This document shows positions 1 through 64,000 of a DNA stretch of 64,000 bases, in pieces. Position 1 is the first letter of the stretch. Every line of letters begins with the position of its first letter. The notes under the pieces are model-generated. The model saw nothing but the letters and a program-made list of their open reading frames with translations, was not told the DNA's origin and did not search any database. Position numbers and translations under genes: made by a program. The stretch is from Deltaproteobacteria bacterium (GTDB taxonomy: Bacteria > Myxococcota_A > Polyangia > Fen-1088), in contig JANRKS010000034.1 in the NCBI GenBank assembly GCA_033763315.1, forward strand, positions 96,001-160,000, in the 5' to 3' direction.

Positions 1-876
1 CAAAGGCGCGGCGCCGGCGCGATCGATGATGTCGTTGATTTCGGCGCGCTTACTCGAAAGCACAGCCAATTCGGGGGCGCCGCCCGCCGACACAAGCGCG
101 TCTCGGTAAAGGCGTGCCAGCAAGTCGAGTGTTGCGACCAGAGGCTCGCGTCCTTCCTTGCCCGCAAACATGTTGGCCGTGTCCATGATGTTACCCACAG
201 TGCGTCCCGCGGCCGCTTGGCGCAAGCGAGTGACGGAGACCCATGTGGCTTCGTCTTCTTCGCCATCGGCCAAAGCCACAGCCCTGCTGAACGACCCATT
301 GGCCAAGGCCGCCGCCACCGCCGCGCGATCCTCGGGCACGCCGCGCTTTTGCAGTTGCTCTGCCAATAAAGCTGTGGGCAAGGGCGAAAATCGAATGCGT
401 TGGGTGCGGGACAAGATCGTGTCCAGCAAGCGTGCCCCCGCCGAGCTCACGAGCACCAGATGGCTGCCGGGCGCCGGCTCTTCAAGCGTTTTGAGCAAGC
501 AATTGGCCGCGTTGGCGTTCAGTTTATCGGCCTCGTCGATGATTAAAAGGCGTGCGGGCGCCTCGTGGGGGCGCTCAGAGGCCAGGGCCACCACTTCGTC
601 GGCCTCTTCCTTCTTGATGTCGCGCCCCTGGGGGGCGAACACCCGCAGGTCGGGGTGGAGCCCCGCTTCGGCACGCGTGCAGGTCTCGCAGGTGCCACAA
701 CCAACGCCCGGCATCGTGCGGCACAGCAACGCCAACCCCAAGGCCTTAGCGGCCGTCAGTTTGCCCACGCCATCGGGGCCTTCGAACAGATAGGCGTGCG
801 GCACCCGCTTTTGCTCCAAGGCGCGACGCAAACGCGACACCGCCGCGTTTTGTCCGAACACTTCTGCCAGCCGCAT
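1..876 (-). CDS. holB: DNA polymerase III delta' subunit (3' end runs off window)
   Basis: Manual translation from ATG 876: MRLAEVFGQNAAVSRLRRALEQKRVPHAYLFEGPDGVGK..CGTCETC..GLHPDL; later ANCLLKTLEEP and LDTILSRTQRIRF. Not in the ORF track because it has no stop inside the window. Confidence 0.93.
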   Translation of the reverse strand, partial: MRLAEVFGQNAAVSRLRRALEQKRVPHAYLFEGPDGVGKLTAAKALGLALLCRTMPGVGCGTCETCTRAEAGLHPDLRVFAPQGRDIKKEEADEVVALASERPHEAPARLLIIDEADKLNANAANCLLKTLEEPAPGSHLVLVSSAGARLLDTILSRTQRIRFSPLPTALLAEQLQKRGVPEDRAAVAAALANGSFSRAVALADGEEDEATWVSVTRLRQAAAGRTVGNIMDTANMFAGKEGREPLVATLDLLARLYRDALVSAGGAPELAVLSSKRAEINDIIDRAGAAPL

Positions 877-990
877 GCGGCGGTGACGCTACCAGAAGGA
901 GCCCGTGAACGTCGAGGGTCAGTCGCGCTGCCCCGTTCGATCCCTGTGATTCGGGGCGCTGGTGCTATTCTGCGCAAGGGAGACTTGCAA

Positions 991-1647
991 ATGAGCGTAC
1001 TCAAGCGGCTGGCAACCTTGGTGAAGTCGAACCTCAATGATTTGGTGGACGGGATGCAGGATCCGGCCAAGGAGTTCGACCAATTGGTGCTGGATATGGA
1101 AGATTCGGCGCGGGCAGCCCGCCAAGAGGTGGCTGCGTGTCTAGCCGCTGAAAAGCGCCTGGCCAAGCAGGTGGAGTCTGTGGCGGCGGAGGCTCAGTCC
1201 TGGGAAGCCAAGGCAGGCACCGCGGTGAAAGCCGGCGACGATGGACTGGCGCGCGAAGCCCTGGCCCGCAAGGCCGATAAAGAACGCGAAAAGGCAGAGC
1301 TTGAAAAGTCCCTTCAAGAGCAGAAGGTGCAGGTGGATCAGCTCACCGTGGGGCTCAAGGCACTGGAGACGCGGGTCAAAGAAGTGAAGCTGCGCCAGGG
1401 CACGTTGCGCGAAAAAGCGCGCGCCGCGAAGGGGCGGGGATCAGTGTCAAGCGAGGGGGGCGCCTTTGGTGAGTTTGACCGGATGTCGGGCAAGATCGAC
1501 GAGCTTGAGATTGCCAGCAACCTTGATGAAGAGCTCACGGGCCGTACGGCCGAATCACGCGCGGCCGAACGCAAACTGGGCGACATGAGCGAAAACGAGA
1601 AACTGGACGACGCTCTCGCGGCGCTGAAAAAGAAGCTTAACGGCTAG
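991..1647 (+). CDS. pspA: PspA/IM30 family protein
   Basis: MSVLKRLATLVKSNLNDLVDGMQDPAKEFDQLVLDME.., coiled coil, DDGLAREAL, C-term LDDALAALKKKL; GGGGAG SD before ATG 991. Confidence 0.92.
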   Translation: MSVLKRLATLVKSNLNDLVDGMQDPAKEFDQLVLDMEDSARAARQEVAACLAAEKRLAKQVESVAAEAQSWEAKAGTAVKAGDDGLAREALARKADKEREKAELEKSLQEQKVQVDQLTVGLKALETRVKEVKLRQGTLREKARAAKGRGSVSSEGGAFGEFDRMSGKIDELEIASNLDEELTGRTAESRAAERKLGDMSENEKLDDALAALKKKLNG

Positions 1648-1651
1648 TGCA

Positions 1652-2392
1652 TTAAGCTCCGGAGCGCGCCGCCAATTTGCGGGCGGCGAGCAACAGCAAC
1701 ACGGCCAGTGTGGCCACCACGAATCCGGCGGTGGCCATGCCAAGCACCAACGGCAGCCGCGACGCGGCCGCCACGCGCAATGGCCCCACGGGCACCAACG
1801 TGTGTGAGGACTTGCGTTCTTCGGCCATTTCCGTACGCACCACAGCCACGGCTGCCGGGGTGAGGCCTGCAACGCTGCCTGCCACGAGGCTGGCCACCTG
1901 GGCGTCGGTGAGCGCTTTGGCACCGGCCTCCACTTTGAGCAGCACCGCCGCGCGCGCGGGTACGTGCGGCTCGTCCAGTCGTGCCATAGCGTCACGCTCC
2001 TCAGGAACCACGTGCACGCGCGCCGAAACGATGCCGTCCGCCGACATCAGCGTGTGCTCGATTTCACCTGTGAGGGCGCGAAGGAAGCGGGCACGTTCTT
2101 CAAGCGGGGTTGGTATCAGGCTGGGCTCTCCGTACGCTTGCCCGAACCCTGCTTGGACGCCCCTCGGCAAGCCTCGCGCGTTGAGCATGGCGATCGCTGA
2201 GGGCGCCTCGCTTTGAGCCACCGCCACTGAAAACCGCGGTGGATCCCCGCCATCGTTTACTTTTCGTGCGGACACCCCCGCGCGCTCAAGCGCCGACATC
2301 ACTTCATTGGCAGCGTTCTCATCCAAGCCTTGTTGGACAGAAACGTTACACGCCACCGAGAACAGCGCCGCGACCAAACAAAGCCGATGCAT
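1652..2392 (-). CDS. sctJ: SctJ/YscJ/HrcJ-family type III secretion inner-membrane ring lipoprotein
   Basis: Lipobox SVAC, GLDENAANEVMSAL, SLIPTPLEERARF, EIEHTL..DGIVSARVHVV, LVAGSVAGL, C-terminal TM. Confidence 0.87.
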   Translation of the reverse strand: MHRLCLVAALFSVACNVSVQQGLDENAANEVMSALERAGVSARKVNDGGDPPRFSVAVAQSEAPSAIAMLNARGLPRGVQAGFGQAYGEPSLIPTPLEERARFLRALTGEIEHTLMSADGIVSARVHVVPEERDAMARLDEPHVPARAAVLLKVEAGAKALTDAQVASLVAGSVAGLTPAAVAVVRTEMAEERKSSHTLVPVGPLRVAAASRLPLVLGMATAGFVVATLAVLLLLAARKLAARSGA

Positions 2393-2453
2393 GCCCGCTT
2401 ATTATCTGAAATCGGCGTTTTGAACCAGCCCTCGCGCTGCGTCCCTCGCCAAT

Positions 2454-3131
2454 TTAACGCTCCCGCGCCAGTGACTTTTTCAGCAAATCCACCGCGCGGG
2501 CGTGCAAGCGGCTGGCCCAAGACTTCGACAAACCCAAGCTGTTGCCCGCTTCCTCAAGCGTCTTGCCTTGAAAATAATAGAGCGTCATGAGCTCCTTTTC
2601 CTTTTCAGGCAGGGCGGCCACTGCCGCACGAACGCGCGCGTCTGATTGGTGATCGCCTAAGGCTTCTTCTGCGTTCGGCCGGCTTTCATCGGTTACGCTG
2701 GAGGCGGCATCGATCGATACGATGTGCACAGACGCCACGGCATCCAACACGTGCGCGATGCCAGCCATCAACTCGGCGCTGCTCTCGGCATCGAGGCTGG
2801 ATTCGGGCGTTCGTTCCGATTCGGCCTGTAAATAGGCATTGGCGCGCTCTTCGGCGCGGTACCGGGCGTAGTCGGCGCGTGAGTACCAGCCCATCGTTCG
2901 CACGCCGTCCATCATGGCGCCTTTGATGCGGTAGTAAGCGAAGGTGGAGAACGAGGCACCGTGGCGCGGGTCAAAACGCTCCGCGGCTTCGAGCAGGCCC
3001 TGCATGCCATACGACTGCAGATCGTCCTGTTCCAACCCCTTGGCAATGCCCTTGTGAAGTTGCACGGCGAGGCCGTTGACCAGGTTCATGTGCTCCTCGA
3101 TGAGCCTTTGTCTCTCCGCGCCCGTTGCCAT
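2454..3131 (-). CDS. FliA/WhiG (sigma28-type) RNA polymerase sigma factor
   Basis: Region 2 DDLQSYGMQGLLEAAERFDP..FSTFAYYRIKGAMMD; region 4 LPEKEKELMTLYY..TLEEAG..LGLSKSWASRLH; start placed at ATG 3131. Confidence 0.9.
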   Translation of the reverse strand: MATGAERQRLIEEHMNLVNGLAVQLHKGIAKGLEQDDLQSYGMQGLLEAAERFDPRHGASFSTFAYYRIKGAMMDGVRTMGWYSRADYARYRAEERANAYLQAESERTPESSLDAESSAELMAGIAHVLDAVASVHIVSIDAASSVTDESRPNAEEALGDHQSDARVRAAVAALPEKEKELMTLYYFQGKTLEEAGNSLGLSKSWASRLHARAVDLLKKSLARER

Positions 3132-3200
3132 CGCTGTCCGTTTTTGGACTACATCAACCCCGCTCGCGCTCGTCAAGGTGTATAAACGCGCGCCACGATC

Positions 3201-4172
3201 ATGGGAAGCTTTCGTACACTTTCGGCACAGGACGTCATTGCAGTGCTTTCCGCCTTTGGCGTGAACGGATATGAAGGCCACGATCCGGTAGCGGCGGGCA
3301 CAATCAACACGAACTTGCGTGTGCGGACGAAAGCGGGGCCGTTGTTTCTTCGCGTTAACGAGGGCAAGGCCGAGGACGATGTGGCTAAAGAGGGCGCCAT
3401 CGTCGCGCACGTCGCGGCCAAAGGGGTGCCTACGCCGCTGCCCTTGGCGGGGGCCGACGGGCGCCGCTACACGGCACTGGGCGACGCCTGGGCATCGGTG
3501 TTTCCCTGGGTGCCGGGCCGCACCCTCAAACGCGACGACGTGGGGGCCAAACAAGCACACGCGGCCGGCAAGGCCCTGGCAACGCTGCATAAGGCCGGCG
3601 CCGATTTTGCCGACCACCGCGCCGGCCGTTACGAACCCGACGAGATTGCCCGCCGTCTGGTGGCCATCAAGGCCTCAAAAGACACCTCGCTCTCTAAAGC
3701 GACCACCATTTTGGACGCCGAGCTCGCGCGATTGGAGCGAGAGCGCCTCGCCAATCTACCGCTGGGGCTGATTCACGGCGACTTGTTCATCGACAACGTC
3801 TTGTTCGACGAAGACGGAAACCTTACGGCGCTGCTCGATTTCGAGCAGGCGTCGTGGGGGCGGTTGGCCTACGACATGGCGGTGACGGTGCTCGCGTTTG
3901 GTTTTGGCTTCGAAGATTTTCGGCCCGACGTGACGCGCGCCCTTTTGGACGGTTATTGCACCGAGCGCCCGCCTACCGCCGCCGAACGTGATGGGTTCGG
4001 GGCTGAACTGGCGTTCGCGGCTTGCCGCTTTGCCATCACGCGCATCACAGACGTGCATATGCGACGCGGACAGGGCGCGCCCGCGGGCAAAGATTTCAAC
4101 CGTTATCTGTCGCGCCTCGCCGCCGTCAAACGCGTCTGGGAACCCACGGGCAGCGTTCTGTCCCTCTCGTAA
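3201..4172 (+). CDS. thrB: Homoserine kinase type II (APH/choline kinase fold)
   Basis: GTINTN, LP.GLIHGDLFIDNVLF, LLDFEQ, AACRFAITRITD, KDFNRY. Confidence 0.85.
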   Translation: MGSFRTLSAQDVIAVLSAFGVNGYEGHDPVAAGTINTNLRVRTKAGPLFLRVNEGKAEDDVAKEGAIVAHVAAKGVPTPLPLAGADGRRYTALGDAWASVFPWVPGRTLKRDDVGAKQAHAAGKALATLHKAGADFADHRAGRYEPDEIARRLVAIKASKDTSLSKATTILDAELARLERERLANLPLGLIHGDLFIDNVLFDEDGNLTALLDFEQASWGRLAYDMAVTVLAFGFGFEDFRPDVTRALLDGYCTERPPTAAERDGFGAELAFAACRFAITRITDVHMRRGQGAPAGKDFNRYLSRLAAVKRVWEPTGSVLSLS

Positions 4173-4178
4173 CGCGCG

Positions 4179-4508
4179 TCACTCGCGCGGCAGGTTCAAG
4201 TACTTCCGCAGCGTCTCTTTGCGTTCGCTGTCGAGTTCCACAAAACGAATGCCCATGTCCATGGGCTCTTCTTTGTTCGCCCACACAACTTCGCCCCGTG
4301 CGGTGATGGATGTGTCTAGCTCGCGGAAATTGATCACCAAATCCACGATCGTGCCCACATCTTCAACCGCGTCGGTTTGAATGCACAGGCCACCCAATGA
4401 AAGATTTTGAATGTGGTGGTTGAGGAGGATTTCCGTGCCGGTGTAATCAACACTGGCTTCGACCTCGAACCGGGGAAAAGCGCGCGGGCTTTCTTGTGGG
4501 TGTGACAT
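4179..4508 (-). CDS. Single-domain PilZ protein (myxobacterial TIGR02266-like)
   Basis: RAFPR (RxxxR), NLSLGG (D/NxSxxG), GEVVW, MGIRF. Confidence 0.88.
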   Translation of the reverse strand: MSHPQESPRAFPRFEVEASVDYTGTEILLNHHIQNLSLGGLCIQTDAVEDVGTIVDLVINFRELDTSITARGEVVWANKEEPMDMGIRFVELDSERKETLRKYLNLPRE

Positions 4509-4692
4509 GCGACAAGGGACAGAATCGCGCGCTTGCAGATTCTTTTCAATCAGCACGTGCAAGTCGCCTTTGGTGGCAGCGTTCAGGCGATGTCGGCAAT
4601 GAGCGCACAGCACGTTTGAAAACAAGCGCTTGCAGCGATCAAAGTGCGGGCGCAATTGGCGAAGGGTGGGGAAGCCGCGTTACAATCTTTCT

Positions 4693-6219
4693 ATGGCACA
4701 ACCAAGCCCGGGCGGCGGACTTGAGGAGATCACAGAGGTCTCCCGCGCCGCCGTGAAATCCCCGGCGCTCAAGGGCGTGCCACGCTTGATTTTGCTCACG
4801 GGTCCCCAAGCGGGGCGCAAATTTCCAGTGGGCGCCGAAATGACGTTGGGGCGCGGCACGCAAGCCACGCTATTTCTCGATGACAAGCGCTTGTCGCGTG
4901 TGCACGTTCGCCTGTTCCAGTTGCCCACGGGGGCCTACGCGGTCGAAGATCTGCAAAGCCTCAACGGAACGTTCGTCAACGGCAGGCGCATCACCAGCCA
5001 AACTTTGTCTTATGGCGACAAGATCCAGATCGGATCTATCTCGCTGCTGTTCACGCACGACAACCCGCACGACGAACAGTTGGCGCAAGTTCAGAAGATG
5101 GAGCTGTTGGGCCGCATTGGTGCGGGAATCGCGCACGACTTCAACAACCTGCTGGGCGTGGCTGTCGCCAGCATGGATTATCTGGTCACGCTGCCACCTG
5201 ATCGCCACGTGGGCGACGCTGACGTGCGCGAGTGCCACGACGACATTCGCGCGGCTTTGAAGCGGGCCGCGGATCTAACGATGCGCCTTCTTGGTGTGGC
5301 CCGCCGTGGCGGGTACATGATGGGGCGCTTGAACGTTGGCAATTTGGCCAAGGAAGTGGCCGAGCTGGTTCGCCGTGTGACAGCTCAGAGTGTGCGCATC
5401 GATTGTGAGGTCATTCCCGACGCGCAGGTCATTGGTGACCAAGGCCAGATCCACCAAGCGCTGATGAATTTGTGTATCAACGCCCGCGACGCCATGCCAA
5501 GCGGTGGCGATCTGCGCATCACCGTGACGCGTGAATCGCCCCCCGCGAGTGCCGGCGTCGCTTTGGGGGATTTCGTTGTTATCTCCGTGTCTGATACGGG
5601 CGTGGGCATGGACGAGGAAACCCGGCGCCAAGCGTTCGAATCGTTCTTCACCACCAAAGAAGGCGACAAAGGCACGGGCCTAGGCTTGGCCACGGTGCTT
5701 GAGACCGTGAAGGTTCATGGTGGGCACATCGATCTGTCCAGCCAATTGGGCCGCGGCACCACCATGCGTTTGTATTTTCCGTCGGCACCGCGGCTTGAAC
5801 GCAGCCGCATCGGCGCGGAAACCCTGACGGATGTACCCACACGTTCCACAACGCGAGGCAAGGGCGTGGCGCGCATCTTGTTGGTCGATGACGATCCGGG
5901 CGTCAGACGCAGCTTGTCGCGCTTGTTGGCGATGCAGGGGCACGAGGTTGAGCAGGCGGCCAACGGGCAGATTGCACTCGATGTGTATCGTTCGGTGCGT
6001 CCGGACGTGGTCTTGATGGATCTGGATATGCCGGTGCTTGGGGGGCGGCAGGCTTACGATGGTTTATGCGCGCTTGATCCCAACGTGAAAGTGATCTTCA
6101 TGTCGGGCCACGGTGTGGCCGGTTCCGTGGGCGGGCCACCCTCGGGTTGCACCTTCTTGCAAAAGCCTTGTGGCGCCGACGACATTCGCGTGGCCATCGA
6201 AGGCGCATTAGCCGGCTAG
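4693..6219 (+). CDS. FHA-domain hybrid histidine kinase (FHA-HisKA-HATPase-REC)
   Basis: FHA GR..LSRVH..SLNGTFVN; H-box GIAHDFNNLL; N box NLCINARDAM; DTGVGM, FFTTK, GTGLGL; REC LLVDDD..MDLDMP..KP. Confidence 0.92.
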   Translation: MAQPSPGGGLEEITEVSRAAVKSPALKGVPRLILLTGPQAGRKFPVGAEMTLGRGTQATLFLDDKRLSRVHVRLFQLPTGAYAVEDLQSLNGTFVNGRRITSQTLSYGDKIQIGSISLLFTHDNPHDEQLAQVQKMELLGRIGAGIAHDFNNLLGVAVASMDYLVTLPPDRHVGDADVRECHDDIRAALKRAADLTMRLLGVARRGGYMMGRLNVGNLAKEVAELVRRVTAQSVRIDCEVIPDAQVIGDQGQIHQALMNLCINARDAMPSGGDLRITVTRESPPASAGVALGDFVVISVSDTGVGMDEETRRQAFESFFTTKEGDKGTGLGLATVLETVKVHGGHIDLSSQLGRGTTMRLYFPSAPRLERSRIGAETLTDVPTRSTTRGKGVARILLVDDDPGVRRSLSRLLAMQGHEVEQAANGQIALDVYRSVRPDVVLMDLDMPVLGGRQAYDGLCALDPNVKVIFMSGHGVAGSVGGPPSGCTFLQKPCGADDIRVAIEGALAG

Positions 6220-9200
6220 CTGTGAACAGAACGCTTGTGCTTGCGTGTGACGGCCGCATAAAAAGCGGGCACCACAAACAGGCTTAGCGGCGTGGACAAC
6301 ACCATGCCGCCGATGATGGCGACGGCCATTGGTAAGCGTGTCTCCGAACCGGGGCCCAGCGCCAAAGCGGCCGGCACAGCGGCCATGATGGTGGCGACGC
6401 TGGTCATCAAGATTGGCCGCAAGCGCACGGGCGCGGCTTTTTGCATTGCTTCGGCTGGCCCCACGGGACTTTCGGGCGGCGCCTCGTCTCGCACTTGATT
6501 GGCGTAGTCCACCAAGATGATCGAATTCTTTTTCACGATGCCCATCAACAACAGCAAACCGATCATGCTGAACAAGTTGATGGTGATGCCGCCCAAAAAC
6601 AGCGCGACCACGGCGCCCGCCATCGACAGCGGCAAAATCGTTAGCACCGTCACCGGGTGCAACAGGCTATTGAACTGAGAGGCCAAGATCATGAAGGCCA
6701 CCACGACCCCCAAGAGCAGAGCGAACACCAACCCTCCCATCGAGTCCTGGAACGTTTGCGTCTGGCCGCCCGCGACCAAGCGATAGTTGGCCGGCAGTTG
6801 CGCTGCAAGCTTTGTGACTTCGACCAGCGCGTCGCTTTGGGACCAACCTGGCGCGACGTTGCCAAACACGCTGATCGCGCGTTCACGATCTTTGCGTGTG
6901 ATGCCTTGCAACGCTGGCCGCTCCTTCAGTTTCACCAACGACGATAGTGGAATCAGCTCTCCGCTGCTTGTGCGTACTTTCAATCGATTGATGTCTTCGG
7001 GCCGTGATCGTTGGTCCGCCAGCAAACGGAGCCGAAGATCGATGCGACGGCCACGCGAAGTGTATTTGCCCGCACGAACGCCACCCACCAGGGTGTTGAT
7101 TGCGGCTGCCACATCTTCCATCGAAACGCCCACGTCGGCGGCCCGTGCGCGATCTGGCTCAATGCGCAGCTCCGGCATCCCAAGGCGGTAATCCGTATCC
7201 ACGTCCACCACCTTCCCCGAAGCCACAAGGCCATCGGCAAGCGCACGGCTTTGTTCCGTCAACACATCCCAATCGGGGCCGCGCAGCGAAAATTCCACGG
7301 GAAAACCGCGGCTGGCTGAGAAGCCCCGTTGCGACATATCCTGAACAACGGCTTTCAGTCCTGGGTAACTGTTGAACTGGTTGCGTAGCAAAGCGGAGAA
7401 TTCGGCGGCACCCATTCGTTGGTCTGGCGGCTTCAAGGTGACGAACATCATGCCGCTGTTCACGGCACCGTCGCGGAAACTGCCAACCACCAAGAACAGC
7501 CGCGTGATCTCTGGTCGAGACAACAAAAACTGTTCGGCTTGGGAAATCACCCGATCAGTCTCTTTGAGGTCTGCACCAACAGCGGTTTGCAAACGCACCA
7601 TAATCCGGCCTTGATCTTGTGAAGGCACGAATTCACGCTTGATGCCGCCAAACAGGAAGTAGGCCCCAGCCAAAACGGCGACGCTGGCTCCCAAAACGAG
7701 ACCCCGGTGGCGCAGGGCGTGGCCGAGGCTTTTGCTGTAGCCGCGCGTGACGAGTTCAAAGGCACTTTCGGCGAAGCGGCCGAGCCCAAAGCGCTCGTGC
7801 GTCTGCGGTTTCGCCAACAAACGCGCGGCACGAGCCGGAGCCAAGGTGATGGCTTCAAGATACGACAGCACCACGGCGATGCAGAACGTGATGCCGAACT
7901 CCAAGAAGAAGCGCCCAACCACGCCCTTCATAAACACCACCGGTATGAAGATCGCCACGACGGCCATTGTGGCCGCGAAGGCAGCAAACTTGATCTCATT
8001 CGTGCCGTCGATGGCCGCGCGCACGGCATCTTTGCCCATCGACCGGTGCCGGTGAATGTTCTCCAAGATCATGATGGCGTCGTCCACCACGATGCCCACC
8101 GCCAGCGCCAACGCCAACAGCGTGAAGGTGTTGAGGGTGAACCCCAAGAAATAGATGACGGCGATGGTTCCCATCAGCGACATCGGGATGGCCAGCACAA
8201 CGTTCAACGTCGCCGAAAATGAGCCCAAAAACAGCCAACACACCAAAGCTGTTAAGAGGATGGAAAGCCCCACCTCAAACTGAAGCTCTTTGACTGACTC
8301 TTCAACGAAGGTGGTGGCGTCAAAGTTGATGCCAAGCTCCATGCCCTTGGGCAGCGTGGGACGCAATTCATCCAAGGCGGCGCGGACCGCCTTGGCCACG
8401 GCTACGGCGTTCGAGCCACGTTGTTTCTTGATGCCGATGCCCTGCGCAGGCTGCCCATTGACGCGGCTTAAACGCCGCACATCTTCGAATCCATCTTCGA
8501 CCAGCGCCACATCTGCCAAGTGAATGGGCACGCCGTTGACTTCTTTGACCACCATGTTGCGTAACGTGGCCAGATCCAAGGCCTCGCCCAACACCCGCAC
8601 GGTGATTTCACGCCCCTCGGCCTCGATGCGTCCGGCGGGCAGCTCCACGTGTTGCCGCTGCAACGAAGACAACACATCTTGTACGGTGAGGCCGCGGCCT
8701 TCCAAACGTTCGGCGTCGACCCACACCCGCACGTTCCGATCCGGAAATCCGCCGACGTTCAACTCGCCCACGCCGGGAATGGTTTGCAGCTTTTCCTTGA
8801 CGGTGTATCGGCTGGTGTCGGCCAACATCTGCGGCGAAAACGGACCCGACAAACCCACCCACATAATGGGCTGATCTTCAGGATTCGTTTTCGATACCAC
8901 CGCGGGATCCATCTCGCGTGGCAAGCGACGCGACACTTGCGCGATGCGGGCCTGCACGTCCTGCATCGCCATGTCGACGTTGCGTGACAGATCAAGTTCA
9001 ATGCTTAGGTTCGCGCTGCCCAACCGCGATTCAGACGAGATGGCGCGAATGCCTTCGACCTGGGACAAAGCCTCTTCCACAAGCTCGACGATGTCGCTTT
9101 CCACCGCCTCAGGCGCGGCCCCCTCCCACGTTAGGCTTACGCTGATCACGGGATGGTCCACGTCCGGGTATTCGCTGATGCCAATGCGGCTCAACGACAC

Positions 9201-9278
9201 GGCGCCAAACACGACGGTGGCGGCCATGATCATCCACGCCAGCACCGGCCGGCGAACGCAGATCTCCGTTAACGACAT
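6216..9278 (-). CDS. RND efflux transporter permease (AcrB/MdtC family)
   Basis: ~1020 aa, RRPV N-term, GIVVDDAI, GIVKKNSIILVD, RLRPILMT. Confidence 0.95.
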   Translation of the reverse strand: MSLTEICVRRPVLAWMIMAATVVFGAVSLSRIGISEYPDVDHPVISVSLTWEGAAPEAVESDIVELVEEALSQVEGIRAISSESRLGSANLSIELDLSRNVDMAMQDVQARIAQVSRRLPREMDPAVVSKTNPEDQPIMWVGLSGPFSPQMLADTSRYTVKEKLQTIPGVGELNVGGFPDRNVRVWVDAERLEGRGLTVQDVLSSLQRQHVELPAGRIEAEGREITVRVLGEALDLATLRNMVVKEVNGVPIHLADVALVEDGFEDVRRLSRVNGQPAQGIGIKKQRGSNAVAVAKAVRAALDELRPTLPKGMELGINFDATTFVEESVKELQFEVGLSILLTALVCWLFLGSFSATLNVVLAIPMSLMGTIAVIYFLGFTLNTFTLLALALAVGIVVDDAIMILENIHRHRSMGKDAVRAAIDGTNEIKFAAFAATMAVVAIFIPVVFMKGVVGRFFLEFGITFCIAVVLSYLEAITLAPARAARLLAKPQTHERFGLGRFAESAFELVTRGYSKSLGHALRHRGLVLGASVAVLAGAYFLFGGIKREFVPSQDQGRIMVRLQTAVGADLKETDRVISQAEQFLLSRPEITRLFLVVGSFRDGAVNSGMMFVTLKPPDQRMGAAEFSALLRNQFNSYPGLKAVVQDMSQRGFSASRGFPVEFSLRGPDWDVLTEQSRALADGLVASGKVVDVDTDYRLGMPELRIEPDRARAADVGVSMEDVAAAINTLVGGVRAGKYTSRGRRIDLRLRLLADQRSRPEDINRLKVRTSSGELIPLSSLVKLKERPALQGITRKDRERAISVFGNVAPGWSQSDALVEVTKLAAQLPANYRLVAGGQTQTFQDSMGGLVFALLLGVVVAFMILASQFNSLLHPVTVLTILPLSMAGAVVALFLGGITINLFSMIGLLLLMGIVKKNSIILVDYANQVRDEAPPESPVGPAEAMQKAAPVRLRPILMTSVATIMAAVPAALALGPGSETRLPMAVAIIGGMVLSTPLSLFVVPAFYAAVTRKHKRSVHS

Positions 9279-9282
9279 GACC

Positions 9283-10434
9283 TTACGATCCCTTGCTGAC
9301 GGCACGCGTGGCCGCAATCTTCACCAAAGATCCATCGCGCAAGGCTTCTGCACCGCGAACGACCAAGGCCTCGCCGGCCGCGATGCCGGAAACAACCTCC
9401 ACGCGGCCATCCGAGGTGCGTAGCCCCAGCGTGAGATGCCGTTCTTCAGCCTTGCCGTCTTTAACCACGAACGCCACGAAGCCATGTTCGCTGGGGCGGA
9501 TCGCTGATTCTGGAATGGCGGGGCGTGTGTTGGCAAGCGGGGCGGCGTCGCCTTTTGTCTTGCTGTCTTTGTGCACGTCGAGCCGTGCGGTGACGCGCGC
9601 AAAGCTGCCCGGGCGAAGATCGGGCGCTGACTGATCCTCCACCCGGGCGGCCACAGGCACCTGGCGTGTGGCTGGATCGGCGGCTTGTGCGATGTGTATG
9701 ATTTTTGCGTTGTGAATGGCCTGTGTGTCGCCCAATTTGAATTGCACTTCGTCACCTTTGCGCAGCGACATCGCTGCGTCTGTTGGCAGCTGAAAGCGCA
9801 ACAAAAGCGGATCGCGCCGCACAAGCGTGGCCAAGATGGTTCCGGGTTGCACATACTGCCCGGTTTGAACGCTTCGTGTTTCGATCATCCCTTGAACGGG
9901 GGCTCGCACGAAGGCATCGCGCAAGTTAAGGTCTGCGGAACTCAGCGCGGCTTCAGCGGCGGCCACTTCGGCGTCGGCTGTCGCAACCCTCGTCTTCCAC
10001 GTGGCCACTTCTTCGCCTGGAATCAGGCCCGGCGTTTTATCGATGGCGGCTTGGCGGCGTCCGAGGCCCGCCATCGCGTCCTCACGTGCCGCTTTTGCCT
10101 TCAGCAAGGCCGCTTCTTGAGCCGCAAGCGCCAAACGAAAACGTCGCGGCTCGATCTCCACCAACACCTGGTTGACGCTCGCCACATCGCCTTCCTGAAA
10201 GCGCACGCGTTCGACCACACCCGCCACACGGGACGTCACCTGCACGGTCTCAAAAGCTTCGATCGTGCCGACGGCTTGCGCCACGTAATCCACTTGCCGG
10301 CTGGTGACGGATTCAACCTCCACGGGAAACGCTGTGGGACCAGTTTGCTTCAAAGGTTGGCTTGCGCCCCCGCCCTTGCCGCAGCCGAACCAGAGCAGAG
10401 GCGCGATCAAAACTAGAAAAGCACGGGCCTGCAT
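9283..10434 (-). CDS. RND periplasmic adaptor (membrane fusion) lipoprotein
   Basis: Lipobox WFGC, VTSRVAGVVERV.F.EGD, VRAPVQG, LRPGSF. Confidence 0.93.
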   Translation of the reverse strand: MQARAFLVLIAPLLWFGCGKGGGASQPLKQTGPTAFPVEVESVTSRQVDYVAQAVGTIEAFETVQVTSRVAGVVERVRFQEGDVASVNQVLVEIEPRRFRLALAAQEAALLKAKAAREDAMAGLGRRQAAIDKTPGLIPGEEVATWKTRVATADAEVAAAEAALSSADLNLRDAFVRAPVQGMIETRSVQTGQYVQPGTILATLVRRDPLLLRFQLPTDAAMSLRKGDEVQFKLGDTQAIHNAKIIHIAQAADPATRQVPVAARVEDQSAPDLRPGSFARVTARLDVHKDSKTKGDAAPLANTRPAIPESAIRPSEHGFVAFVVKDGKAEERHLTLGLRTSDGRVEVVSGIAAGEALVVRGAEALRDGSLVKIAATRAVSKGS

Positions 10435-11793
10435 CTATTTCACTCCCGGCGGGCGTTCGCCCACCGCAGTCTTGAGGTCTAAATAAGCCAACATCAGCGC
10501 ATACCGATCGCGCGAGCACGTCACTTCGGCCTCGAACAGATTGAGGTTCGCATCGGCCACTTCCAAGGAACGCACCAGGCCTTCACGATAAAGTTCAGCG
10601 GTTTCTTTGGCGTGTTTGGCGGCCACCTCACGCGCCTTTAGAGCTGCGGCCTGGGTGGCGCGCGCGCTTTCCAGCGCCAAGCGTGCTCGCCGCACATCAA
10701 GCGTCACGGTTCTGCGCAGCGCCGCTTGCGTGAGCGCTTGCGATTGCGCCACTGCATCTCGTTGATGGCTTTCTGCCCAGCGCACGCCGCCATCAAACAA
10801 GGCCCAACTCAACGTCGCGCCCGCTTGCCAATCGAACATCAAGCCCGTGAAGCCAGGTTCGTTGGTGTAACGGCCGAGCACATTGCCGGTGAGGCGCGGA
10901 ATGAAACGCAGCCGCGGCTCTTTGGCTGATTCCTGGCTGGCCAGCACAAGCTTATCCCCGGCCAAAACGTCGAGGCGCGCGCGTTGCCCTTGCTCCACCT
11001 GCTCTTGATCGGCTGGCAGCGGCTGGTTCGTTGCTGCAGAAATGAGCTCATGTGGCGGCACAAGCTCGCCTTTGACGTCGGTCACCAGCAGGTGCCCAAG
11101 CTCGGTGCGTGCAAGCGCGGACTGCCCCTTCGCCAACCACACCTCTCGCTCAGCGTTTGCGACTTCAAGTTGGCCGCGCGTTACATCGTTTGAGCTGACA
11201 AGACCGGCTTCAGCGCGCGCTTGGGCATCCGTGAGACGTTCTTTCGCAAAGTCCAAGCGTCGTTGAGCGGCGGTCTCGATCTCAAGCGCGGTGAGCACGT
11301 TCACGAAGGCGTCGGCGGTCTCGAACCCAATGAGGCGTCGTTGCTCAGCCGCAGAAAGCTCGGCGGCCTCGTGTTGCAGCCGAGCTTGACGGTAAAGCGG
11401 AATGGCCGAAGCCCAGAACAACGGCACGTTGAGCTGCGCATTACCTTGCAAAGCATTGAAACGTTGGGCCACCACTTGCCGGCCCTCCAACATACGAAAC
11501 GTCTCGCGCGGCCTGCGAATGTACGCGCCCGTGACGATCAACTCGGGAAAGAAAAACGCGCGGGCACGGTCCTGTAAGCCCTGGGCGGCGTTCGCATCGC
11601 TTTGACTTCGGGCGATGCGCTCGTCCCGCTGCATAGCCAAGCCGATGGCTTCTTCAATCGTTAGCGCCGCTGGGTTTTCTGCGCCAAGCGTGGGCCAAGC
11701 CACACCCATGGTGGTCGCCGCAAGCATGCCCGCCAAACACCAGGTTATGGATTTGCGGAAAGGACAGGTACGATTCTTGGCAACGGGCATCAT
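10435..11793 (-). CDS. TolC-family outer membrane efflux protein
   Basis: LTIEEAIGLA, two OEP repeats (FFPEL / FIPRL; SWALFDGG; YREGL); first gene of the pump operon; start uncertain. Confidence 0.9.
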   Translation of the reverse strand: MMPVAKNRTCPFRKSITWCLAGMLAATTMGVAWPTLGAENPAALTIEEAIGLAMQRDERIARSQSDANAAQGLQDRARAFFFPELIVTGAYIRRPRETFRMLEGRQVVAQRFNALQGNAQLNVPLFWASAIPLYRQARLQHEAAELSAAEQRRLIGFETADAFVNVLTALEIETAAQRRLDFAKERLTDAQARAEAGLVSSNDVTRGQLEVANAEREVWLAKGQSALARTELGHLLVTDVKGELVPPHELISAATNQPLPADQEQVEQGQRARLDVLAGDKLVLASQESAKEPRLRFIPRLTGNVLGRYTNEPGFTGLMFDWQAGATLSWALFDGGVRWAESHQRDAVAQSQALTQAALRRTVTLDVRRARLALESARATQAAALKAREVAAKHAKETAELYREGLVRSLEVADANLNLFEAEVTCSRDRYALMLAYLDLKTAVGERPPGVK

Positions 11794-12364
11794 CGGCGGC
11801 GCTACAGACAGGCGTCGAGCGTAACCGATCGAATGCAGTGCGGCCCGATAGTGGGTAAGCCACCCGGGCTTTTTACGTGGCTTTTTCCGCAAGCGCGTGA
11901 CGGAAAGCACCTTACGGCCCCGAGCAGGTCGGCGGCCGCCTTACGTGCGGGCATTCCACGGAGATAAGCGTCGTTCGAAAAGCAGGGTCCCGGAGCAGGA
12001 GCTGGTTCCGTCCTCGTGGAGCCAACCCCTGTCCCGGGTGGTGAACGGGCCCTCGTTTCCCGTGCACCGTACCTTTTTCAATTCACCAGACCACGCTCAG
12101 TCCTCTGTGCAATCGCCACCTCCCCATGTCCGTGTTGAGCATGTGAGCTTCGCCGCATCCCGCCCATCCCTCGCAGCCACTCACCAGCTGCATCTCATGT
12201 TTAAAGTTGTAGCGCGCGCATGGTTTCGCGAACCAGCGTTGCTCTGTTAAACCTTTTCGCTGTTCACGTAACACCGCTGTTTCGTGGCCTTCGGCGCGTG
12301 CATAAACCCAAGGCGGCGGCCGTCCTATCAAAGATCGGAAGGCTCCTTTACAATGGTCGGCAGC

Positions 12365-13057
12365 ATGAAAAACACTCGTTCATTTTCAGCAGTGGCACTG
12401 TTCTTAAGCTTGTCATCTGCGGGTTGTGTGGTTCGTGTAACCACATCAACGGGCACAGGCACACCGCCGCCTTCAAGCACGATGAAACCAGCGCCTGCAG
12501 CACCTGTAACGGCCGCAGGTGGCAGCCAGCCGGCGCCAGCGCGCACAGAAAATCGTGCCGCTCCTTCCACAGCGCCTGCGGCTACCGCTCCTGTGGCACG
12601 AACGCCATCGGCGCCCCCGACCACCACACCGGTTGCAGCTCCTGCCCCCGAAGTTCCACAGGGTTCAGCGCCGGTCGCGGGGCGATCTCGTCAAGCGCCT
12701 GAGGCTGTGCCGGCCCCCGCTCCTTCACGCGGACGTGAGGCGCCACCGGCTGTCGCTCCCGTGGCCGCACCGGCTCCCACGCGGGGCCGCCCTGTGGCCG
12801 CCGCCGCTGCTGAGCCTGCAGGTAAGCCACCTACGGATGGTTCAATTGATCGCGCGCTGGAAAACAAAAACGCGCCTCCCGTCAACAAGGGCAAGGCGAA
12901 TGGCCAGCTACAACGGGAAAAGACAATTCCCGCACAACCCGCTCAACCAGCAGGTGCGGGACCAGCGCAACCAGCTGTGCCGGCACAACCCGCCAACAAA
13001 GGCACGGTACGCCCGCGCAAGATCTTGGACCCGGCTTCACCCACGCCGATAAAGTAA
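12365..13057 (+). CDS. Pro/Ala-rich low-complexity lipoprotein
   Basis: Signal peptide with lipobox SAGC, then disordered P/A/T-rich sequence. Confidence 0.7.
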   Translation: MKNTRSFSAVALFLSLSSAGCVVRVTTSTGTGTPPPSSTMKPAPAAPVTAAGGSQPAPARTENRAAPSTAPAATAPVARTPSAPPTTTPVAAPAPEVPQGSAPVAGRSRQAPEAVPAPAPSRGREAPPAVAPVAAPAPTRGRPVAAAAAEPAGKPPTDGSIDRALENKNAPPVNKGKANGQLQREKTIPAQPAQPAGAGPAQPAVPAQPANKGTVRPRKILDPASPTPIK

Positions 13058-13083
13058 AGGCGGTGCCGTGTTAAACTCAATCA

Positions 13084-13665
13084 ATGGCTGATGCCGCTCG
13101 TCGCCGCGCCACGTATCAGGACGTCTTGAAAGCTCCTGCGCATATGGTCGCGGAGGTGGTCGATGGCGAACTGCACTTGCAGCCTCGGCCAGCGTTGATC
13201 CATGCCGCCGCTGCGTCAGCCTTGGGAGAAGAACTTGGACCGCCTTTCAAACGGGGCAAAGGCGGTCCGGGCGGTTGGATCCTGCTAGACGAACCTGAAC
13301 TTCATCTGGGAGCCGACATCGTTGTTCCGGACATGGGTGGGTGGCTCAAAACACGCCTGTCGGCCGTACCCGACGATGCTTATCTCATCCTTCGTCCGGA
13401 TTGGGTCGCGGAGGTGTTGAGCCCACGCACGGAACGATTCGATCGCATTACGAAACTTGCGGTTTATGCGCGTGAACAGGTGCCTTGGGTCTGGCTGGTC
13501 AACCCGCGTGAACGCATGCTGGAAATCTTGAACCTGGGCGTGGATGGCCGCTGGATCCTTGTTGGCACTTACAGCGGTGAAGAATTAATCCGCGCCCAGC
13601 CCTTCGACGCGATCGAGTTTGATCTTGCCGCGTTGTGGGCGGACGCAGCCCCTCTGGCGAAATAA
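13084..13665 (+). CDS. Uma2 (DUF820) family PD-(D/E)XK-like endonuclease
   Basis: ATYQD..AEVVDGEL..PRP..H, GGPGGWILLDEPEL, VVPD, PDWVAEVLSP.T...D...KL..Y, WLVNP. Confidence 0.93.
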   Translation: MADAARRRATYQDVLKAPAHMVAEVVDGELHLQPRPALIHAAAASALGEELGPPFKRGKGGPGGWILLDEPELHLGADIVVPDMGGWLKTRLSAVPDDAYLILRPDWVAEVLSPRTERFDRITKLAVYAREQVPWVWLVNPRERMLEILNLGVDGRWILVGTYSGEELIRAQPFDAIEFDLAALWADAAPLAK

Positions 13666-13693
13666 GCCGCTTTTGCAGGAGGCGGTCAGGGCT

Positions 13694-14392
13694 TCAAAAA
13701 ACGCTGGCCAAACGATCCAACTGATCGCTCGCGCCCTTAAGCCACACCTTCAAGCGCTGCCGATCCATGCGACTGAACGATTCACTGGCAAACGCTGGGT
13801 TGTGGGCGGCTGCCCAAAAGCTGGCGTCGTGTTGATCGATCTTCTGCATCACGGGTGCGTAGAGGGCGGGCAGATCCAGCACCACGGCGCCGCGGGCTTC
13901 GGCTTTGGCGCGTGCGCCTGTGCTTTCGAAGAGACCGAAGTCGCGGCCGCGGCCGTGGTTCTTCACGACCACAAAATTCGCGAGCGGGCCTTGGTTCGCG
14001 AGCAGTCGTTCGAGGGTGATCAGCGAGTCTTTGCCGTCATCAATGACATGCCAAAATACGACGCGCACTTGGCATTCATTCGCGAGCTCCAAGATCTGGG
14101 CATCGTTGATCCACGTTGTGAGGAAACGCTCGCTTTGCGCCGGCAGATCCACCAACACGCGCTGATCCTTGTCCGTTGCTGCAGCGACGATTTCATCGGC
14201 GCTTTCGAAGCGCGTAAGATCGATGGGCGTGGTGAATGAAGCGTAGTGGCGCAATAAAGCGCCGTGCGATCCGTCGGCATCGAACGCGACGAAGGGCAGG
14301 TTGTGGTCGATGCATCGCTGCGCCACAAGACGCGCGACAACGGATTTACCCACGCCACCTTTTTCTCCGCCGATAAAATGAATGGTACTCAT
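13694..14392 (-). CDS. ParA/MinD-like P-loop protein ('mobilization protein'/MobD-like family)
   Basis: Deviant Walker A GGEKGGVGKS, FDAD, VLVDLPA, RQRLKVWL C-term. Confidence 0.78.
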   Translation of the reverse strand: MSTIHFIGGEKGGVGKSVVARLVAQRCIDHNLPFVAFDADGSHGALLRHYASFTTPIDLTRFESADEIVAAATDKDQRVLVDLPAQSERFLTTWINDAQILELANECQVRVVFWHVIDDGKDSLITLERLLANQGPLANFVVVKNHGRGRDFGLFESTGARAKAEARGAVVLDLPALYAPVMQKIDQHDASFWAAAHNPAFASESFSRMDRQRLKVWLKGASDQLDRLASVF

Positions 14393-14725
14393 GCGCCGCG
14401 CACCTTAGCCGACTTTGTGTTTCTAGGTTGGTAACTTATCGAAGAAGTTGGCGTCGCAGATTCGCTTCGCGAAATCGATGGCGGCAAAATCACGATGCCT
14501 TCTTCCGTGAGCCGTCGTCGTTCCCGGGTAAACCACGATGCGCAGTCCCAGTGCGTTCGAGGATTCGGCTTCGCTGCTTCCTTTGGCGGCGCGAACCATG
14601 CCGGCGGCGGAAGAATGCGTTGATATACCGCCGTAATTTTACGCTGTAAGATTTCCTACAGGCGCGCATGTCCAATAAGTTGTTGTAATCATTTGATTAC
14701 TGGCAGAACCCGCCTCTGCGGACGT

Positions 14726-15328
14726 TTATTGGTGGAGAACCAGAAGGGCACTATCGTGCGCCCCTGATCCCGTCGGAAGCGACGGGAGCTTCGGCTTCTT
14801 CAATTCGCAAGCGTCGTTTTTGATCACACCACCGCGTCGCTCGTACGCGAGCAACTCAGCGGTTGACAGCTCGATCTTCGCCTCGACCGTCTCGCACTGA
14901 TCGTTCGATTGAAACTCGGTGTAATGCACTTCAAAGGTGCGCCCGCGGATATGAGTCTCAGCAGGGCCCGGCTCGTCGGCGCCCCACTGTTCTGTGCAAT
15001 CTGTCGTAAGCAGAATCTGTGAGGACGGTCTAACTAACCAATACTCTCGTATGTGGCACGTCCCAGCAGGGGCCGTTGGGGGCGGCGGAACTGATATGTC
15101 CACCACTTTAAGGTCGACAGCGTCCGCTTTGCGTTCCCGCAGAATCGAACAGGAAACACGTCCGCGACAAAGGGTTCGTTGTAACAAGCCTATTCCGTCC
15201 AGCTTGGGCGGCGGAGACACCGCGGGCGAAGCATCCGCTGCCGGAGGGGCCGATATAGTCTTCGCTCGGCTGCTGTGGCAGCCGGCTGTGAAGACGCCGA
15301 GGATCAGACAAGCCGAGCGAAGGTACAT
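14726..15328 (-). CDS. Cys-containing hypothetical lipoprotein (candidate immunity protein)
   Basis: MYLRSACLILGVFTAGC lipobox; overlaps the 3' end of the CHAP gene. Confidence 0.7.
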   Translation of the reverse strand: MYLRSACLILGVFTAGCHSSRAKTISAPPAADASPAVSPPPKLDGIGLLQRTLCRGRVSCSILRERKADAVDLKVVDISVPPPPTAPAGTCHIREYWLVRPSSQILLTTDCTEQWGADEPGPAETHIRGRTFEVHYTEFQSNDQCETVEAKIELSTAELLAYERRGGVIKNDACELKKPKLPSLPTGSGAHDSALLVLHQ

Positions 15329-15921
15329 TTGGAGATCTTTTGCTTCTGGAGGGCATAAACGCCTTCTCGGCGGTTCTGGAAAGTGCTTCGGGCCCAAGTG
15401 TTACCTTCGACCGACGGGATCGTCCCTGTACTCGTTGGTGCGCCGGCGACGATTCCGACGTGACGATGTTCTAAGATTAGAACATCCCCAAGCTCGGGGA
15501 CCTCGACGATTTTCCGCTCCCTTGTTGCCCACAACTCGAACGCTCGCGCAGCGAAGATCTTGGGCATGGGATTCTTTGTGTAGCGACGAGCGGAAGCCTG
15601 CTCGAAGCACCAGAATACGAATTTGGCGCACCAGGCTTCCGCCATAACGCCGTTCGCCGACTTCTGGTATTCGTCGATGCGCTCGCCCCGATTATCGTTG
15701 TTAGTCTCGAATACCCCTTTCCGTACTTCCTCCAAAGCAATGTCTACGGCCAATTCGGCCAAAGTTTTTTGGGGCAAAGGCATATGGAACCTCGGGGGAT
15801 CTGGGTTTTCTTCAATCGTCGATAAGGTCGGTCCGGCTATCGCTGGCGCCACCACAGCCTCCTCCTTATCGGCTACGCGCGACAAGGAGTTGCTTGTTTT
15901 TTCAGGCCAGCGAAAGCCCAT
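15304..15921 (-). CDS. CHAP-domain peptidoglycan hydrolase
   Basis: ET.NDNRGERIDEYQ..AWCAKFVFWCF (Cys), GDV..HVGIV (His), SVEGNT; start uncertain. Confidence 0.83.
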   Translation of the reverse strand: MGFRWPEKTSNSLSRVADKEEAVVAPAIAGPTLSTIEENPDPPRFHMPLPQKTLAELAVDIALEEVRKGVFETNNDNRGERIDEYQKSANGVMAEAWCAKFVFWCFEQASARRYTKNPMPKIFAARAFELWATRERKIVEVPELGDVLILEHRHVGIVAGAPTSTGTIPSVEGNTWARSTFQNRREGVYALQKQKISKCTFARLV

Positions 15922-16123
15922 CTGCCCTGGGGCATCTAGTCCCACGTCAAACGGACTTTCCCCCACACAAACATGATGCGGCCAGCAGCTCTTCGTCGTG
16001 AGAATTTTCCGTAAGCCGCCGCCGCGCACCCCTGAAGCGCAGCAGCCCCATCCGCGAAAGGAACCCGCACAATTAGTCTTGACCGCCCGCTAAGCCCAAG
16101 CCTCACGCGCCTCTAAATTTCCA

Positions 16124-17350
16124 TCAATAAGGCAATCCGGGAATGTTTAGCTTGATCGAATACACAACTGTATCGCCGGCTGTGATCAGCAATGTCTTGT
16201 GGTCCGTACCACCGAAAGCTACGTTGGTTCCACTGCCAGCGAGACCCCCGATGGTCTTTACCGCCGCACCAGCGGCCGAGAAGATCTCAACCCCCGCGGA
16301 GGTGGCGACGTACACATTGCCGGCACAGTCTGCCGTCATGCCGTCGGGATAATTGCCAGCCGTCGTCGTTAGCTTTCCATCCTTCGTGACCGAGCCGTTG
16401 GCAGCCACCTTGTATTTCCAAACGTTCTTCTGATCGTCGGTGACGTAAAGGGTATTGCCATCGGGGCTCAAAGTTACACCATTGGGGCGTGATAGCGTGT
16501 CAACAGTTGTGACCATCTTTTGCGGATCAACTCGGTAGACCTTTTGACCTTGGCCTGGGCGAGCGTTCGGCTTTTGCCACTCCGGATCGCTGAAGTACAC
16601 GTTGCCGTCGGCGCGCACGGCTAAGTCATTGGGAGAGCCAAGCGGATTACCTCCGAGTCCAGTGATGTAATCGACCCGAGCTTTTGTTGCGGGATCGAAT
16701 GTGGCGAGGCCGCCCAGTGAGTGAAGCGCCGCAACTATTTTGCCGTCTTTCACCGCCAGACCGTTGCTACCGCTGGCTGCCACGAACACTTCAAAGTTGT
16801 TCGTCTCGGGGTTGTACTTCCATATCTTGGAAGATGCGTCTTTGCTCCAGTCTTGCATCGTCTTGCGTTGCAGGTCCGAGAAGAAGAACGCTTTCACTGA
16901 TTCGACCCAAACAGGGCCCTCGGTGCCTTCGAAGCCCGTGTCCTTCAGCTTCGTGGGAGTGGCGCCATCGGGAACAGGCGCCGGATACTGAGCACCAGCG
17001 GGGCACAAAAGCGTGGAGGGATTGGAGCCCGCGGAACCACCCGTGTTGCCTGCTGTACCGCCAGCGTTGCCGCCACCGCCGCTTCCCGCAGAATTTCCAG
17101 CAACGCCGCCGGATCCACCAGCAGCAGAGCCACCAGACCCGCCGCTGGCGCTTCCGCCTTTGCCTGCGCTGTTAGACCCTCCGTCTCCTTTGCTGCCGCC
17201 ACCCGATTGACCTGCCTGATCTCCGCCGCCTCCGTCTCCACCGGACCCGTCGTCGCTTTTGCTGCTTGAACAACTGCTGATGGCCCCGCAGGCGATCGCT
17301 AGTGACGAGAACAGGGCAACAGTAAGTCTCTTTGAGGGCTTAGAATTCAT
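16124..17350 (-). CDS. SMP-30/gluconolactonase family lipoprotein with Gly/Ser linker
   Basis: EGPVW, SNGLA, SPNDL, YFSDP, PNGVTLSPDG..LYV, PDGMTAD..GNVYV, NVAFGG. Confidence 0.9.
   Translation of the reverse strand: MNSKPSKRLTVALFSSLAIACGAISSCSSSKSDDGSGGDGGGGDQAGQSGGGSKGDGGSNSAGKGGSASGGSGGSAAGGSGGVAGNSAGSGGGGNAGGTAGNTGGSAGSNPSTLLCPAGAQYPAPVPDGATPTKLKDTGFEGTEGPVWVESVKAFFFSDLQRKTMQDWSKDASSKIWKYNPETNNFEVFVAASGSNGLAVKDGKIVAALHSLGGLATFDPATKARVDYITGLGGNPLGSPNDLAVRADGNVYFSDPEWQKPNARPGQGQKVYRVDPQKMVTTVDTLSRPNGVTLSPDGNTLYVTDDQKNVWKYKVAANGSVTKDGKLTTTAGNYPDGMTADCAGNVYVATSAGVEIFSAAGAAVKTIGGLAGSGTNVAFGGTDHKTLLITAGDTVVYSIKLNIPGLPY
17030..17255 (-). repeat. Low-complexity Gly/Ser/Ala coding linker
   Basis: GGSGG/AGGSA-type repeats typical of myxobacterial lipoproteins. 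Confidence 0.7.
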
Positions 17351-18156
17351 GATGCGCTCCGGGGCTGGCTGGTTGAAAAAACGTTCCAGTCTGAGGCGCT
17401 GTGGCGCCAAGGATGAACGAGAAGTCTCTTCTGCGAGGGAGGGTGAAGCAAGCGAATTGTCGCCTCCCAGACAAGCCCGGCAAGCAGGAAAAAGAGCTTG
17501 CTGCGGGACAGATGTTGGTTTCTCCCTGAATGGTCCGTCCCTGTTCACATAGGCGCATCTTCGGTTGGATATAGTTGTGTGCTGTGCAGAAATCCTTCGT
17601 TCTTGAACGACTGAGGCGAGCCGCCCGTAACCTCCCAACGCGCTTAGCTAGGGAACGATGTAAGTCACTTGAGTGTTGGCGACGAGTCTTAGAAGGTCAC
17701 GTTCGAGTCGTTCAAGAAGGGGCTAAACTCAAACACGTAGCGACGGTCTCCCGCGCTCACGGAAGCCGTGAGGTCTTTGCTGGTGAGGATGGCGGATTCC
17801 ACCACTGCCGACGCAGATAGAGTCCCCCCAAAAAACACGAAACCAGTCTTGGTTTGACTGACAATAGTGTCGCCTCTCGAGAGCAGCCGATTGTGGATAA
17901 GCAATAGCCATTCGACAAGACGGGTAAGTCTATGGAGCGGCATTATTTCCGACAGGCTTTCCTGGCCGGATCGCACTCAGGGCCGCCATCAAGGCGAAAG
18001 TGATTGCCCTCATCGTGTCGCAGATTGTTATCACAACCCTGGCCTGTCGAGGGCGCAGCCACTGCCATAGGCCCATTCCTCGTGCGTTGACCACCGCGGC
18101 GGCAGCTTTCTCGACTTGCACTTGAGCCCCCGGCTTGAGTCGCGGATAATCGGTGG

Positions 18157-18628
18157 ATGTCGTCGCTTCCGGCCGCATCGCATCCAGGCATGCCAGCCAC
18201 CTTCCTGGATTTGGAACGCGTGCCCGAAGGGTACAAGGGCGAGATCATTGCTGGGGTTCTTTACACGCAGCCGCGGCCACGCCCTGCGCATCAGGACGCC
18301 TTGGGGACACTGTTTGGCGACATCGATGGGCCTTTTCGGCGCGGCAAGGGCGGCCCTGGAGGATGGTGGATCTTGGTCGAGCCCGGCATCGCCCATCCCG
18401 AGGCCGCTGAATCTTCGCCGGACATGGCTGGCTGGCGCCGGGAACGCACGGCGCAGCTTCCGCCAGGGCCCGTTGAGGTGGTGCCGGACTGGATTTGCGA
18501 GAGCTTGTCGCCGTCCAACCGCCGCTACGATCTCTTGGTCAAAAAGCGCTTTTACGCAAAGATTGGCGTGCAGCACCTTCGACGCGATGGAGCTTGATAT
18601 CGCCGCTTGGTGGGCGGGAACGTCTTGA
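18157..18628 (+). pseudogene. Uma2 family gene with internal deletion and frameshift
   Basis: Uma2 motifs up to ..FYAKIGVQHL; the C-terminal FDAMELDIAAWW continues in another frame, and ~35-37 codons are missing compared with the paralog at 13084. Confidence 0.8.
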
Positions 18629-18748
18629 GGCTGGGAGTCACCTCGCCGTGCGTCGGCCCGCCATCACGCGCTTTTTACGGCACGCGTCTCACATCCATTG
18701 CAGGCTTCGCCGCCAAGCCTTACCCTTTTTGAGAAGCGATATCGCCTG

Positions 18749-19759
18749 ATGGAAAAACAAAAAACGACCATTTACGACATCGCCTACCGTGCCGGTGTTT
18801 CGCAAAGCACTGTGTCGCGGGTTTTAAGTGGCAACACCAAAGTTAGCGACGACAAGAAGGCCGCTGTGCTTGCCGCCGTCGAGGCGCTGGGCTACCGGCC
18901 CAATTTGTTTGCGCAGCGTTTGGCGTCGGGGGGCTCTTCCACCATCGGCATTTTGGCCACCAACACAGAAACGCCGTTTTTCACGCAGGTGATCCGCGGC
19001 ATTCAGGAAACGCTCGCGCCTTCACCTTATTTGCCACTCATCGTCAGCGTTCAGGGCTTCGGCGATCTCACCCGCGCCGTGGAGCTTCTGCGCGCCAGCT
19101 ACGTGGGCGGCGTGTGCGTTGTGGGGCAACCGCTTTCACCGGAACTGCTCGATGATCTGCAGCAGGATATTCCCGTATTCGCCGTGTGTCCTGATACACC
19201 GGGGCTTGAAGCGCAGTGCCTATTGGTTGATAACGAGGGCGGCGGGTACCGCGCAACGAAGCACCTTTTAGACCTCGGCCACCGCAAGATTGCGCACGTT
19301 TCGGGTCCTCCAAACCACGGCCACGCCATTGCTCGCCTCAAAGGCTATCGGCAGGCCATCGAGGAAGCGGGCATTGCTTTTGACGACAGCCTCGTGGCCT
19401 ACGGCACGTTTGTTGAGCAATCCGGAATCGACGCGTGCAATGAACTGCTGGCCCGCAAGCGTGATTTCACCGCCTTGTTCGCAGCCAACGACTGCATGGC
19501 ATTTGGGGCACAGGTGGCATTGTTTCGCCAAGGCTTGATGGTGCCCCAACATGTATCCCTTGTGGGCTTCGACGACACCCCCCAGGCGCAGTTCCGCACG
19601 CCTCCCCTAACCACCGTTCGCCAGCCCGCTGTGGAGATGGGCGCCGCCGTGGCTCGCCAAGTTTTGGCTGCATTAAGCGACGACGCTGAACCTCAGCAAA
19701 CGCCGTTCGATACGCCTTTGATCGTGCGCGAATCCACAGCGCCGTTACGGGCGGGATGA
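18749..19759 (+). CDS. LacI family transcriptional regulator
   Basis: TIYDIAYRAGVSQSTVSRVL HTH, YRPN, ATKHLLDLGHRKIA, LFAAND, SLVGFDD, LTTVRQP. Confidence 0.95.
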   Translation: MEKQKTTIYDIAYRAGVSQSTVSRVLSGNTKVSDDKKAAVLAAVEALGYRPNLFAQRLASGGSSTIGILATNTETPFFTQVIRGIQETLAPSPYLPLIVSVQGFGDLTRAVELLRASYVGGVCVVGQPLSPELLDDLQQDIPVFAVCPDTPGLEAQCLLVDNEGGGYRATKHLLDLGHRKIAHVSGPPNHGHAIARLKGYRQAIEEAGIAFDDSLVAYGTFVEQSGIDACNELLARKRDFTALFAANDCMAFGAQVALFRQGLMVPQHVSLVGFDDTPQAQFRTPPLTTVRQPAVEMGAAVARQVLAALSDDAEPQQTPFDTPLIVRESTAPLRAG

Positions 19760-19760
19760 A

Positions 19761-21095
19761 ATGAAAGTTGCCGCTGCGCTTGCTTGCGCTTTGGCATCTT
19801 TGCTGTCGGCGCACGCGTGGGCCGCGCCTTTGACTTGTGCCACCACACGCAATGGCGCGTGCATGGTGGCCGATACATTTTCGCTTGAGTTTGATGGCGC
19901 CGGGCAACCGTTGGCCGTGATGAACTTTGGTTTGTTCAGCGCCGTGGGCAACGACCGCTATCAGGCCGTGTGCGAAGAAGCTTTTGGAGGCAGCACGCCT
20001 GACAAGTTGACGATCGCCAGTGGGCGCGTGGTGGTGCCCGGGCGCGAAGGTCTGTACGTGAGCCAGGATGCAAGCTTGTGTGCTTGGTCGTTGGCCAAAG
20101 GTCTGCCGCCTGCCACGTACGTCCAGCAAGCCGTGACCGATCCCGTTGTGCCGTCACGTGTGTGGGCCTTGGTCGGTGCGGGCGATACGCGCGGCCTTTA
20201 TGTTTCAGAGGATCAAGGCGGCTCGTTTACGCTTCGGCACGCATTTGCGCGTGGTGAGGTTTGGTGGCGGTTATTCGTGTTGCCCACCACGCCGCGGAAG
20301 ATCTATGTGGCGGGGCCGGGGCTTGTGGGGCCAGCGGCGCTTTCAATCTCGCTTGATGACGGACAAACTTTCAGCGCTCGCGATCCCGTGCCTGATCTCG
20401 CTGATCCGTTGCGCACGCCCACGCTCTTGGACGTTTCAGCTGAAGCGCCCAACCGTTTGTTTTTCGCCCGCGATACGGCTGCGGGCACGGATGAATTGTG
20501 GTTGTCGGACGACGATGGCGTTTCCGTGAAGCGCGTGGCGGAACTGCCCGCGGGGCACTTTCTGGGCGGGTTTACGTTTGGCGCCACCCAACAGACAGTT
20601 TACGTAGGCACACGGGCCCCGCTGTTTACGGGCAAGGCCACCGACGCTGCCTTGCTGGTGTCGCAAGATGGCGGCCGCACGTGGGCCGCCCCCGTGTTTT
20701 CGCCACAAGACGGCCCGCGGTTTCGCTGCCTGAAATATCGGGAGGGCACACTTTACGCGTGTGGCGGCGGCATTGATGGTGGTGATGCGGCCTACGTCAT
20801 GCAGTCCACCAACGGATTGGCGTGGGCTCCCACGATCACGATGGCGCAAGTGCAAGCGCCGCCCGCGTGCATCCGCTCGCTGTGCTTATCGACCGCTGCC
20901 TGGTTATGCACCGCCTATGGTGTTTGTGCGCCCCCGCAGCTTGACGCTGGCGCAAATGATGCGGGTGCAACGGCATCTGACGACGGCGGCTGTTCATGCG
21001 CCTTGGCAAGACGTGCGCCGCAGCCACCGTGGATCGTGCTGGTGGCTGGGCTTGTGCTTTACCGCCGCGGCAGAATTCGTCGTAGGCTGCGTTGA
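19761..21095 (+). CDS. Secreted BNR/Asp-box beta-propeller protein with MYXO-CTERM sorting tail
   Basis: Signal peptide; Asp-boxes SEDQGGSF, SLDDGQTF, SDDDGVS, SQDGGRTW; C-term GGCSC-hydrophobic-RRR. Confidence 0.82.
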   Translation: MKVAAALACALASLLSAHAWAAPLTCATTRNGACMVADTFSLEFDGAGQPLAVMNFGLFSAVGNDRYQAVCEEAFGGSTPDKLTIASGRVVVPGREGLYVSQDASLCAWSLAKGLPPATYVQQAVTDPVVPSRVWALVGAGDTRGLYVSEDQGGSFTLRHAFARGEVWWRLFVLPTTPRKIYVAGPGLVGPAALSISLDDGQTFSARDPVPDLADPLRTPTLLDVSAEAPNRLFFARDTAAGTDELWLSDDDGVSVKRVAELPAGHFLGGFTFGATQQTVYVGTRAPLFTGKATDAALLVSQDGGRTWAAPVFSPQDGPRFRCLKYREGTLYACGGGIDGGDAAYVMQSTNGLAWAPTITMAQVQAPPACIRSLCLSTAAWLCTAYGVCAPPQLDAGANDAGATASDDGGCSCALARRAPQPPWIVLVAGLVLYRRGRIRRRLR

Positions 21096-21964
21096 TGAGC
21101 TTGGACCAAAAGTCGCCGCCGGTGCGGCTGGCGTATTCGGTGGACGCGGACGACGCTTTCATGTTTGCGGCGTTGGCCACGGGGGCGATTGACCTTGAGG
21201 GCTTGCGGTTTGATCACCTGCGTGCGGATACGGCGTCGCTCAACGACCTGGCCGTGAACGAAGGCGCCGATGTGGTGGCCGTTTCCTTGGGCGTCTATCC
21301 CAAGCTGGCGGACCGTTATCTATTGTTACCCCACGGAGCCAGTGTGGGCCGGGGCTTCGGGCCTGTTGTGGTGGCGAAGCGGCCCATGACCGTGGCCCAA
21401 CTCAAAGGTTTGCGCGTGGGCATTCCGGGGTCCTCCACAACCGCGTTTTTGGTGCTGCGCTTGATCCAACCCGACATCGTGCCCGTGCTCGTGCCGATTT
21501 CACCGTTTTCGCGCGCGTTTTCGGCACTTGAGGACGGCTCGGTCGATGCCGTTTTGTTGATTCACGAAGGCCGCTTGCTCTATGAGCAGCGTGGTTATCA
21601 CAAAGTGGTCGAACTTGGCGAATGGTGGCACGCCGAAACCAGCTTGCCGCTGCCGTTGGGTGTGAACGTGATTCGCAAAGCGTTGGGTGCGGCGAAGGTG
21701 GCGCTGGTGTCGCGCGTGTTGGGCAACGCCATTGCCTGGGCGCTAAGCAACCGGGACGCCCTCATCGCCGCCATCGCCAAGGAGGATCGCGGGGATAAGG
21801 CTTTGACCGATGCGAAGCTCTTGGACCGGTACTTGGGCATGTACGCCAACGAGGACACCCGCCACATGGCACCCGACGTCCGCAAAGCGATCGACGTTCT
21901 GTTTGGGCGCGCGCGGGCGGCCGGGTTGTTCGTTGGCAATGTAGCTGTTGATTGGGCGCCCTAG
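21095..21964 (+). CDS. mqnD: 1,4-dihydroxy-6-naphthoate synthase (futalosine menaquinone pathway)
   Basis: YSVDADDAFMFAAL, GASVGRGFGP, IPG..TTA, LIHEG.L, LGEWW..T.LPLPLG, MYANE. Confidence 0.85.
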   Translation: MSLDQKSPPVRLAYSVDADDAFMFAALATGAIDLEGLRFDHLRADTASLNDLAVNEGADVVAVSLGVYPKLADRYLLLPHGASVGRGFGPVVVAKRPMTVAQLKGLRVGIPGSSTTAFLVLRLIQPDIVPVLVPISPFSRAFSALEDGSVDAVLLIHEGRLLYEQRGYHKVVELGEWWHAETSLPLPLGVNVIRKALGAAKVALVSRVLGNAIAWALSNRDALIAAIAKEDRGDKALTDAKLLDRYLGMYANEDTRHMAPDVRKAIDVLFGRARAAGLFVGNVAVDWAP

Positions 21965-22062
21965 CGGCGGCATGTCTAAGCTGGTGTTTCTGAATTTCCC
22001 GCGCAGGTAATTGAATTTGTTTGGGGGCCGTGTCACCTTCCGCGTGAGTCGGCTCACTTAGA

Positions 22063-22512
22063 ATGAAAATCGTTCGTCGAAAGCTTTGGTCGCGGTTCTG
22101 GGGTTTGGTGGCGTTGGTGGCAGTTGTGTCTTGTGCCACCGCTTTGGCCTTGGCCTATGAGCCGAATGTGGTTCGCGGCGTGAAGGTGCTGGGGTCCTTC
22201 CTTGAGCGCATTCCCGTGGTTTACAAGGCACCGCGAAAGCCTGCGCCCGCCAAGCTTGCGCCTGTGGCTCCACCGCCCGTGCCCGCCGAACCAGTGCCTG
22301 CGCCTCAACTGGCAGAGGGGCCCGCTGAGGAGCCTGAGGAAACGCCAACGGAGGTTGTGCCGGCGGCCCCTGCCGTCGCGGCGCCTCCGGCTGTCGTCTC
22401 GCCCAAAGCCGCGGTTGACGAAGCCGAAAGCGAAGCCGAAGAGTGGGACGAAGCAGACGAGCTGCACTCGGGCGAAGACGAGATGCCTGGCTCGCCCGAT
22501 GAAGCGCCGTAG
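22063..22512 (+). CDS. Hypothetical exported/anchored protein with Pro- and Glu-rich tail
   Basis: N-terminal hydrophobic segment, P/A-rich middle, acidic C-terminus; start uncertain. Confidence 0.55.
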   Translation: MKIVRRKLWSRFWGLVALVAVVSCATALALAYEPNVVRGVKVLGSFLERIPVVYKAPRKPAPAKLAPVAPPPVPAEPVPAPQLAEGPAEEPEETPTEVVPAAPAVAAPPAVVSPKAAVDEAESEAEEWDEADELHSGEDEMPGSPDEAP

Positions 22513-22520
22513 CGCCACCG

Positions 22521-22916
22521 CTATTCGTCGTCCGGGTTGTATTTGATCTGCGTGTCGTCCGGCAGTTTCTTGATGGCAAGGATGCGCGTGGGGTTAGGCT
22601 CTTTCCAGAACACGCCAAAGGTGAATTCAATTTTTGAGCCCACGCCAATGCCGCTCACATCAAGTCCCTTGGACAAAGTAAACGGCATCGGCATCGCCAT
22701 CATCCCCACGGCCTTGCCCTCTTGATCCTTAAATTGCGGGATTGATTGGTGCAACACCACCACGGTCTTGCCGTTGCCTGGTTGCGCGATGGCCGGCCAC
22801 AGCTTCACCACGCCTTGCACCGTGTGGGTGGCCGAAGGTGGCTCGTCGGGCTTGTGGCAACCGGATAGGGGCGGCAGGGCGCACAGGGCGAGCAAGCTGA
22901 GGGCAAGGCGATTCAT
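22521..22916 (-). CDS. CusF-like copper-binding lipoprotein
   Basis: Lipobox LSGC, VQGVV, H.SIP..GMMAMPMPF, GSKIEFTF. Confidence 0.78.
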   Translation of the reverse strand: MNRLALSLLALCALPPLSGCHKPDEPPSATHTVQGVVKLWPAIAQPGNGKTVVVLHQSIPQFKDQEGKAVGMMAMPMPFTLSKGLDVSGIGVGSKIEFTFGVFWKEPNPTRILAIKKLPDDTQIKYNPDDE

Positions 22917-22960
22917 GCAAACAAACTAGCAGCCGGCAAGCCCCAAGCCCGGGTGGAAGC

Positions 22961-23443
22961 CTATTCGGTTTTGGCGCGTTTGCTGCCGGGGGGCGGCGGC
23001 ATCGGAGGTCTGGCTTCGGCGTCTTCGGCCGCGAACCTCACTTCGTCAAGCCCTTCGGCCAGGTCCACTTCATCAACCACTGAAATGATCATGTCTTTGT
23101 AGGAACTGTGCGGCAGCCCCAAAGCTTCGCCCAAACGGTGCACAAACTCGTCTTCCGCCAAATCGAATTCTTGGTCGGCCGCGTGAATGGCTGCCACCAA
23201 CTCAAGCAGATGGCGCTTCACCTCGGGCGGATCGTTGACGAAGACCGCCGCGGCTTTCTTGAGGTCAAATGTGCCGGCGGCAAACTCGTCGATGCGAAAG
23301 TCGAGATCCATCGGCAAGGTTTCGGCATCAAGCAGTTGCTTTAACAATTGCCGAACGGCGGCCCGTTCGTCGCCCGCCAAGTGCTGATCGGCATAGGCCG
23401 CCGCCATCAAAATGTCTGCCACGTGTTCGATTCGATCTTTCAC
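22961..23443 (-). CDS. TerB family (tellurite resistance-like) protein
   Basis: AAYADQHLAGDERAAV and IHAADQEFDLAEDEFV..LG repeats; GTG start inferred. Confidence 0.8.
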   Translation of the reverse strand: MKDRIEHVADILMAAAYADQHLAGDERAAVRQLLKQLLDAETLPMDLDFRIDEFAAGTFDLKKAAAVFVNDPPEVKRHLLELVAAIHAADQEFDLAEDEFVHRLGEALGLPHSSYKDMIISVVDEVDLAEGLDEVRFAAEDAEARPPMPPPPGSKRAKTE

Positions 23444-23564
23444 CGCACAACCATCCTCCGGCAACGGTGGGAACGTCAAGCCCCGGAACAAACTGGCGCC
23501 CTCTGCTGGCCGCGTTACACTTTAACAACGACGCCATATGCGGCGTCATAAAGGACCGGCTGCA

Positions 23565-24602
23565 GTGAAGGCGTTGGTAAAGGCGAAAGCAGAACCGGGG
23601 CTGTGGTTACAGGACGTTCCCATGCCCACTTTGGGCATTGATGATGTGCTGATCAAGGTCATGCGCACAGGCATCTGCGGCACCGATCTGCACATCTTCA
23701 AGTGGGACGACTGGGCGGCGGCGCACGTGCCCACGCCCTTGGTGATCGGCCACGAGTTTGTGGGGCAAATCGTTGAGGTCGGCTCAAACGTGAAGGGCTT
23801 TCACGTGGGCGATGTGGTCAGCGGCGAAGGGCACGTGGTGTGTGGGCAATGCCGCAACTGCATGGCCGGGCGCCGCCATTTGTGCGACAAGACGCAAGGG
23901 GTGGGCGTGAACCGCCCGGGCGCGTTTGCCGAATTCATCGCCTTGCCACAGACCAACGTGTGGTGCCACGCGCCTGGATTGGACAAAGACGTGATGTCGA
24001 TCTTCGATCCGTTTGGCAACGCCGTTCACACGGCGCTATGCCACGACGTGGTCGGCGAAGACGTACTCATTACAGGTGCGGGGCCCATTGGGCTCATGGC
24101 CTCGGCCGTGGTGAGGCACGCGGGCGCGCGCCACGTTGTGGTCACCGATGTGAACCCCGATCGTTTGGCGTTGGCAAAACGCATGGGCGCCACGCTGGCG
24201 TTGAACGTCAGCACCAACACCTTGGCCCAGGCGCGCGCGCAGCTGGGCATGCGCGAAGGCTTTGACGTGGGCCTGGAGATGAGCGGTAGCCCGCAGGCGT
24301 TTGGCGATATGATCGCCAACATGTGTCACGGTGGCCGCATCGCGATGCTTGGTCTGCCGAGCAAGCCGTTCGCGATCGACTGGAGTTTGGTGATCTCCAA
24401 CATGCTCACCATTAAGGGCATCTACGGCCGGCAGATGTATGAGACTTGGTACAAGATGACCGTGCTTCTGCAGGGCGGTTTGGACATTTCCCCCGTCATC
24501 ACCCACCGCTTTGCGTACACGGATTTTGAAAAAGGTTTTGAGGCGATGGCGGCAGGCGATTGCGGTAAAGTGATTTTGAAATGGGCCAGCTTCTCGGCGT
24601 GA
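23565..24602 (+). CDS. tdh: L-threonine 3-dehydrogenase
   Basis: [59 protein letters not shown]. Confidence 0.97.
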
Positions 24603-24638
24603 GGGGCGTATGAAAGACGGCCTGCGAGGCGGTGTCAC

Positions 24639-25826
24639 ATGATGAGCGGCATGTTGCAACACGTGGAAGCGGAACTGGCGGGCATCACTGCTGCGGGCCT
24701 GTGGAAAAGTGAACGCACGATCGTGACCCCGCAGGGCCCACACGTGCAAGTGAGCGAAGCGCCCGGGCGGCGCGTGGTGAATTTGTGCGCCAACAATTAT
24801 TTAGGCCTTTCAGATCACCCCCAAGTGCTAGCGGCCGCGCGTGAGGCGATCGACCGCTGGGGTTACGGCATGTCGTCGGTGCGCTTCATCTGTGGCACGC
24901 AGGGCATTCACAAAGAGCTTGAACAGAAACTTTCTGCCTTCTTGGGCATGGAAGACACAATTTTGTATTCCTCGTGCTTCGACGCCAACGGCGGCCTGTT
25001 TGAAACGCTGCTGGGGCCCGAAGACGCCGTCATCAGCGACGCCTTGAACCACGCGAGCATCATTGATGGCATTCGATTGTGCAAAGCGCAGCGCTTTCGT
25101 TATGCCAATAACGATATGGCCGATCTTGAGACGCAGCTCCAGAAGGCGGCAGGCGCACGCTTTCGCTTGATTGCCACCGATGGCGTGTTTTCGATGGATG
25201 GAACGATCGCGAACTTGCAGGCGATCTGCGATTTTGCGGAACGCTACGACGCGATGGTGATGGTGGATGATTCCCACGCCACGGGGTTCATGGGCCGCAC
25301 GGGGCGTGGCACGCCTGAATTTTGTGGCGTGATGGGCCGCGTAGACATCATCACCAGCACGCTTGGTAAAGCGTTGGGCGGGGCGGCTGGTGGTTTTGTC
25401 AGCGCGAATGCCAAGGTGGTTGCGCTGTTGCGGCAGCGGTCGCGGCCTTATCTGTTTTCGAACGCGCTGTCGCCCATCATCACAGCGGCGTCGGTTGCGG
25501 TGGTGGATATGCTGTCGCAAACGACCGCCCTGCGCGATAAGTTGGCCAGCAACACGAAGTTATTTCGCGAAGGCCTGTCAACGTTGGGGTTCAATGTAGT
25601 TCCGGGCGAACACCCCATCGTGCCGCTCATGCTGGGGGAGGCCAAGGTGGCGCAGCAGATGGCGGCACTGCTCCTGGAGCGGGGCGTTTATGTGGTGGGC
25701 TTCTTCTATCCTGTGGTGCCGCAAGGCAAAGCGCGCATCCGCGTGCAAGTCTCGGCGGCCCACGAAGAAGCCGATCTGCGTTTCGCCTTGGAACAAATGG
25801 CTGCTGTGAAGAGCGCAATGGCGTGA
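24639..25826 (+). CDS. kbl: Glycine C-acetyltransferase (2-amino-3-ketobutyrate CoA ligase)
   Basis: [53 protein letters not shown]; follows tdh. Confidence 0.97.
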
Positions 25827-28066
25827 GTGACCCAGGCGCGCGCAAGTTGTGGCCTGCGTGGCTCGTGCCGGGGATGCTCTTCGGCGCTTTGGCGCTGCTG
25901 TTGCTCTTGCACGTGCGCCACTTTGCCACCTTTCTTTCAGACGATGCCTTGATCTCACTTCGCTACGCCCGTCGCTTGGTGCAAGGGCAGGGGCTCACGT
26001 GGACCGGCAATGAACGCGTTGAAGGATACACCGACCTTCTGTGGGTGCTGTTGACAGCCATCGGTGGTTTGCTGCACTCAAGTTACATCGGGTTTGCGCG
26101 CTTTCTTGATCACGTGGGTGTGTTCTCTGCGCTTGCGATCATAGGTCTTTCGCCGCGCACAGGACGATGGTCAGCCTGGCGTTTCGTGGGCGGCGGCATC
26201 TTGTGGGTGGCAAGTGCGCCCGTGGCCGTGTGGGCCAACGGTGGTCTTGAGCATGGGTTCATGACGGGCGTCCTGGCTTTGTTGATTTATCGTCTCGCGC
26301 GCGATCAAAACGAACAACTCGATATACCAGCGGCTGTGGCGGCGGCGGCGTTGGTGCTGCTGCGGGCCGACGGGGTTGTGCTTGTGGCCTGCGCCTTCGT
26401 GGGGGCCTTCCTTGCGCGGCAGATGCAACGCCAGCCAAGCGTGAAGCGTTTGGCGCGAACGCTGGCGTTGGCTGTGGTGGTGTTCGTAGCGCAGATGTTG
26501 TTTCGCCGTGGATATTACGGCGCTTGGCAACCGAACACGGCGCTGGCCAAGCTGGCGTTCAACCAGCAGAGAGTGCTCTTGGGGCTCACGCATGTCTGGC
26601 AGGGCTACCAAGGCTTGGCGATCTTGGTGGCCGCGGCCATTGCAGGCACCGTATGGCTGGTTCACCGCAACCGCACTCATGTGGTGGTGATGCCGTGGCT
26701 TGTTGTGCTGGGCTGGAGCGGTTATCTGGTGGCCGTGGGCGGCGACATTTTTCCAGGATGGCGGCAGCTATTATTCGTGTTGGTTCCGCTGTCGCTGCTG
26801 GTGGCGGAGGTGGCCGAATCTGTGGCCGCAGAACAAGCCACGCGAGTGGCGTTGACCTCCGCAGGGCTTGGGATCGTGCACTGGCAATGTCAGACCACAG
26901 ACGCTGAAAACCAGCGAGCCAAGGCGGAAGTGTGGGAATGGGATGGCGTGGGTGTGGGACGCGATCTGAAGGCGGCCTTCGGTGCGCAGGCGCCTTTGCT
27001 GGCTGTGGATGCGGCAGGGGCTTTGCCGTATTTTTCGGAACTGCCCAGCCTCGACATGTTGGGCCTTATTGACGCCTACATCGCTTCGCATCCGCCGCCT
27101 TCGTTTGGCCACGGTGGCATTGGGCACGAGCTTGGGGATGGTGATTATGTGTTTCGCCGAGAGCCCGACATCATCGCGTTCAACAGCGCCGCTGGACAAC
27201 GCCAACCACGATTTCTCTCGGGCGTGCAGCTGTTGCGAAACCCTGCGTTTCACGAACGCTACCAATGGATTCGTATGCAGTCCTTCAGTGTGGATCACCC
27301 TGTGCTGGCCGAGCTGTGGCTGCGTCATGATGGCGGCAAATTGGGGGTGCTCCGCGGCCACAATGACATCCGCATTCCGGGGTACTTTTTGGCGGGCGAT
27401 GCATCGGCCGCCGTGGCGCGCGTGATCAAAGGACAGGGCCTCGTCACGGAAATCACGGACGCGCGCCCCGGCGTCGCACGCGTGAAGGTGCCCGCCGGGC
27501 GTTGGCAAGCCAATACAAACGTGGCCAACGCAGCATTGGGGTTGCTGTGCGATGGCTTATCGATGGGCGGTGGCACGGGCGCTGTGTTTGAACTGCAGGA
27601 GCCTCGCGAAGTGCAAATCAGCGTCGCGCCGGCGGCGTCTGCGGCGTTTGTGTCGCAGTTAACGTTGTCCCGCACCACGGCGGGGCCTCCGCATGTATGC
27701 GTGTCGCGAGATCGTCAGGTCGTGGTGGCTTCGGCCGCATTGGCCGCCGCGAAGCCTGAAGGCTTTGCATGGAACCACCCAAGCAACGTGCTGGTTGGCA
27801 GCGCCGGTTTGGTCACAAACGTGGACACCGCCGCCACCGTCACGCGCTTAGAAATGAGCACCGACAACAACGATGCTTATGCCGTCGAGATCCGGCGTGG
27901 CGAGGCCGCGCTGTGGACAGGTCAGGCCACCCCTGTGGTTGGCAATGGCCTTCACGTGCACGTGTTGCCTTTGCCTATGATCGCTGTGCAACCCGGAGAC
28001 GAAATCCGAATCGTGCCACGCGGTGGCGACGGCCATTACAGTGTTGGCCACGTCATTTTGAACTAG
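25823..28066 (+). CDS. GT-C-fold (AftB-like) membrane glycosyltransferase with C-terminal extracytoplasmic domain
   Basis: [59 protein letters not shown]; many TM segments. Confidence 0.72.
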
Positions 28067-29325
28067 AGCGCGTCCAACGCGGCCAGGAAGTCCGACGCCA
28101 GATCGCGGAAGTCTTCCACGCCAATCGATACGCGCACGAGATCGTCCGTGACACCTGAGCTTGCTAGTTCCTCGGCGCTCATCTCGGAATGGGTGGTGGT
28201 GGCAGGATGGCATGCCAACGTTTCCACGCTGCCCAGGCTGACGGCGTTGTGGCCAATCTTGAGTCGGCGCAGAAAATCAAACGCGCCACGTTTACCGCCC
28301 GCGAGCCGCAAAGAAAACACGGAGCCGGGGCTCTTGCATTGCGAGTCAAAGATGCGCTTTTGTTCGGCGTCCTCGAACAGGGACGGATAATAAAGTTTTA
28401 CGACCTTGGGGTGTTTGGCCAAGGCCGCCACAACCTTCTCAGCGTTCTTCGCTTGCCTCGACATGCGCAATTCCACTGTGGGTAGGCGGCTGTCGAGCAT
28501 CCAGCATTCATCGGGTTGCAAGATGTTGCCCAAGATGGCGCGCGTGCCACGCAGGCTGTCCAACAGATCCGGATCGCGCCCCAACACCACGCCGCCCAAC
28601 ATGTCGCTGTGGCCGGCAAGAAACTTCGTGGCGGAGTAGATCGCCAGATCAGCCTTCATTTGCAGGGGGTGCTGAAACGCAGGGCCCATGAAAGTATTAT
28701 CCACCGCCACAAGCGGCCGGAGCTTTCCCCGCTGTGCATGCGCAAACGCGGCTTTCGCTGCGGCTTCTATGTCGGTCATCACCAACGTTGGGTTGGCGGG
28801 GGTCTCAATCAGTACCAACCGCAGGTTCTCGGCGCCAGCGATGGCCCTGGTCATCGCTTCCGTATTGCCTGCTGGCACGGGGATGCCCACCAAGCCCAGT
28901 GGCTCAAGCATTTGATGAATCAAATGTTGTGTGCCGCCATAGATGGGCGTGGTGTAGATGAACTGGCTGCCGGGGGGACAGAACGTGAGAAACACCGTTG
29001 AGATGGCCGCCATGCCTGAGTTGAAAACAGCGGCCGAGGAGGCGCCGGGCTCAAGCGGTGTGACCTGGTTCTCTAGAATCTCCGCGTTCGGGTGCGAAAG
29101 CCGTGAGTAGATCAGATCAACGTTTTCGCCTTCAGCAGGCTTTGACCGACCAAGGGCGATCGCGAACGCACGTTCGGCCGCTTCAGGGCTTGAGAAAACG
29201 TAGGTGCTGGAGCGGAAAACGGCGGGGCGTGCCGAGCCCACGGAAAGGCGTGGATCAAACCCGCGGGTCAACACCGCTGTGGGGGGGCGAACGAAGTAGG
29301 GCGTCTTGCTTCGGCCAGTGGTCAT
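28063..29325 (-). CDS. Trans-sulfuration PLP enzyme (methionine gamma-lyase / cystathionine gamma-synthase family)
   Basis: YSRL.HPN, SGMAAI, YGGT, ETPANPTL, VDNTF, SATKFLAGHSD, VSLG, RVSIGVED. Confidence 0.92.
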   Translation of the reverse strand: MTTGRSKTPYFVRPPTAVLTRGFDPRLSVGSARPAVFRSSTYVFSSPEAAERAFAIALGRSKPAEGENVDLIYSRLSHPNAEILENQVTPLEPGASSAAVFNSGMAAISTVFLTFCPPGSQFIYTTPIYGGTQHLIHQMLEPLGLVGIPVPAGNTEAMTRAIAGAENLRLVLIETPANPTLVMTDIEAAAKAAFAHAQRGKLRPLVAVDNTFMGPAFQHPLQMKADLAIYSATKFLAGHSDMLGGVVLGRDPDLLDSLRGTRAILGNILQPDECWMLDSRLPTVELRMSRQAKNAEKVVAALAKHPKVVKLYYPSLFEDAEQKRIFDSQCKSPGSVFSLRLAGGKRGAFDFLRRLKIGHNAVSLGSVETLACHPATTTHSEMSAEELASSGVTDDLVRVSIGVEDFRDLASDFLAALDAL

Positions 29326-29386
29326 GTTGGCTCCCTTCACTTTCAGCGTGAGGCCGCACCGACCGATGCGCAAGAAAAGCTCGCGC

Positions 29387-30343
29387 TTACCAGCCGATAC
29401 CCAGCTGTAACCCAGCCTCCAGCGGCCGGACGGAAGTTTCGGGTGAGTTCTCCAAGAAGGATCCATCCCCCGTATTTACGTCGATCGGAATAATGTTTTG
29501 TGAGAGGCGCAGCTCTGTGTAGAGGCGCGTTGACGAAAACCGCATGAACATCAAGCCAAATTGACCGTAGGCCGCCGCACGCACGCCACCATCGGCGCCG
29601 CTGAACATGATCTTGGGGCTAAAGCCCACGCCCACGTAGGGGGATGTGTTGCCTTGGCCCAGGTACAAGCTGCCGCCGAACTCTGCAAATAAGGCGCCCA
29701 GGTTGCGGTGATCACCGCCGGTGGGCAGCGCAAGCCCTGCGCCAAATTCAAGAAAGTACGTTTCAGACTCGAAGCGACCGTCGAACTGCAATGACATCAT
29801 CGGGTTGAAGGTCACACCTTGCGCGAACGGCTGAATCAGTGCTGTTTTGAAGCCAATCACTTTTTCACTGTATGTGCGGTTGGGCCGCGAGGCTTCGGTG
29901 CGCGTGATCGAGTGCAGCGTGCGCGTGTCGTTGACGCCCACCCTGTGCACCAACGCTTCGCAAACTCGATCCGCGACAGGCGGCAGATCATCGAGCGAAG
30001 CCGCGGTCATTTCAACCGTGTGAATTTGCGTCCCGTCGGCTTGGCGAAGCGTGCCGCGGATCTGCACCTTCGATGACAGGCGTAGTGCCGAGATATCAAC
30101 GTACTCATCACCCGTGGGCTGCCATGTGCCTTCCAAGCCGCCTTCCGTTTGTTTGGGCGGCGGTGACACGCGTGTGCCGGACGCGCGTGCGTAAGCATCG
30201 GCGAACAGCACGCCCACGGCTTCACATTCGGACGCCGCCAGATTCGCACAAGCGGGGGGCGCTATCGAGACCTGTGCGGCGTGGGCTTGTACGGCAACAA
30301 AAGCGAGGGCAACGCCAATCAGGGAGGAGGCTCTGTAATGCAT
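29387..30343 (-). CDS. Exported protein with C-terminal outer-membrane beta-barrel
   Basis: Signal peptide AHA-A; amphipathic strands (SPYVGVG, YGQFGLM, LYTELR); terminal GLQLGIGW beta-signal. Confidence 0.75.
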   Translation of the reverse strand: MHYRASSLIGVALAFVAVQAHAAQVSIAPPACANLAASECEAVGVLFADAYARASGTRVSPPPKQTEGGLEGTWQPTGDEYVDISALRLSSKVQIRGTLRQADGTQIHTVEMTAASLDDLPPVADRVCEALVHRVGVNDTRTLHSITRTEASRPNRTYSEKVIGFKTALIQPFAQGVTFNPMMSLQFDGRFESETYFLEFGAGLALPTGGDHRNLGALFAEFGGSLYLGQGNTSPYVGVGFSPKIMFSGADGGVRAAAYGQFGLMFMRFSSTRLYTELRLSQNIIPIDVNTGDGSFLENSPETSVRPLEAGLQLGIGW

Positions 30344-30378
30344 GGGGTCTCCGGTGGGTGAGGGTCAGGGCCTGCATG

Positions 30379-30394
30379 TGCAGGGTATGTGCCA
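30379..30394 (-). promoter_or_regulatory. Sigma54 -24/-12 promoter for the beta-barrel gene
   Basis: Minus strand TGGCACATACCCTGCA (GG-N10-GC) 35 nt upstream of ATG 30343; GGAGA SD present. Confidence 0.65.
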
Positions 30395-30640
30395 GGGCAG
30401 CGTTGCTCGGGCCGTTGGGACGCCGCAGTCGCCGCGGAACCCGCATTTTCGGCGATCTTTAAACAAAGTGGACGCTTTAGATGGGCAAACCCATGCCCGC
30501 GGCTGGCTGAACCCGACGCGCGTGTTGCCCTTTGCCTGCCGGTTCCTCACCACCTGGGCTCGTGACTGTTGAATTCCTAACAGCGAAACCAGCCCCAGCC
30601 GTCGCGCAGGCTCCGCGCGCTGCTTTATACTCACGCAAGC

Positions 30641-32041
30641 ATGAACAAGATCTCGGTCGCCCATTTGCTGGCGGGAGCTTTGCCTCCCGGATCCCACGTG
30701 ACAGTCGAAGGCTGGGTACGCACCCGGCGCGATTCCAAAGCGGGGCTTTCGTTCATTGGCCTCACGGATGGCTCGGGCTTTCACCCACTACAGGTGGTTG
30801 CCTCAGCGGATCTGGCCAACTACCAGTCCGAAGTTCTCAAAGCAGGCGCAGGTTGCGCTTTGCGGGTCACCGGAATTCTGGTGCCATCGCAAGGACAGGG
30901 GCAAGCCGTCGAGCTGAAAGCCGAGGAGGTGCAAGTGGTGGGGTGGGTGGATGATCCCGAGACCTATCCGATCACACCGAAAAAGCACAGCGTGGAGTTT
31001 CTGCGCGAGGTGGCGCATCTGCGCGCGCGCACCAACCTCATTGGCGCCGTCACGCGCGTGCGCCACACGTTGGCGCAGGCGATTCACCAGTTCTTTGATC
31101 AACAGGGCTTCTTTTGGATCCACACGCCGATCATCACGGCCAGCGATTGCGAAGGCGCGGGTGCCATGTTTCGCGTGTCCACACTTGATGCCGTGAATCC
31201 GCCGCGCACGCCTTCAGGCGGCGTTGATTTCTCCCAAGACTTCTTCGGCAAGCCAGCGTTCTTGACCGTTTCAGGCCAACTTAACGTTGAAACGTATTGC
31301 ATGGCGATGAGCCGCGTCTATACGTTTGGCCCCACGTTTCGCGCGGAAAATTCGCACACGCGACGGCACTTGTCGGAGTTTTGGATGGTCGAGCCTGAGA
31401 TCGCGTTTGCCGATCTCAACGATGACGTCAGCCTGGCCGAAGCTTTCTTGAAATTCATCTTCACGCGCCTGCTGGATCAACGCGGCGATGATATGGCGTT
31501 CTTCGCCGATCGGGTCGACAAAGACTGCATCACGCGCGTCGAGAAACTGGTGAACGATAAGTTCGAACGCATGGACTACAGCGAGGCCATCGGACACCTG
31601 GAAAAATCGAACAAAAAATTCGAGTACCCCGTCAAGTGGGGCATCGATATGCAATCAGAACACGAGCGCTACCTTACCGAAGAAGTTGTGGGGCGCCCGG
31701 TGGCGGTGATGAACTTTCCGAAAGACATCAAAGCCTTCTACATGCGCGTGAACGAAGACCAACGCACGGTGGCTGCGATGGACGTGTTGGCGCCGGGCAT
31801 TGGCGAGATCATCGGCGGCAGCCAACGCGAAGAGCGTCTCGATGTGCTCGACGCCCGCTTAGACGAGATGAAACTACCCAAGGCTGAATACTGGTGGTAC
31901 CGCGATCTGCGTCGGTACGGCACGGTGCCGCACGCAGGCTTCGGCTTAGGCTTTGAACGCGCGATTCAATACGCCACGGGCGTGGACAACATCCGCGACG
32001 TGATTCCGTTCCCCCGCGCGCCGAAGCAAGCGGATTTTTAG
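30641..32041 (+). CDS. asnS: Asparagine--tRNA ligase
   Basis: [56 protein letters not shown]. Confidence 0.98.
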
Positions 32042-32048
32042 GGCGCTT

Positions 32049-34220
32049 ATGTCACATCCCTTCGCGCTCTCTGATGAGTTGTTCTTAACCGCCTTCGCGC
32101 AAACGCGCGCCTTCTTGCTGGGCCGCCCCGTGCGTCCCACCATTACCCCGGATGGCTCCGAAGTCCTGTTCTTGCGCAGCGGTCCGCGCTCTTCGCGCCA
32201 CGATCTGTTTTCGTTGCACATCGCCACCGGCCAGGAGCGCCTAATCTGCACAGCCGCCGATCTGCAAGCACCCGAGACGCTAAGCACGGAAGAAAAAGCA
32301 CGTCGCGAACGCCAACGCATCACCGACACGGGGCTTGTGGCTTATGAACTGTCACCGGATGGCCGCAGCGTTTTGTTGCCGCTCGCGGGCGTGCTGTACC
32401 TGCTTGATCGCCAGGTCAAATCCATTCGCCGCGTTCTGCCCGAGTCACACCCGCCCGTGATGGACGCGCGCTTCACACCAGACGGTCACGGCGTGGCTTT
32501 CGTGAGCGATCACAACTTGTACGTCGCAGAGCTGCCTCCAGATTCGAAGAACCCCGTAACCATCTGTGCTTTGACGACCGAGGGCTCGGCCGAGCGCTTC
32601 TTCGGTATGGCCGAGTTCGTGGCACAAGAAGAGATGTCGCGCTTCGAGGGTTATTGGTTCTCACCTGACGGCACACGAGCGCTCGTGGCGGTTGTGGATG
32701 AATCGGCTGTTGAAGCGTTTGCGATCGCGGATCCTGCGCGCCCTGAACGCACGCCGCATAGCTTTCGCTATCCTCGGCCCGGCAAAGCCAACGCTGACGT
32801 GGGTTTGCAACTCATCTCCCGCCGCGCCACCGAACGAGCCATCTCCGTAGTTTGGGACAAGCACGCGTATCCATACCTAGCGCGCGTCTTATGGCAGTGC
32901 CCCGACACGCCGCCCGCCTTGTGGGTGCAAAGCCGCGATCAACGTCGTGCCGCTCTGCTGTCGGTGGACGTGGCCACAGGCACAACGTCACCGCTGTTCG
33001 AGGAATATGACGAAGCCTGGATCAACCTCGACAACCAGCTGCCGCGCTTTTTGCCGCAACAACGCGGGCTTCTGCACGTCACTGAAGCACCAGGCGCACG
33101 TGAGCTGCAATTGCGATCACCACAAGGGGCCCTGATCCGCACACTCGTTCCTGCAGACGCGGGCTTTTTGCAGTTCGTGGGCGCCGACGTTCGCAATGAT
33201 CGCATCCTGGTTTTGTTGGGCGACGCACTTTACAGCCGCCCGGCCTGGGTGCCGCTTTCGTCGCAAGCTTCGTTTTCACCACGCTTGTTGCCTGCCGATC
33301 AGCAAACCGATCCAAGCGATCGAACAAGCTGCAGCTACTCCACCTCGGCAGGCCTGCTGGTGGAGACGCGCGTCTGCCCCACAACGTGGCCTACCATGCG
33401 CGTGTTAAACGCAGAAGGCGCGCTCAAATGCGTGGTGCCCGACACGGCAGAGGCCCCTCCTTTTTCGGTGAAGGTTGAACTCACGCAGGTGGCGACCGCG
33501 CAATTTCATGCGGCCATCGTACGCCCCCACAACTTTGACCCCACGCGCACCTACCCGGTGATTGTGCACGTGTATGGCGGGCCGCACGCGTTGCTCGTCA
33601 AAGCGGATCAACGTCAGTTTGTGTTTGATCAGTGGCTCGCAAACCAAGGCGCGATCGTCGTGGCGATCGATAACCGTGGGACGCCTCGTCGCGATCGCAC
33701 GTGGGAGCGTGGCATCAAAGGCGCCTTTGGCGATGTGCCGCTGCAAGATCAAGTGGAGGCGTTGCAAGCCCTCGCGGTTCGTGTTCCACAAATGGATCTG
33801 AACCGCGTCGGCATCTACGGTTGGTCGTTTGGTGGCTTCATGTCGGCTCTCGCGGCCCTGCGGCGCCCCGACATCTTCAAGGTGGCCGTGGCCGGGGCGC
33901 CCGTGGTCGATTGGTTGGATTACGACACCCACTACACCGAGCGGTATTTAGGTTTGCCCGAAGAAGCGCTTGAGGCTTACCGCGGCAGCAATCTTCTCAC
34001 TTTCGCTGAATCTCTCACAGTGCCGCTCCTCCTGATTCACGGCACCGCCGACGACAACGTGTACTTCTTCCATTCGCTCAAGCTGGCCGACGCCCTGCTG
34101 CGCGCCGGCCGCCCGTTCGACTTCCTGCCGCTGCCCGGCACGACACACCAGATCGGCGATGCGGTGGTGCGGGAGAGGTTGTGGGCGCACGTGGCGAAGT
34201 ACTTGTTCGACCGCCTTTAA
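32049..34220 (+). CDS. Dipeptidyl peptidase IV (S9B) family
   Basis: EE motif QEEM, YGGPH, GWSFGG (catalytic Ser), YDTHYTERY, HGTADDNV, catalytic His in GTTH. Confidence 0.93.
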   Translation: MSHPFALSDELFLTAFAQTRAFLLGRPVRPTITPDGSEVLFLRSGPRSSRHDLFSLHIATGQERLICTAADLQAPETLSTEEKARRERQRITDTGLVAYELSPDGRSVLLPLAGVLYLLDRQVKSIRRVLPESHPPVMDARFTPDGHGVAFVSDHNLYVAELPPDSKNPVTICALTTEGSAERFFGMAEFVAQEEMSRFEGYWFSPDGTRALVAVVDESAVEAFAIADPARPERTPHSFRYPRPGKANADVGLQLISRRATERAISVVWDKHAYPYLARVLWQCPDTPPALWVQSRDQRRAALLSVDVATGTTSPLFEEYDEAWINLDNQLPRFLPQQRGLLHVTEAPGARELQLRSPQGALIRTLVPADAGFLQFVGADVRNDRILVLLGDALYSRPAWVPLSSQASFSPRLLPADQQTDPSDRTSCSYSTSAGLLVETRVCPTTWPTMRVLNAEGALKCVVPDTAEAPPFSVKVELTQVATAQFHAAIVRPHNFDPTRTYPVIVHVYGGPHALLVKADQRQFVFDQWLANQGAIVVAIDNRGTPRRDRTWERGIKGAFGDVPLQDQVEALQALAVRVPQMDLNRVGIYGWSFGGFMSALAALRRPDIFKVAVAGAPVVDWLDYDTHYTERYLGLPEEALEAYRGSNLLTFAESLTVPLLLIHGTADDNVYFFHSLKLADALLRAGRPFDFLPLPGTTHQIGDAVVRERLWAHVAKYLFDRL

Positions 34221-34293
34221 CCCGAAATCCCGCAGGGGCTGGTTTTTCTTTTCCCGGGAGCGTGGAAGTCCGGTATTTTCCATCTCCCTCACG

Positions 34294-35475
34294 ATGTCTG
34301 CCCCACCCACTTTCGAACGCCTCGCACTCCTTCCTCCTTACGTTTTGGGCCGTGTTGACGAGTTGAAGAACCGTCTGCGCGCCGAAGGCCGTGAGATCTA
34401 TGACTTTGGCCTGGGCAACCCTGATGGCCCCAGCCCCAAGGCCGTGGTGGAACGGTTGCAGACGGAACTCGGCAAGCCCGGCTTTCAGCGCTACATGCCG
34501 TCCAAAGGCTTGCCTGAAACCCGCCAGGCGATTTGCCAGTGGTACCAGCGCCGCTACGGGCAAACGTTTAATCCGGAAACCGAGGCGGTCGTCACGATCG
34601 GCTCGAAAGAGGGCATCGGCCACTTGTTGTTGGCGATCGTGGGGCAGGGCGATTGCGTGTTGAGCCCCGACCCCGGTTATCCCATTCACCGCTTCGGTGT
34701 GTTGATAGCGGGCGGCGAACCTGTGCCGGTCAAGGTGGCCCCCGGTCTTGACCATTTTGCCGAGATTGAAGCCGCTTTGGCGCGTTCCCCGCGCAGGCCC
34801 AAGGGGCTCATCGTGAACTTTCCGCACAACCCCACAACGGCCGTTGCGGATCTTTCCTTCTATAAGAAGGTGGTGGCGCTGGCCCAACGCGAATCCCTTT
34901 GGGTTATTTCAGATCTGGCCTACGCTGACCTTACGTTTACCGGTCAGCAGTCGCCCAGCATCTTCGAGGTTCCAGGCGCCCGCGATCTGGCCATCGAGTT
35001 CTTCACCGTCTCGAAAAGCTATAATATGCCCGGTTGGCGCGTGGGTTTTGCCGTGGGCAATCCCACCTTGGTCGGCAGCGTCACCACCATGAAGGGCTAC
35101 ATGGATTACGGCATCTTCGCCCCCACCCAGCTCGCCGCCGCCACCGCCGTCACCCAGTGCGATGATGCGGTTCGCCAGATTTGCGACTTGTATAAGCACC
35201 GGGCCGCCAAGCTGGTGTCGTCCCTCAATGCTGCGGGTTGGCCGGTGCAGGCACCCGCCGCCACCATGTTCGTGTGGGCGCGCATCCCTGAGAAGTTCCA
35301 GGCCGCCGGCGCCGTGGCGTTTGCCTCAAAGCTGCTTGAAGAAGCCGGTGTGGCTGTGGCTCCGGGTGTGGGTTTCGGCCCGGGGGGCGAGGGCTACGTG
35401 CGATTCTCGCTCATCGAAAGCGACGCGCGGGTGGACGCCGCCTGCCAAGCTCTGGGCCGGTTTCTGTCCCAGTAA
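34294..35475 (+). CDS. alaC: Class I/II aminotransferase, AlaC (glutamate-pyruvate)-like
   Basis: LPPYV, GNPDG, TIGSKEG, NFPHNPT, DLAY, SKSYNM.GWR.GF, DYG.F.P.Q. Confidence 0.8.
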   Translation: MSAPPTFERLALLPPYVLGRVDELKNRLRAEGREIYDFGLGNPDGPSPKAVVERLQTELGKPGFQRYMPSKGLPETRQAICQWYQRRYGQTFNPETEAVVTIGSKEGIGHLLLAIVGQGDCVLSPDPGYPIHRFGVLIAGGEPVPVKVAPGLDHFAEIEAALARSPRRPKGLIVNFPHNPTTAVADLSFYKKVVALAQRESLWVISDLAYADLTFTGQQSPSIFEVPGARDLAIEFFTVSKSYNMPGWRVGFAVGNPTLVGSVTTMKGYMDYGIFAPTQLAAATAVTQCDDAVRQICDLYKHRAAKLVSSLNAAGWPVQAPAATMFVWARIPEKFQAAGAVAFASKLLEEAGVAVAPGVGFGPGGEGYVRFSLIESDARVDAACQALGRFLSQ

Positions 35476-35538
35476 CGGGCCCCAGCGGCCCCGGCCGCGA
35501 AAACTAGCACTTTCGCCTCCTTCCACCAAAAGATCGGT

Positions 35539-35567
35539 TTGACAAGGCCGATAACCACGAGTAGAAA
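35539..35567 (+). promoter_or_regulatory. Sigma70 promoter of rplM-rpsI
   Basis: TTGACA-17 nt-TAGAAA, 9 nt before the ATG. Confidence 0.7.
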
Positions 35568-35576
35568 ACGCACCCC

Positions 35577-36023
35577 ATGCCTTCAGCACCTGTGCTTCAC
35601 CGCAAAACCATCACGGCCGAGCCCCTTGACCGGGAATGGTACGTGGCCGACGTTAAGGGTCTTACCCTTGGCCGTGCAGCCACCAAAATTGCGGCCGTCC
35701 TTCGCGGCAAACACCGCGCCCGTTTCGTTCCCCACCAAGACGCAGGCGACTTCGTCGTCGTTGTGAATGCCGACCAAGTCAAGCTGACCGGCAACAAGTG
35801 GGACAACAAGACCTACTACGATCACACGCTCTTTCCCGGTGGCCTCAAGTCATACTCGGCCGCGCAATTGAACGAGCGTCGCCCCACCGATCTGGTTGAA
35901 CGCGCCGTTTGGGGCATGTTGCCCAAAGGCCCGCTTGGCCGTCGTATCTATAAGAAGCTGAAAGTCTATGCTGGTGCAGAACACCCGCACACGGCTCAGC
36001 AACCTAAGCCCCTCGCCCTTTAG
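35577..36023 (+). CDS. rplM: 50S ribosomal protein L13
   Basis: [42 protein letters not shown]. Confidence 0.98.
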
Positions 36024-36044
36024 TGTTTTTGGAGCTCATTCACG

Positions 36045-36443
36045 ATGCCTGAGAAGCAGACCAATTATTACGCCACGGGCCGCCGCAAAGAAGCGGTTGC
36101 ACGCGTGTGGATCCAGCCCGGTGAAGGCAAGTTCGCCATTAACAACCGCTCGCTGGAGGAATACTTCGGTCGCGAGACGTCACGCATGGTGTTCCGCCAA
36201 GCGCTTGAGCTCACGGAAACGATCGGCCAGATGGATGTGGTTTGCTCTGTAAAGGGCGGCGGTCTTTCGGGTCAAGCGGCGGCGATTCGCCACGGCATCT
36301 CCCGCGCGCTCACACGCTTTAACCCTGAACTGCGTGGCACCCTCAAGAAGGCCGGCTACATGACCCGCGACGCTCGTAAGAAAGAGCGTAAGAAGTACGG
36401 TCAACCCGGCGCTCGTAAACGCTTCCAGTTCTCGAAGCGCTAG
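36045..36443 (+). CDS. rpsI: 30S ribosomal protein S9
   Basis: [41 protein letters not shown]. Confidence 0.99.
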
Positions 36444-36470
36444 TCGCTCTCGAAACAACCAGCGGCAACG

Positions 36471-36500
36471 AACCCACCCTCACCGGTGGGTTTTTGCTTT
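36471..36500 (+). terminator. Rho-independent terminator
   Basis: AACCCACC-ctcacc-GGTGGGTT followed by TTTgcTTT. Confidence 0.8.
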
Positions 36501-36557
36501 TCGAACCAGGAAGCCAAGATCGAGTAGTTCGGCCGCCGTGACCGGCTCTGTGCAGGC

Positions 36558-38111
36558 TCAGTCTTCGCCTACGGCGTACACCACTTTGGTGTGCGACGCG
36601 CGGTCGTGAAGGGCTTGCCGGTTGTCGTCAAACAGCGCCAACACGAACCCGGCAAGCCAAGGTATCACCAACATGGCGTTCGGCAGCAATAAGCGGCGCA
36701 AGAGGGGCTGCGTGGCCTCTTCGAGCACGGGGATCTTCGTGACACCCACCATGGCCCCCAATTGATCCGTGGCGGCGCCCAATGACACCACGCCGCTGGC
36801 AGAGCCGATTTCGAGCGAAATCATCGCCCCCGCCATCAGTGGCGCCCAAAACTCCACTACAAAGCGAAGCAACAAGCGCGGCAACGTGACCGCGCGGTCG
36901 GTGCCTTGCAGCTTCAAACCCAACATGCGCTTGCCCACGGTGCGCTGCCAAAACCGGTGGCACACGATGTAGTACGTGCCGAGAAGTCCCAGTGCAGTCA
37001 GGCTGCCCGGTGAATCCGAAAGCTGCAGGGTGCTGGTGACGATCTCGCTGGCCACAGCCACCAGACCAAGGTCGATGGCCAGCGCCGTGGCGCGCGCAGG
37101 TAACCCGCCGGCCACAACGGGTTTGGGGCGCAAGGCCATCAATCGTTCCAACAACTCTTCGTAGGTCGCGGGCCGCTTGAACGGGTCCGGTTCGATCATT
37201 TCGGCCACCAAGCGGCGCAAGCGCCACGGCGCCAAATCCTCCGGTATCGGCGGTCGGGGTGCGGCCATGTGCTTGGCGAACAAATCGGTCATCGATTTGG
37301 CGTCGAACGGCGCGCGCCCCGTGAGGATCTCGTAAAACGCGATGCCCAAAGAATAGATATCGCTGCGGTGATCGGGCTTGCGGCCGTCGATGCGTTCCGG
37401 CGCCGCGTACCGAGGCGTGCCTGCGAAATGATCTTCGGTGCTGCCAATGGGCGCCGCCAAACCGAAGTCAGCGACTTTGATCTCCACCTTGCTTGAACGG
37501 TAAAGGCTGCCGTGGCTCAGGAGAATATTCGAGGGCTTCACATCTCGGTGCGAAATGCCGCGCAAATGCGCCGCGAACAATGCGCGCGCTGTTTGGATCA
37601 TGCACTCAAGCGCTTCACTCCACGGGATGGGCCCCGTTTTTTTCATGCGGTCTTCGAGCGTTTGCCCATTCACGAATTCCATCGCGAAGTAGGGCGCTCC
37701 GCGGTACCGGCCAACGTAATAAATCGCGACCACGTGGGGGTGCTGGATGCGGGCCTGGGCGCGCGCTTCCATGATCATGCGTTCCACGAGCTCCGGGTAA
37801 TCCGCCAGCTCTTCACGCATCACCTTGAGCGCCACGGGCCGCTCCAAGCTTAGATCGTGCGCCAGATACACGCGGCCCATGCCACCTTCGCCCAGCAGGC
37901 CGCGCACCTCGAAGTGGTCGATGACGCTGCCGATCAAGGGATCGTCGGCCGCCGGCAGCGCGCGCTCCACGGGCGGTCGATCCACCGTGTACGCGGTTCT
38001 GTTCGCGGCCATGGTGGTCTCCGGAATGGTGGCGCTCATATCGGTGCGGCCATGCCGTGGATTCCCCACGGCTACGGTTTCGCCCAACGCCTCCTGTTCA
38101 GACCACGGCAC
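36558..38111 (-). CDS. Ser/Thr protein kinase fused to a C-terminal RDD membrane domain
   Basis: GEGGMG, VALK, HRDVKPSN, DFG, GTPRYAAPE, SDIYSLG; RDD R..A.AID..TVGKR.LGL..QALHD; start GTG 38111 or ATG 38039. Confidence 0.9.
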   Translation of the reverse strand: MPWSEQEALGETVAVGNPRHGRTDMSATIPETTMAANRTAYTVDRPPVERALPAADDPLIGSVIDHFEVRGLLGEGGMGRVYLAHDLSLERPVALKVMREELADYPELVERMIMEARAQARIQHPHVVAIYYVGRYRGAPYFAMEFVNGQTLEDRMKKTGPIPWSEALECMIQTARALFAAHLRGISHRDVKPSNILLSHGSLYRSSKVEIKVADFGLAAPIGSTEDHFAGTPRYAAPERIDGRKPDHRSDIYSLGIAFYEILTGRAPFDAKSMTDLFAKHMAAPRPPIPEDLAPWRLRRLVAEMIEPDPFKRPATYEELLERLMALRPKPVVAGGLPARATALAIDLGLVAVASEIVTSTLQLSDSPGSLTALGLLGTYYIVCHRFWQRTVGKRMLGLKLQGTDRAVTLPRLLLRFVVEFWAPLMAGAMISLEIGSASGVVSLGAATDQLGAMVGVTKIPVLEEATQPLLRRLLLPNAMLVIPWLAGFVLALFDDNRQALHDRASHTKVVYAVGED

Positions 38112-38154
38112 GCGGACATCATACATTGGAAGAGCCTTCGGTTAAACTGATGGG

Positions 38155-39615
38155 ATGAAAGCTTTTGCGGCGGGTACGAAGAACGCCCGCACGCGTTTTG
38201 TCCTGCCGTGGGGGCAACCGCGGGGTGCGCCGCGAGGCGCCCATAGGCGTCTTTCAAGACGTTTGGCATTCATCACACTTTTGCCCGTCACGCTGGGAAT
38301 TCTGCTGCTGGCGGTTTTTGCGGAACGCCGCGCCCATTCGCTCCTTGAAGACGAACTTGGGCGACGTTTGGCGCTTTCGGCCGTTGGCATCGCGCTGCAG
38401 GTCTTGCCTGAGCAAGTGATTGCATTGACAGAAGGCGAGGAGAACTCGCGAACTTTCGCCAATGTCCGGCACAAGTTGTTGTCTGGGCAAATGCGTTTCG
38501 GGCTGCGTCGCGTTTTGGTGTTGGCGCCGGATTTTACCGCGCGTGGCGATAGCTCAGGGCGCTTGCGGCTTGGTGCCAAGGCGTATGAAGTGACCGCGGA
38601 TGAGCCCGAGATCCGTGCGGCGCTCGCGGGGCAACCAACGGCGTCAATCTTATTCACGGGCCGCGATCGCCTTCCGTATAAGCGCGCGTACGCCGCCATC
38701 GGCGCACCGGCGGTAGGCGTTGTGATGGTGGAAGGCAACGCAACGTACTACGAGCCGTTGGTGCGCTTCCGCCGTTGGTTATTTGTGTGGGGCGGCTTTC
38801 TTCTTTTGGTCTTGGTGGTGGCGGTGGTGGTGATCGGCCAGCGCATCGTGGGCCCTGTGGGGCGTTTGGCCTTGGCGGCCGATCGCATCGGTGGTGGCGA
38901 ACTGTCGGCGCCGATCGCGATCGAAACCAAGGACGAGATCGGTTTGTTGGCCGAACGGTTCGAGCAGATGCGGCGGGCGTTGGCGGCGCGCGATGAACGC
39001 ATGCAAATGATGTTGGCTGGCATCGCACATGAGGTGCGCAACCCGCTGGGGGGCCTGGAATTGTTCGTGGGCCTTTTGCGCGAAGGGCTTGTGGACCAGC
39101 CGGAGCGCCTCGCAGAGGTCGCGAGCTTGCAGCGGGAGCTCACTTACCTGAACGCGGTGGTAAGCGAGTTTTTGGATTACGCACGGCGGCCGGTCTTATC
39201 GCTTGAGGAATTAAACGTGCGCGACGTCTTGCAAGATGTCGTGGCCGCGGCGGGCGCTACGCGTGACGTGGTGCAAGTGAACGGTGCTGCAGGATTGCTA
39301 GTGAAAGCCGATGCCGGGCAACTGCGCCGGGCGTTGCTGAACTTGTTGCGAAACGCTTTGCAGGTGGCGCCACAGGGGCCCGTGGTGCTGGCCGCGCGGC
39401 AGGAGAAGGATCACACAATCATTGAAGTGCGAGACGCCGGTCCGGGTGTGCCTGCCGAACTGCAGGAAAAGATCTTCACGCCGTTTTTTACCACGCGGCA
39501 AAAAGGCACCGGTTTGGGCCTGGCCTTTGCCAAAGAAATTGTAGCGGAGCACCATGGCTCGCTCACCGTTCATACGGCGCCCGAAGGCGGCGCCTGCTTT
39601 CGAATCACGCTATAA
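38155..39615 (+). CDS. Membrane sensor histidine kinase (HAMP)
   Basis: 2 TM, HAMP DEIG.LA, IAHEVRNPL, NLLRNA, D.GPG, FFTTR, GTGLGL. Confidence 0.93.
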   Translation: MKAFAAGTKNARTRFVLPWGQPRGAPRGAHRRLSRRLAFITLLPVTLGILLLAVFAERRAHSLLEDELGRRLALSAVGIALQVLPEQVIALTEGEENSRTFANVRHKLLSGQMRFGLRRVLVLAPDFTARGDSSGRLRLGAKAYEVTADEPEIRAALAGQPTASILFTGRDRLPYKRAYAAIGAPAVGVVMVEGNATYYEPLVRFRRWLFVWGGFLLLVLVVAVVVIGQRIVGPVGRLALAADRIGGGELSAPIAIETKDEIGLLAERFEQMRRALAARDERMQMMLAGIAHEVRNPLGGLELFVGLLREGLVDQPERLAEVASLQRELTYLNAVVSEFLDYARRPVLSLEELNVRDVLQDVVAAAGATRDVVQVNGAAGLLVKADAGQLRRALLNLLRNALQVAPQGPVVLAARQEKDHTIIEVRDAGPGVPAELQEKIFTPFFTTRQKGTGLGLAFAKEIVAEHHGSLTVHTAPEGGACFRITL

Positions 39616-39637
39616 CCGCAACTGAGGTCGCACACGC

Positions 39638-41074
39638 ATGGCTCGCATCTTGATCATTGATGACAACGACACCATGAGAGAAGGCATGGCGGCCACCGTA
39701 CGGCGCTTGGGCCACGAGGTTGATGTGGCGCCCAGTGGCGTTGTCGGCGTCGCGAAACTGAAGAAGGCCCAGTTCGATCTTGTCATCACCGATCTTAAAA
39801 TGGATGGCATGACCGGTATGGCGGTGCTCGAGGCCGTGCGCGAGCTTGATGCGTCCATTCCCACGTTGATCGTCACAGCGTTCGGCACGGTTGAGGCCGC
39901 TGTGGAAGCCATGCGCTTGGGGGCGCTCGATTTTCTGCAAAAGCCGTTTGCCCCGGAGGTGTTGCGGCTCAAGGTGCAACGTGGGTTGGATGTGCGCCAA
40001 GAGCGTGTGGCGCGCGTGCGGGCTGAAGCCGAAGTGGAAGCCTTGCGCAGCGACGCCAATACAGCCTATGGGTTTGGCGAATTGGTTGGCCGCAGCCCGC
40101 TCATGCAAAACGTGTTTACGTTGATCGAGAAGGTGGCCGCGCGGGATGTGCCGGTTCACATTCACGGCGAATCAGGCACCGGCAAAGAACTGGTGGCGCG
40201 CGCGCTGCACGTGCGTTCACGTCGCAAGGATAAGCCATTCGTCAAAGTCAACTGCGGCGCGCTTGCCGAGACCTTGCTTGAATCCGAATTGTTTGGTCAC
40301 GAGAAGGGCTCGTTCACAGGCGCCGTCAAGCGCAAGCTTGGCCGATTCGAGTTGGCCCATGAAGGCACATTGTTCCTCGATGAAGTGGGCGATATGTCGC
40401 CTGGTCTGCAGGTCAAACTGCTGCGTGTTTTGCAAGAACAAGAGTTTGAGCGCGTGGGCGGCGAAGAAAGTGTGAAGGTTGACGTGCGCGTTATCTCAGC
40501 CACCCACCGCGATCTGAAAACCGAGGTTGAAGCCGGCCGCTTTCGTGAAGACTTGTATTACCGCATGCACGTGGTGGCGTGCGAGGTGCCAGCCCTGCGC
40601 GATCACCGTGAAGACATTCCCTTATTGGTGGAACACTTCGTGCGTAAGCAAGGCCCGCGGCTTAACCCGAAAATTACGTCGGTGGGTCCCGATGCTTTGG
40701 CACGCCTGTGCGGTTACAATTGGCCGGGCAATGTGAGGGAATTGGAGAACGCCATCGAACAAGCGTTGGTGTTTGCCGAAGGCACTGTCATCGAGGTGGA
40801 TGCCCTGCCGCCCGTTTTCCGCCAAACCTCGCCGAAGAATCTTTTGCCTTTGCCAGCAGGCGATCGCACGTTGCCCGAGATCTTGGAAGAGCTTGAACGC
40901 CAACTGATCTTGCGCGCCTACGATGAAACGAAGGGCGTCAAGACCGAGACCGCGCGCAAACTCGGGATCAAAACCAGCGCGCTTTACTACAAGCTTGAAA
41001 AATATGGCATCGGTGTGATTGCAGGGCGTGACGCTGAAGCGGCCGAGGCTGACGACGCCAAAGAGCCGCAATGA
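39638..41074 (+). CDS. Sigma54-dependent response regulator (NtrC family)
   Basis: [44 protein letters not shown], Fis-type HTH. Confidence 0.96.
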
Positions 41075-42090
41075 CCACGCTGCTTGTCTCAGATCCGGTG
41101 TTCATGCAGCACGATCCGGGCCCTGGCCACCCCGAGTCTGTCTACCGTCTGGCGCGCATCGATGAGCGCCTGCAACAAGCGCCCATCTCCGGTGTTGCGT
41201 TGGCAACGGCACGCGCCGCCACAGACGAAGAGTTGCTCCGCGTTCACAGCGCGGCTCACGTCGAGGCATTGCGCGCTTTGGACGGGCAAGACGTGGCGAT
41301 CGACGCCGACACGTTCCTCTCGCAAGGCAGCCATGGGGCCGCACGTGCGGCCGCAGGCGGCGCTGTCGAGGCGGTTCACAAGGTGTGGCGGCGAGAAGCG
41401 ACCAATGCCTTCGTCTTGTGTCGACCTCCGGGCCACCACGCTGAACGCGAACAAGCGATGGGGTTTTGCGTGTTTAATAACGTTGCGGTGGCCGCCGAAG
41501 CGGCGCTGGCGGAAGGCGCCAAGCGTGTGCTGATCCTCGATTGGGACGTTCATCATGGCAACGGCACGCAGCATACGTTCGAAGCACGCGACGACGTGAT
41601 GTTCATGTCGGCACACCAATACCCGATGTACCCCGGCACAGGCGCCCTGACAGACGTTGGCAAAGGCGCTGGGCGTGGCTTCACCGTCAACTGCGCGATG
41701 CCGCCGGGTCAAACAGACGCGGATTACGGCGCCGTGTTCGAGCGCCTGTTTTTGCCGGTGGCCGAGGCTTACGCGCCCGATATGATCTTGGTGTCAGCCG
41801 GCTTCGACGCCCACGCAGCCGATCCCCTCGGAGGCATGCGCGTGACGGAGCGGGGCTTCGCAGCGATGACCACAGCTGTGATGGAGCTTGCCGACCGCGT
41901 GGCCCATGGGCGCGTGGTTCTGCTGCTTGAGGGGGGCTACAACCTCACGGCATTGGCCAATAGCGTGCACGCCTGCACCCAGGTGCTCACGGGAGCGCGG
42001 CGCGAGTCCTTCCCGGATGGATCAGAGCGGGCCGCGCCCGCCGTAGCCGGCGCGCGGCAGGCGTTGGCTTTCGCATGGCCCGGGCTGTGA
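41071..42090 (+). CDS. Histone deacetylase family amidohydrolase
   Basis: [42 protein letters not shown]. Confidence 0.95.
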
Positions 42091-42175
42091 ACGAGACCGC
42101 CAGTCGCAAAAGCCGCGTGTGACAGAGTGCTTTCGGTGCGATAAACGGGACCCCGGGCACCTCGCCCCTTAGCCC

Positions 42176-43414
42176 ATGAAAAAAGCCTCGCTCGGAACCA
42201 TCTTCCTCACCGTCTTTTTGGACCTGCTCGGGTTTGGTTTGGTTGTGCCGTTTTTGCCAGGCGTGGCCCGTGATCTCGGTGCCAGCGATCTGGGCGCCAC
42301 GCTATTGGGCTCGGCCTATTCTTTGATGCAGTTCCTGTTCATCCCGTTTTGGGGGCGGCTTTCAGACCGCGTGGGCCGGCGGCCCGTGCTGTTGTGGAGC
42401 ATCGCCGCCAGCGTGGTGGGGATGACGCTGCTGGGGTTCGCGAACAGCTTGGTGTTGCTATTTGCAGCGCGCCTGTTCAGCGGCGTGGCCACCGCGAACA
42501 TCGCCGTGGCGCAGGCCTATATCGCTGACATCACGACACCGCAGACGCGCGCCCGCGGCATGGGCATGATCGGGATGGCGTTTGGTTTGGGTTTCATTTT
42601 GGGGCCGTTCATTGGCGGCGAGTTAGGCCATTTCGAAGTGCTGGGGCGGCAAGGGCCTTTGGCCGCGTTCGCGGCGGCAGCCGCATCCTTGGTGAACCTC
42701 CTATTTGCGTGGCGCGTGTTGCCCGAATCGTTGCCCGCTGAAAAGCGCACTGACGTCAATGCGCCCCGGCGACGTTGGCGTCCGCTTGATCTCGGGGCTC
42801 TTCACCAAGTCACATCAGTCCCTGGCGTGGGTCGCTCAGTTGCGTTGTCGTTCCTGGTCACTTTCTTTTTCGCCGGCATGGAGTTGACCTTCCGCCTGTT
42901 TACGGAGGACGCGTTTGGCTTGACGGTGGCGCAAACCGGACGCGTGTTTGGTTTTGTGGGCATCATCGCCGCCGTGGTGCAAGGCGGCCTCATCGGCAGG
43001 TTCACCAAGCGCTACGGCGAAGTGCGCTTGATGGGGTGGGGGATCTGGGGCTTGGCGCTGGGCTTCGCAGGTCTTGCAGCCAGCGTTTTGCCTGGCACCA
43101 CGTTGGGCCTCGTGACTTTGATGGTGGCGTGCGCGTTCATCGCCGCCGGCAATGGCCTGACCGTGCCGTCCTTGTCCTCGTACACGTCTCGCCGCGCAGG
43201 GCCTGCTGTGCAAGGGATGACTTTGGGAGTGATGCAGTCGCTGTCGGCGCTGGCACGCGCCTTTGGTCCGTTCGCAGGCGGTTTGGCGTATCAATTCATC
43301 GCCCCGTGGGGCCCCTACGTTGTGGGCGCGATGGGCTTCGTGCTGGCGGCCGTTCTTGCACGTGGTCTGGCGCCGTTGGCAGATCACGCCCCTGCGGCCG
43401 AGCCGCAGCACTAG
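42176..43414 (+). CDS. MFS transporter (TetA/DHA1-like)
   Basis: FLDLLGFGLVVP, GRLSDRVGRRP motif A, AYIAD.T, GFILGP.IGG. Confidence 0.92.
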   Translation: MKKASLGTIFLTVFLDLLGFGLVVPFLPGVARDLGASDLGATLLGSAYSLMQFLFIPFWGRLSDRVGRRPVLLWSIAASVVGMTLLGFANSLVLLFAARLFSGVATANIAVAQAYIADITTPQTRARGMGMIGMAFGLGFILGPFIGGELGHFEVLGRQGPLAAFAAAAASLVNLLFAWRVLPESLPAEKRTDVNAPRRRWRPLDLGALHQVTSVPGVGRSVALSFLVTFFFAGMELTFRLFTEDAFGLTVAQTGRVFGFVGIIAAVVQGGLIGRFTKRYGEVRLMGWGIWGLALGFAGLAASVLPGTTLGLVTLMVACAFIAAGNGLTVPSLSSYTSRRAGPAVQGMTLGVMQSLSALARAFGPFAGGLAYQFIAPWGPYVVGAMGFVLAAVLARGLAPLADHAPAAEPQH

Positions 43415-44100
43415 TACGCGGGCGGGGGGATCTCGCTCCGCTTACGTTGAGCCCGTGCCTCGCGCACCAACTCAACGTACGTGTGTGCGCGCTCAGCGAT
43501 GACTTTGCGCCGCCCCGAACGCAGGGCCACCACATCGGTCAAGTCGCCGCCCACGCCCAAGGCGAACGCGCCCGCCTGAATGAACGCCGCGGCGTTGTCG
43601 AGCGTGACGCCCCCCGTGGGCATCAGTTCAATATGCGGCAACGGCGCTTTGATCGCCTTGATGTAATCGGGGCCGCCCACCGCGGAGGCAGGGAACACTT
43701 TCACAACGTCGGCGCCGGCTTGCCATGCGGTGTAGATCTCATTGGGTGTCAGCGCGCCTGGAAAGCACGCCATCCCGTGCGCATGGCAAAACGCAACCAC
43801 GCTGCCATCAAACACCGGCATCACAATGAACGCGCCGCCTGCCTCTTGCACCGCCATCGCGTGATCCATCGTGAGCACTGTGCCCGCGCCCACGAGTAAA
43901 TCAGGCGCAAAGCTCACGGACAGCTCGCGGATCGCATCTAAGGCGCCTGGCACAGTCAGCGGAATCTCAAGGCATTGCATCCCGGCCTGGCGAAGCACAT
44001 CGGCCATCTCCAGCGCGTCCTCTGACGTGGGCGTGCGAAGGATGGGCACCACACCGTCTTGATGGATGCGCTCGATGATTTCCGCTTTTGCCATGCCCAT
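43411..44100 (-). CDS. eda: KDPG/KHG aldolase
   Basis: VVPILR, EI.LT, VGAGTVL, PGALTP.EI, KVFPA, MPTGGV. Confidence 0.93.
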   Translation of the reverse strand: MGMAKAEIIERIHQDGVVPILRTPTSEDALEMADVLRQAGMQCLEIPLTVPGALDAIRELSVSFAPDLLVGAGTVLTMDHAMAVQEAGGAFIVMPVFDGSVVAFCHAHGMACFPGALTPNEIYTAWQAGADVVKVFPASAVGGPDYIKAIKAPLPHIELMPTGGVTLDNAAAFIQAGAFALGVGGDLTDVVALRSGRRKVIAERAHTYVELVREARAQRKRSEIPPPAY

Positions 44101-44124
44101 GCCTTGCCCCTGCGCGAACGCGCC

Positions 44125-45225
44125 TTAGCGAGCGACGCGCGCGGCGCCGCCTTTCATCACGTGCTCCACCTCTGACAGCGTCGCCATGCTGGTGTCACCT
44201 GGCGTGGTCATCGCCAAGGCGCCATGGGCCGCGCCACACTCGACCGCCCATTGCGGTCCCTTGTTTTGCAAAAAGCCATAGATCAAGCCCGACGCAAACG
44301 AATCGCCACCGCCCACGCGATCGTAGATCTCAAGCCCCTCGCGCACGGGCGACACGCAGAAGTCGGTGGCCGTGGCGCACACGGCGCCCCAATCGTTAAT
44401 CGTGGCCGTCTTTGCGTTTCGCAGCGTTGTGGCCACGACCTTGAAGTTCGGATACGCGCTGCGCACCACATCGATCATCTTGCGGAAATTGGCGGGGTCC
44501 AATTCAGAGAAGTTTTCATCAAGGCCTGGAACGGAGAAACCCAACGCAGCCGAGAAGTCTTCTTCGTTGCCGATCATCACGTCAACGTACTTCGCCAATT
44601 CGCGGTTCACTTCCTGCGCCTTTGCCTTGCCGCCAATGCCTTGCCACAAAGACGGCCGGTAATTGAGATCGTAAGAGACGATCGTGCCGTGCTTATGAGC
44701 TGCCTCCATCGCTTCTTTGGCCACAGCAGCCGTGCTTTCGGACAACGCCGCGAAGATGCCGCCCGTGTGAAACCAACGCGCGCCAAGCGTGCCAAACAAC
44801 TGTTCCCAGTCGATTTGGCCTGGCTGCAGTTGTGAGGCGGCGGTGTGTCCACGATCGGAGCACCCGACGGCCGCGCGCACACCAAAGCCACGCTCGGTGA
44901 AGTTCAAGCCGTTGCGCACGCTGCGCCCTACGCCGTCATACTTGACCCACTTGACGAACGATTGATCCACACCACCTTGATAGATGAGGTCTTGCACCAA
45001 GCGGCCCACGGGGTTGTCGGCGAACGCGGAGACCACCGCGGTGTCCAATCCGAAGCAACGTTTGAGCCCCCGCGCGACGTTGTATTCTCCGCCACCTTCC
45101 CACGCGGTGAACGTGCGCGTGGTGGCAACGCGTCCGTCGCCTGGATCAAGCCTCAACATCACTTCGCCTAAAGCAACAAGGTCAAAGCGGCAGTTCGATT
45201 TGGGCTTGATGTTCAAGGTGGACAT
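44125..45225 (-). CDS. kdgK: 2-keto-3-deoxygluconate kinase (PfkB)
   Basis: GEVMLRL, GGGEYNVA, WFHTGGI, SYDLNYR.SLW, DRVGGGDSF; upstream of eda. Confidence 0.9.
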   Translation of the reverse strand: MSTLNIKPKSNCRFDLVALGEVMLRLDPGDGRVATTRTFTAWEGGGEYNVARGLKRCFGLDTAVVSAFADNPVGRLVQDLIYQGGVDQSFVKWVKYDGVGRSVRNGLNFTERGFGVRAAVGCSDRGHTAASQLQPGQIDWEQLFGTLGARWFHTGGIFAALSESTAAVAKEAMEAAHKHGTIVSYDLNYRPSLWQGIGGKAKAQEVNRELAKYVDVMIGNEEDFSAALGFSVPGLDENFSELDPANFRKMIDVVRSAYPNFKVVATTLRNAKTATINDWGAVCATATDFCVSPVREGLEIYDRVGGGDSFASGLIYGFLQNKGPQWAVECGAAHGALAMTTPGDTSMATLSEVEHVMKGGAARVAR

Positions 45226-45379
45226 GGTCGAGGCGAACTCCTGTGAGAAAAACGCGTTGGGGACGAAGGATTGGTGAAGGCCGTGAGCGGCGACGCCGCA
45301 TTCTGCCTACCTAAGCGCTTTGCACGATAGCCTACGCCGCCCCAGGCGGGTAGGGGCGCAGCGCAATTCTGCGCCTTGA

Positions 45380-45787
45380 TTAGCCTTCGGTTTTGGGACC
45401 CGCGGGGTCTTCGGGCTTAGGTCCCCGCACTTTCGTTTCGGCCTTGGTCTCGGGGATGAGTTTGCCTTCATCGTTGGGCCGAAAACGAATCTCGGCTTTC
45501 ACCTCTAACGTCATCTTCTGCAGCGCCTTGACGAGCTCCTTGTCCAGGTCCATCCGGTCGAGCCAAGACCGAATCTCTCCGGTGGCCACCCGCAAGATGT
45601 CGTCTTTGGAGCTCTTCGCGGCTTCAAACCCAGCGGAAACGGCACGGCGGAAAAAATCGGACACGCCGCGACCCTTCTCGTCGGAGGGTTCACCAGGCAT
45701 GCCGTCGGACGCGATTGGTTCGGGCTCCGGTGGAACCGAAGAAGGAGACGCTTTGGGTGCAGGGGTGAACCGGCGGTCGGCAGCCAT
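45380..45787 (-). CDS. Hypothetical protein
   Basis: Helical core DFFRRAVSAG..KDDILRVATGEIRSWL..LEVKAEIRF; -10-like TATCCT 9 nt upstream. Confidence 0.65.
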   Translation of the reverse strand: MAADRRFTPAPKASPSSVPPEPEPIASDGMPGEPSDEKGRGVSDFFRRAVSAGFEAAKSSKDDILRVATGEIRSWLDRMDLDKELVKALQKMTLEVKAEIRFRPNDEGKLIPETKAETKVRGPKPEDPAGPKTEG

Positions 45788-45859
45788 GACAGGCCCAGGA
45801 TAACACCCAAACGGTGGCCTCGTTGGCGGACGGAGGTCACGCCAGGCTATGCTGCGGCC

Positions 45860-47812
45860 GTGGGCGCGCGAAATGACAAGACCGAGGAACTGGCGCTGAG
45901 CGACCTTGCCGCAGGGACAATCGCGCCGGCCGAACCGACTCGGCGCCCCACGCCACCGCCGCCCCCAGCCAGCGTCATCGCGGCCAGCCTGTCGCAACCG
46001 CATGCGGCTGCCGCCACGGCGTCCGAGCCGGGGGCCCAAGCGTCAGCGCCCGAACCGCCAACGCCGCCCCCTGCGCCATCGCCGGCCCAAGCGTCAATGC
46101 CGCCCCGGCGACTCACTTTGCCCGGATCTTCGCCGCGCAACGCCGTTCGCCGCTTGTGGCGCGTCTATTTTGTCACCTGCCAAGTCGCGGCTTCGTATCT
46201 TTGGCTGCGGTTGACCGCGCGTTTTCACTCAACCGACGTGGCCGCCGCGGCCGAGGAAAGCGCCCACAAGCGCAACGCCCGCCGCATCAAAGAAGCGGTG
46301 GTGGAGCTGCAGGGCCTGTTCATCAAAGTGGGCCAGCTGATCAGCATCATGGCCAATTTCTTGCCTGAGGCATTCCGCAAGGAGTTGGAAGAGCTGCAAG
46401 ACAAAGTTCCGCCTCGACCCTACGAAGACATCGAAGCGCGTCTGCTTGAGGAATACGGCGGGCGCAAACCGCTTGAAGTTTTCGCTTCGTTCGAACTGCA
46501 TCCCGTGGCTTCGGCTTCGATCGGCCAGGTTCATCGTGCGCGCCTGAACACAGGCGAGGACGTGGCCGTCAAGGTGCAATACCCAGACATCGAAGACATC
46601 GTGCGCGTCGATCTGCGTGCGCTCAAACGCATTTTCTGGGTGCTCAAGCGCTTTTTGCCGGATTGGGGTTTCGATGCCACGTACCGCGAGATTCGCGAGA
46701 TGGTGTTGGCCGAGCTTGATTACAAACAAGAGGCCGATTCGCTGCGCGCCGTGGCCGCCAACTTCGCCGGACGCGCCGATGTCTTGTTTCCCGAGGTGAT
46801 GCCCGGGTATTGCACAAGCCGCGTTCTCGTTACCACGTGGATGGCGGGGCCCAAAGTCGCCGATCTGCGCAGCTTGGAAGCCGAAGGCGTGGATCGAAAA
46901 GCTGTGGCGCGCTTGTTCGTGGATGCCTATTGCCAGCAGATCTTCATCGACGGTTTTTATCACGCAGATCCACACCCAGGAAACCTGCTGGTGCAGCGGC
47001 GCCCCAATGGCACGCCGGCGATTGTGTTCTTGGATTTCGGCGCCACCGCGCATGTGTCCGAAGCCATGCGCAAAGGCATGATGAACTTTCTCGCCGGCGC
47101 GATGACACGCGACACGGCCAAGTTGGTTGCCGCGATGAAAGACATGGGCTTCATCTCGCGCAAAGCGGATCCGGAAGTGTTCGACCGCGTGATCGAATAC
47201 TTTCACGACAAGCTACGCGCCGAGGTCATGGTGGATGGCTTCTCGCTCAAAGACATTCGTTTCGACGCTGAACAAAAGCTCGAAAGCCTTTTGGATTTGC
47301 GGGAAATGAATGTCTCGCTTGGGGATCTTCGTGACGCCTTTCACGTGCCCAAAGATTGGGTGCTGCTTGAGCGGGCGCTGCTGTTGCTTCTGGGCGTTTG
47401 CACCACGCTTGATCCAGAGATGAACCCAGCGCAAACCATCAAACCTTACCTCGAGCGCTTCTTGGTGGGAAAAGGCCAAGATCTGGGCGACGCCGCCATG
47501 GACGCCGCCCGCGAGGCCGCACTTTCGGCCTTGGCGTTGCCGGGCGAATTGCGCCGCTTCTTAACGCAAGCCAACCGCGGCGACGTGAAAGTCACGGTCG
47601 CCAACCTGCAGGACAGCGCGCGGCTGGTGTACGCGGTCGGCCAGCAGTTGCTGTGGGGGCTTTTGGCGGCGACCTCGGCGGTGTTGGCCGTGGTGTTTGA
47701 TGGTCGCGGGCAAATGGGTGCCCGTAGGTGGGCGATTCTGCTCGGGGTGTTCTTCGGTTTTTTCCTTACCACGAGCTTGTGGGGTGGCCGCCGCGCCAAG
47801 TCGCGGCGTTAG
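45860..47812 (+). CDS. ABC1/AarF/UbiB family atypical kinase
   Basis: FIKVGQ (KxGQ), LQD, ASASIGQVH, VAVKVQYP, ELDY, HADPHPGN, LDFG; C-terminal TMs. Confidence 0.93.
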   Translation: MGARNDKTEELALSDLAAGTIAPAEPTRRPTPPPPPASVIAASLSQPHAAAATASEPGAQASAPEPPTPPPAPSPAQASMPPRRLTLPGSSPRNAVRRLWRVYFVTCQVAASYLWLRLTARFHSTDVAAAAEESAHKRNARRIKEAVVELQGLFIKVGQLISIMANFLPEAFRKELEELQDKVPPRPYEDIEARLLEEYGGRKPLEVFASFELHPVASASIGQVHRARLNTGEDVAVKVQYPDIEDIVRVDLRALKRIFWVLKRFLPDWGFDATYREIREMVLAELDYKQEADSLRAVAANFAGRADVLFPEVMPGYCTSRVLVTTWMAGPKVADLRSLEAEGVDRKAVARLFVDAYCQQIFIDGFYHADPHPGNLLVQRRPNGTPAIVFLDFGATAHVSEAMRKGMMNFLAGAMTRDTAKLVAAMKDMGFISRKADPEVFDRVIEYFHDKLRAEVMVDGFSLKDIRFDAEQKLESLLDLREMNVSLGDLRDAFHVPKDWVLLERALLLLLGVCTTLDPEMNPAQTIKPYLERFLVGKGQDLGDAAMDAAREAALSALALPGELRRFLTQANRGDVKVTVANLQDSARLVYAVGQQLLWGLLAATSAVLAVVFDGRGQMGARRWAILLGVFFGFFLTTSLWGGRRAKSRR

Positions 47813-48103
47813 TGCCTCAAGTCACCGAAGCCTAAAGACGACCTGTAGTAGGATTGCCGTTGGTCCTCCGACTTGCCGTTGGTAGTGAACTGTGTGACAG
47901 TGTAGGCATGGTTGCTGTCATCGGAAATTTTCTCATGGGTGCTGCTGCTTTCGGACTTTTTTGGGCGACGCTGTCTCTCGGACGACGGGCCCAACAATCG
48001 AATGACAGGCGGCCGTTACACAGCTAAGACATTGGCTTGCAAGACACCTCGTGGGGCAACCCCCGAGGCCGTTCGATCGTACGACTTCAGTCCGTTAACG
48101 ACC

Positions 48104-49303
48104 GTGAGTTCGCAAGAAACCCAATTTCAACCCGTTCCTGAAGGAACGAACGGTGACGCCGCGCCCTTGGCTGGGCTTGGACGCCCCGCGGGTGCTGTGC
48201 ATGCGGTGACGGTTGACGGCGAATCACGTCCCCATAGAGCCTCGGGCCCCTTGGACCTGTCGGTTTTCGACAATTTCGACTTAGGCGACCTGGCCTCCAT
48301 CCGCAATCTGCTGCGGGGTGGCTCCGTGATCGATTGGCACCGTGCTTATTTTGAGACCTATGAGCAGGTTGATCGCTTCTTGCGCGTCAACGAATTCGAT
48401 CCCGTGCGGGTGGAAGACATCAATCGTCTTGAGGATCTTCGGGAACGCGCCGTTGAATACCTGGAGCGTCATCTAGGGTTCCGCATTCCTGATGAGCTGG
48501 CCGAAGGCATGCCGGCACGCGATTTGTTCTTGGTGGCGTCAAAGAAGGGCAAGCGACGCGCCCACGCCTGCACCATCTTGAAAGTGATGCACGTGCTGCA
48601 GCACCTTGAAGGGCGCGAGCTGTTGACGCGTTTGCCGATCACGGTCGAGCAGATCTTCCACCTGGTGGAGGAGAAGGTTCTGCGCACGGTGGAAGAGATG
48701 CGCGGGGCCGGTTTCGCCATCGTTGAGTTCGAGTGGAGCCGCAAGAACTCCAACAGCTTGCTGACAAAGTTGATGGCGAAAAAAGAAACCATCGCTGCCC
48801 ACGTTTACGACAAGCTTCGGTTCCGGATGATCACGCAATCGGAGCCTGAGTTGATCCACGTTTTGCGGGAACTCGTGCACCGTTTGGTGCCGTTCAACTA
48901 TGTGATTCCAGGGCAATCGGTCAACGACATCATCGACCTGCGTTCGGTGATTGAAAGCTCGGCACATCTGCAATCGTTCTTGCCTGAACTCGTGGATCTT
49001 TCACAGCAAGCGGCCGACAAGCGTCCTGCCGTTCAAAACGAGTTCTCTGGCCCTAGCTACCGCGTCATCAATTTGGTGGCGGACCTGCCCGTGCGCATCG
49101 ACGCGTATCTCAACAAGACACCTGCCGACCCGGAATTCGAAGACGCGGGCCCGGTTGTGTACGTGCTCACCGAATTTCAAATCATGGATACGCGTACGGC
49201 GCAACGGAACGAGCAGGGCGAGAACAGCCACGCCCGCTATAAAGAGCGCCAAGCAAACCGGGTGCGCGCCCGGCTGATCCACGGTCTTAAAGACCAAGAG
49301 TGA
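48104..49303 (+). CDS. TIGR04552-type myxobacterial protein with RelA/SpoT-synthetase-like motifs
   Basis: LRGGSVIDW N-term; SRK..SL.TKL.AK..YDKLRFR; NEFSG.SYR; EFQI..NEQGENSHARYK; start uncertain. Confidence 0.8.
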   Translation: MSSQETQFQPVPEGTNGDAAPLAGLGRPAGAVHAVTVDGESRPHRASGPLDLSVFDNFDLGDLASIRNLLRGGSVIDWHRAYFETYEQVDRFLRVNEFDPVRVEDINRLEDLRERAVEYLERHLGFRIPDELAEGMPARDLFLVASKKGKRRAHACTILKVMHVLQHLEGRELLTRLPITVEQIFHLVEEKVLRTVEEMRGAGFAIVEFEWSRKNSNSLLTKLMAKKETIAAHVYDKLRFRMITQSEPELIHVLRELVHRLVPFNYVIPGQSVNDIIDLRSVIESSAHLQSFLPELVDLSQQAADKRPAVQNEFSGPSYRVINLVADLPVRIDAYLNKTPADPEFEDAGPVVYVLTEFQIMDTRTAQRNEQGENSHARYKERQANRVRARLIHGLKDQE

Positions 49304-49317
49304 CCGCCGTCACGGTG

Positions 49318-49356
49318 ATTTCTCAAGGCACGCCTGCTCGGTGTTTTGAGGGAAAT
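49318..49356. terminator. Intergenic stem-loop (possible terminator)
   Basis: ATTTC-TCAAGGCAC ... GTGTTTTGA-gg-GAAAT hairpin right after the stop; no clean U-tract. Confidence 0.35.
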
Positions 49357-49528
49357 GATCTTCACTCTTGTCCTGCTATGCCAGCAGCATCCAGTAAATC
49401 TGGCGACGCGAGCGACACGCAAAGGAACCGCTTGATGAAAGCTGCCCCGTTGGTGGCCCCCACGCTGTTCGCAGCCCCGTCTATCTCTCTGGAATCAGGG
49501 ATCGACCCATGCTACAGTGGCCTCGCTT

Positions 49529-52369
49529 ATGCCACAAGGTCCTACAGGGGCGCGTAGCCAAGCCGCTGACGGCGAGCGGCAATTCCCGATCCCGTTCGGG
49601 AATGTAGAGCTTTTGCGCCAACTGTCGACCGATCGGCGTGGCGAGGTCTACATCGCCTCACGCTTGGAGGGCCCCGACCGCCTTTGCGTGGTGAACATTT
49701 TAGGCGAAGCCCTTACGCGTCGCCCAGGCATGCGCGAGGAGCTCCGCGCCGAGGCGGCGTGGCTTGTAAGTCGCGTGCACGGCAATCTGGTGCAGATCTA
49801 CGACGTAGGGTCCACCGAACACGCGGGTGGGCCAGCCCGCAGGCCCGAATCGTGGGTCGGGCCGTTGCCTCAATCGCCTGATCAAGATCGCCTGTTTTTC
49901 ACGTGCGAATTGGTCGAGGGCCGCGATCTAGCCACATTCCTCAAGCGCGCCGAGGGCAGCGCCGTGCGCGTGCCGCCGGAGCTCGCGGTGCATTTGGCAA
50001 TGGAAGTGGCGTTTGCCTTGGAGTTCATTCGCGGCAATGAACACAAAGCCACGGGCGTTCCCTCGACCTGCGTGGGTTTGCACGCGGGCGCCGTATTGTT
50101 GGGCGTCGATGGCGCCGTTAAGCTCACGCACTATGGCTCGTGCCTCGCCCCCAGCATCGGCGACCTCGAAGATGCCGACGTAGGGCGTGCGTCTTTGCTT
50201 CCGCCCGAAGTGGCGCGCGGCGAATTTCCGTCTGAACGGTCTGATGTGTTCGCGGTGGCCTCGCTTTTGTGGCAAACACTCACCGGCCGTCCGCTTGCCG
50301 TTAAAGGCACGAAGCCGCACATCGAGGCCATGCGGCAGGGCCATTGGGTGGCCGAGCCCCCTTCAAAGCTCGAAGGCCCCGTGCGATCGATTCCGAAGGA
50401 GCTCGATACACTGATCCTGCAGGCGCTTGATGCGGATCCTGACAAGCGTCCGGCGGATGTGGCTGCGTTTCGCGCCGAGCTCGCGGCCTTTCAAAAGGCG
50501 CGCAACGTGCCAGTGGGCCCGTCAGAAGTGCGCAGTTTCGTCGCCGAGCTTTTTGGGCGAGAGCTGTCTGAAGATGCGGCGGCTTTCACAGCGCTGGCCG
50601 CACGCGTGGAAGCGGAAAGCCCCGTGGCACCTCCCGGCGGCCGCAACACCACCAACACGCTCACCGATTTTCACGCGCGCCGCAAACGCACGCCGTTGCA
50701 AAGCGAACGCGAACTTGCGATTGGCGAAGTCATCCCGGGATCACGTTACCGCGCGCTTGCGAAGTTAGGTGAAGGCGGCATGGGCGTGGTCTATGCGGCC
50801 GAACACGTCGACATAGAAAAGCGTGTGGCGCTCAAGTTGTTGCACGCTGATTTGCTTGAAAACCAGCACGTTCTTCAGCAATTTCGGCAAGAGGCGCGGG
50901 CTGCTTCGCGCATTGGCAATCCTTACATTTGCGACGTGACGGACTGGGGCGAGGTGGCCGATGGCCGCGTCTTCTTCGTCATGGAGTATCTCGACGGCGC
51001 TTCGCTTTCGCGCGAGATCAAGCGCTGCCGGCGGTTGCCTCCTGAACGTGCCATTCCGATCTTGCGCCAAGTGGCCAAAGCGTTGGGCGCGGCTCATCAA
51101 AAGGGCATCGTTCACTTGGACATGAAGCCCGACAACGTGCTTCTCATCGAGAAGGATGGCCGCCGCGATTACGTCAAGGTCGTGGACTTCGGCATCGCTG
51201 GGTTGCTGGGCCAAGCGGGCATCGGTGGCAAAGTGATGGGCACGCCAGAGTACATGGCGCCCGAACGCACGATGGGTGGCGGCAACGATCGCCGCAGCGA
51301 CATCTATGCACTAGGCGTGATGGCGTACGAGATGTTGGCGGGCGAAGTGCCATTTCAGGGCGTGACCGCGGTGGAGACCTTGGCCATGCACGCCACCGAT
51401 GCTCCCGATCCCATCAACGAGCGCGTCACCAAGAGCATTCCAAAAGCGCTTGAGGACGTCGTGATGCGGATGTTGGAAAAGGATCCGCTTTCGCGCCCAC
51501 AAACGATGGCTGAGGTCGAGGCCTTGTTGTGCGAAGCGCAGCTCGACGCGCGCGTTAAAACGGGTTGGGACGACTTGCCGATCCCGCAAGTTGATCCGAC
51601 GCGGGCGGAACGCTTGGTGAAGCGTTATCGGTCGCACGCTTCGCCTCGCACAACGATGATCTTTGCCGCCGCTGCTGCGGTCGTGTTGGCGGTGGTGGGC
51701 GTGGCTGTCGTTGCGTTGTCCCGATCGCCCGTGCAGGTCGTTGTGGAGAACAACCCGGCTACCGTTCCCACCTCACAGGATCCCGAGTCCGTGATGGCGA
51801 AGGCGGCTGTCATTCCCTCAGCCGAGGCACCCAGGCCTCCCGCGGCTCCTGTGCCGCCGCCCGTGGTGGAGCCCGAACGACGACCTGTGGCGGCGCGGCC
51901 TCGTTCAAAGGCCGAACCCGAGACACCGCCTTCAAGCGCAAAAGCTCAAGCCGCAAACGCTGACGAGCCGCGTGAATCCGAAGAGGCGGGCAGCAAACGC
52001 TCAGGCGATCGGGCGCGTGCCAAAGAAGCGGCCGACCGAGGCATGATCGCTTTGGACTCCGGCCAATACAAATTGGCGCGGCAAGAGTTCGACGCGGCCA
52101 TTCGCGCTGATGCCAACTACGCACCTGCTGTGGGCGGTTTGGCTGAAGTTGATTTTGAAGAGTCCAGTTATCAAAGCGCCGCGAAGCTCGCCAGCAAGGC
52201 GGTGCGCCTATCTCCGAACGTGCGCTACTTGATGCTGCTGGGTGACGCCTACTCGAAACTGAAACAGTTCGAAAACGCCGTCGGTGCCTATGAAAAAGCG
52301 CGCGCGTTGGATCCAGGCAACGCCGACATCACGCGCCGCCTGGAACGTGTGAAAGTCTTGGTTCCTTAG
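49529..52369 (+). CDS. Tandem pseudokinase-Ser/Thr kinase, TM, Pro-rich linker, TPR
   Basis: Domain 1 degenerate; domain 2 GEGGMG, VALK, HLDMKPDN, DFG, GTPEYMAPE; TM IFAAAAAVVLAVVGVAVVAL; TPR LGDAY..A..AYEKARALDP. Confidence 0.92.
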   Translation: MPQGPTGARSQAADGERQFPIPFGNVELLRQLSTDRRGEVYIASRLEGPDRLCVVNILGEALTRRPGMREELRAEAAWLVSRVHGNLVQIYDVGSTEHAGGPARRPESWVGPLPQSPDQDRLFFTCELVEGRDLATFLKRAEGSAVRVPPELAVHLAMEVAFALEFIRGNEHKATGVPSTCVGLHAGAVLLGVDGAVKLTHYGSCLAPSIGDLEDADVGRASLLPPEVARGEFPSERSDVFAVASLLWQTLTGRPLAVKGTKPHIEAMRQGHWVAEPPSKLEGPVRSIPKELDTLILQALDADPDKRPADVAAFRAELAAFQKARNVPVGPSEVRSFVAELFGRELSEDAAAFTALAARVEAESPVAPPGGRNTTNTLTDFHARRKRTPLQSERELAIGEVIPGSRYRALAKLGEGGMGVVYAAEHVDIEKRVALKLLHADLLENQHVLQQFRQEARAASRIGNPYICDVTDWGEVADGRVFFVMEYLDGASLSREIKRCRRLPPERAIPILRQVAKALGAAHQKGIVHLDMKPDNVLLIEKDGRRDYVKVVDFGIAGLLGQAGIGGKVMGTPEYMAPERTMGGGNDRRSDIYALGVMAYEMLAGEVPFQGVTAVETLAMHATDAPDPINERVTKSIPKALEDVVMRMLEKDPLSRPQTMAEVEALLCEAQLDARVKTGWDDLPIPQVDPTRAERLVKRYRSHASPRTTMIFAAAAAVVLAVVGVAVVALSRSPVQVVVENNPATVPTSQDPESVMAKAAVIPSAEAPRPPAAPVPPPVVEPERRPVAARPRSKAEPETPPSSAKAQAANADEPRESEEAGSKRSGDRARAKEAADRGMIALDSGQYKLARQEFDAAIRADANYAPAVGGLAEVDFEESSYQSAAKLASKAVRLSPNVRYLMLLGDAYSKLKQFENAVGAYEKARALDPGNADITRRLERVKVLVP

Positions 52370-52386
52370 GGGCCAGTTTTCGCGGG

Positions 52387-52851
52387 TCAGGTTGCGCTGA
52401 ACACGCCCGAGGCGTCTGCGTCTTGCGGCCACGGCTGGGGCAGTGATGTGTGGCCGACATTGAATGTAGAAGCGCGGTCCAACATGAACACAAGCTCGTC
52501 GTCCCGTAGACGCTTGGATTCCGGAAACACCAAGTAGACGAGCGCTCGTACATCGCCGCGTTTGTCGTGCACTGGCAACGCCACGGCGCTTTCCTCCGGC
52601 AATGGACTCAGCGGCGCAAAGCGCGTGGGACGCTTACGGCCTGTGCACGTGGAAAGAGCCGCGTTGCGCTCGAACGCCAGACCGGCCAAGCCTTGACCGC
52701 GGGAAACAACGCGTGCGCTTGCCACCACCAGCGGTGGCAGCTGATAAGCCGCGACCATCAGAAGAAGCCCGCTGTCCCCTCGTTCGTAAACGATTCCGGC
52801 CACGGCTTGATGCTCACGCACAAACTTCCTGAGCCATGCATCTGCGTCCAC
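52387..52851 (-). CDS. Stand-alone GAF domain protein
   Basis: LLMVAAY.LP, GQGLAGLAFER, AVALPV..RGDVRAL. Confidence 0.72.
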   Translation of the reverse strand: MDADAWLRKFVREHQAVAGIVYERGDSGLLLMVAAYQLPPLVVASARVVSRGQGLAGLAFERNAALSTCTGRKRPTRFAPLSPLPEESAVALPVHDKRGDVRALVYLVFPESKRLRDDELVFMLDRASTFNVGHTSLPQPWPQDADASGVFSAT

Positions 52852-53013
52852 GTGTCACCCCCCAACTGCGGTCTTTCAGCGTACTCGATCTCTTGGCCAT
52901 CCGAAAAGGCGAAATTGCGCGATAAAAACCGAGCAAATCGCGCGTTTATTCCTCATGGAGAAATGGTCGTACGTGAGCTTACGCTTGGCGATTTTTCGTG
53001 AGACGAAGGGCGC

Positions 53014-56000
53014 TCACGCCAGACTCAGGTTGGCTTTTGGATCTGCATCTTCTGTGAGCAGTGTCTGCGGCACGCCGTCAATGTAAGTCACTGTGTGGTG
53101 CATCTGTGCGGGCACGCGTGGGCCTGGTGAAAGGATGCCGGCGAGATTGAGTGGATCGCAGCCCGACAGCGTGACCCGGTGGCCGCCCTTTGGGCTGCGG
53201 CGCATGGCGCGCAAAGCCTCCAACGCTTCAGGCAGCGCGAACTGTTCGCCCACAAAGCCTTCGACCAAGCGACCGCCCCTGATTTCGCCGCGCATTTCCA
53301 TCAAGCGGTAAGTTTGCACAAGGTCCCGCCACGGCGGCGCATACGTCTCACGCGCCAACAGATCTCGAAAGACGACGCCATAACGACGCAAATACTGGCG
53401 GGCCAAAATATCGCGCCGGTTCTCCTGCCCGTCGTCCACCCCCGCGCCCGAGTGGTGGTCGAGGTTGGCCTGCGCTTTCTGCACGGCGGGTGAATGCAGC
53501 AGGGTCCAGCGGCCTGCGCCAAACCGCGATGGTTTGGGCGTTGCCGCCGGTGTTTGGCGCCCATACCAACGGGTGCCCGCCGATGGCGTGCGTCGGTCGG
53601 CGTGCGGCAAAAGCGCCCGCAAACTGGAGAAACCGTCAGCGCTCACGAAGCCGGCTGCCACTAATTCCCACAGATCCTCTTCAGCGTCGGCGCGGCGCAG
53701 TTGTAGGGCGGCGGTGATGTCTTCAAGGAAGCTGGCGCCTGCGGAGCGTAAGAACGCCAGGATGTTCTTCGCGCCGGGGCTCAACGTAGCCTCGCACTCG
53801 CTGGCCGTGGCTTGGTTCGTTGTAAGCAACCACGGCAAATCGCGCCGCAAGACCAAGCCGATGGGAGCGGCCCGCGTCGCCATTGTGCTTGGATCTGGGC
53901 GCGGCGCCAAACGGCCCCACGACACGTGACCACCCAAACAAAGATCATCAAGCCACCCCGGATCATAATCGGTTAAGCGGGCGGGAAGCAGCGCGCTTTC
54001 CCACGCCCCGGCGGCCGCCTCGAATCCCTGCAATTGGCCTATGATTTCAAGCAAGCCGTCGCGCGATGACAATTGGCCGCCGCTGACGTGTTGCCATGAA
54101 AACAAGAAACGCATCAAATCCGCGGCCGTGGCCGGTTCGATGTTGCGGCGAAGGCCATCAACGGTGAGTCGGTTGGCGCGGGCAAGCAAGCGACGGTCTA
54201 TCCATTGCGTTGCCGCAGCCTCGTTGTCCACGGCCGTCCAATGACCACGCATCACATGGCCCATGCCTTCCACAACCGCCAGCGCGCCTTCGACGTAGGC
54301 CGCATCAAGGGCAAGCCGCCGCGCAAACGCTGCCGTGGTGGTGGGGCCTGAAAATCCCATGTGCCCGCGCACAAGCTCCGCCAAAGCGCCCTCCACCCCT
54401 TCCCACGTGGGTGCACGTCGCAAAGGCGGCTCCTCAACCGCGGGTGCGATGTGCGCCTCGGGCCATAACGTCTTTGCCATGCCCAAGCGCTCGGCGGGTA
54501 TCCACAGCGCCAGCCCTTCGTGCGTCAACGTTGCCGCTCGCCGCGTTTGCTCGAGTGCCGCGAACGCTGGCTCCCAACCGCGGGCGCGGCCTTCGTCTGC
54601 GGGCCACGCGATCACATCCAACAGCACGTCGTGCAATTCGTCGGGCGATCGCACAAGCGGCGCTGCCGCTTGCACCACGCTGGCCAGGGCGTCTGGATCA
54701 AGGCGTCCCAAGCCCGCCGCCAGATCCGCTGGCAAGCCCCGCCGCACGGCCACGGCGCGCGAACGGCGCTCTTCCAAAGGCGCGTCGTCCAAGAAGGCAT
54801 AGGGGTTGGCGTTTAAGATCTCGTGTGCGAACACCGACGGTTCCGTTGTTTCCCTCACCACAGTCGCGATGCGCCCGGCGGCCAAATCGGTGAGCACGCG
54901 CTTGAGTCCCTCAGCGTCCATGATTTCACTTAAGCAATCGTGAACCGTTTGTTTCACCAGTGGGTGATCGGGCACTTCGATCGCGCCGCCGCCATGGTTG
55001 TCTTGGCAAGCCACTTGACCGGGAAACACGGCGGCCAGCAGATCTTGCGATCGCATGCGTTGGAGGTTGGGGGGCACGCGCTTGCCGTTTTGCGTGCGCC
55101 GCAAAGCCAAAGACCGCGTGGCGTTCCACCGCCAACGTGTCTCAAACATGGGCGCTTGCAACGCCGCTTGCGTGAGCAACTCATCCACAAGCTCGGGCCG
55201 CAACATCTGCAAGATCAATTCAAGCGGGAAGCTGTGCTGAGGCGACAGCGACAACAACACGCCTTCGTCAGTGGCCGCCGCCTGCAACTCAAAATCAAAC
55301 GACCGGCAAAACCGCTTGCGCAAGGCCATTCCCCACGCACGGTTGATGCGGCCGCCAAACGGGGCGTGGATCACCAATTGGGTGCCGCCTGATTCATCGA
55401 AAAAACGCTCGGCCACGACGCACGTTTGTGATGGCACGGCGCCGAGCTGTGCGTGGCCCGAAGTGACGTATGCCTGCAGCAGCTTTGCGCCGCTTTCATC
55501 CAATGCGCAGGCTTGCATGATGGCTGCGGTTGCGGCCAAGCGCGGCGCTGTGTCGTCATCGGCGGGTACAAGATCGGCGCGCAAGGCTCCCACACCGTAC
55601 GAAAGCTCGTAGGATCGCGCTGGCCCTTCGCCAAACCAAAATGGCACCGATGGTGGCGCACCAGCGGCGTCTTCCACGCGCACGCGGCCATTTTCAACGC
55701 GGCGAATGCGCCACGATGTGTTGCCCAGCAAGATGATGTCGCCCGCTTGTGAATCGATGGCGAAATCTTCATCCAAGGTGCCCACGACTGTGCCTTCGGG
55801 ATCCAGCACCACGTCGAACAGAGCCGTGTCTGGAATGGCGCCGCCCGAAGTGATGGCCGTCAGGCGCGCGCCGTTGCGGGCGCGCAATTTGCGGTTCACG
55901 CCGTCGCGGTGAAGCAGGGCGCTGTTGCGGCCACGGCTGGTGGAGATGCCGTCCGCCAGCATGTCGACGATGGCGTTGAAGGTCTCGCGTGAAAGGTCTT

Positions 56001-57360
56001 TGTAGGGTGCTGCCAACCGCATCGTTTCGAACAGCGCGTCCTCGTCCCACGTTTCGCAGGCGCAAGCGGCGACGATTTGCTGGGCCAAGATGTCCACGGG
56101 CGCCACGCGCGGCAACACTTTGTCGAGTTCGCCTCGGCGAGCGGCGCGCACGAGCGCCGCGCATTCCACCAGCTGGTCCCGTGTCAGCGGAAACAAGCGC
56201 GCCTTAGGCGTGCCGCCCACGGCGTGGCCAGCGCGGCCGATGCGTTGCACGCCCGTGGCGATGGATCTGGGTGAGCCAACCAAACACACAAGATCCACGG
56301 ACCCAATGTCGATGCCCAGCTCCAAGGAAGCCGTTGCCACCACCAACTGCAAATCGCCGCCCTTCAAGCGTTGCTCCGTGGCAAAGCGGCGCTCGCGCGA
56401 CAGGCTGCCATGGTGCGCCCCCACGCATTCGGCCCCCAATCGCGCTGAAAGGTTGTGTGCCACGCGTTCCACCAACCGCCGCGTGTTTACGAACACAAGT
56501 GTTGAGCGGTGCTGGCGTGCAAGCTCCGCCAGGCGATCATAGAACTCCGTCCACTGTTCATTGGTGCACACCGCACCCAACTCATCGCGAGGCACCTCAA
56601 TGGCCAGATCCAACGTGCGAGGCCGTGAGGCGTTTACAACGTCGGGTGGCGGTCGGTTGCCCACCAGAAGCTCCATCGCTGAGGTGAGTGGATGGATCGT
56701 GGCGGATAGGCCCACCCGCTGCAGCGGCGTTTCCACGAGCGCTTGCAACCGCTCAAGCGACAGCGCCAAGTGACTGCCCCGTTTGTCAGCGGCCAAGGCA
56801 TGAATTTCGTCGACGATGACGGTGCGAACAAACTTCAGCGACCGTCGGCCCGACTCAGACGTAAGCAAAATGTAAAGTGACTCGGGCGTTGTGACCAGCA
56901 CGTGCGGCGGCTTGCGAACGGCGTCCCGGCGTTCTTTGAGGCTCGTGTCGCCCGTGCGTACGGCCGTGCGGATGGGCGGCAACACGAGGCCACGCGCGGC
57001 CGCGAGCGCGTTGAGTTCCGCTAGCGGCGTCTCCAGGTTGCGGCGTACGTCGTTCGAAAGGGCTTTAAGGGGCGACACATACACAATGAACGTGCGATCC
57101 GGCCACCCACCCTCGTCGTCGCGGCCCTCGAAGCCTTCGACGTCCGCCGGTGACGCTCCAATGCCGGCCATTGCATTAAGCGCGCGCTTAATGAGCTCGT
57201 CCAATCCCGCCAGGAACGCGGCCAGCGTCTTACCGGACCCCGTGGGCGCCGTGATCAGCACATTGCGACCAGCCGCAATGAGCGGCCACGCTTCGGCTTG
57301 GGCCACCGTGGGCTGCCCAAACCTTTGGGCGAACCACTCTTGGACAAGGGGGTGGACCAT
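53014..57360 (-). CDS. lhr: Lhr-family SF2 DEAH helicase with C-terminal HTH/AlkZ-like extension
   Basis: APTGSGKT, SPLKAL, RTGDT, TTPESL, DEIH, SAT, HHGSLS, LELGIDIG, QRIGRAGH; C-term RYGVVFR..GEIRGG.LV.GF.GEQFA..DPLN. Confidence 0.94.
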   Translation of the reverse strand: MVHPLVQEWFAQRFGQPTVAQAEAWPLIAAGRNVLITAPTGSGKTLAAFLAGLDELIKRALNAMAGIGASPADVEGFEGRDDEGGWPDRTFIVYVSPLKALSNDVRRNLETPLAELNALAAARGLVLPPIRTAVRTGDTSLKERRDAVRKPPHVLVTTPESLYILLTSESGRRSLKFVRTVIVDEIHALAADKRGSHLALSLERLQALVETPLQRVGLSATIHPLTSAMELLVGNRPPPDVVNASRPRTLDLAIEVPRDELGAVCTNEQWTEFYDRLAELARQHRSTLVFVNTRRLVERVAHNLSARLGAECVGAHHGSLSRERRFATEQRLKGGDLQLVVATASLELGIDIGSVDLVCLVGSPRSIATGVQRIGRAGHAVGGTPKARLFPLTRDQLVECAALVRAARRGELDKVLPRVAPVDILAQQIVAACACETWDEDALFETMRLAAPYKDLSRETFNAIVDMLADGISTSRGRNSALLHRDGVNRKLRARNGARLTAITSGGAIPDTALFDVVLDPEGTVVGTLDEDFAIDSQAGDIILLGNTSWRIRRVENGRVRVEDAAGAPPSVPFWFGEGPARSYELSYGVGALRADLVPADDDTAPRLAATAAIMQACALDESGAKLLQAYVTSGHAQLGAVPSQTCVVAERFFDESGGTQLVIHAPFGGRINRAWGMALRKRFCRSFDFELQAAATDEGVLLSLSPQHSFPLELILQMLRPELVDELLTQAALQAPMFETRWRWNATRSLALRRTQNGKRVPPNLQRMRSQDLLAAVFPGQVACQDNHGGGAIEVPDHPLVKQTVHDCLSEIMDAEGLKRVLTDLAAGRIATVVRETTEPSVFAHEILNANPYAFLDDAPLEERRSRAVAVRRGLPADLAAGLGRLDPDALASVVQAAAPLVRSPDELHDVLLDVIAWPADEGRARGWEPAFAALEQTRRAATLTHEGLALWIPAERLGMAKTLWPEAHIAPAVEEPPLRRAPTWEGVEGALAELVRGHMGFSGPTTTAAFARRLALDAAYVEGALAVVEGMGHVMRGHWTAVDNEAAATQWIDRRLLARANRLTVDGLRRNIEPATAADLMRFLFSWQHVSGGQLSSRDGLLEIIGQLQGFEAAAGAWESALLPARLTDYDPGWLDDLCLGGHVSWGRLAPRPDPSTMATRAAPIGLVLRRDLPWLLTTNQATASECEATLSPGAKNILAFLRSAGASFLEDITAALQLRRADAEEDLWELVAAGFVSADGFSSLRALLPHADRRTPSAGTRWYGRQTPAATPKPSRFGAGRWTLLHSPAVQKAQANLDHHSGAGVDDGQENRRDILARQYLRRYGVVFRDLLARETYAPPWRDLVQTYRLMEMRGEIRGGRLVEGFVGEQFALPEALEALRAMRRSPKGGHRVTLSGCDPLNLAGILSPGPRVPAQMHHTVTYIDGVPQTLLTEDADPKANLSLA

Positions 57361-57459
57361 TTGTTCAGCATGTTAGCCACGGGCGCGGGCAGTTGCAAAC
57401 GTTCCACTGACGGCGACGTCAGGGCGTCAGGCTGCAACAAATCCTGTATGTTTCGCCGC

Positions 57460-58695
57460 GTGAAAGCGAAGCCGCGCGCCGTCCCTCTCGACCCTGCGAC
57501 CACCGCTCGGGTCACGCCCCGGGGCCGCAGGCGCATCGAGGCCGGCCACCCTTGGGTGTTCCGGCAGGACGTTGAGGCGGGGCCCCTGGCGGATGCGCTT
57601 ACGGGCGGTCCGCCGCTTGTGACCGTGGTCGACGACCGTCAACAGCCTCTGGGACTAGCCATGTGGGCGGCCACATCTCCCGTCGCTTTGCGCATCGTGA
57701 CGCGTGCCGCCGTGCCGTCCCCGGCGTCCGGCGACCTTCTGTCGCTCGTCAAACAACGCTTCGCGGCCGCCATCGAGAACCGGCGGAACATGGGGATCGC
57801 GGCCGACCAATCCGCTTACCGTGTGGTGCATGCGGAGGGCGACGACCTGCCCGGCTTGTTCGTCGACAAATACGCACACGCGGCGGTTGTGCAGGTCGCC
57901 GCCACAGCTTTGGAACCACTGTTGCCCGCCATTGTGGAAATGGTCCGCGAGGCATTGCAGGTAAAAATGGTTGTGGGGCGCAATGACACCTCAATGCGCG
58001 ATTTTGAGGGCCTGCCCCGCGCGGACAGCCTGCTGTGGGGCGAGGGCGAGACCACCATCAAGTATTGGTTAGGCCCCAATCAACTCGAAGCCGATCTATT
58101 GCGCGATGGCAAGACGGGGGGCTTTTTGGATCAAGCCGAAAACCACGCCTTCGTAGCGTCGCTTGCCAAGCCGGGCGGCCGCTCGTTGGACGCATTCACG
58201 TTCCACGGTGGTTTTGCTTTGGCGTTGGCCCGCAAGTCATCGCACGTGTTGGCGGCCGACGCGGATCTCGAGGCCAGCCGGCGTGCGCGCGCCAATGCCG
58301 CCTTGAATGATTTTTCACACATGGAGGTGCGCTGCGCCGACGCGTACCAACTGCTGTCGACGCTGGAGGCCAGTGGTCAACGCTTCGACACGGTGGTTTT
58401 GGATCCACCGGCTTTTGCCAAGCGATCAGGCGCCGTCGCTGCCGCTGAGCGCGCTTACCACGAGCTCATCGTGCGTGGGATTCGCGTGGCCGCCCCTGGT
58501 GCGCTGCTCGTGGCGTGTTCGTGTTCGGGCCAAGTGGATCGGGCGTTGTGGGATCGCTTGGTCGGCGAAGCCGCCGCCACCGCGGGTCGACCTGTGCAAG
58601 TGTTGGCCCGCCGAGGCGCAGGCCTGGACCACCCTGAGCGTTTGGGCGTTCCTGAGACGGGTCACTTGAAGTGTTGGGTGATGAGGGTGCTGTAA
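57460..58695 (+). CDS. rlmI: 23S rRNA m5C1962 methyltransferase-like (PUA + SAM)
   Basis: GHPWVF, YRVVHAEGD.LPGL.VD.Y, KTG.FLDQ..N, LDPPAF, CSCS. Confidence 0.88.
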   Translation: MKAKPRAVPLDPATTARVTPRGRRRIEAGHPWVFRQDVEAGPLADALTGGPPLVTVVDDRQQPLGLAMWAATSPVALRIVTRAAVPSPASGDLLSLVKQRFAAAIENRRNMGIAADQSAYRVVHAEGDDLPGLFVDKYAHAAVVQVAATALEPLLPAIVEMVREALQVKMVVGRNDTSMRDFEGLPRADSLLWGEGETTIKYWLGPNQLEADLLRDGKTGGFLDQAENHAFVASLAKPGGRSLDAFTFHGGFALALARKSSHVLAADADLEASRRARANAALNDFSHMEVRCADAYQLLSTLEASGQRFDTVVLDPPAFAKRSGAVAAAERAYHELIVRGIRVAAPGALLVACSCSGQVDRALWDRLVGEAAATAGRPVQVLARRGAGLDHPERLGVPETGHLKCWVMRVL

Positions 58696-58714
58696 GCGGC
58701 ATCGAAAGGTGGCA

Positions 58715-59371
58715 ATGAAAGCGCTGGATCGAAAACAACATTTGTACTTGTGGTTAGGTGGCCTGTTCGTCGCCGCTTTGCTCACGGGCGACTTCATCGG
58801 CGGCCGACTGTTTCGCTTGGCTGGGCACGATTTTTCGGCGGGCATGTTGGCCTTTCCACTGACCTTTCTGCTCACAGACGTCGTCAACGAGTTCTATGGG
58901 CCCAAAGCCACACGCCGGCTCACGTTCGTGGGTTTGGGAGCGGCGGCGTTTGCGTTCTTGGTCATTAACATCGCATTGGCGTTGCCAGTGAGTCCCGAAT
59001 CGCCGTTGTCCGATGCGGCCTTTCGGTCCACCTTCGGCGCGTCCTCACGCATCTACATCGCTTCGATGGTGGCTTACGTGGTGGGGCAGATGCTGGACAT
59101 CGCCGTGTTTCAGGCTTTCCGAAAATTTACCAAGCATCGGTTTTTGTGGGCGCGCGCTACGGGCTCAACTTTGATCAGCCAAGCCAGTGACACGCTTATC
59201 GTCACGTTTATCTTTTTGGGTGGCACAAAATCAGCCGGCTTTATCTTGGGAGTGGCCCGTGACTCCTATGTTGTGAAACTGGTGGCGGCTGTGGCGCTTA
59301 CCCCGCTCATTTACGGCTTACACGCGCTGTTCGGGCGTTTGCTTTCGATCGACGAGTCGCCCGCCACCTAG
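58715..59371 (+). CDS. yhhQ: Queuosine precursor transporter (Vut_1/YhhQ)
   Basis: FPLTFLLTDVVNEFYG, ASMVAY.VGQ.LDI, W.RA.GST.ISQ.SDT. Confidence 0.9.
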   Translation: MKALDRKQHLYLWLGGLFVAALLTGDFIGGRLFRLAGHDFSAGMLAFPLTFLLTDVVNEFYGPKATRRLTFVGLGAAAFAFLVINIALALPVSPESPLSDAAFRSTFGASSRIYIASMVAYVVGQMLDIAVFQAFRKFTKHRFLWARATGSTLISQASDTLIVTFIFLGGTKSAGFILGVARDSYVVKLVAAVALTPLIYGLHALFGRLLSIDESPAT

Positions 59372-62289
59372 AAGGGGAACGCCATCACCACGTACACGTG
59401 GCTTTGGCCTCCCGCAGACAATCCGCGCGCCCACCCCGCCATGACTGTGCTTTCGGTGTGAAAGCCAAACTTCAAGTCGAGACGCAACTCAAGACCGGTG
59501 CCGAGTTTTAGGTCCTCAAACAGCTGTTTCGCTGCGCTGGCGTTGCCCAGATCCATGAATGCAGCGCCATGGAGGCGGCGAAGGTAAATCGGAAACACGC
59601 CCAGGCCGCGCTCGATCCACACCAGCGGCGCCCGGTATTCCGCTGACCCGCGCACGTAAGCCTGGCCCACCAAACTGCCCGCGCCGTAGCCCCGGAGAAA
59701 CTCACAGCATTGAGGGTTGTTTTGGTAAAGCGATCGCAGCAGCGTTTGTGATTCATAACCACCTAAGGCGAACGCGCCGGCGCCGTCCCCTTGGCTCAAT
59801 CCTCCAGAAGCCGCGACAGCCCACGTATGCAAGCGCGCCCACGGCCACGTGCCGTACTCCGTCCACGTGGCGCTGGTGGTGTTGACGCCGCGTTGAAGTG
59901 GGCCCGCGTGCTGCTCGTGTTGTAACGCCAGCGCCAGTTTTCGCCCGCTCTGCGGGGCGATGGAGCGCGTGTATGAAAGTGCGTTGTCGAAAGACGCCGT
60001 GATGTAAGCCGCCAGGGACGCGTTGGTATCGACCACCGAGGGTGGCGCTGCCCCATCCGTCGCGGCGTCGCGCCAGGCCATGCCAGCGGTTACATGGGCT
60101 CGCGAGGCGGGCGCTCGGTGAAGCGGCAACGTGCTGCTCAAAGACGCGCTCGTGCCATAGACTTTATAATCGTGCCCGGGGATGCCAACCACGGGATTGC
60201 CTTGCACCGTGTGGCCTTGCACCCAACGGGTGCCTGACAAGGCGATGGTGGGAAACCAACCCAGCCACGTGTAGCCAAGACGGATGGAGGTGTCAGCGGG
60301 CGCGGCGGCTGTGTCTACACGTGCACCAAGCTCATGCAGAAACAACGGATCGGACGCGGTGGTTTCTATGCCAACGCTTGGCCCCAACCCTAAGGCATCC
60401 GATCGGGCGCTCACGGTCCATGTTCGCGGGTATAGATGTGGCCAGCCTTGATAGGGCTCATTGTGCATCACAAGGTTCACCGATGTTTCTTGCGATGACG
60501 TTTGCAGGGGCTGTGACAACACGACTGGAGAAGCCACACGCCACGCGGTGTGATCGAAGGGCATTTGAAACAGGTCGAAGCCGCTGGCTGTAAAACCCGT
60601 ATAGATCACAGTGTGGCCATCGGGTGAGACCACAGGTGCGAAGGCGCCGGCAAAAACATCGGTCACTTGCCACAGGCGCGCCGTTCTCAAGTCGAGTGCA
60701 TAGATGTTGTAGGTACCGTCGCGGTCTGAGCTGAACACGAGATGGCGCCCGTCTGGGGAGAAGCGCAGGCCACTCAGCAAGGCCGCCTCATCATGCACGC
60801 AACCCGCTTGTCTGGTATTGAGGTCCATCACGTGGATACAGCGGCGGCGCCCGGGGGCCGCCGTCACGAACGCCACAACGTCGCCGGCGGGTGACCATGT
60901 GGGGCTGTAAGCGAGGCCCTGAACGCTGCTCCAGACCACTTCGGGGGCGCCGCCTTTGATCGGCACCATCACCAGTTGCCGTCGTCCGTCGGCGATTTGC
61001 ACGGCGATGATGCGTTCACCATCGGGAGACACGTCAGGTTCGCTTAGCCGCGCGTTGTGTGTCAGCCGCTGTGTTTCGCCCGTGCGCAGGGACAGCGCAA
61101 ACAGATCGTGCCCATCGGCAAAGGCATCCCCCAGCACCCGATGTCGCAGCGGCCGGAACGTCTGCTGCTCGTAGATCAACCGCGGGTTGTCATGGCTGTC
61201 CGTGACGGTGGCCATGCCTGCACCACGCATGCGCGCCAACTCGTGCTGTGAAAGCGTCCGAAGGTTCATTTCCACGAAGGCTTGTTGGCTGGTGCTGGCG
61301 TTGCGTTGAAACAACACCCGCTCGGACGAGCTTGGAAAAAAACGCGATACGAGGTTCGCAGTGGATCCTTCGCCCGTGAACGTCAGCCTGTGGCCCTCAA
61401 TCCTGTGATTGCCCAGCTTTTGCCGTTGCAGCTTCACCTGCGATTGCAGATCGCTTTGCCATTGCGCAAACAGATCTTCCAACGGCTCGCCGAATGATTC
61501 TTGAGCCAACCGATCGAAGCCCAATGGCAACACGAATTCGCCGAACCGGTGAGCGAGGCGTGCCACCTTCGCCATGCCAAAACGGTCTGCGAGGTATTGC
61601 ACGAAGCCCGCGCCATAGATGTAACGAGCGCTTGCGAAGGGAAACACAAGTGGATCGTGGGATAACTGGTCCAAACGCAGCAGCGCCCCCTCGGCCGCAG
61701 CGGTCCGCAGCATCATGGCGAACAGGCTGCTGTGAACGCGGCCCGCGCCCGTGACGGCAGATTCGTGTGCCACCGCGAGCCCCTCATTGAACCAAGCTGG
61801 CAGGCTTGCGTTGGGCGCCATGCGTTTGCCTTGCAGCACGTTGAACGCACGCGGAAGGCCATAAACAATATCTAGGTGCACCACGTGGGTGACCTCATGT
61901 GCCACCAAAAGCCCGAGCCAATCGTCGAAGTTCTGCAGCGATGAAAACGCGGGCGGCGGTGCGGCGAAGGCCACAACCGCATTGCGAGGCGTGACGGTGG
62001 CGTACCCGTTGGCGTCGTCCGTGGTATCGGCGATCGTGAGATCCATGCGACCACTTGGCTGCCAGCGTAAGCTCGAAACGAGCTGTGGCAGCGCCGATTC
62101 GGCTGCCCGCGCCGCGCGTGTGGCCAATGCATTGAGGCGGCGCTGGTGATGGATCCGGAAGTGGGGGGTGACAAGCGTCTCCCACGCCTCATCTGCCTCA
62201 CCTGCCGCGGCCGCCTGGCTGAACGCCGCGAGCCAAACCAGAGTTAACGCGCGCCAAGCAGGCAGTCGAGGGCCTCTCCCGAATCCCAC
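59368..62289 (-). CDS. Gluzincin-like peptidase + PD40/TolB beta-propeller + Omp85/BamA-type barrel fusion
   Basis: W.TL.TPHFRIH, HEVTH + WFNEGLA; PD40 repeats (PDVSPDG, PTWSP, FSPDG..LVFSSDRDG); barrel LRGY, EYR.P, F.DLG, G.ELR; terminal F. Confidence 0.85.
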   Translation of the reverse strand: MGFGRGPRLPAWRALTLVWLAAFSQAAAAGEADEAWETLVTPHFRIHHQRRLNALATRAARAAESALPQLVSSLRWQPSGRMDLTIADTTDDANGYATVTPRNAVVAFAAPPPAFSSLQNFDDWLGLLVAHEVTHVVHLDIVYGLPRAFNVLQGKRMAPNASLPAWFNEGLAVAHESAVTGAGRVHSSLFAMMLRTAAAEGALLRLDQLSHDPLVFPFASARYIYGAGFVQYLADRFGMAKVARLAHRFGEFVLPLGFDRLAQESFGEPLEDLFAQWQSDLQSQVKLQRQKLGNHRIEGHRLTFTGEGSTANLVSRFFPSSSERVLFQRNASTSQQAFVEMNLRTLSQHELARMRGAGMATVTDSHDNPRLIYEQQTFRPLRHRVLGDAFADGHDLFALSLRTGETQRLTHNARLSEPDVSPDGERIIAVQIADGRRQLVMVPIKGGAPEVVWSSVQGLAYSPTWSPAGDVVAFVTAAPGRRRCIHVMDLNTRQAGCVHDEAALLSGLRFSPDGRHLVFSSDRDGTYNIYALDLRTARLWQVTDVFAGAFAPVVSPDGHTVIYTGFTASGFDLFQMPFDHTAWRVASPVVLSQPLQTSSQETSVNLVMHNEPYQGWPHLYPRTWTVSARSDALGLGPSVGIETTASDPLFLHELGARVDTAAAPADTSIRLGYTWLGWFPTIALSGTRWVQGHTVQGNPVVGIPGHDYKVYGTSASLSSTLPLHRAPASRAHVTAGMAWRDAATDGAAPPSVVDTNASLAAYITASFDNALSYTRSIAPQSGRKLALALQHEQHAGPLQRGVNTTSATWTEYGTWPWARLHTWAVAASGGLSQGDGAGAFALGGYESQTLLRSLYQNNPQCCEFLRGYGAGSLVGQAYVRGSAEYRAPLVWIERGLGVFPIYLRRLHGAAFMDLGNASAAKQLFEDLKLGTGLELRLDLKFGFHTESTVMAGWARGLSAGGQSHVYVVMAFPF

Positions 62290-62864
62290 TTCCGTTTATT
62301 GATGAAGTAATGCTTAAGCTTGCCCTGGGCATCGATGAGGAAGGTTTCCGGATACTTCTCAGTGCCGAACTTCTTGGGCACTTCTTTGCTCTCATCCCAA
62401 ACCACCGACAGTGGCGTGCCTTTGGGAAAAAAGCGCCGCACGGTGGCCCACTCATCATCCACACTCACGGCCAACACCACAGCGTCTTTGCCAAGCTGTG
62501 ACGCCAACGCTTCCAGTGAGGGCATTTCTTCCACACATGGCGCGCACCATGTGGCCCAGAAATTCAGCAACACCGGCCGGCCCTTGAGATCTGCCAGCGA
62601 CCACAATTTGCCGTTGGCGTCGGGTAGTTTGAAATCGGGCAAAGCCCCATTGGCCAACGCGGCTGGAAGGGGCGCAGGCGACAGCGCGCGACACGCGTTC
62701 TCGCGGGTAAATGCGATGGTGTCGTGCGCCGATAGGAAGAACCGCACGGTGATCCACCCCATCAAAACAGCCACCGCCGCCGCGGCAACGAGCCGCTTGC
62801 CGGCAAGCGGACCGGCGGACGTGGCTTTGGGATCAGCGGGCTTGGTCTTCGACGAGGTGGTCAT
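62244..62864 (-). CDS. TlpA family membrane-anchored thiol-disulfide reductase
   Basis: TM, PDFKL, LLNFWATWCAPCVEEMP.L, PETFLID. Confidence 0.92.
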   Translation of the reverse strand: MTTSSKTKPADPKATSAGPLAGKRLVAAAAVAVLMGWITVRFFLSAHDTIAFTRENACRALSPAPLPAALANGALPDFKLPDANGKLWSLADLKGRPVLLNFWATWCAPCVEEMPSLEALASQLGKDAVVLAVSVDDEWATVRRFFPKGTPLSVVWDESKEVPKKFGTEKYPETFLIDAQGKLKHYFINKRKWDSGEALDCLLGAR

Positions 62865-62892
62865 GCGAATGCCCAAGCAGTCTGACACAGCC

Positions 62893-62925
62893 AAAAGAAA
62901 AAGGGGCCGCGTTTGCGACCCCTTG
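62893..62925 (-). terminator. Rho-independent terminator after dsbA-like gene
   Basis: Minus strand AGGGGTCGC-aaac-GCGGCCCCT-TTTTCTTTT. Confidence 0.7.
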
Positions 62926-62958
62926 CCCTGCAACGGCGCTAGCCGTTAGCCTGCAACG

Positions 62959-64000
62959 TTAGCCCTTCTTCTTGGCCAACTCTTGGTCGACGATCTTCTT
63001 GAACGTTTCAAGCGGATAGGCGCCACCGATCTTGCGGCCGTTGATGAAGGTGGCTGGGGTGCCATTGACACCCACAGATTGACCCAACTTCATGTCTTCC
63101 TCGATCAAGGCGGTGTATTTGTTCGCGTCCATCGCTTGCTTAAACTTGTCCATGTTCAAGCCGATTTCCTGCGCGAACTTGTCCAGGCTGGCGCGGTCCA
63201 GGGTCTGCTGGTTTGCAAACAGCTTATCGTGCATCTCCCAGAACTTGCCCTGCTCGTTCGCGGCCAAAGCGGCTTGTGCGGCGGGCTTTGCGTTTTGGTG
63301 GAAGTCCAAGGGGAAGTTCTTGAACACAACGCGAACTTTGCCTTTGTATTGCTCCTCGATTGCGTGAATCGTGGGGTTTACGCGGCTGCAGAACGGGCAT
63401 TGGAACTCGCTGAACACCACCATGGTGATCGGCGCGTTCTTCGGGCCACGCGAAGGCGAGTTACCTGGATCGATCTTCGTCACGGTTTGATCGTTCTCAG
63501 GGCCAGCCGCTTCGTTGTTCGCTGCGGCAGGCGCGGGGGCCGGAGCCGAAGCCGCTTCCTTCATGATCGCCTCGTAGACTTTGCTCTTGGGCGTGCCCTT
63601 CTTGACCAGCTCTTCGGCCTTCTTCAACTCCTCGTCGATGCGGCTCTTAAACGCCGTGTAAGGTTGGGCGCCCGACAGCAAAATGCCGTTGATGAAGAAA
63701 GCAGGCGTGCCATTGGCGCCAATCTTTGCCGCCAAAGCCGCGCCCTCTTCCACGATCTGCTTCACCTTCTCCGATTGTTGAGCGGCCTTGAACTTCGACA
63801 CGTTCAAGCCCAGCTCTTGGGCGTATTTGTCAAAGTCTTCCGGCGACAAAGCCTGTTGATTTGCAAACAGCTTGTCGTGCATTTGCCAGAACTTGCCTTG
63901 CTCGCCCGCAGCGTGGGCGGCCAAAGCGGCAGGCTTGGCGTTCTGGTGGAAGGGCAGCGGCAGGTCTTTCCAAGCGAAGCGAACCTTGCCTTTGTACTCA
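62959..64000 (-). CDS. Multi-domain DsbA/thioredoxin-fold oxidoreductase (5' end outside window)
   Basis: SEFQCPFC; two copies of (L/F)PL.FHQNAKPAA..EQGKFW.MHDKLFANQ..GTP.F.ING; frame is open to the window edge. Confidence 0.92.
   Translation of the reverse strand, partial: EYKGKVRFAWKDLPLPFHQNAKPAALAAHAAGEQGKFWQMHDKLFANQQALSPEDFDKYAQELGLNVSKFKAAQQSEKVKQIVEEGAALAAKIGANGTPAFFINGILLSGAQPYTAFKSRIDEELKKAEELVKKGTPKSKVYEAIMKEAASAPAPAPAAANNEAAGPENDQTVTKIDPGNSPSRGPKNAPITMVVFSEFQCPFCSRVNPTIHAIEEQYKGKVRVVFKNFPLDFHQNAKPAAQAALAANEQGKFWEMHDKLFANQQTLDRASLDKFAQEIGLNMDKFKQAMDANKYTALIEEDMKLGQSVGVNGTPATFINGRKIGGAYPLETFKKIVDQELAKKKG

Follow-up and report, generated by a model that had tools for sequence, protein, structure and literature searches.

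Whether the RelA/SpoT-type (RSH) synthetases have a relative in Myxococcota that goes under another name is the question raised by a gene on the forward strand at 48104–49303 of the window, that is, of the whole 64,000-nucleotide stretch of DNA that was analysed. A preliminary description of this DNA had assigned the product to the TIGR04552 type and proposed that it was an unrecognised RelA/SpoT-type nucleotide-messenger synthetase. The ORF list and translation gave a longest reading frame of 463 aa (47912–49303, +), within which 48104 is an in-frame GTG; from this codon to the TGA stop at 49301–49303 the protein has 399 aa. Position 48104 appears to be a reasonable start codon, because the in-frame extension upstream of it (47912–48103) showed very little conservation, even among members of the genus (34% over 62 aa, E 0.006). 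The same 399-aa sequence is already on record (P0002). The NCBIfam profile TIGR04552 matched residues 62–392 over profile positions 4–351 of 352 with 335.3 bits (E 4.6e-100), far over the curated cut-off of 125 bits, which bears out the family assignment; TIGR04562 also matched, with 319.2 bits. Proteins annotated as TIGR04552 fall into 753 clusters at 50% identity and come from at least 561 genomic loci. No fused longer form was found among 8000 candidates of 700–2000 aa, which is weak evidence. The 290-nt leader of the gene gave no Rfam match at E≤1 to a riboswitch or other RNA, and a promoter and terminator scan at the gene returned nothing convincing.

We found that relatedness to RSH synthetases emerged from the family as a whole. 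When the 399-aa protein was searched as a single sequence against the PDB with phmmer, no RSH protein was returned, and the matches were to UFL1, RB1CC1 and prephenate dehydratase at chance level (E≥0.28). Against Pfam RelA_SpoT (PF04607, model length 113) it scored 20.1 bits (E 7.8e-4; residues 214–262 on model positions 4–50), under the gathering threshold of 27 bits, which sets it apart from the long RSH enzymes. Among 73 diverse family members, 31 matched PF04607 at E≤0.01, the best at 4.2e-6. When 61 genomes were searched with Pfam in all six frames, nine weak PF04607 matches coincided with TIGR04552 genes, and three of these orthologues reached the cut-off over model positions 4–112 of 113. 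A profile built from the 73 members was then compared with 177,635 PDB sequences; it gave four matches at E≤10 and all were RSH synthetases, namely RelP (6fgk, E 0.0032), Staphylococcus aureus Rel (7oiw, E 0.0085) and RelA (E 0.65 and 0.67). Alignment by hhalign with 40 RSH synthetase domains of the same phylum reached a probability of 96.5% (E 8.6e-10, 123 columns), while the reversed and five column-shuffled controls stayed at 0.1–0.7%.

Predicted structures pointed the same way. The full-length AF2 model (pLDDT 85.9, pTM 0.83) had 21 Foldseek matches in the PDB at E≤1e-3, and among the matches listed, down to rank 48, all 24 rows were RelP, RelQ, Rel, RelA or CapRel. A model of the C-terminal domain, starting at residue 138 (pLDDT 75.6), had 32 matches at E≤1e-3, the best being RelP (E 1.8e-6, TM 0.51 by target), and all 23 rows among the matches listed were RSH. 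Because the PDB profile search, Pfam on family members, hhalign with its controls and Foldseek agree, the TIGR04552 protein is, as judged from sequence and modelled fold, a distant relative of the RSH synthetase domain. The proposal of a RelA/SpoT-type synthetase domain is thus supported, and the AlphaFold models contain the RSH fold that it predicts. The word 'unrecognised' was only partly right: in the literature searched we found no paper that ties the family, including its Myxococcus xanthus member MXAN_4858, to RSH or that reports biochemical data on it, but Pfam RelA_SpoT is already precomputed for some members (P0014, P0023).

The four RSH synthetase motifs that the preliminary description had read in the protein were all present and in RSH order. 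They are SRKNSNSLLTKLMAK (residues 212–226), VYDKLRFRMI (234–243), GPSYRVI (316–322) and TEFQIMDTRTAQRNEQGENSHARYK (356–380). Conservation was counted in the 73 diverse members and then in 16 members that belong to other families within the phylum. In the triphosphate helix K214 was kept in 71/73, S218 in 67/73 and K222 in 69/73; in strand beta2 D236 and Arg239 were each kept in 71/73 and R241 in 67/73; position 319 was Tyr in 53/73 and Phe in 18/73, with P329 in every one of the 73; and in the C-terminal motif the counts were 72/73 for E357, 69/73 for Q359, 68/73 for H376, 70/73 for Y379 and 67/73 for K380. All 16 further members retained K214, S218, K222, D236, R241, E357, Q359, H376, Y379 and K380. 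Given no guidance, HMMER chose these very stretches when it aligned the family with RelP, Rel and RelA. It placed the basic helix on RelP 'KSRVKSFESIVNKLMRK', 'sYrvinfvvdlPv' on RelP 'GYRSLHLIIEMPV', and the G-loop aromatic residue and H-x-x-Y-K on GYRSLH and AAHW.YK; both HMMER and hhalign set the region of residues 351–383 in register and gap-free against 'EIQIRT..MH..AE.G.AAHW.YK' of Rel and RelA. Because of this unguided agreement, and because the four motifs are the most conserved columns of the family, the motif matches are, on the alignments, not due to chance.

The motifs also depart from the canonical pattern, and three of the original readings had to be qualified. The match to RxKxxxSxxxKxxRK stood for K214, S218 and K222, but its first Arg is out of register: position 212 is Ser in 36/73 and Gly in 29/73, and R213 is Arg in 38/73. 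In the match to D..(G/A).R, D236 and R241 held whereas the small residue is Arg239, with Gly kept in a divergent subgroup (5/16). The replacement of His by Asn after the G-loop Tyr was confirmed here as N323 and in 43/73 members, but the canonical His is kept in 5/16 of the others. Positions 317–318 were variable across the 73 members.

Along the protein, a disordered and poorly conserved N-terminal tail (residues 1–46; 48104–48241, pLDDT below 50) comes first, and in most relatives from other genera the alignment does not begin until about residues 22–59. A family-specific helical extension follows (residues 52–137; 48257–48514), modelled by AF2 as helices with pLDDT above 90. It carries GGSVIDW at residues 72–78, and L70, G72, S74 and D77 are nearly invariant in the family. 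In an ESM Atlas search residues 50–205 found their own family at TM 0.81–0.96, with feature matches (0.81–0.82) at chance level, and no structural neighbour beyond it above TM 0.37; the distinct N-terminal domain described from the sequence therefore resembles nothing outside the family. We considered and rejected a degenerate HD hydrolase, since hhalign against 30 Rel N-terminal halves aligned the synthetase part alone, the second match having a probability of 0.1%. Pfam matched no HD, TGS or ACT domain in the 399 aa, so the reported lack of these domains was upheld by Pfam and, for HD, by hhalign as well. Residues 138–201 (48515–48706) form two long helices before the beta-sheet. They include K160 (codon 48581–48583), which is invariant in 73/73 members and Lys or Arg in 16/16 further members, where R160 co-occurs with G239. 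Foldseek aligned the C-domain model over 225–248 columns to RelP and RelQ chains of 185–203 residues, and we infer from the model that these helices are the counterpart of the RelP/RelQ N-terminal helices.

The RSH-like core continues with strand beta1 and the basic, predicted triphosphate-binding helix (residues 206–227; 48719–48784), with the pattern x-R-K214-xxx-S218-xxx-K222-xxx-K226 that was located by HMMER, Pfam and conservation, and with strand beta2 (residues 234–244; 48803–48835), which bears the putative catalytic, Mg2+-binding Asp236 together with Arg241 and has Arg239 where canonical enzymes have Gly. Next comes the family-specific block PFNYV(I/V)PGxSxN (residues 263–274; 48890–48925), in which P263, N265 and N274 are nearly invariant; its hhalign alignment to RSH was weak and broke into gaps. 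Residues 275–311 (48926–49036) are an insertion relative to RSH synthetases, made up of two short helices and a low-confidence loop, and the block of residues 301–310 had the lowest pLDDT (58) apart from the disordered N-terminus. The predicted insertion before the Tyr motif is thus borne out by the hhalign gap and the low pLDDT. The strand NEFSGxxY319R...P329 (residues 312–331; 49037–49096) was matched by HMMER and conservation to the strand that carries the 'G-loop' Tyr of the acceptor site. The strand with E357-x-Q359, followed by N369, G372, H376, Y379 and K380, spans residues 351–383 (49154–49252). A long C-terminal helix in the AF2 model (residues 376–397; 49229–49294) carries the conserved R382, Q383, R390 and L391, and the protein ends 20 residues past the HxxYK motif.

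These features allow a mechanism to be proposed. We think it probable that the protein belongs to the RSH superfamily as a highly divergent, free-standing member and is an active housekeeping pyrophosphokinase with rebuilt substrate pockets, whose acceptor is perhaps not GDP or GTP. A RelP/RelQ-like alpha/beta pyrophosphokinase core would occupy about residues 138–399, preceded by the helical extension (about 52–137) and the disordered tail. The helix with K214, S218 and K222 would bind the triphosphate, a role taken from FaRel2 (PMC11782079). Asp236 and Glu357 would serve Mg2+ binding and catalysis, in a full set that also includes H376-x-x-Y379-K380, and Arg241 and Gln359 would contact the adenine of the donor ATP; the roles of Asp236 (Mg2+) and Arg241 (the adenine-stacking Arg) come from D264 and R269 of RelSeq (PMC7983052). 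The enzyme would probably take ATP-Mg2+ as donor and transfer its beta,gamma-pyrophosphate to the 3'-OH of some acceptor stacked on Tyr319. In RelSeq and FaRel2 the ATP adenine is sandwiched by the RxK arginine (PMC7983052, PMC11782079); the donor site here would have been rebuilt, and Arg239, the always-basic residue 160, or both might replace that Arg. The acceptor pocket also appears rebuilt, through loss of the guanine-contact Lys/Asn, the 37-residue insertion and the new invariant PFNYVxPGxSxN block. Because of this remodelling the acceptor may be something other than GDP/GTP, and the alignments thereby support the earlier suggestion of an altered acceptor pocket and possibly altered substrate.

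We then examined where the gene occurs. TIGR04552 matches over the cut-off were present in 191/301 genomes of the phylum and in 0/14 control genomes, and 27 of 31 relatives carried the gene, mostly in one copy. A canonical RSH was also present in all 61 genomes searched, and the source genome carries a separate canonical RSH of 740 aa. The gene is vertically inherited, mostly single-copy and widespread in Myxococcota. A search for relatives outside Myxococcota from one member (P0270) returned the query itself and nothing else. A 'TIGR04552 family protein' row appears in a table for Bdellovibrio sp. NC01 (PMC9888234), and an ESM Atlas lead also hints at a range outside Myxococcota.

A toxin–antitoxin or defence module was considered and rejected: no conserved small neighbour resembling an antitoxin or immunity gene was found in comparisons of 11, 26 and 21 loci, the 85-aa ORF at 49300–49557 was not conserved, and no PADLOC defence model matched at the locus. 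Because the gene is single-copy, vertical and widespread, with canonical Rel elsewhere in the genome and no antitoxin-like partner, its product seems to be an enzyme of housekeeping or regulation and not a toxin. The flanking genes are given as context. Upstream lies an ABC1/UbiB-type atypical kinase gene (45860–47812, +; Pfam ABC1 5.4e-73), and such a kinase preceded the TIGR04552 gene in 12/12 loci of the same family and 0/8 of other families; among divergent Polyangia the figure was 8 of 26 loci, and among other families of the phylum 0/16. The 26 Polyangia loci were what remained of 34 chosen from 80 (≤60% identity, usable flanks) after eight were dropped as the ORF filter left the gene uncalled; the phylum-wide set of 20 fell to 16 for the same reason. 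The ABC1/UbiB kinase is thus tied to the gene within the class and not across the phylum. Downstream lies a Ser/Thr protein kinase gene with TPR repeats (49517–52369, +; Pfam Pkinase in two stretches, and TPR). A gene of this type stood immediately downstream, in convergent orientation, in 12 of the 26 Polyangia loci and at +1 in 2 of the 16 phylum-wide loci; these kinases were about 30–35% identical over the kinase domain and not clearly orthologous. A functional link to either neighbour was rejected, the pattern being read as inherited synteny and abundance of such kinases, and the neighbourhood gives no functional hint past class-level synteny.

Among known systems, the closest are RelP (SAS2, YwaC) and RelQ (SAS1, YjbM), the single-domain small alarmone synthetases (SAS) of Firmicutes. 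RelP was the best PDB profile match, and the best Foldseek matches were RelP/RelQ structures (6ex0, 6fgj, 5dec and 5ded; probability 1.00). These enzymes share with the TIGR04552 protein a synthetase domain that is not joined to HD, TGS or ACT, a non-toxic housekeeping-type setting, and the element order of triphosphate helix, catalytic Asp strand, G-loop Tyr, ExQ strand and HxxYK. They differ from it in that identity over the Foldseek alignments is 12–16%, that the TIGR04552 protein is longer by its insertion and by a helical extension of some 85 residues, that its RxK Arg is out of register, Arg239 stands for Gly and guanine contacts are not conserved, and that the invariant PFNYVxPGxSxN and basic residue 160 are unique to its family. 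RelP and RelQ are tetramers. The long RSH enzymes (Rel, RelA, SpoT) resemble it in the synthetase domain aligned by hhalign, where D236 and E357 correspond to D264 and E323, the catalytic residues of RelSeq, but they have the HD hydrolase and TGS/ACT regions that it lacks. The toxSAS (FaRel, FaRel2, CapRel, PhRel, Tas1) belong to the same superfamily and would share its catalytic chemistry; CapRel (7ztb) was among the Foldseek matches at E 6.4e-3 to 1.2e-2, weaker than RelP/RelQ. They differ in having an adjacent antitoxin or immunity gene, of which no conserved equivalent or PADLOC match was seen here, and in being patchy mobile modules in contrast to a mostly single-copy core gene. Of named groups, the RSH classification has 30 SAS subfamilies, and we saw no myxobacterial SAS named in its main text (PMC7229694); bdRel is a group of beta/delta-proteobacterial RSH (PMC3153485). 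'MixRel' was considered as a myxobacterial group and set aside, the name occurring in an RSH list of Xanthomonas sacchari.

What the protein makes was weighed against these observations. It could be an ordinary small alarmone synthetase that forms (p)ppGpp from ATP and GDP/GTP as a second, Rel-independent alarmone source, a possibility that we rate as less likely than not. Its nearest neighbours in sequence and structure are the housekeeping RelP and RelQ, with the toxSAS CapRel far lower; the G-loop aromatic residue and H-x-x-Y-K are conserved, the canonical His and Gly each persist in 5/16 members, and the many conserved basic residues suit a phosphorylated nucleotide acceptor. Against this, M. 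xanthus relA mutants reportedly accumulate no (p)ppGpp on starvation, which would argue against the family as the bulk source. The insertion and the new invariant block adjoin the acceptor site, the guanine contacts of RelSeq, K304/K305 and N306 just before Y308 (PMC7983052), have no conserved counterpart, and in one Tn-seq preprint the MXAN_4858 phenotype resembles that of gliding-motility genes and not a stringent-response defect. Remodelling of the acceptor side with donor and catalytic residues kept would also suit a pyrophosphokinase with a non-guanosine acceptor, such as adenosine nucleotides (giving (pp)pApp), a tRNA 3' end or other RNA, or a metabolite, and hence a new messenger or modification; we regard this tentatively as possible. 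Both adenosine nucleotides and tRNA 3' ends have precedents as acceptors of the RSH fold: (pp)pApp is the product of FaRel and Tas1, and the CCA end of tRNA is the target of FaRel2 and CapRel (PMC11782079). Acceptor choice can lie with an N-terminal region, and the helical extension here echoes the one with which FaRel2 recognises tRNA (PMC11782079). The known adenosine- or tRNA-directed RSH are, however, toxins with an antitoxin or immunity gene, which is not conserved beside this single-copy core gene, and toxSAS structures ranked well under RelP/RelQ in Foldseek.

Loss of activity was also considered. A catalytically dead RSH pseudo-enzyme that binds ATP or (p)ppGpp as a sensor or scaffold would fit the out-of-register RxK arginine and an N-terminal extension that, in the model, could be a protein-interaction module. 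Pseudo-enzymes normally lose metal-binding and catalytic residues, whereas D236, E357, Q359, K214, S218, K222, H376, Y379 and K380 are kept across the family and in all 16 further divergent members; we therefore judge this reading unlikely, even though inactive RSH domains are known, for example the inactive hydrolase domain of RelA (Atkinson 2011, PMC3153485). A chance resemblance of short motifs, or membership of another, non-RSH family with the nucleotidyltransferase fold, is highly improbable and was already disfavoured above: the single-sequence searches were weak and TM-scores were near 0.5, but four independent methods converged on RSH alone, reversed and shuffled controls failed, the motifs lie in the same order on matching secondary-structure elements, and some members pass the Pfam cut-off over nearly the whole model.

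A divergent, active housekeeping pyrophosphokinase is the reading we prefer, and it can be extended, as a speculative possibility, to a phylum-wide housekeeping RSH branch with a non-GDP/GTP acceptor that makes a messenger new to Myxococcota and, going by annotation, to Bdellovibrio, or pyrophosphorylates RNA or another target there. The N-terminal extension, PFNYVxPGxSxN and residue 160 might set the acceptor, and the output might feed surface motility and multicellular development, a hint of which comes from MXAN_4858 with its gliding-like profile in Tn-seq. The link of the family to myxobacterial development is touched weakly, by that single preprint.

It is (p)ppGpp signalling that starts myxobacterial development. 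The findings describe a core RSH-type enzyme, encoded by roughly two thirds of the genomes sampled in the phylum, whose predicted catalytic centre is intact and whose substrate pockets appear rebuilt. They give a large 'family protein' annotation a function-level hypothesis tied to exact residues (D236, E357, Y319, R239 and K160). Collectively, they offer two candidate roles that can be put to the test for the TIGR04552 protein in these social and predatory bacteria, as a second source of alarmone or as the maker of a new signal based on pyrophosphorylation.

The longest frame at the TIGR04552 locus, by open-frame listing and translation, was 47912–49303 (+), and an in-frame GTG at 48104 gave P0001, a 399-residue protein with an identical database record; the frame upstream of 48104 was scarcely conserved, even among relatives of the same genus. 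P0001 scored 335.3 bits against the NCBIfam model TIGR04552 (cut-off 125) and nearly the same against TIGR04562. Its sole Pfam match at E≤10 was RelA_SpoT (PF04607, residues 214–262, E 7.8e-4), which at 20.1 bits was below the 27-bit gathering score. The preliminary description had proposed an unrecognised relative of the RelA/SpoT homologue (RSH) synthetases. The word unrecognised was only partly apt, since a precomputed RelA_SpoT match already stands on some family members (P0014 and P0023) and automated pipelines thus detect the domain in part. All of the motif strings quoted in that description were found in P0001, namely GGSVIDW (residues 72–78), SRKNSNSLLTKLMAK (212–226), VYDKLRFRMI (234–243), GPSYRVI (316–322) and TEFQIMD...HARYK (356–380).

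The proposed kinship was supported by four homology tests that agreed. The family collection, clustered at 50% identity, comprised 753 representatives at E≤1e-3 (169 of them at ≤1e-30), and an alignment, A1, was made of 73 diverse full-length representatives, 27–70% identical to P0001. When the A1 profile was searched against all PDB sequences, there were four matches at E≤10, each an RSH synthetase: B. subtilis RelP/YwaC (6fgk, E 0.0032, the best), S. aureus Rel (7oiw, E 0.0085) and E. coli RelA (E 0.65 and 0.67). HMMER paired the motifs with KSRVKSFESIVNKLMRK, IHDIAGVRII, GYRSLH and EIQIRT..MH..AEHGVAAHWAYK of RSH synthetases. With Pfam, 31/73 A1 members matched PF04607 at E≤0.01 (best 4.2e-6), and when 61 genomes of the phylum were searched in six frames, nine weak RelA_SpoT matches coincided with TIGR04552 genes, three of them reaching the Pfam cut-off (model positions 4–112 of 113). 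For hhalign, 40 synthetase domains were gathered from this phylum, 10 of them resembling small alarmone synthetases (SAS) and 30 belonging to long RSH proteins. A1 aligned to them with a probability of 96.5% and E 8.6e-10 over 123 columns; the controls, one copy reversed and five with shuffled columns, reached just 0.1–0.7%. Furthermore, AlphaFold2 on A1 produced a confident model (pLDDT 85.9, pTM 0.83) with 21 Foldseek matches in the PDB at E≤1e-3, and all 24 rows listed were RSH synthetases (RelP, RelQ, Rel, RelA or CapRel). A second model of residues 138–399 alone (pLDDT 75.6) had 32 such matches, the best being RelP 6ex0 (1.8e-6, TM 0.51 by target), and again all 23 rows listed were RSH.

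Residues 1–46 were disordered in the AlphaFold2 model. Pfam found no HD, TGS or ACT domain in P0001 at E≤10, and when A1 was aligned by hhalign to 30 long Rel proteins cut to their N-terminal halves, the synthetase part alone aligned and the HD part did not, in agreement with the described lack of these domains. A structure search with the helical region, residues 52–201, returned no neighbour beyond its own family (others TM≤0.37), which bears out a distinct N-terminal domain with GGSVIDW. Since the 262-residue C-domain model spanned almost the full length of RelP and RelQ in Foldseek, the two long helices at 150–201 would be part of the synthetase core, and the truly new part would be approximately residues 52–137, bearing GGSVIDW. 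Two features separated the catalytic Asp strand from the acceptor-side Tyr of the G-loop: a family-specific invariant block, PFNYV(I/V)PGxSxN (263–274), and the insertion expected ahead of the Tyr motif, 37 residues long (275–311).

The near-invariant columns of A1 coincided with RSH catalytic positions: K214 (71/73), S218 (67/73) and K222 (69/73) in the triphosphate helix, D236 (71/73) and R241 (67/73) in the Asp strand, and E357 (72/73), Q359 (69/73), H376 (68/73), Y379 (70/73) and K380 (67/73). All ten were kept in 16/16 extra members from other families of the phylum, with identity down to 23%. Judged by this conservation, the motifs are real and not a chance match. The comparisons and models support placing TIGR04552 within the RSH synthetase superfamily as a distinct, deeply divergent branch whose catalytic-residue set is intact.

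In FaRel2, the donor ATP triphosphate is reported to be held by R64, K66, S70, K74 and R77 and Mg2+ by D90, with adenine contacts from R64, G93, R95 and Q147 and adenosine specificity from E145 (PMC11782079); in RelSeq, R241 and R269 are described as sandwiching the adenine, and D264 and E323 as catalytic (PMC7983052). Against these published roles, the donor-site counterparts in P0001 are K214, S218, K222, D236, R241, E357 and Q359, so donor chemistry looks preserved. The described RxK helix held for its Lys and Ser positions, but at position 212, where the first Arg (R64 in FaRel2, R241 in RelSeq) would align, the family has Ser or Gly, and the adjacent R213 is Arg in just 38/73. The canonical RSH Gly is replaced by Arg239 in 71/73. 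Among the extra members, 11/16 had R239, R213 and K160, and five divergent ones had Gly239, no R213 and Arg at 160; position 160 was basic in 89/89 sequences. From sequence, we infer that Arg239 and/or residue 160 of the preceding helix may supply the missing arginine. The five divergent members form a TIGR04552 subgroup (loci L156–L159 and L169, 23–29% identical to P0001) that co-varied at three sites, with G239, non-Arg 213 and R160 against R239, R213 and K160 in the main group. It lacked the PFN part of the invariant block, and may correspond to TIGR04562.

The aromatic residue expected to stack on the acceptor base was kept at position 319 (Tyr 53/73, Phe 18/73). The guanosine-contact residues reported for RelSeq, K305 and N306, had no conserved counterpart because positions 317–318 are variable. 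The residue after the G-loop Tyr, described as His replaced by Asn, was Asn in 43/73 but His in 5/16 extra members. The protein is predicted to be, most likely, an active ATP-dependent pyrophosphokinase. That its product is (p)ppGpp is a tentative proposal, and so, to the same degree, is action on another acceptor; a dead sensor is less likely, because the catalytic residues are conserved.

One canonical 740-residue long RSH was encoded elsewhere in the same genome, and canonical RSH was present in 61/61 sampled genomes of the phylum. The TIGR04552 gene was found in 27/31 close relatives, mostly as one copy, and above the curated cut-off in 191/301 genomes of the phylum and 0/14 control genomes. 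A species-representative collection held at least 561 loci, of which the best 80 were all Myxococcota records (Polyangia, Kofleriaceae, Haliangium, Nannocystis and 'Myxococcales' MAGs). There was no conserved small partner gene at the loci compared, no PADLOC match or Rfam element at this locus, and a search for longer fused forms found none, which is weak evidence. Together these portray a core gene that is autonomous and inherited vertically, and a toxin–antitoxin or defence module was rejected on the missing partner and PADLOC match and the core-gene distribution. Additional stand-alone RelA_SpoT genes, absent from the genome studied but present in others of the phylum (L064–L073, open frames of about 210–580 residues), including a group with EIQVRT..EHAWAEIEHD.GYK, indicate that the phylum holds several SAS-like lineages besides TIGR04552.

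The gene is preceded by an ABC1/UbiB kinase gene (45860–47812, +), a linkage seen in 12/12 loci of the same taxonomic family and 8/26 divergent Polyangia loci but not in other families (0/8 and 0/16). This gene is divergently transcribed from hyp126, a small conserved frame of no Pfam family (45380–45760, −); the pair was kept in 10/12 same-family loci, and hyp126 recurred in 6/26 divergent Polyangia loci. Taken from its GTG, the long ABC1 frame overlaps hyp126, so the true start probably lies later; the Pfam match in this frame starts at residue 178. The neighbourhood also includes genes for a KDPG aldolase and a PfkB kinase (−). Downstream is a 950-residue Ser/Thr kinase (49517–52369, +) in which Pkinase matches twice, to a kinase-like region at the N-terminus and to a full kinase domain at 411–664, ahead of C-terminal TPR repeats. 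A convergent, not clearly orthologous Ser/Thr kinase-type gene stood at +1 in 12/26 divergent Polyangia loci, an unusually frequent adjacency in Polyangia, with architecture and orientation differing from those here. A 154-residue frame of no Pfam family (52387–52851, −) separates the kinase from an Lhr helicase gene (−) and was found beside Lhr in four same-family loci (38–62% identity). A short GC-rich palindrome, GTGACCGCCGTCAC (49300–49313), spans the TIGR04552 stop codon and was flagged as terminator-like on both strands; its weak 5-pair stem is unconvincing.

In M. xanthus, transposon insertions in MXAN_4858, which belongs to TIGR04552 and lies close to the glt G1 cluster, gave developmental fitness profiles resembling those of gliding-motility genes; in the available text of this 2026 preprint MXAN_4858 is termed uncharacterised and RSH goes unmentioned (10.64898/2026.08.28.747804). 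A 'TIGR04552 family protein' is listed in the mutation table of a Bdellovibrio evolution paper (PMC9888234). RSH classifications describe 30 SAS subfamilies (PMC3153485; PMC7229694), and 'MixRel' was rejected as a myxobacterial RSH group, since the name occurs in an RSH list for Xanthomonas sacchari. TIGR04552 points to a second RSH-type output, directly testable, in a phylum whose multicellular development is under (p)ppGpp control.
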